The position numbers and the translations under genes are program-made. This document shows, piece by piece, positions 1 to 26,228 of a DNA stretch of 26,228 nucleotides. Below the pieces are notes generated by a model. The model made no database searches and was not told the DNA's origin. It saw only the letters and a list, made by a program, of their open reading frames with translations. The stretch's first letter is position 1; each line of letters begins with the position of its first letter. The stretch is from a virus (Duplodnaviria > Caudoviricetes), in IMG/VR virus record IMGVR_UViG_3300003393_000048, positions 1 through 26,228 of that record; one strand, 5' to 3'.

Positions 1-10
1 ATGAATACTT

Positions 11-478
11 GACCTGATGCTTCAGTCACACTTAGCCCTTTACGGACTAAGATTAACATTTTGACCCGAAGTCCAATGCCACATTCAACTAAAGCAACTG
101 TTACCAGTTAGGGCGGTCACGCTGTACCCTTTTACACTCATCTTATTATGACGCTACAGTATGAATCTAGTTGAACTCACGCATACTGTATGTAGGATGT
201 AATTGTCAACAGAGCCTACTCTTTATAGCTTTACGTATACTAAACCCAGATCTTTTCAAGCAAGTGATCTACGTCCTGTCAAGGATAGTGGTTTTAGTCT
301 CCGCTACTGCACGGAAGTTCCTTCCCCAGCGCAACCCTAGTGCCTGGTTTTATGGGTGTCATATATCGGCGACACAAGCCTATCAGTAGTAAATGAGTAC
401 GGGGGAGTTTAAGGGAGTTAGCGGTTTACGCAGGGAGTATATTGATTTATCTGCTGTACAGATGAGTTAACCGTGCAG
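11..478 (-). ncRNA. Putative large structured non-coding RNA (family not recognised; may extend beyond the window's left edge)
   Basis: No credible ORF. Minus-strand hairpins: CUUAGUCC-GUAAA-GGGCUAAG (51-31), a C(UUCG)G hairpin (80-56), UAACUG-GUAA-CAGUUG (110-95), a 9-bp stem 155-163/182-190, GUAGG/CCUAC (192-219), a multibranch domain 239-299 and GUGUC/GACAC (356-375). Mismatches on the plus strand become G-U pairs on the minus strand. Confidence 0.72.
391..440. repeat. Helically phased GAGT/GGGAGT motif array
   Basis: GAGT at 395, 405, 415 and 435 (10-bp register), three of them as GGGAGT; a further GAGT at 464. Confidence 0.5.
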
Positions 479-904
479 TTAAAGTTTATTTTTAATATGA
501 TTTTTATGCACTTTGAGTGAGATGATGCCGTTGTAGTAGTCTGTAGATTCTAATACTTTTCTATCAAATTGTTCTTTTGCTTCTATGTAAGAGCATACTG
601 CTTTTGCGTTGCAATAGTGCAGTATCTCTCTTTTAAATTTATCTGTGCCTAGTTGAGCTATGTCTGCTAAAAGTTCTACACTTGAGCCATAATATGTTTG
701 CCAATCGGATTCAATCTGACTCTTGATCTTCTTCCGCTTTTTTGTACCATTTTTAAGTTTAACAACCCGGTATGTGGTTTTAGAAAACTTTGACAGCTTC
801 TTTCCCACATACATTCGGTTGTTAGTTAGGTTTGTTATAAGGTACACAAACCCAACACAGTCATCAGGTAATGAGTCTACAACAGTATCGTTGTAAAACC
901 ACAT
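479..904 (-). CDS. Stand-alone GIY-YIG nuclease-domain protein (Seg-like catalytic domain only)
   Basis: GFVYLITN...YVG, YYGSS, FKREIL, a conserved Glu (IEAKEQ) and terminal YYN motifs; 141 aa; start overlaps the upstream stop (TAATG). Confidence 0.8.
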   Translation of the reverse strand: MWFYNDTVVDSLPDDCVGFVYLITNLTNNRMYVGKKLSKFSKTTYRVVKLKNGTKKRKKIKSQIESDWQTYYGSSVELLADIAQLGTDKFKREILHYCNAKAVCSYIEAKEQFDRKVLESTDYYNGIISLKVHKNHIKNKL

Positions 905-1095
905 TACTTTGGAGCAGCAGCCAACGCTTCTTTTTCAGCAGTAATTTCTTTACGGCGTTCTTTGATGGCTTTGCTCATTTCCTGTAGTGCTTTACGAGCA
1001 CGGGCAGCAGCGGCCTTAACACCTTTGCCTGCGAACTTTTCGTTCTCAGACTTGTATGCTTCAAATTGTTCTAATAGTGTTTCATGAGTTGTCAT
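904..1095 (-). CDS. Histone H1-like (Hc1-type) small basic protein
   Basis: KGVKAAAARARKALQEMSKAIKERRKEI resembles the Hc1 motif GNKAAGTRARK. AAAGGA SD precedes the ATG at 1095, favouring it over 1116. Confidence 0.65.
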   Translation of the reverse strand: MTTHETLLEQFEAYKSENEKFAGKGVKAAAARARKALQEMSKAIKERRKEITAEKEALAAAPK

Positions 1096-1105
1096 GTTGT
1101 TTCCT

Positions 1106-2881
1106 TTAATTTTCAATTACCTGTGTATCTGCTTCTAGCATAGTGAATCCATTTTCCTTAACAACCATAAGCACGTTATTAACACGACTTGCTAGTTCAT
1201 CTCGGTGTGAGATTAAGAAAATATTACGATTCATCTCTCGACCCATTGACTTTAGAACTGACATAGAGTGTTCAATGCCCACACTATCCATTCCAGAATC
1301 AACAAGCTCGTCAATAAACATCAAGTTCATTGGCTCAGTGAAGCTTTCGTACACATCTCTAAAACTCCAGCTCAATGCCAGAATTAAACGATTTCGTTCA
1401 CCTCGACTCAAATTATCAAAATCGAAACTTTGTCCTAGTTGGCTAATGTCTACTTCCAAATCACTTTTAAATGTGACAGTGTGTGGTAGTTGTAGTTTGT
1501 CCAAATAGTAACCTAGTCTATGATTTAGATACGCTAAGTTCTGTTCAATAATTCGCTTTCGTACAAAAGAGTCTTTGCTGGTTAATAACTTTAACAAAAA
1601 CTCTTGATGCTCAAGTAGCTTACTTACTTTGTTTATGTCGTCCCAGCTAACCAAAGCTAGGGCAGTATGTTTCATTGCTTCGATCTGTTCCTGGTAAGGA
1701 TCTTCTTCTTGAGTCTTTAACTCAAGCTGCCGACGGATGTTTTCAAGATTATTCTTGTGTGCAGCCGCGTCAGTGACGTCTTGATATTTGGTCTTTGGAC
1801 GATCACCTAGAACACCAATGCTACGAACAGCCATGTCAGCTTGTGCTAGATATCCATGTTCTTCACGAAGCGCATTAACTGTTAGATCCACAGCAGACTG
1901 TGCATCAGTGGCCATTTGGTCATGTTTCTCATCATGTACATCTTGACCACAACTGGGGCATTGGTGATCCTTGATAGAAGCCAGGCTCTTTTGTACCACG
2001 CCTAGTGCATCTTGTAGCTTCTTGACATTACTTTGACGAGTAGCTAATTCTTTATTGGCCAGCTTGAGTCGGTTCTCGTTTTCTTTGTAAAGGGCAACAG
2101 CACGGTGAGCTTCTAACTCTGCTTCAATATCAGTGTTTTCTAATTCTGAAATAGCAGCCACAAAGGTTGTTACATCAGATTCTTTCTTACTAGACCAAAC
2201 ACGACTGCGGCGCTCTAAATCATCGATGCTGGTTTGAACACGGGCATTGCTTTCTTGCAGGGCCTTGATACGTGACTCTTCATCTTTGATGTCGTCTTTA
2301 CTTTTCTTAATGAACTCGCGAAGGATCTCGGCCTTTTCACTTAACTGAGTAATGCCAAGCAGTTCTTCAATAATATCACGTTGCTCACCACTCTTAAGAC
2401 TTAAGAAAGGTTGTGTATAAGTGTTGAGCGCAACAAGGTGCTTGAACATTTCACTACTCATACCTACTACACGTTCAATTGCTTCTTGCGTAACACGATT
2501 TTCACCAGCACCTTCGTCTGTATTTGCTTCGTTAACATCTTGGTCGTCAACTAAGAAGCGAAGCAGGTTAGGCTTACGTCCACGTTCAATCGTATACTTA
2601 GATCCATTCTTTTCAAACTCAACAGTGACCAACATACCTTTGGCATTGGTCTTGTTAATTAAGTTTTCTTTACGGATGTTAGTTAGCGCATTGCCGTAGA
2701 TAGCATAGGATAGTGCATTGACCATTGTAGTTTTACCTACGCCGTTGCGAGCACCGTCACCACCTAAATCGAGATTGTTACCAAGTACTAGCGTCAAGCC
2801 ATGTTGGTTCATGCGAAGGCCCTGGGTAACATTGCCCACGCTCATGAAGTTTTTAATTGTAAGATTGTTAAACTTAATCAA
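1106..2881 (-). CDS. gp46: Recombination endonuclease ATPase subunit (T4 gp46 / SbcC / Rad50-like)
   Basis: IKNFMSVGN start, Walker A NGVGKTT, coiled coil with CPSC zinc hook, LSRGE signature, Walker B FIDE and ISH motif; TTG start overlaps the gp47 TGA. Confidence 0.95.
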   Translation of the reverse strand: MIKFNNLTIKNFMSVGNVTQGLRMNQHGLTLVLGNNLDLGGDGARNGVGKTTMVNALSYAIYGNALTNIRKENLINKTNAKGMLVTVEFEKNGSKYTIERGRKPNLLRFLVDDQDVNEANTDEGAGENRVTQEAIERVVGMSSEMFKHLVALNTYTQPFLSLKSGEQRDIIEELLGITQLSEKAEILREFIKKSKDDIKDEESRIKALQESNARVQTSIDDLERRSRVWSSKKESDVTTFVAAISELENTDIEAELEAHRAVALYKENENRLKLANKELATRQSNVKKLQDALGVVQKSLASIKDHQCPSCGQDVHDEKHDQMATDAQSAVDLTVNALREEHGYLAQADMAVRSIGVLGDRPKTKYQDVTDAAAHKNNLENIRRQLELKTQEEDPYQEQIEAMKHTALALVSWDDINKVSKLLEHQEFLLKLLTSKDSFVRKRIIEQNLAYLNHRLGYYLDKLQLPHTVTFKSDLEVDISQLGQSFDFDNLSRGERNRLILALSWSFRDVYESFTEPMNLMFIDELVDSGMDSVGIEHSMSVLKSMGREMNRNIFLISHRDELASRVNNVLMVVKENGFTMLEADTQVIEN

Positions 2882-3900
2882 ACTGTTAGTCCCTGATAAA
2901 TTTGTGTTAGAATTTGACGATCTATAACATCAGACTCGATTGCCTGGATCTGATTGAGCACGATTGCATCAACAGACTCAAATTGAATCTCCCCGCCTGT
3001 CCACTCGGTTGCGTGTTCTTCTTTCTTACCGGGAATAAGACTTAACTCACGCATGTTATAAGCTTCTGCCCATTGCTCTTTAATATATGTAGCTTCCTCA
3101 AATGAGATATCTACGTCAATTGTAATGCGGGCAAATGTTTGAGCATCAAACAATTCTTCATGTCGATCAATGGCCTGAGTCAGTGTAAGCGTTTTAAACT
3201 TGGGAGCCATTGGCCATGTGCGAAAATCTGGTTCACCACCGTGCTCTAAGAACATACAGCCTCGTTCGTCATCCCAGGCGTCTGCGTAGTTGTGCGGGAA
3301 GCAATTGCCCATGTATATAATGTTGCCTTTGCGCTGGCGCTTGTGAAAGTGTCCTGAAAATACAAGTTCCTGATTAGGAAAATGTCCAGCATTAAGTCCA
3401 CCATGATCTGGCATTTCTACCATGGCGTTCATTTTAAAGCTAGGCAGTTCAAAGTGTCCAAATACATAGCGACTCTTCAGCTTTTTCATAGTCTCCCACT
3501 CGTCGCCTACTAGCCAAGGAACAATAGTCATGTCACCTACTGTCAATGGCTCATCAACAAGTACAACATTACTCAAATGCTTGGCGAATGGCAGCGAGTT
3601 GATCTCGCGCTTCTCACGATATGCAAGATCATGATTGCCCATAATAACATACACCTTTTCAAAGTTCTCCGAGAGATACTTGATATTGGATGTGGTGTAG
3701 TTTAATGTGCTTACGTTTACAGTGGACCGATTGTTATGCCAGTCACCAAGAAAGATGCATGTTTCAGCACCTTCTCGCTTGGCTTCTTCTACCATCCACT
3801 TGATAAAGTTTTCACAGTCATTGTTGTGACTACGACTGTTATTGCGTAGTCCAAAGTGAATGTCTGTGAAGCAAACTGCTTTTTTAAAAGATTGAGTCAT
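2878..3900 (-). CDS. gp47: Recombination endonuclease nuclease subunit (T4 gp47 / SbcD / Mre11-like)
   Basis: Metallophosphoesterase motifs DIHFG, LGDW, GNHD, GHFE and SGHFH; adjacent to gp46. Confidence 0.95.
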   Translation of the reverse strand: MTQSFKKAVCFTDIHFGLRNNSRSHNNDCENFIKWMVEEAKREGAETCIFLGDWHNNRSTVNVSTLNYTTSNIKYLSENFEKVYVIMGNHDLAYREKREINSLPFAKHLSNVVLVDEPLTVGDMTIVPWLVGDEWETMKKLKSRYVFGHFELPSFKMNAMVEMPDHGGLNAGHFPNQELVFSGHFHKRQRKGNIIYMGNCFPHNYADAWDDERGCMFLEHGGEPDFRTWPMAPKFKTLTLTQAIDRHEELFDAQTFARITIDVDISFEEATYIKEQWAEAYNMRELSLIPGKKEEHATEWTGGEIQFESVDAIVLNQIQAIESDVIDRQILTQIYQGLTV

Positions 3901-3906
3901 CAGTTA

Positions 3907-4101
3907 TTATAGCATTTCTTCAAGCGTGTGTCTACAACGGACCAGCTCGTCTTTAAGGAAAAGTTTTCGTTTCTTAAGAGTTTGGGCAACTGGCGTATCG
4001 TTTTGATGTTGTTGTTCAAGGATCAATAATTGTTTTTCAAGACTATCGTGATGGATCACTAAGTGATCAATATGTCGCTTTAAGCTATCTGGATGTTTCA
4101 T
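3907..4101 (-). CDS. DUF465/YdcH-like small coiled-coil protein
   Basis: HDSLEKQL...LKKRKLFLKDEL pattern; AAGGAG SD upstream. Confidence 0.65.
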   Translation of the reverse strand: MKHPDSLKRHIDHLVIHHDSLEKQLLILEQQHQNDTPVAQTLKKRKLFLKDELVRCRHTLEEML

Positions 4102-4103
4102 GT

Positions 4104-4505
4104 TTACTCCTTAGTTAAGAATGGTGCAAGCTCGGGTGCCTTCCAACCTAGTGGCTTAAGGACCTTGCCATCTTCCCGCTTGCGGACCTTGCCTGTTTCT
4201 TTATCCACTTTGGCAAAGTTAGTCATCATAACTTCTTTCCAGCCGCCTTCGGCATTCATTCCTGCCGAATGCATAGCACCAATGGTAACAACTACAATGT
4301 CTAGCAGTGCATCAAGTGTCTCGACCATGTCAACTGGACCTACTTGCTCTCCAGTCTCTAAGTCGATACCTTGTGCTACTTGCAGCTCGTCGAATTCTTC
4401 TTTGATGAGTTTAAGATACATTTTGAATTGTGCTTGATTGCTACCGTCGACACTTTGGTCGCAAGCTCGCATGAATGTCTCTTGGTCACGGAACGGATTT
4501 GTCAT
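4104..4505 (-). CDS. MazG-like (DR2231/PRA-PH type) nucleoside triphosphate pyrophosphohydrolase
   Basis: LIKEEFDEL, ETLDALLD, EVMMTNFAK and REDGKVLKP motifs. Confidence 0.85.
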   Translation of the reverse strand: MTNPFRDQETFMRACDQSVDGSNQAQFKMYLKLIKEEFDELQVAQGIDLETGEQVGPVDMVETLDALLDIVVVTIGAMHSAGMNAEGGWKEVMMTNFAKVDKETGKVRKREDGKVLKPLGWKAPELAPFLTKE

Positions 4506-5506
4506 TATGCTTCCTCGCTGTCTTCTAAAATAATTTCTGAAACTTCGATATCAGCATCTACATCAATGTCTAACTCAATGTCAGTTGCAGGCGCTTCTGT
4601 TTCAAGGTCAGCAGACGCTGGATCTTTGAGTGCATTAAAACGTTCAATGCCTTCAAGGTGTGCTTGTTGGCTTTCCATCTGTCGAGTCCAGCTTGGCATT
4701 TGACCCGAATCACATAACAAGTCGTCACGGATATCACGTTGACGTTTTTCTACGTTAAGCACACGAGTAAAACTGTTTGTAACTGCGGCAGTGTAATAAG
4801 CAAACGGGTTTTGTGATTTACCTTCGTCAAACTGTAGTGCAATTTGTGTTAACTGAATCAAAGCCTGGCCACGCATTTCGTCTACATAGCTATAGCCGCG
4901 CCAGTTGCTTCGAAGGCTGTAACGTTCGCATAGTTTCAAGAACATTGCACCAAGACGATTTGTAATCTGTCCATGATCTTTGCAAAACTCTCCAGTTGCT
5001 AAATCGCCTTTCCAATGACTACGAATCACTTCCCGCCAGGCACCATCTTCATTTTGAACAAAGTGCTTGAATGGGGGAAAGTTTACCTTGGCGCGATGAT
5101 CAGCAATGCTCTTTGGATTGTTTTTACGTCCCGGCTCTAGTGGAATATGTTCAAATGTCATCATGCGGATAACAAGATCAGTAACTGGAATCTTTTTAGG
5201 ATTTACTTCAAATTGATCTTGTTTTGGCTTGGTACTTGCTTTGCCCTTGGCAGCTTCCCATTCGGCAATAGCAGCTTGGTAGGCAGCAGTTTGCATCCTG
5301 GCTGCACGAGCTTCACGTGCCAAGTTAACAGCACCTTCGGGGCATGCTTTGGTCTTACGATTATGAAAACTCTTTAATTCGGTTACAATGTAATCATACT
5401 GTTCAAATTCTTTGCCCTCTTTCCAGCAGTAGTTCATTTTACTTGCATGGATTGCGGCCAAGATATCTTTGTTTTTTAGGTAAATGGTTGTTGTTTTTTC
5501 GGTCAT
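4505..5506 (-). CDS. gp55: Late-transcription sigma factor (T4 gp55-like) with large insertion and acidic tail
   Basis: YLKNKDIL N-terminus; NWRGYSYVDEM...FDEGKSQNPFAYYT...EKRQ core; gp55-gp47-gp46 synteny as in T4-like phages; AAGGAG SD at 5518-5513. Confidence 0.88.
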   Translation of the reverse strand: MTEKTTTIYLKNKDILAAIHASKMNYCWKEGKEFEQYDYIVTELKSFHNRKTKACPEGAVNLAREARAARMQTAAYQAAIAEWEAAKGKASTKPKQDQFEVNPKKIPVTDLVIRMMTFEHIPLEPGRKNNPKSIADHRAKVNFPPFKHFVQNEDGAWREVIRSHWKGDLATGEFCKDHGQITNRLGAMFLKLCERYSLRSNWRGYSYVDEMRGQALIQLTQIALQFDEGKSQNPFAYYTAAVTNSFTRVLNVEKRQRDIRDDLLCDSGQMPSWTRQMESQQAHLEGIERFNALKDPASADLETEAPATDIELDIDVDADIEVSEIILEDSEEA

Positions 5507-5524
5507 GTGTAGCTCCTTGTGTTA

Positions 5525-5554
5525 AGTATAACATAGAGTTGCGGCCATTGTCAA
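5525..5554 (-). promoter_or_regulatory. Sigma70-type promoter for the gp55-gp47-gp46 operon
   Basis: TTGACA (5554-5549), 18-nt spacer, TATACT (5530-5525) with an extended -10 TGn. Confidence 0.8.
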
Positions 5555-5582
5555 CGGTAATATACCTACTTTATAGAAACGG

Positions 5583-5588
5583 TAAATA
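5583..5588 (+). promoter_or_regulatory. Putative gp55-dependent late promoter core (TAAATA)
   Basis: GGTAAATAGGT at the head of the rightward block; the same 11-mer occurs at 11455-11465; resembles T4 TATAAATA. Confidence 0.65.
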
Positions 5589-5606
5589 GGTATGGAGAAA
5601 CTTTTA

Positions 5607-6254
5607 ATGAAGATCAATGAGCTAAATTCCCGCATAGTTGCAGTGTACGCTGGACGCTTCCACCCGTTCCACCATGGACATGCTGAAGTGTTTCGTGAAC
5701 TCGCGAGCAAGTTTGGCATCAACAATACTTACATCACCAGTAGCGGCAAAGTGGAGCCAGAAAAGAGTCCGTTTACATTTGCTGAAAAATCCGCAATGAT
5801 GCAGGCAGCTGGTGTGCCGGCCAAGAACATTGTAGAAGAAACAGTGCCATACGCACCTGTTAATTTGCCATCAAAATTGGGACTTGACCCAAATAAAGAT
5901 GTTATGGTGTTTGGTGTAGGTGCAAAGGACATGGCCGAAGATCCACGTTTTGGTTTCAAGCCATTGAAAGACGGCTCTCCAAGTTACTTCCAGCCATACA
6001 CTGGCAAGAATTTACAGCCATTCAGCAATGCTAAAAATGCTGATGGTACCCGTGCTGGCCATGCTTACATTTACCCTGTGCGTGATGTACAGTTTAGCAT
6101 AGCAGGACAAACAATCAACAGTGCAAGCCAAATTAGAAACTTGTACAAAGCAGCAGATGATGAAGGACGTGTGGCAATGTTACACGAATTATATCCTGAT
6201 GGTGGCGCATTGATTGACAAAATTAAACGCATCTTTGATGCCAAGTTAGGATAA
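5607..6254 (+). CDS. HxGH cytidylyltransferase-superfamily nucleotidyltransferase (NadM/NMNAT-like fold)
   Basis: GRFHPFHHGH motif, SPFTFAEK and SASQIR. A GGAG SD at 5594-5597 favours the ATG at 5607 (MKINEL) over 5592. Confidence 0.8.
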   Translation: MKINELNSRIVAVYAGRFHPFHHGHAEVFRELASKFGINNTYITSSGKVEPEKSPFTFAEKSAMMQAAGVPAKNIVEETVPYAPVNLPSKLGLDPNKDVMVFGVGAKDMAEDPRFGFKPLKDGSPSYFQPYTGKNLQPFSNAKNADGTRAGHAYIYPVRDVQFSIAGQTINSASQIRNLYKAADDEGRVAMLHELYPDGGALIDKIKRIFDAKLG

Positions 6255-6258
6255 CATT

Positions 6259-6894
6259 GTGGCTAATTTAGAAAGCAAAGTCCAAATTGAATTCAAAGCA
6301 TTTGCCGAAATGGGCACAACAGATGCAAAAGGTTATAAAACCGGCGAAAACGACAGCCGATCACCTACCTATAAAGGGCCAAGCAACAATCACATTTTGG
6401 TCTGGCCAAGTACTCCTAAGATTTCTCAAAGCATTGAAGTGAATTACAGCACATGGGAACTGCAACACACCAACTATCAGCCCAGTGCGTTTGGTAATCG
6501 CTCAACTCCAGTGGTGACTATTAGTGGTCCTTGGTTTAGCCGCACAGAAGATGAAGCAAAGAAAACATTGACTGCTATTCATTTATTACGTAGTGCAACC
6601 AGTATGTTTTACGGCCGTGAAGATAAAAACAAAGGAACACCTCCTCCAATTGGTCGTTTAAATGCACACGGCTTGTATGCAAATACTCCAGTTGTTGTAA
6701 AAACGTTTCAGTACGATTACCCAAACGATGTTGATTACATCACCGTTGACATGTTCAACGGTAAACAATCGGTACCTGTACTATTTGAAATGAGCGTTAG
6801 TTTGATCGTACAAATCAATGCAGTTGAAGCAGTTAAAGATTATACTTTAGAAAACTTCTATACTGGCAAGTTATTAGGAAACGGATATATTTAA
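6259..6894 (+). CDS. Putative baseplate/tail-tube initiator protein (gp48/gp54-like)
   Basis: WPSTPKI...QHTNYQ...ISGPW...PPPIGRLNAHG...VVVKTFQYDYPNDVDYI pattern; located before gp53 and the hub; GTG start. Confidence 0.55.
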   Translation: MANLESKVQIEFKAFAEMGTTDAKGYKTGENDSRSPTYKGPSNNHILVWPSTPKISQSIEVNYSTWELQHTNYQPSAFGNRSTPVVTISGPWFSRTEDEAKKTLTAIHLLRSATSMFYGREDKNKGTPPPIGRLNAHGLYANTPVVVKTFQYDYPNDVDYITVDMFNGKQSVPVLFEMSVSLIVQINAVEAVKDYTLENFYTGKLLGNGYI

Positions 6895-6895
6895 A

Positions 6896-7195
6896 ATGGC
6901 AACCACTGGAAAGAACCAATACGCTGATACACCAATTCAAGACTTTTATCTAGACTTGGCCAAGCTGCCAACGTCAGCAGATATCACAGACGGTAAAACA
7001 ACAGAAACTATTGTCGTTGGGCCCAAATACCAACATCGTCCAGACTTGCTGAGTTATTCGCTGTATGGCAACAGCAGCTATTGGTGGGTGATTGTACTTC
7101 TCAATCGTAACCAACTGAAAGATCCTATTAGAGATTTAAAAACAGGAATGGTACTTCGCGTACTAAGCAAAGCAGACATTGCTGGAGTGATATAA
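6896..7195 (+). CDS. gp53: Baseplate wedge protein (gp53/LysM-like)
   Basis: YQHRPDLLSYSLYGNSSYWWVI...DPIRDLKTG motif. Confidence 0.75.
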   Translation: MATTGKNQYADTPIQDFYLDLAKLPTSADITDGKTTETIVVGPKYQHRPDLLSYSLYGNSSYWWVIVLLNRNQLKDPIRDLKTGMVLRVLSKADIAGVI

Positions 7196-9264
7196 TGGCT
7201 ACCAAACCAACGTACAATGATGATGTCGGGTTACCCGACATTCACTATAATCCTTTACAAGATTACCGTAATGTAACTTACACTACTCGTTTGACAATGA
7301 TGCCGTCACTTGAAGCAACAAAAACAAGACATGATAGAAGTTATGATTACAAAAAAGGTATTGTGTTATGGGAAACTGGCGGCGCTGGTACAGTGTATCT
7401 CGAAGAAATGACAATGGAGTGTGTAGGCGCAGGCAACAGCACTGGTAATTATGTAACAGCACAACCAGTTAGTTTTAAAGGCAGAATAGTTGAACCATTG
7501 GGCGGTAGATTTATTGAAGCATTAACTTTGTCGGCATTAGATTTGGGCTATAGTAATACTGCTGACGGCGTGTGTTTATTTGAAATTTCATTTACAGGAT
7601 ATAACACAGATTCTGATACCCCGGAGCAATGCAAAGGGTGGGACAACGAAGAACTAACATTTCGTTGGTACATACGATTAACTGAATTAAACATGCAACT
7701 TGACTATAAGGGTAGCACATATGACTTTTCCTTTGTAGAAGTTTCGGGACAAGTCCTAAACACTGATTATAATACGCTGGAAGACGGCTTTAGAATGGTA
7801 GGGTCACCTGAGACTATTGGAAGTTTTTGTAAAGAGTTTTCCGACGCACTCAACTTGCGCGAAGAAGAACATGTCAAGGCTGGCATTCGTTGTATTCCTC
7901 ACAAGTATGTGATTACTGCTCACAAAGATATTGCAAATTTAAAAGTCAAGAGCGGCTTTTGGTCAAGACAAACATTTAGTATGTTAATTGGTCGCGGCGA
8001 GATTCAAGGCAAGCCTGGCATGACCGTGCAGCAATTTATATTGAATCAAATTGCTAATAGCGAAGACATGATGAAACATTTGCATCGTATTCCCGAGAAA
8101 AAGGATTATAATAGTCCCGAAGTTAAGCCTGGCCAAATACATATTGTTCCTCGATCAGTGGTTGTGATTCCAGGAGCAAAGGATGTAGAATTAGATAAAG
8201 CGTATGCATTTGACCCTAAATTAGGCACGTCTGCTAAAGAACTACATTTCTTTATAACTACCAAAGAGGATGCACGTACAATCATTAGTCCACAAGAGTA
8301 CAAGGATGCACAGGATCCGCTTCAGCGTGATGCTCGTGTACAAAATTGGATTAAAAAAGGATTGCTACGAAAAGTTTACAGGTGGATTTACACTGGCGAA
8401 AATTCTGAAGTACTTAATGTAGAATTAAAACTTAATAACATGTGGCGTAATGTTAGACCACTGTGGGTTAGTTCGGCAACAGGTAAAGCAATTGCACCCA
8501 CAGCAACTTCCTCAACAGCTCAACAAAAGTCTCCGGCAGCAACAGGTGGAAAGGCAATTGCATGCAATGATGCCAAAGTAGTCAGCGCAAAACAAGAACG
8601 TGTTGCCCCAACGTATGCAGAAGATGCAGAGTTTGATCCGCAGACTGGTAAAATAAAACCCAGAGAAGGTTGGTATCCACACATGCCACAGTTTTATCAT
8701 ATGAACGTGGGTGTCCAACAACAAAGCCAGCAAGGAGCACTAGCGCCAGCTAATGCAAACGAATACGCAGTCTATAGGCAGATTGGCGCAAACATGGCCG
8801 GAAGCGGGGAAATGACAAAGTTAACTTTAGAAGTAGTCGGAGACCCGTATTGGTTAATGCAAATTCCCGGATCGCCTGGAAAGCCGCCGTGGAATGAAGA
8901 TGTATGGGAATATGAAAAAGAACAACTCACCGAAGATCAAATGGCCGAAAAGAGAAAGAAAACTGCTACACACACGTGGCAGCCGTTCATTTATTTTGAT
9001 GCTCAGATACCATCTGCTACAAATAATCCATACACAGATACTATGAAATTGCGTGAAGCAGAAGCACTTAGCGGCGTATATTTTATTACAATGTCAACAA
9101 ACAAATTTACTAAAGGTAAATTTACTACGTCGTTGGCGTGTGTAAGAGAAGCATTGTCTAATCCATGGAAAGGCAAAGTTAAACAGACTGCAACCGCATC
9201 AGGTTCGACTCCCGGTAATGCATCGGCTACAGGTCCAAACAATGCAAACCCAAAGACAAAATAA
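7195..9264 (+). CDS. Putative baseplate hub protein (gp27/gpD-like)
   Basis: Lies between gp53 and gp5; C-terminal LEVVGDPYWL and GVYFIT...F..GKFTTSL motifs typical of hub proteins. Confidence 0.6.
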   Translation: MATKPTYNDDVGLPDIHYNPLQDYRNVTYTTRLTMMPSLEATKTRHDRSYDYKKGIVLWETGGAGTVYLEEMTMECVGAGNSTGNYVTAQPVSFKGRIVEPLGGRFIEALTLSALDLGYSNTADGVCLFEISFTGYNTDSDTPEQCKGWDNEELTFRWYIRLTELNMQLDYKGSTYDFSFVEVSGQVLNTDYNTLEDGFRMVGSPETIGSFCKEFSDALNLREEEHVKAGIRCIPHKYVITAHKDIANLKVKSGFWSRQTFSMLIGRGEIQGKPGMTVQQFILNQIANSEDMMKHLHRIPEKKDYNSPEVKPGQIHIVPRSVVVIPGAKDVELDKAYAFDPKLGTSAKELHFFITTKEDARTIISPQEYKDAQDPLQRDARVQNWIKKGLLRKVYRWIYTGENSEVLNVELKLNNMWRNVRPLWVSSATGKAIAPTATSSTAQQKSPAATGGKAIACNDAKVVSAKQERVAPTYAEDAEFDPQTGKIKPREGWYPHMPQFYHMNVGVQQQSQQGALAPANANEYAVYRQIGANMAGSGEMTKLTLEVVGDPYWLMQIPGSPGKPPWNEDVWEYEKEQLTEDQMAEKRKKTATHTWQPFIYFDAQIPSATNNPYTDTMKLREAEALSGVYFITMSTNKFTKGKFTTSLACVREALSNPWKGKVKQTATASGSTPGNASATGPNNANPKTK

Positions 9265-9272
9265 GGATATAA

Positions 9273-11429
9273 ATGCAAGCAAATAATAAAGGTGGAGCAA
9301 GTGGAGGTGCAGCAGCAGTTGGCAGTAAGATGCATGGGGTATTCCTTGGCAAGATAAAAGATAACATTGATCCCGACGGCTTAGGCAGATTACGAGTATG
9401 GATTCCGCAATTGAGTAATTCAGTAGAATCAAATAAGCAAAGTTGGTTTACTGTGCGCTATTGTCCGCCTTTCGCTGGCGCAACAAACACCCAGGACGAA
9501 TCACAAGCCAAGGACGCAACCAAGTACGCACAGACAAACCAAAGCTACGGCATGTGGATGGTGCCCCCAGATAAAAACGTGCAAGTCATTTGCAGTTTCA
9601 TTAACGGAGAACTGAGTCAAGGCATCTGGTGGGCATGCATGCCGCACGATGGCCACACTCATGCGCTGCCGGCTGTGGCGTCGGGCACAACACATGCAGG
9701 CGAAACAGTTCCATTGGCTGAACGCAATAGATACAACACCGCTGACCCTGATCCCGAGCGCAGACCTACACATCCGTTAAACAACGTAATTAGACGTCAA
9801 GGTCTTGAAAAAGATTTGCGTCGAGGTCACATTAATGCTGGCCCTTTTAGAAACAAAGGCAAGCATACTGGCTTGGCATATGGAATTTTATCACCTGGAC
9901 AACATCAGTTAGTAATCGACGATGGCGAAGGTTTTAAAAACGGTCAAATTAGATTACGCACAGCCTCGGGCAATACGTTTATCATGGACAATGACGAAGG
10001 CTTCATTTATTTTGTCAACGCAACAGGCAATGCCTGGATGCAACTTGATAAAGAAGGCAACGTAGACGTTTATGCAGGCGGCTCGTTTAGCGTAAATGCT
10101 GGAGAAAGTATTAACCTTCGCGCTGGCAATAACATTAACTTAGATGCTGGCAGCAATATTAATGCAGGCGCCGCAAATAACGTGGAAATAGAAGCATGCC
10201 AAGTATTCAATGCAACTGGTACAACCGGAATGAAGTTAAGCACTGGGCAAAACATGAACATTTTGGCAGATAGTCAATTTAAAATGACCGGCCAGCGTAT
10301 TGATTTAAACGGGCCTCCAGCAGAACGTGCAACTTTACCAACACCAAACAGTCTGGCAACAAACACCACAGTTGGCAAGAGCATTGCCGGCCGTGTACCC
10401 GAAGCTGAACCATATGGCGGCCACGTCAGTAAAGGTGGCGAGCAGCCTACTGTAGTCACAGGTTCTGCTCCGATTGACGATCCTGTAATTACGCCATCAC
10501 CAGAAAGTTATGCAGATAAGCCATCACCAGAAGAAACAAATGCAATTGATTGTGTACCAGAACCAACTAAGAGTGTATTAAGTGACGAAGGATTTAAGGT
10601 TTTAAAAAGTCGCGAAGCATATTGCGGTATCATGTACAGCGACTTCCAAGGTTACAGCATTGGATACGGTATACGTTTAGATATTTTTGGTCCAGGTGGC
10701 GGCGGCAAAATTGATGAAAACTTAAAGAAGGCACTGTTGGCGGGCCCAAGCGAGCCCGAAGCACGTTTGGCGAGTCGTCAAATTATTGATCGTGAAAATA
10801 CACCACGAGTTATGCGAGCACTTGAAAAGGCAAAAAGTAGTGCAGGCAAGACAGTTTGTATTACACAGTCTCAAATTGACGGCTTAATTATGGCCTCGTA
10901 CAGCAGACCAACAGCAGCTGATCAAATGGCAGCAGACTTGGTTGCAGCCGCAGCTTCAACCGCAGACGGTAAGCCCACTAACGAAGCCATTGCTAAAATT
11001 TGGGCAAATTCAAACTATAATAACAGTGCTCAGGTTCGTAATAGCGATGCAAAATATGCAATGACCGGAAAACCAAATGCTGACACACGAGTAATGGAAC
11101 CGTCACAGCTACAATCAGAAGGAATTAAGCGAGATTTATCTCGCTTAAAGAACAATAAAGTGCAACTGCCCAACTCTAGTGAGTGGCGTACCCCGTATGG
11201 CAACGGCGGCCAATCGGGGACAAAAGTTGACAATACTTACGGAAAACCAACACCACAGCATCTGGCGCAATGGGAAAGAAGCTATTATCTAAATACTGGA
11301 GCGGTTCCATATGGTAGTAACTTGACAGTAGAACAATTGCGTGACAAGTATGGTTCCCCGCATACTGGCGGCAATAATCCTCCGGGCACAGCAGCGGCCG
11401 GCAATGCATCAAGTGCTAATATGGCATAA
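9273..11429 (+). CDS. gp5: Baseplate central spike (gp5/VgrG-like) with C-terminal GH24 lysozyme-like domain
   Basis: OB-fold GKIKDNIDPDGLGRLRVWIP; beta-helix repeats (INLRAGNNINLDAGSNINAGA) ending RIDLN; then SDEG...REAY...YSD..GYSIGYG and TQSQIDGL lysozyme-like motifs. Confidence 0.85.
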   Translation: MQANNKGGASGGAAAVGSKMHGVFLGKIKDNIDPDGLGRLRVWIPQLSNSVESNKQSWFTVRYCPPFAGATNTQDESQAKDATKYAQTNQSYGMWMVPPDKNVQVICSFINGELSQGIWWACMPHDGHTHALPAVASGTTHAGETVPLAERNRYNTADPDPERRPTHPLNNVIRRQGLEKDLRRGHINAGPFRNKGKHTGLAYGILSPGQHQLVIDDGEGFKNGQIRLRTASGNTFIMDNDEGFIYFVNATGNAWMQLDKEGNVDVYAGGSFSVNAGESINLRAGNNINLDAGSNINAGAANNVEIEACQVFNATGTTGMKLSTGQNMNILADSQFKMTGQRIDLNGPPAERATLPTPNSLATNTTVGKSIAGRVPEAEPYGGHVSKGGEQPTVVTGSAPIDDPVITPSPESYADKPSPEETNAIDCVPEPTKSVLSDEGFKVLKSREAYCGIMYSDFQGYSIGYGIRLDIFGPGGGGKIDENLKKALLAGPSEPEARLASRQIIDRENTPRVMRALEKAKSSAGKTVCITQSQIDGLIMASYSRPTAADQMAADLVAAAASTADGKPTNEAIAKIWANSNYNNSAQVRNSDAKYAMTGKPNADTRVMEPSQLQSEGIKRDLSRLKNNKVQLPNSSEWRTPYGNGGQSGTKVDNTYGKPTPQHLAQWERSYYLNTGAVPYGSNLTVEQLRDKYGSPHTGGNNPPGTAAAGNASSANMA

Positions 11430-11456
11430 GATAAAACCCAGCTTATTAAAACTTGG

Positions 11457-11462
11457 TAAATA
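11457..11462 (+). promoter_or_regulatory. Putative late promoter core TAAATA, 5 nt before the gp25 ATG
   Basis: GGTAAATAGGTGTATG in the intergenic gap. Confidence 0.65.
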
Positions 11463-11467
11463 GGTGT

Positions 11468-11848
11468 ATGCCAAGTTACACATCAAAATTCCGCGGGTAC
11501 AGCTCAATTGGGACTACTTTTTTAAATCCAGTCCTATACGATCTTGCCCTCGCAAAACAAGACTTACTAAACCACTTTAATACTCGCAAAGGCGAACGTA
11601 TTATGATGCCAGAATTTGGCAGCATAGTATGGGATATGCTTTTTGAACCGTTGGATGATTATACAATCAATCTAATTGACGCTGATGTACGGTTAATTAT
11701 TAAAAGTGATCCGCGTTGGTCATTACAAGGTGTAACTATTAGCGAAGGCCCAAATGCACTTAACATTGAAGTTATAGTGACATATTTGCCCACAGAAGAA
11801 GAAGTATTACTACCATTAGTATACGATAAAGGAACGAACACATTATGA
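11468..11848 (+). CDS. gp25: Baseplate wedge subunit (gp25-like)
   Basis: KQDLLNHFNTRKGERIMMPEFGS..W..LFEP...DPR motifs; ATG at 11468 preferred over the TTG at 11453. Confidence 0.92.
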   Translation: MPSYTSKFRGYSSIGTTFLNPVLYDLALAKQDLLNHFNTRKGERIMMPEFGSIVWDMLFEPLDDYTINLIDADVRLIIKSDPRWSLQGVTISEGPNALNIEVIVTYLPTEEEVLLPLVYDKGTNTL

Positions 11849-14800
11849 GCCAGACACGACGCCTAGGACAGTTAAATGCCGCTGAAAGCTGGCTTAACAA
11901 TTATCGTTATCTAGTAAACGCAGATTTTAAAGCGTACGACTTTGAAAGTCTAAGAGCTGCATTATTAGAGCACATCCAATTAAACTATCCCGAAGACTTT
12001 AACGACTTTATTAGTTCAAGTGAGTACGTTGCACTTGTTGACTTGATGGCGTTCATGGGACAGAACTTATCATTCCGTGCAGATTTAAACCTACGCGAAA
12101 CATTTTTAGAAACAGCAGAAGTTCGTGGCAATGTATTAAGTATTGCTCGTCAACTTGGTTATAAGCCATTCCGTAACGGCGCAGCCACTGGCTTCTTAAA
12201 GATTACTTCTGTAACAACTACACAAGAATTATATGACAGCAAGGGCACAAACTTAGCTGGCAAAACTATTGTGTGGGCCGATCCCTTGAACTTGGATTTC
12301 AATGAACAGTTTTCTTTAATTTTAAATCAAGCATTAAACAAATCTAATCCAATTGGTCGTCCTGTAAGTTCAATGTCTGCCAATGGTACTACACGTCAGA
12401 TTTACGAACTTGACCAGCCAAGCACACGAACAATGGTTGAAACATTTTCGTTAACTGCAAGAAACAACAATAGCTACTCGTGCGAATTAGTCCCAATCGT
12501 CATTGACTCGACTACTGAGCTTGCAACAGAAAATACTCCAAACCCTTACGGTCGTCAGACAGTGTTGTTTAACAATGACGGATCTGGTTATGGATCGAGC
12601 AGTAACGGCTGGTTCTTTATGTTCAAGCAAGGTGCTTTAAAGTTTGAAGACTTTGTATTGACCACACGAGTAGAAAACCGTGTAATTGATCTACAAGGTA
12701 GTAACATCAACGAAACAGATATTTGGGTGCAAAGTGTTGACTCACTTGGTCAAGTACTTGACCAGTGGACTCCGGTTCCAAACACAAACAATAAAAATAT
12801 TGTGTTCAACGCAGTAGCCAAAGACGTACGAAAAGTATACGAAGTTATTACTCGCGAAAATGATTCAGTATCGCTAAAGTTTGGGGACGACATTTTTGCA
12901 GATATCCCTACAGGTAATATTCGTGTATGGTACCGCGAAAGTGCAAATGAAACATTGACAATTTCTTCTAACGATGTAGCAGGATTAGAGACGTCGATTC
13001 GTTTTGTTGACGGGACGCTAACAGAGCAAGATTTAACAATTACTCTTGAACTGTCAACAGCCGCTTCAAGTACAGCAGGCGAAACATTAGAACAAATTAA
13101 AAATAGAGCAAGCCGCACAAGTGCAAGTCAAGACCGTATGATTACAGCGTCTGACTACAACATTTATCCAGAAGGCAAAGTAAGCGGGGTTGATAAGATT
13201 AACGCAGTCAATCGAACACATGCTGGCCAAAGTGTTTACGCTGACTTATCAGATCCAACTGGTACCTACCGTCCGGTGATTACATTTGCCGATGATGGCT
13301 TTATCTACGAAACTGAAGTAGTTTCTTCTACTACTCGTGATTCATTGGTAGGCACACAAGAGGTTTTGTCTTGGATTGAAAATAGTTTATTAAACAGACA
13401 CTTGCATCAGTTATACTATAAAAAATATACTCCAATAACGCCAGCAGCTGGCGTTGGTGTTAAGTGGGTAACAGTAAATTCTGGAAATGCAACCACAACT
13501 GGTCACTTTTCAGTTGTATCAAATAATGCGCCGCTACGAGTTGGTCGCGGAAGTCCAGACATCCGATATAGAACCATTGGCAAGAACAGCCTGGTAAAAA
13601 CTGCTGGCGGCAAGTGGAGCCGTGTACTAGACGTATATCGTGAAGGTCTTGGCGTAAGCGATAACGATGGCAATAACACTGGCTTACGTGCCAATGGCCA
13701 AGGCTCTGTGTTCTTAAATTCTATCTTGACATCTACAGGTGTTGAAGCATGGTTTCCTGCATTACGCACAATTTTTACTCCTACTGAGCAACGAGAAATC
13801 CTTGCTGAAATTCGTGCTGCCCGCGGCTTTGGTTTAAAGTATGTAAACACATCGACTCAGCCAGACCGTTGGAAAATTATTTCAGTAGACTCTGTTGAAA
13901 CAACAGGAAATCTTGTTGCCCCAACTGAACAAAACTCAACGTCTGGATCAAGCTGGTTAGTACGTTTAGATTACGATACAACAACAGGCGCTTGGACATT
14001 GTTCACACGTAACGATCAAACAGTGTTTGGCAGTGTTGATCAGTTAACATTCCATAATCAACGTTTTGGGCAAGCATTTGATTCATCATCAAAACGAGTA
14101 CTCAAAGATACTATTAAATTTTTAACACAAAACGGATTGGCGTCGGAGTTATCGCTTGATGTTGCAGACTACTTTAAGTTAGATGATGGTAGATGCGATT
14201 CAACTAGAGTTATGTTACTACTTCCCGGACTAAATGAAAACTTAGCACCAAATGATCCAGATGTAATCAGTAAACTCATCAATGGAACCATTCAACTTGA
14301 ACGTGTATCGTTTGTTGACACCAAAGGCCAATATACATTAAAACCAAGTAATCAGCTTGGCGTTGCAACGCCGGGAAGAAAAGATTTAAAAGTACAAAGT
14401 ACTCATGTTCCGTTAAGGGATAATCGAGTTGATGCATCAACAACGAATATTGTTGATATGTATGTACTAACATCAAACTATAATAGTGCATACCGCGCCT
14501 GGGTAAACAGCGGCGCCGATGCAACAACAAAACCACTACCTCTAACTTCGTACGGTTTAGAAAAGCTAATGAGTGCAATTGTTCCTTACAAGAGCATTAG
14601 TGACAGTATTATTTTCCATCCTGTAAACTATAAAGTTATTTTTGGTAAAAATGCAGACAGTAGAAATCAAGTTACTATTCGCATTACCAAGAGCGACACT
14701 ACTCGAATTAGTGACGCCGAAATTCGTAGTCGAGTAATTACTGCAATCAATGATTACTTTGCAGTTGATAACTGGGATTTTGGCGAAACATTTTATTTCA

Positions 14801-14973
14801 CTGACATGGCTTCGTGGATACATAAGTCGTTAGGTGGAATTATTAGTAGCATTGTTTTGATACCAAAACAAAAACAATTAACAAGCAATGACTTGTTTCA
14901 AATTCCATGTGAAGATAATGAAATTTTTATCAGTAGCGCAACTGTAAACGACGTTGAAGTTGTTTCAAATTAA
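11845..14973 (+). CDS. gp6: Baseplate wedge subunit (gp6-like), extended
   Basis: YDFESLR..L, DF..SSE, ETFLETA, ARQLGYKP, LKFGDDIF..IP, ETLEQIK..A and QDRMITASDY motifs; follows gp25. Confidence 0.9.
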   Translation: MSQTRRLGQLNAAESWLNNYRYLVNADFKAYDFESLRAALLEHIQLNYPEDFNDFISSSEYVALVDLMAFMGQNLSFRADLNLRETFLETAEVRGNVLSIARQLGYKPFRNGAATGFLKITSVTTTQELYDSKGTNLAGKTIVWADPLNLDFNEQFSLILNQALNKSNPIGRPVSSMSANGTTRQIYELDQPSTRTMVETFSLTARNNNSYSCELVPIVIDSTTELATENTPNPYGRQTVLFNNDGSGYGSSSNGWFFMFKQGALKFEDFVLTTRVENRVIDLQGSNINETDIWVQSVDSLGQVLDQWTPVPNTNNKNIVFNAVAKDVRKVYEVITRENDSVSLKFGDDIFADIPTGNIRVWYRESANETLTISSNDVAGLETSIRFVDGTLTEQDLTITLELSTAASSTAGETLEQIKNRASRTSASQDRMITASDYNIYPEGKVSGVDKINAVNRTHAGQSVYADLSDPTGTYRPVITFADDGFIYETEVVSSTTRDSLVGTQEVLSWIENSLLNRHLHQLYYKKYTPITPAAGVGVKWVTVNSGNATTTGHFSVVSNNAPLRVGRGSPDIRYRTIGKNSLVKTAGGKWSRVLDVYREGLGVSDNDGNNTGLRANGQGSVFLNSILTSTGVEAWFPALRTIFTPTEQREILAEIRAARGFGLKYVNTSTQPDRWKIISVDSVETTGNLVAPTEQNSTSGSSWLVRLDYDTTTGAWTLFTRNDQTVFGSVDQLTFHNQRFGQAFDSSSKRVLKDTIKFLTQNGLASELSLDVADYFKLDDGRCDSTRVMLLLPGLNENLAPNDPDVISKLINGTIQLERVSFVDTKGQYTLKPSNQLGVATPGRKDLKVQSTHVPLRDNRVDASTTNIVDMYVLTSNYNSAYRAWVNSGADATTKPLPLTSYGLEKLMSAIVPYKSISDSIIFHPVNYKVIFGKNADSRNQVTIRITKSDTTRISDAEIRSRVITAINDYFAVDNWDFGETFYFTDMASWIHKSLGGIISSIVLIPKQKQLTSNDLFQIPCEDNEIFISSATVNDVEVVSN

Positions 14974-14985
14974 TAAGGCAAAGAG

Positions 14986-17900
14986 ATGGCAAAAGATCCA
15001 AAAAAATTAAACCCTGAAAATCCATACAGTAAAACGTATCCGGGTCAGGATTTAAACACAGGTGTTTCTCCGGGGACAACTGATCTGCTTCCTGCAATTT
15101 TTAAAACTGAAACTAATAAGAAAGTTCTAAGTGCAATAGTTGAAGACTTATTTCAACCAAGTTCAATTGAAACATTAAACTATGCAGTTGGACGTAACAG
15201 AACAAAGTTCACAGGCTTAGATTATTTGCCACATCCAATTGCTCGTAGACAATTGGAAACTGGCCTGGCACTGTTTAATGACACTGGTGTGTCTGTGTTA
15301 ACAGCCGACGACATTGCAACAGCATGGGAGTTAAATGATAGAACAAACGAAACTGTAGAGCCAATTAGCATTTTAGATTTACCAATTGATCCGGATAAGT
15401 TTTTAAATTGGGCAAACTATTACTGGATTGAAGAACGTATGCCAGTGGTATTTTTAACCAGCGGAACAACCGACGCATTAAATGTACAAGCTGATATCAT
15501 TGGTAAAAAATATTACTCATCGCCGATTCAGGCCAACGGCCGCAATTTAGAATTTAAAAATGGTATGCGAGTAGTGTTTCACCAACGTCCGGGCGTGGCT
15601 ATTACCAATGGAGATTTAGATGCAGACTTGTTAACCAATGGCACTGATCAACTACATTTGGATTACGAATTTATCAATTACGATAGGGGACTGATTGGGG
15701 TCTCTGTTGACGGCGTTATTTTAACACAGGGTGTTGATTATTACATTACCGGAAACCACATTGTTTGGTTAACTGAATTTCCTACATTAAAGGCAGTGCA
15801 TGTTCATGCGCCAAATTATTATATAACATTAGATGATGAAATTAGATTGCGGTCATGGTTAGTGTACGGCGTTGGCTCCGAAGAGGGTATTCAGTTACTG
15901 GGCCTGGCTTCACAATTTACAAATACAGTTTACAGTAAGTTATCAAATGCATTATGGGATCAAGCAGCAGTACCTTGGGATCGTGTAGAATGGGACGGAT
16001 TTATCCCGGGCATTAACCCAAAAGAATATATTCTGCAAGAGCCGGGCGCACATAACAGAAATGCACATAGTAGAACAAATTGCTGGTTCCATAAATCAAC
16101 TATACAAACTACAGTTGACTTTCTGGGCATTGAATTTGGCGATATTGCAAACAGCGATAGTCGTGCATTACGCCCAATTGTTGAATTTGAAAACAGTCTC
16201 GAGTTATACAATCACGGTACACGTTACCGCGCCTGGCCTACGTTCCTGGTGAATGAGTTGAACATAAGCATTTCAGACTTTTTTAACTTGCCGTTAGTTG
16301 ATAGCAACACTACAACATTAAATGCAAGATATATGTCATTGCTTGCTAAACTTGACAGACCAGTTGACATTGTTGTACAGACACAAATCAATGCTAATTT
16401 CAAGTTGGCATTAAATGCTTCATCAATTCCACAAGACGAACTTATTAAGATTTTAAGTAACCTTGACAAGGATAACGCTGCCGGTAGAATTCCCAAGTAT
16501 GCAGTTTACAAAATAAACGGCAATAGTATTACATGGATTAAAAACCCACCAGCATCTAACTGGACTATTACCTACAGAATTTCAGGCGTACTATTGTCTG
16601 CGTTGCGTATCTTGTGGCTAGCAAAAGATGTAAACATAAACAAAATCTTAAACATTCGACATGATGGCAATGTGACTACCGGAGTGACCAAAGAAATAGC
16701 AGTTGACGGTGATGCAGTAGTAATTAACGTAACTTCATCAGCTGATAGACATTACTTAAAAGAGTACCATTGGAAGAATGGTGTAGCAATTCCAGCAACA
16801 TTCCGCACTACCGCCATTCAACAACCAGTATTTGAAATTTACAGTCGTGACGGCGTCAAGTTAAGTGCAAGTACGCGAACAAAACCTTCAGTGGTTAATA
16901 GTACTATTGTTAAAATTAAAACTGGCACACATTTTGATGCTGAGTCTGGTTACTCACTTGACTTTTTACCAACACAGTTTACACAGTTATCAGCTGATAA
17001 CATGGCAGTAAACAGTATGTACAACATTTTATACGAGCATACTCTTCAAACAACGGCGTCGTATATTGACAGTACTGGAACACAGCAACCTGTGCCTGGC
17101 CCGTACTCATTTTGTAGATATGCCAGTGGAGATACAGCTACCGAATTAAGTAATGGCTACCGCCGTGCTTGGTTCAAATTGAAAAGCTGGGCACTTCGTT
17201 CACAAAGCGTTGACAGCACAACAACTATACAATTAGACGGTTCAATGTGGCCGGAATATAACTGGGCAGTTAAGATTGTCAATGGGGTAGGTACAGTATT
17301 GCACACCGATGACTTTAAAACAGTTGTTGATAATGTAGCAGTAGGCGCACGTGGCCGCGCTGTCTCATTCCAAGTATATCACAATGGCCTACAAACTACA
17401 GCAACAGTGCAAGGTCAGGGGTTTGATGCATTTGATGTTCCTGTAGTAGATGGCACAGTTACATTTGTTGTTCCAACAACAGCAGTTGATACGCTAACTG
17501 TTTCTGTTGGCTTTATCAGTTTTACTGCTCGCTTAATTGAACTTAAAGATGATCCGCGATTTGTAAAAATTAGATTAAACGGTCTTCCTGTAGATTACAC
17601 AGTTGATTCAACTGCTTATACAGTTACATTACATGGTCCCGGAATTGCCGAGATTCAACATCAAGGTAATGCTATTGATGGTGATCATATTACTGCTATT
17701 CCAGGCATTGATTATAATCCAGAACAGTTTGAAAACTTTGGTGAGATCAGTGTAGCACGAATTATCAAAGGTTTATCTAAGAACATAGCAGTAAACACTG
17801 CTGGCACTCGCGAATGGATTGACAGTCCACGATTTAAAACACTTGACGGCATTTACATGGCTGACAACAGTGCAATACGTAGTTCATGGGCAAATTTTGC

Positions 17901-20900
17901 ACTTCAACCCGGCTTACAAGATGTCGTAGTATCGCGCTCATTGAGTGCTTGGAGATGGTACCGTAAGTTTATTGCCAAGTTAGAGGAAGGTAATAGTATC
18001 TATGATATTGCGTCCCTGGGAGTTGACAATGCACTTGATCGTGTCTTGGGCGAGCTATTACTTGGTGTAAATTACAGTTCGGCTGACGCAGTATCAGGTA
18101 TGGCATTTGCACGAGACGGTATGCAGTTAAACACAGTAATTGCCGTTGGCAATGATACTTTTCCAATTGGCTCAACTAACTTGTTTACCAATCCATACGC
18201 AGCTGATCATGTGTATGTATACCTAAACGGCAATTTACAATTGACTGGCACTGACTATACAATCATTGGACAACAAGTTGTTTTTAATAGTACTCCAGCA
18301 GCTGGTAGTAGTGTTGAAATTTACTTTGCAGAAGAAACAGAAATTTATTCTGGCATCCCAGCGAGCCCTGCTAAACTTGGTCTAGGCGGATTATACATCC
18401 CAGGCCTTGTGACTGAAACATGGGGAACAAACAGTCGTACGTTTATACAGCGACACGATGGTTCACGTATCAGTGCATACCTAGATCCAGAATCTGGAGA
18501 AGCAACTGCAAGTAATCCATTAAATGCGATTCTATTAGAGCTAGAAAACAGAATTTACAACGCATGTGTTAACACAGTAGGTGAAGCTAATAGACAATAT
18601 GCATTTAGAAATTATGCAAGTCAAGAAGTGACTGAGTCGCAGTCACGTTCGCAATTAGAATGGTATGCTGTTAATGGAATCGACTACAGAAGTCGTGCCG
18701 ACTTTGATGCTAACGATTCATGGACATGGAACTATGGTAGTGCAAGTTGGAGAAAGTTATACTTAGACTTTTATGGCACTTATCATTTACATGATGCGCC
18801 GTGGGAAGCATTGGGTTACGATAACAAGCCATTATGGTGGGACACACACTACTCGTGGACTGATGCAACAAAGCGTCCAGCACTTGAATTGGCACTGTAT
18901 TTTGGTATCTTAAATGAACCAAGTAGTGCAGCATTCATTGATCCAGCATTTGTACATCCACACAGTTCTTTCCCGGTTGACACAGCCGGCAATTTACTAA
19001 GCCCATTCGAAGCCGGCATCGCATCGCCAACAGTAGACGAAGCACAACAGCCCTGGGAAATTGGCGCAATGGGTCCTGCCGAGATGGCCTGGAGACGCAG
19101 TGTAAGCGGTACTTGGAGTAATGTGCTTCATTCACTTGATCGTTACGATTTAGCCAATGAGTTTTTTGATAGCTCAATTAATCCGTTCATTCAAACAGTA
19201 AGCAACAACAGTACTGCACCTAAAGGCACTGGCAGCATTGCGCCAGATCAGTTTTTATATACACGAACTCTAATTGGTATTGGTGCTGTAATATTTGAAG
19301 GTTACAGGGAGTTTAATTTATTAGGTGAAACACCATTAAATGATTTATTGGCAATTGGTACAAAGTTGGAGTTTAGTGTAGGTGGATTTACTGACGGTGT
19401 TATTACACTAAAAATGCCGTACTCTAAATTTCAAGACAATGAGTATGTACCTGACAATGATTTTGGTTTAACATTAAGTAATGGCGTTCCAAAGGAACAG
19501 TTACGTTATACATCGGTTAGAGTTGAAAAGGATGATGTTGGATTCCGGGTGTACGGATTTGATCCAGCGCAACGATTCTTTAAAGTATTAACTCCAACAA
19601 CAAATGCATTATCAAACGGATATCCTACGACACGTAAACAGTTGGTGACTAGCTATGGTACCTTTGTTGAATACTTGAGTTGGAACACTACGCCAATTAC
19701 AGTTCCGTATGGTTCGTATGTTTCAAACAAGCAAGACCTTATTACATTATTGATGGGCTTGGGCGAATATCAGACCAGTCGTGGATTGATACTTGACAGC
19801 TTAAATAATCGCGGCACTGTTACTAATTGGAAGCAGGCAGCAATTGATGCAATAGCTTGGATTGAAGAGCAATGGGGCGATGAACACTTCTGCGTAGTTG
19901 GCGTTGCAACGACTGATGGTTTAAAACTATATCATGAAATGGGCGCACTAAGCAGATTAGATGCTGATCTTGGCCGTACTGGTAAAGTGTTGTATGCGAA
20001 TGGACGTTCAGCAACAGCAGCAGAACTATTGATTACTCGAGATGCCGAGCCAAACATTGATAAGATTTCCCCATTGACTAGCGAACAAGTGGTATTTGTT
20101 AACTTTGAGTTACAGTACCATGATCATGTATTCTTTATCAGTAACAAAACTAAATTTGGCGATTTGATTGCTGACCTGCAAACAGATAACAGACTACAAG
20201 ACTTAACGATTTCTGGACGTAGAACTTACAACTGGACTGGCCGCCCATCTGCATTAGGTGTAATACCACAGCAGTATAGCACACTACCGGGGTTTGATAC
20301 CCTGGTCAATGATATTGTTGCAAGTCATATGCCCGAGCGTGTAGCATTTGATACACTAAAAACTGATATTGCTCGGGGCAATGTAATTCCGTCAAAGAAA
20401 AGTGTTATTGCTGATATTGTGCAAGACAGTACAAGTGCTTATCTATATCGTCAAGGGCTTCAAAGTGCAGTTGGCACAAACTTGGCCATTGATGCATTGT
20501 TTAGAAACAGAAACATTGACATTCCGGGCAACGAACAAGATATTGGAGTTAACGAACAGTGGATGTTCAATAATGGAGAATTTGGAAATTTATCAAACAA
20601 GAAAATTTGGGAGATAGAACTTCGTAAAAAAGATTTGACAAGCAACAGACAGATTGTACGATTCAGAGACGATGCGCTGGGTGCCACAGATTTGCGTAGC
20701 GACAACATCATTGATATTGTTGGCAAAGCTGATCCACGTTGGGTGTCTCGCCCAAGCAATTACTTGTTTAAAACAATTAATAGAGATGAGATTGATAAAA
20801 ATTATAGCAAGTCGCAAAACTGGTTGCCAAGTGCAGGTATTGCAGACGTAGCCAAAACTGATATTGAAATAATGCAACTGAGCGAGCTTACATTTGATAA

Positions 20901-23688
20901 GTTGCTTGAAGTAGAACGTTCTGCGGAACTATTTAATGCACAATCATTCAGTCGATATAACGACTACAACCCCGGCGACCATGTTTGGAATCAGGGTAAA
21001 TTTTACAGTGCAACAGTACGTATTATTGGTTCTGCTGTTAGCGCATTTGATAGTACTCAGTGGGCTGAAATAACAGTTGCGGGCACTATGTTGCCTTCAA
21101 TTTGGATAAGTGACTATATCTTTGCACCACAGGGCTACGGCTGGAACGTATTACAGGCATTTGCTCCTGCATACGTTGAAGAAATTTGCCCAAATGCAAT
21201 TGACACAGGCTTAAATGAAAGTAAGGCTTCGTTTGCAAGCCCGCATAGATTAGCAGTTGGGGACTCGTTCATCATTGGCGGCACCAATGATGGAAACTAT
21301 AATGCAGTTCATCGAGTAGAAGCAGTAGTAGATGATTATAACGTGTTAATTGCAGCGCGAAGCACAAGCAACAAAGTTGTTTATAATGCAGTCGCATTCA
21401 AGTTAAGCTCTGTTAAGTTTAACACCGACGTAGAGTTTCTAAATTCAACGCTGACATTCAGTGCTGGCATGTTGGCATACATTGACTACGGTGACATCGA
21501 AGGCAGCTATAAAATATATACATTTACTGGAGATGGAGCGGTAAGTGAATTAGAATACACCATTGAGAATTATAGTCCCACAATGGTCGATAGTGGCGCA
21601 ATTTATCAAGTGCAGTTGTTTGATTATCAAACAGAAAACTTGATACAAACGCTTGAAGTGTTTGATCCATACAAGGGTTTAACCATTGACGATGTTGCAC
21701 AGTTTATTGACTTTAAACAATTGCCCGACCCGGCCAGTTACAATGTTAACGAATTGGGTATCTTAGACGAATACAATTCGGCACCTTGGGGTGCTGCCCA
21801 AATTGGCAAGCTATGGTGGGATCTTGACAAAGTACGCTACATTGAATATGAACAATCGGGTAATTTACAATACCGTGCTAACCATTGGGGAGAACGCTTT
21901 GCCAACAGTGAAGTTGCTATCTACGAATGGGTAGCAAGTGCTGAATTGCCAACTTTAGATATTGCTCCAGATGCGTATTTAGATACAAGCGGCAATGCCA
22001 ACGGACAAATTAGATACAGTGAAATTACAATCACTGATTCAACTTCCGGGGCAACCACAACCACTTATTATTACTGGAAGCGTAGCCCTTCTATAGTACC
22101 AGCTGGCGGTAACAGAACATACTCAGCAGCAGCTATTGAATCTGTATTGAATAATCCAGATTTAAACGGTGTTGCTTGGTTAGCACCAATTGACACTAAT
22201 GCATTTATTATTGCTAACATTGCCGGGATGTTTGGCAATAGAGACCGAGTAATTTTACGTATTGAGCAAAATATAAATCCAGAGCAATCACATGCTAACA
22301 GCGTATTAGTAACAGAAAACGTTGATATCATCGATGACTTCTTATATCAACGATTGTCGTCGAGTGTAGTTGGCCGCGACAATTACAGAGAAGCATATAA
22401 GTTAAATGAATATACTGTTGGCACGCAATACTTTAAAGGCGATTACGTGTACATCAAAGATAATGGGACTGATATCACTACCAATGTGTACGGCGACGAC
22501 GACTACCCAATACTTCAAAACTTCGATGATACCCGCAATGATGTTAATACTGTTAGACGGTCGTTGTCTGCCAATCATAAAATTTATGTAGCTATCAATG
22601 ATTTCATTGCTATTGGACTTGAACAAGATATCGTTAAACGAACTATTATTAAAAGTGCGGCCAGCGCCTTAATTAAAGATCCATACGAAAATTCCAATGG
22701 CTATTACGCAGTTGTAAATACCCGTCGCAAAGTGCCTGACGCCAGTTTGCATCCTTTACGTCGATTTGGCAATGCGTATGTGCCACGCCCACAATCTTGG
22801 TTTAAAGATATTATTGCAGCCCGTCGAACTCTTATTGTTGCAGCCAATGACTATTTGTTAAACATCGATACAGTAAGTAAGTTTAACTGGGATAGATACT
22901 TGTTAAAGTATCAGCCATTGAACGGTTATTACGAAAAGGATCTAACACAGTACTGGTATTATACAGACTATATTGTTGCGGGTTACATAGTTGGAAATGA
23001 ACAAGTGCAACTTCGTTCAGCAGACATTGGCTCACTTGACAATACTATAACGAACTTTAGTATAGTGGACGATTATGGAAATGTCATCGAAGCTTATACC
23101 AAGTCGGGCAATAACTTGACACTAATGTATCGTAAAAATGGTACAATACAGTTTTCAAACGCAATCTGGGACGGTAGCTTAAATGATGCATGGGACAAGT
23201 TGCCATGGGACAAAACATATTGGGATGAAGATATTAGTGAAGTAGTGGAAAGTATCCTACGTGCCCTACGTAAAAATATTTTTGTCGGGGAAGATATCAA
23301 CTACTTTAACAAGTTATTCTTTGCATTGGTCAAAGAAAGTTTGTCACAGATTTCAAACGCAGATTGGGTCGTAAAAACAACATATCTTGATGTGTTCCAG
23401 ACCAGCGAGCGTGAGCTAGAAAAGGTGGGTACATACTACAACAAGAAAGATAAGTTAATTATCAAGTACATTGATGAAGTTAAACCGTTCCACAGTAAAA
23501 TTGTTGAAGCAAACAAGCTAAACAATGCACAGCAAGACATTATAGTAAGCATGGGAGAAGCAGTTACGCTGAATGTAACTACTCGTTCAATGATAACTGA
23601 CGAAAATGGCAATCCAATTACTACCGAAGATGGTAGAAAACTATCACCAATTGTAGCAGTAATTGTGCAAGACTTGATTGAACAATAA
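14986..23688 (+). CDS. Giant virion structural protein (probable gp7-like baseplate wedge), 2900 aa
   Basis: Uninterrupted ORF after gp6; LLPAIFKTETNKK N-terminus, DPDKFLNWANYYW, Ig-like V..NG.L...DY repeats, WD-x-PWD motifs and C-terminal YIDEVKPFHSKI. Confidence 0.7.
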   Translation: MAKDPKKLNPENPYSKTYPGQDLNTGVSPGTTDLLPAIFKTETNKKVLSAIVEDLFQPSSIETLNYAVGRNRTKFTGLDYLPHPIARRQLETGLALFNDTGVSVLTADDIATAWELNDRTNETVEPISILDLPIDPDKFLNWANYYWIEERMPVVFLTSGTTDALNVQADIIGKKYYSSPIQANGRNLEFKNGMRVVFHQRPGVAITNGDLDADLLTNGTDQLHLDYEFINYDRGLIGVSVDGVILTQGVDYYITGNHIVWLTEFPTLKAVHVHAPNYYITLDDEIRLRSWLVYGVGSEEGIQLLGLASQFTNTVYSKLSNALWDQAAVPWDRVEWDGFIPGINPKEYILQEPGAHNRNAHSRTNCWFHKSTIQTTVDFLGIEFGDIANSDSRALRPIVEFENSLELYNHGTRYRAWPTFLVNELNISISDFFNLPLVDSNTTTLNARYMSLLAKLDRPVDIVVQTQINANFKLALNASSIPQDELIKILSNLDKDNAAGRIPKYAVYKINGNSITWIKNPPASNWTITYRISGVLLSALRILWLAKDVNINKILNIRHDGNVTTGVTKEIAVDGDAVVINVTSSADRHYLKEYHWKNGVAIPATFRTTAIQQPVFEIYSRDGVKLSASTRTKPSVVNSTIVKIKTGTHFDAESGYSLDFLPTQFTQLSADNMAVNSMYNILYEHTLQTTASYIDSTGTQQPVPGPYSFCRYASGDTATELSNGYRRAWFKLKSWALRSQSVDSTTTIQLDGSMWPEYNWAVKIVNGVGTVLHTDDFKTVVDNVAVGARGRAVSFQVYHNGLQTTATVQGQGFDAFDVPVVDGTVTFVVPTTAVDTLTVSVGFISFTARLIELKDDPRFVKIRLNGLPVDYTVDSTAYTVTLHGPGIAEIQHQGNAIDGDHITAIPGIDYNPEQFENFGEISVARIIKGLSKNIAVNTAGTREWIDSPRFKTLDGIYMADNSAIRSSWANFALQPGLQDVVVSRSLSAWRWYRKFIAKLEEGNSIYDIASLGVDNALDRVLGELLLGVNYSSADAVSGMAFARDGMQLNTVIAVGNDTFPIGSTNLFTNPYAADHVYVYLNGNLQLTGTDYTIIGQQVVFNSTPAAGSSVEIYFAEETEIYSGIPASPAKLGLGGLYIPGLVTETWGTNSRTFIQRHDGSRISAYLDPESGEATASNPLNAILLELENRIYNACVNTVGEANRQYAFRNYASQEVTESQSRSQLEWYAVNGIDYRSRADFDANDSWTWNYGSASWRKLYLDFYGTYHLHDAPWEALGYDNKPLWWDTHYSWTDATKRPALELALYFGILNEPSSAAFIDPAFVHPHSSFPVDTAGNLLSPFEAGIASPTVDEAQQPWEIGAMGPAEMAWRRSVSGTWSNVLHSLDRYDLANEFFDSSINPFIQTVSNNSTAPKGTGSIAPDQFLYTRTLIGIGAVIFEGYREFNLLGETPLNDLLAIGTKLEFSVGGFTDGVITLKMPYSKFQDNEYVPDNDFGLTLSNGVPKEQLRYTSVRVEKDDVGFRVYGFDPAQRFFKVLTPTTNALSNGYPTTRKQLVTSYGTFVEYLSWNTTPITVPYGSYVSNKQDLITLLMGLGEYQTSRGLILDSLNNRGTVTNWKQAAIDAIAWIEEQWGDEHFCVVGVATTDGLKLYHEMGALSRLDADLGRTGKVLYANGRSATAAELLITRDAEPNIDKISPLTSEQVVFVNFELQYHDHVFFISNKTKFGDLIADLQTDNRLQDLTISGRRTYNWTGRPSALGVIPQQYSTLPGFDTLVNDIVASHMPERVAFDTLKTDIARGNVIPSKKSVIADIVQDSTSAYLYRQGLQSAVGTNLAIDALFRNRNIDIPGNEQDIGVNEQWMFNNGEFGNLSNKKIWEIELRKKDLTSNRQIVRFRDDALGATDLRSDNIIDIVGKADPRWVSRPSNYLFKTINRDEIDKNYSKSQNWLPSAGIADVAKTDIEIMQLSELTFDKLLEVERSAELFNAQSFSRYNDYNPGDHVWNQGKFYSATVRIIGSAVSAFDSTQWAEITVAGTMLPSIWISDYIFAPQGYGWNVLQAFAPAYVEEICPNAIDTGLNESKASFASPHRLAVGDSFIIGGTNDGNYNAVHRVEAVVDDYNVLIAARSTSNKVVYNAVAFKLSSVKFNTDVEFLNSTLTFSAGMLAYIDYGDIEGSYKIYTFTGDGAVSELEYTIENYSPTMVDSGAIYQVQLFDYQTENLIQTLEVFDPYKGLTIDDVAQFIDFKQLPDPASYNVNELGILDEYNSAPWGAAQIGKLWWDLDKVRYIEYEQSGNLQYRANHWGERFANSEVAIYEWVASAELPTLDIAPDAYLDTSGNANGQIRYSEITITDSTSGATTTTYYYWKRSPSIVPAGGNRTYSAAAIESVLNNPDLNGVAWLAPIDTNAFIIANIAGMFGNRDRVILRIEQNINPEQSHANSVLVTENVDIIDDFLYQRLSSSVVGRDNYREAYKLNEYTVGTQYFKGDYVYIKDNGTDITTNVYGDDDYPILQNFDDTRNDVNTVRRSLSANHKIYVAINDFIAIGLEQDIVKRTIIKSAASALIKDPYENSNGYYAVVNTRRKVPDASLHPLRRFGNAYVPRPQSWFKDIIAARRTLIVAANDYLLNIDTVSKFNWDRYLLKYQPLNGYYEKDLTQYWYYTDYIVAGYIVGNEQVQLRSADIGSLDNTITNFSIVDDYGNVIEAYTKSGNNLTLMYRKNGTIQFSNAIWDGSLNDAWDKLPWDKTYWDEDISEVVESILRALRKNIFVGEDINYFNKLFFALVKESLSQISNADWVVKTTYLDVFQTSERELEKVGTYYNKKDKLIIKYIDEVKPFHSKIVEANKLNNAQQDIIVSMGEAVTLNVTTRSMITDENGNPITTEDGRKLSPIVAVIVQDLIEQ

Positions 23689-23709
23689 AGTGGGTTATTT
23701 TAACTACGC

Positions 23710-23715
23710 TAAATA
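23710..23715 (+). promoter_or_regulatory. Putative late promoter core TAAATA, 5 nt before ATG 23721
   Basis: GCTAAATATCATTATG; no SD between core and ATG. Confidence 0.6.
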
Positions 23716-23720
23716 TCATT

Positions 23721-24347
23721 ATGAACATAACATCTTTACCAGTTAAAATTACAACTCACATTGTGATTACAGATGCTGATACCGGGCAAGTCTTGCGAGA
23801 AGGCCAAAACGCTATACATCAAGAGAATATGAGCCAAGTGTTGGCCACTGCTCTTGCCCGTGGAACTAACAGCTTTATTAGCGAAATGCATTTTGGTAAA
23901 GGGGCAAGTGTTACTGCAATTGACGGTTCTATTTCATATAGAACGCCGAACGTGTTCGGATCAAATGCAGAACTGTACAATCCAACATACTTTACAGTTG
24001 TTGACGCTCAGGACTTAAATAACCCAGACTCAGCTAATAATAATCTAACAGTTACACACACTACAGGAACAACCTATAGTAGTACTGTAGTAACAGCAAC
24101 ATTAGATTATGACGATCCGATAGCAAGTGACAGTGTTTTTAACATTGTTAACAGCACCGAAGACAGCTTGAATGCAACTACAAGTGTAGATGGCGAAATG
24201 GTGTTTGATGAGATTGCATTGAAAACAAAAGGGACAGCAGGTTTAAATTCTGGAAATTTACTAACGCACTTTATATTTCACCCAGTTGAGAAAAGTCACA
24301 ATCAGCGTATACAGATAGTATACACGCTAAAAGTTCAAGCTGGTTAA
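23721..24347 (+). CDS. Putative virion structural (baseplate/tail-associated) protein
   Basis: 208-aa ORF with NAIHQEN, FDEIAL and LLTHFIFHPVEKS..IQIVYTL motifs; tail-module context. Confidence 0.6.
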   Translation: MNITSLPVKITTHIVITDADTGQVLREGQNAIHQENMSQVLATALARGTNSFISEMHFGKGASVTAIDGSISYRTPNVFGSNAELYNPTYFTVVDAQDLNNPDSANNNLTVTHTTGTTYSSTVVTATLDYDDPIASDSVFNIVNSTEDSLNATTSVDGEMVFDEIALKTKGTAGLNSGNLLTHFIFHPVEKSHNQRIQIVYTLKVQAG

Positions 24348-24360
24348 ACCAAATTTAAAC

Positions 24361-24366
24361 TAAATA
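24361..24366 (+). promoter_or_regulatory. Putative late promoter core TAAATA
   Basis: Intergenic CTAAATA, followed by AAAGGA SD and the ATG at 24400. Confidence 0.55.
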
Positions 24367-24399
24367 TACAAAGGCATTAAGCCAAAAGGACATGAAGAA

Positions 24400-25473
24400 A
24401 TGGCATACGAAGTAAACAAAGCAAACGGTGATGTGTTAGTTAACCTAATCGACGGGGAAATTGACAATACATCAACCAGTTTAAACTTATTGGGCAAGAA
24501 CTATCTTGGCTATGGCGAGCTGATCGCTGAAAACTTTGTTCATTTGCTAGAAAACTTTGCAAGTAGCATTGAACCAATTAGTCCAGTAACTGGCCAACAA
24601 TGGTTTGACACTGGTGAACGTAGACTTAAATTAAACACAGACAATTCAAATTGGAAGACAATTGCATTTTTGGCTGCGCAAAATTCTGTCCCACCAATTG
24701 GAACTTCAATTCGCGGCGACTTTTGGTACGACACTGCAAACAACGCTATTAAGATTTACACAGCCGACGTAACTTTACCGGGCACAAATGGCAACGGTTG
24801 GATGAACGTTGGTGCATTCCAAGGCAACCGTGAAACTGCAACTGGTATGGCATTCTTAGACTTGTTAGATACTAACAGCGGCTTACATAAAGTTGTTGCG
24901 CTATATGCAATGGGTGTATGCGTTATGATTATTAGTTCTGATGCTGACTTTACTATTGCTAATTCACACGCAGTCCCGGGCTTTGACGAGATTGGTAAAG
25001 GTATTAACATGAACACCAGCGGTCGTGACACCACAGGCTTTGATACAAATGCGTTTAAGTTACGCGGTATTAGTATGGAAGCTGAATTTGCTGACGTTGC
25101 TGAAATTTATGTAGGCGATGCCAGTTACGAACCTGGAACGCTTGTTTCTTTAGGTGGCATTGCAGAAGTAACACAAACAACAGAATTTGGCGATACAAAC
25201 ATTTTTGGTATTGTATCAACACGTCCAGCTTACTTGATGAACTCAAAGCAAAAGCGCGAAAAGAATGCATTACCAATTGCAGTTGCTGGACGTATTCCAG
25301 TTAAGGTAAAGGGTGAAGTTAAACGTGGTGACAGACTAGTTGCCAGTGACGTCCCGGGTGTTGCACAGGCTGCACCAGTGGATGTAGCAAGCTGGGCAAT
25401 TATTGGACGTAGCTTAGACAACTTTACTGGTGCTGATATTGGTAAAGTTGAGGCTGTAATCGGAGCACGATAA
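24400..25473 (+). CDS. Tail fibre/appendage-like protein with C-terminal peptidase G2 (intramolecular chaperone) domain
   Basis: N-terminal LNLLGKNYLGYGE..AENFVHLLENFA..P..P..GQQWFD anchor; C-terminal FADVAEIY...YEPGTLV...GIVSTRPAYLMN...AGRIPVKV.G.VKRGDRLV. Confidence 0.75.
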   Translation: MAYEVNKANGDVLVNLIDGEIDNTSTSLNLLGKNYLGYGELIAENFVHLLENFASSIEPISPVTGQQWFDTGERRLKLNTDNSNWKTIAFLAAQNSVPPIGTSIRGDFWYDTANNAIKIYTADVTLPGTNGNGWMNVGAFQGNRETATGMAFLDLLDTNSGLHKVVALYAMGVCVMIISSDADFTIANSHAVPGFDEIGKGINMNTSGRDTTGFDTNAFKLRGISMEAEFADVAEIYVGDASYEPGTLVSLGGIAEVTQTTEFGDTNIFGIVSTRPAYLMNSKQKREKNALPIAVAGRIPVKVKGEVKRGDRLVASDVPGVAQAAPVDVASWAIIGRSLDNFTGADIGKVEAVIGAR

Positions 25474-26228
25474 TGGCTATTCAGCGTAAAAAAATTACCG
25501 CTGAAGACCTAAACAAATTGGCATCTGATGTCAATGAATTGTTTGGCGATACCCATGCAGGTGAAGGGCCATCCACAGACACTCAAACTCAAGACGATAT
25601 TCGTTGGGGCTGGGGAGGTGAGAACGTTGAACATGTGCAGCCAAAGCAAAAGCTAACGGCCGCCTTTACTAACGAATTAGTTAATCGTATTAACCTGAGT
25701 ACATTAAGAACTAACAGTACAGATCAAGAACTTGTTATTGTTTCGCAGGGCGAAAAAGTAACAGCAGAATTTTTTAATACAGCAGCGAATCTATTAGATT
25801 CAGCAAGAAACTCTCGTAACGAAGTTGATCCAGCATTAACTTCGTTGACAACTATTCGAACAGTTACAAGCACAGTAACTCAATGGAGACACCAGCTCGA
25901 AAACGTGGTTGAATTTGATTTTGAAGGATACGAAAGTGCTCGGCACTTTTTTAACGCTGGCGGCGATATTCGTCTGGCATTTTCAATTGTAGACGGCAGC
26001 GGCCAAGGTTACGGAACCTGGCGCAGTATTTTCACTGATCAGGGCACATTACGCTTAAACGTTGATACCATGCAAAGTTTAAACAACCGTGGTATTAGCC
26101 AAGACGTTGGATTCGCAGAGTTAGTACTTGGTGAACAATTGCTTTACACTAGCCCGCAAGGTGGTGGAGGCGGCTATGGTGGCTATGGTGGCTATGGTGG
26201 CTATGGTGGCTATGGTGGCTATGGTGGC
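25473..26228 (+). CDS. Virion structural protein, truncated at window edge (not in the ORF track)
   Basis: ATG overlaps the previous TAA; open for 252 codons (MAIQRKKITAEDLN...ARHFFNAGGDIRL...GGYGGYGG) with no stop before the end. Confidence 0.75.
   Translation, partial: MAIQRKKITAEDLNKLASDVNELFGDTHAGEGPSTDTQTQDDIRWGWGGENVEHVQPKQKLTAAFTNELVNRINLSTLRTNSTDQELVIVSQGEKVTAEFFNTAANLLDSARNSRNEVDPALTSLTTIRTVTSTVTQWRHQLENVVEFDFEGYESARHFFNAGGDIRLAFSIVDGSGQGYGTWRSIFTDQGTLRLNVDTMQSLNNRGISQDVGFAELVLGEQLLYTSPQGGGGGYGGYGGYGGYGGYGGYGG
26172..26228 (+). repeat. Perfect 9-bp tandem repeat (GGCTATGGT)x6+ encoding (Gly-Tyr-Gly)n
   Basis: Six identical copies plus a partial copy, running off the window. Confidence 0.95.

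Follow-up and report, generated by a model that had tools for sequence, protein, structure and literature searches.

A Polynucleobacter-1-type RNA with a covarying direct repeat and a DNA-hairpin tail in a T4-like jumbo phage: a candidate transcription-activated replication origin

The locus and the extent of its RNA

The window, by which we mean the whole 26,228-nt stretch of viral DNA analysed, comes from a T4-like jumbo phage and opens inside the gap 3' of a minus-strand operon of order gp55-gp47-gp46-Hc1-GIY-YIG (Table 1). The upstream operon (1106..5506) contains small genes besides gp46, gp47 and the gene for the gp55-like sigma factor, whose nearest relatives are those of PA5oct and Rak2-like jumbo phages (40-44%). 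A histone-H1-like Hc1 gene (52 bits) stands within this recombination operon, and at the opposite end of the window the final plus-strand ORF (26150-26228) leaves the edge within a GGY tandem repeat. A first-pass annotation had described the gap as free of credible ORFs, and it is: the sole frame, a 72-codon TTG frame on the plus strand, has no Pfam or PHROG match.

The same annotation had proposed that the gap encodes an RNA of about 470 nt that could not be assigned and might be a new class. A conserved structured minus-strand RNA is indeed present, with helices that covary among relatives, and it is both shorter than proposed and in part already catalogued. Positions 380-239 of the minus strand give the single Rfam match of the window, to RF01718, the Polynucleobacter-1 motif (92.1 bits against a cut-off of 37 bits, E 8e-19); the match covers model positions 1-141, the full length of the model, and accounts for the 5' part of the RNA. 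A further model, R1, built without the window, matches 6-161 on the same strand (32.4 bits, E 1.6e-4). The stretch 478-391 is not conserved: the alignment starts only at query position 72 for one relative (L019) and at position 91 for relatives of the L021 type. No promoter consensus was found on the minus strand of this leader, which on that strand is G-poor and contains five repeats starting ACTC(A/C); a 10-nt indel within it distinguishes close relatives. As the annotation had it, the RNA is assignable neither to tRNA, tmRNA or RNase P nor to a group I or II intron, and it is likewise distinct from GOLLD, ROOL and HEARO: none of these has an Rfam match in the window, and ARAGORN gives none either; resemblances by eye to a group I intron, RNase P, HEARO, a hammerhead or tmRNA drew no support from either program and were set aside. 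We conclude that 389-8 (minus strand) is a real structured RNA and not a new class.

The supplementary alignment of Weinberg et al. (2010) is about 290 nt long and has P7 to P10 and pseudoknot B; it ends ahead of the final 80 nt, without the two repeat copies, the terminal hairpin between them or the DNA tail, and pseudoknots A and C are not drawn (PMC2864571). The main-text table lists Polynucleobacter-1 as a possible cis-regulatory RNA (PMC2864571). The extended helices and the pseudoknot of the 2010 alignment are present in the window RNA. In the literature we found no paper that assigns the motif a function or describes the copies reported here.

Table 1. Genes and RNA features at the locus, in window coordinates
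Feature	Position	Strand	Basis or remark
gp55-like late sigma	4505-5506	-	upstream operon
gp47	2878-3900	-	upstream operon
gp46	1106-2881	-	upstream operon
Hc1 histone-like protein gene	904-1095	-	PF07432
SegE-like GIY-YIG gene, 141 aa	479-904	-	PF19835; syntenic neighbour
Variable A/C-rich leader after GIY-YIG stop, outside conserved RNA	391-478	-	alignment of relatives
Full Polynucleobacter-1-type RNA, about 380 nt, conserved extent	8-389	-	covariation in relatives
RF01718 segment	239-380	-	Rfam; P1-P6
Pseudoknot A, 6 bp	389-384 with P3 loop 309-304	-	significant column pair
P1	375-371/360-356	-	RF01718 segment
P2	347-344/329-326	-	RF01718 segment
P3	315-312/303-300	-	RF01718 segment
P4, multiloop closing	294-290/246-242	-	encloses P5, P6
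P5	285-282/277-274	-	within P4 multiloop
P6	270-266/252-248	-	within P4 multiloop
P7	219-215/196-192	-	covariation, stem in sequence
P8, 9-bp stem	190-182/163-155	-	covariation, stem in sequence
Pseudoknot B, 9 bp	P8 loop 176-168 with 91-83	-	covariation; already in 2010 alignment
Pseudoknot C	152-148/120-116	-	core with P9, P10 (92..152); covariation
P9	about 139-137/94-92	-	covariation
P10	130-126/114-110	-	covariation, stem in sequence
Hairpin stem	109-105/100-96	-	stem in sequence
UUCG hairpin, one A.G mismatch	76-71/66-61 within 80-55	-	stem in sequence
Repeat copy 1, GGTCAA	61-66	-	3' side of UUCG hairpin 80-55
Terminal hairpin P12, 8 bp	51-44/38-31	-	stem in sequence
Repeat copy 2, GGTCAA	9-14	-	inferred 3' end of RNA

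Covarying helices, a direct repeat and a DNA-type tail

Relatives were drawn from 80 loci found through GIY-YIG relatives and 240 found through RNA patterns. By sequence they divide into type A, which is Rfam-positive, and type B, which is Rfam-negative; the two share the same 3' end and, by estimate from the RNA-pattern searches, occur in about 880 and 660 IMG/VR stretches respectively. Covariation among homologous loci, a check suggested at the outset, yields significant pairs: against a tree-based null, 60 type A sequences give 18 significant column pairs, comprising 14 Watson-Crick pairs, one alignment artefact and three that covary by identity. Helices of the 5' half (31 pairs, 30 sequences) and of the 3' half (28 pairs, 24 sequences) exceed all 500 shuffles in paired cells, two-sided changes and covariation alike, and sliding controls drop to 33-60% paired. 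At paired columns G-U outnumbers A-C by 99 to 11 and by 64 to 4 (163 to 15), which fixes the minus strand, as the first-pass annotation had it. The stems listed there are all present, although the GGCAUU/AAUGUU stem closes at 80/55 and not at 80/56; three pseudoknots and the direct repeat GGTCAA (66-61, 14-9) had been missed. Pseudoknot A forms a mean duplex of 5.5 bp, against 4.3 (maximum 4.7) with partners shuffled (30 sequences), and pseudoknot B shows two-sided changes in 7/7 pairs and is 94% paired. Many unpaired bases of the RNA are invariant. Better-than-chance folding, also expected of this RNA, holds locally but not for the region as a whole: over 11-478 the z-score against shuffles is 0.00 on the minus and -0.18 on the plus strand, and among eight sub-regions only 8-110 (minus strand) is clearly better (z -4.26). 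A 9-bp helix (95-87/27-19) in the minimum-free-energy fold of the window was left out of the structure, since inspection by eye shows it disrupted in L007.

In type B a separate set of helices covaries, and there is a long-range pairing. RF01718 gave no match in 6 loci of a set of 20, nor in 3 type B loci, and among 20 type B loci R1 matched 10, weakly (15-27 bits); type B is either an uncatalogued family or a distant subtype. These RNAs (L201-L320, of which L225 is an example) have no Rfam match and share the 3' module and tail. One copy, in L081, has a deletion from just 3' of P10 to just 5' of repeat 2, either genuine or an assembly artefact, which removes the pseudoknot B partner, repeat 1 and the terminal hairpin.

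The 3' end of the RNA, outside the 2010 alignment, is organised as repeat-hairpin-repeat. On one side of the terminal hairpin stands NNA-CTC-heptamer and on the other NNA-TCT-heptamer, the repeat reading GGTCAA both times in the window, and a conserved GTGTGAC follows P12 (31..51, minus strand); no U-tract follows, and P12 is therefore not an intrinsic terminator. The first six bases of the repeat are identical in 46 of the 49 type A loci that could be parsed (63 tried; shuffle maximum 22) and in 47 of 48 type B loci (shuffle maximum 38). A broader parse of 345 sequences, which takes the best-matching copy-1 candidate and so carries a small bias, resolved 139 distinct loci, with identical copies in 128 and 28 different heptamers. 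When changes were placed on a parsimony tree built without the repeat (5' part, 46 loci, three misparsed rows left out), all 31 fell in both copies. The repeat is only 6-7 nt long, and the spacing of its copies ranges from 38 to 74 nt. The type A covariation test found no significant complementary partner for the repeats inside the RNA, and a third element pairing with both copies was rejected, no pair being significant. Pairing of the RNA copy with the template strand beneath the DNA copy would be expected to favour identity over complementarity. Mismatches between copies (G-to-A 4, A-to-G 2, A-to-T 5) do not tell in which direction a hybrid would form, and wobble asymmetry was dropped as a criterion for this.

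The RNA is followed, past the edge of the window, by a tail of DNA-type hairpins. The sequence of L001 matches window positions 1-904 exactly and continues beyond that edge; it carries GAGCGTAGCGA 99 nt beyond repeat 2. The pattern GAGCG-N1-2-AGCGA, read on the sense strand, follows repeat 2 in 38 of 67 type A and 43 of 66 type B loci; in the same loci it was not found upstream, and on the antisense strand it was found in 6 and 0. Loops of the C-GNA-G type are unusually stable in DNA, and such triloop hairpins occur in the 150-nt tail in 34 of 46 type A and 36 of 47 type B loci, in none of the RNAs and in 8 of 4650 shuffles (about 0.2%); strict triloops are absent from the tails of G001-G003 and PA5oct. 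An 11-mer of L001 is identical to ColE1 at 1332, on the RNA II strand, about 135 nt past the origin as placed from the sequence. For ColE1, RNA II, a persistent hybrid, RNase H and a downstream-exposed ssiA/pas have been described (PMC5043065, PMC3167613); a putative ssiA/pas-like hairpin is present here too, as a sequence motif, downstream of the RNA on what would be the displaced strand. In Sinorhizobium phage Phosso, a structured gap of 1 kb (L324:16550-17565) separates the resolvase gene from that for RNase HI and has tail-like hairpins on its minus strand, but its arrangement differs and it was rejected as the same unit.

Copies in cultured phages, in bacterial islands and beside the GIY-YIG gene

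BLASTN of the window or of L091 against cultured phages gave no match. The sequence of the syntenic gap in PBECO4 and XbC2 matches 73 phage records, at four or five places per genome in most Rak2-like genomes and at two in the RaK2 group. PBECO4 has four look-alike copies (at about 38, 94, 195 and 305 kb) and XbC2 five (at 29, 95, 175, 259 and 339 kb), in each case on one strand, 56-110 kb apart and among unrelated neighbours; the minimum-gap P values are 0.046 and 0.002, in related genomes whose tests are not independent. Each of these copies has an extended -10-like motif (sigma70-type, by eye) and the repeat-hairpin-repeat arrangement. Across the nine, the core helices PK-B, PK-C, P9 and P10 have 99.5% of cells paired, with two-sided changes in 16 of 22 core pairs; eight have a triloop hairpin, and five of the seven C-GNA-G triloop hairpins in the PBECO4 genome fall within its four tails. 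Three look-alike copies were located in PA5oct, near 13, 76 and 246 kb, all with PK-B, PK-C and P10 in a targeted search run without a null. Covariance models of type A and of the PBECO4, XbC2 and PA5oct units, searched in both directions, gave no significant match (best E 0.28, and 0.87 at best in the right place); these units are look-alikes by topology and not proven family members. A subdomain of about 28 nt with GATCCGTCCAAAATTT or a close variant recurs at differing positions in copies from enterobacterial phages (L578, L579, L580, L582-L584, L586). Freshwater genomes show only one or two copies each.

The window RNA does lie behind gp55-gp47-gp46, but it need not be the tail of their transcript, as had been proposed, since other copies stand alone behind promoter-like sites of their own. 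All copies are on the majority coding strand and several are just behind such a site, as would suit a cis-acting transcription element spaced along that strand, such as a put-like antiterminator or a factor-independent stop. We give this only a slim chance, because the syntenic copy faces convergent genes in the relatives of the window and in PBECO4 and XbC2, the tail hairpins are of DNA type, and the PA5oct RNA stops at repeat 2. In a stranded RNA-seq study, ncRNA004 spans 246116-246734(+), takes 0.02-0.08% of phage reads and corresponds to the one PA5oct copy of three called as ncRNA (PMC7318152). Its 3' end is the last base of repeat 2 (246729-246734), a coincidence that could be chance, the boundary being manually drawn. 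In metatranscriptome contigs, taken from 4 of the 24 runs listed, cover was patchy and low for coding and non-coding parts alike, and DNA may contribute to it.

A discrete PA5oct transcript, together with three pseudoknots and many invariant unpaired bases, would also be consistent with a free trans-acting ornate RNA (a GOLLD/ROOL/OLE-like scaffold, a protein sponge or a ribozyme) whose repeats are two sites for one protein or partner RNA. We regard this as unlikely: a DNA-type hairpin tail accompanies every copy, the copies are dispersed and co-oriented, ncRNA004 is rare, and degenerate recognition by a protein would not usually seem to require identity as strict as that at freely changing A/G positions. 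The evidence favours a unit of RNA plus DNA acting in cis over a free GOLLD/ROOL-like RNA.

The unit is also found in bacteria: of the 141 genomes of the genus Polynucleobacter that were sampled, 16 score above the RF01718 cut-off. The islands examined are about 8-10 kb long, with tyrosine integrases and DUF6641, and hold the whole unit, repeat and tail included; one adjoins tRNA-Phe, two have a phage clamp-loader-like ATPase, and both AAA genes tested match phage clamp loaders. TAAATA stands upstream in 20 of 20 distinct island copies (17% by shuffle) against 0 of 93 phage copies. TATAAATA is the T4 late promoter (PMC5259590). We infer that the islands are candidate satellites of T4-like jumbo phages; our literature search found no description of such satellites. 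The island-variant pattern had 0 matches in viral contigs, and of the 120 matches from an RNA-pattern search of genome contigs 7 were strong by profile and most others chance. We note that integrative tRNA-linked islands, in Polynucleobacter and a Nitrospira-labelled genome (L519:4080-14800, L520:6180-13950, L521 and L522), encode DUF6641 and a gp44-like clamp loader together with two tyrosine recombinases and one protein with an N-terminus resembling phage late proteins.

Satellites need packaging signals, and packaging in T4 and T7 is linked to transcription. A transcription-coupled DNA packaging signal, or one generating terminal repeats, that satellites copied for packaging would account for islands placing the unit behind a late-promoter-like TAAATA. 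This is quite unlikely in our judgement, since the PA5oct copies lie at neither end of its 39-kb terminal repeat, the copies of cultured phages stand behind sigma70-type extended -10 motifs (by eye), and the tail resembles ssiA/pas.

Among loci with at least 900 nt upstream, the GIY-YIG gene precedes the RNA in 68 of 74 of type A and 75 of 75 of type B, and the RNA lies behind 65 of 68 close GIY-YIG homologues, as might be expected if the RNA guided or scaffolded the adjacent nuclease, repeat 1 serving as the guide and repeat 2 as its target. Such a role is highly improbable, because RNA or look-alike units occur without the gene in islands (where tblastn matched only in L503), in the second copy of G001, and in PBECO4, XbC2 and PA5oct; because L095 and L099, where this was confirmed, and the isolates have a resolvase-type gene in the slot; and because Melnitz and C48C1 have the gene with less than 150 nt free behind it. 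The second G001 copy lies 143 kb away among unrelated genes, with no GIY-YIG. The six type A loci without GIY-YIG comprise three with a resolvase-like gene in the slot, one free copy and two chance cases; L150 and L152 were rejected as RNA loci, being chance matches inside ORFs. The GIY-YIG gene is a syntenic neighbour that the RNA does not require, and the linkage of RNA and nuclease is not obligate. GIY-YIG occupies the slot after gp46 in which other phages have a PDDEXK_15/RusA-like or endonuclease VII gene (slot cases are L095, L099, L130, L524:16006-16497 and L323:13387-13884); G001-G003 have GIY-YIG and lack PF24608. Often mislabelled as a homing endonuclease or NAD synthetase, the SegE-like product may be a nuclease that resolves junctions, presumably comparable to Slx1. 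It also stands beside the RNA in two bacterial genome collection entries (L503, L366), which are probably binned phage contigs.

A candidate origin and its relation to known systems

Because the unit is dispersed, co-oriented, DNA-hairpin-tailed, lowly transcribed to repeat 2 and borrowed by islands, where it follows a late-promoter-like motif, we lean, with somewhat more confidence than doubt, towards a cis-acting, ColE1-RNA-II-like primer or R-loop, that is, a transcription-activated replication origin. Building on the observed structure, repeat identity, tail hairpins, multi-copy spacing of the look-alikes and one PA5oct transcript to repeat 2, the following course may be proposed. Host RNA polymerase would transcribe the unit and the RNA would fold behind it; repeat 1 in the RNA would pair with the template strand under repeat 2, and this pairing would nucleate a persistent RNA-DNA hybrid, like that of ColE1 RNA II. 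Leading-strand synthesis would be primed by the 3' end of the RNA, at or close to repeat 2, possibly after trimming by RNase H, and the displaced AT-rich strand would fold GA-GC-GN(N)A-GC-GA and C-GNA-G hairpins that would load helicase or primase, as ssiA/pas does. The satellite-like islands would fire the same unit from the late sigma factor of the helper. CBB has no gp59 and two RNase H genes (PMC5259590); a search of these phages for gp59, run without a positive control, found none, and RNase H (PF00075) is present in two of five genomes tested. Cumulative GC-skew extremes do not fall at the element in G001-G003, and minima near one PBECO4 or XbC2 copy were discarded as support, being non-diagnostic: transcription switches strand at the same place.

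It is conceivable, though in our view somewhat less than probable, that jumbo T4-like phages have several dispersed RNA-defined origins in which a programmable 6-7 nt repeat invades its own template to prime synthesis, and that an undescribed class of integrative satellites captured this origin under a helper late promoter, firing only on infection. We found no report in the literature of replication origins for Rak2-like jumbo phages. Were the origin reading true, an orphan RNA motif of 2010 would gain full boundaries and a function; look-alike units in cultured E. coli and Pseudomonas phages make the hypothesis open to bench testing, and the islands suggest that T4-like jumbo phages have satellites.

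The closest catalogued relative is Polynucleobacter-1 (RF01718), which the window matches over the full model length and from which it differs in the 3' module and pseudoknots A and C, absent from the 2010 alignment. In ColE1 too, a folded RNA of several hundred nucleotides is followed by a junction and, after a further 100-135 nt, by the identical 11-mer on the non-template strand. ColE1 has two G6 runs about 250 nt apart, which Masukata and Tomizawa in 1990 reportedly found to nucleate the hybrid, whereas the repeats of the window family are about 50 nt apart and variable in sequence, and there are several copies per genome. No Rfam RNAI match was found in the window and no RNA I-like antisense was identified; a search of 72,556 plasmids with the island variant returned only a 32-nt piece, in 4 Vibrio plasmids. 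The T4 R-loop origins ori(uvsY) and ori(34) consist of a promoter and an unwinding element and are not known to have a conserved folded RNA. The likeness proposed here is to several transcription-primed origins in a T4-like genome, and the difference that these phages seem to lack gp59. GOLLD, ROOL, OLE and HEARO are comparable in size class and pseudoknot density; unlike them, the present RNA, which has no Rfam match to these classes, is tied to a DNA-type tail and to a covarying direct repeat.
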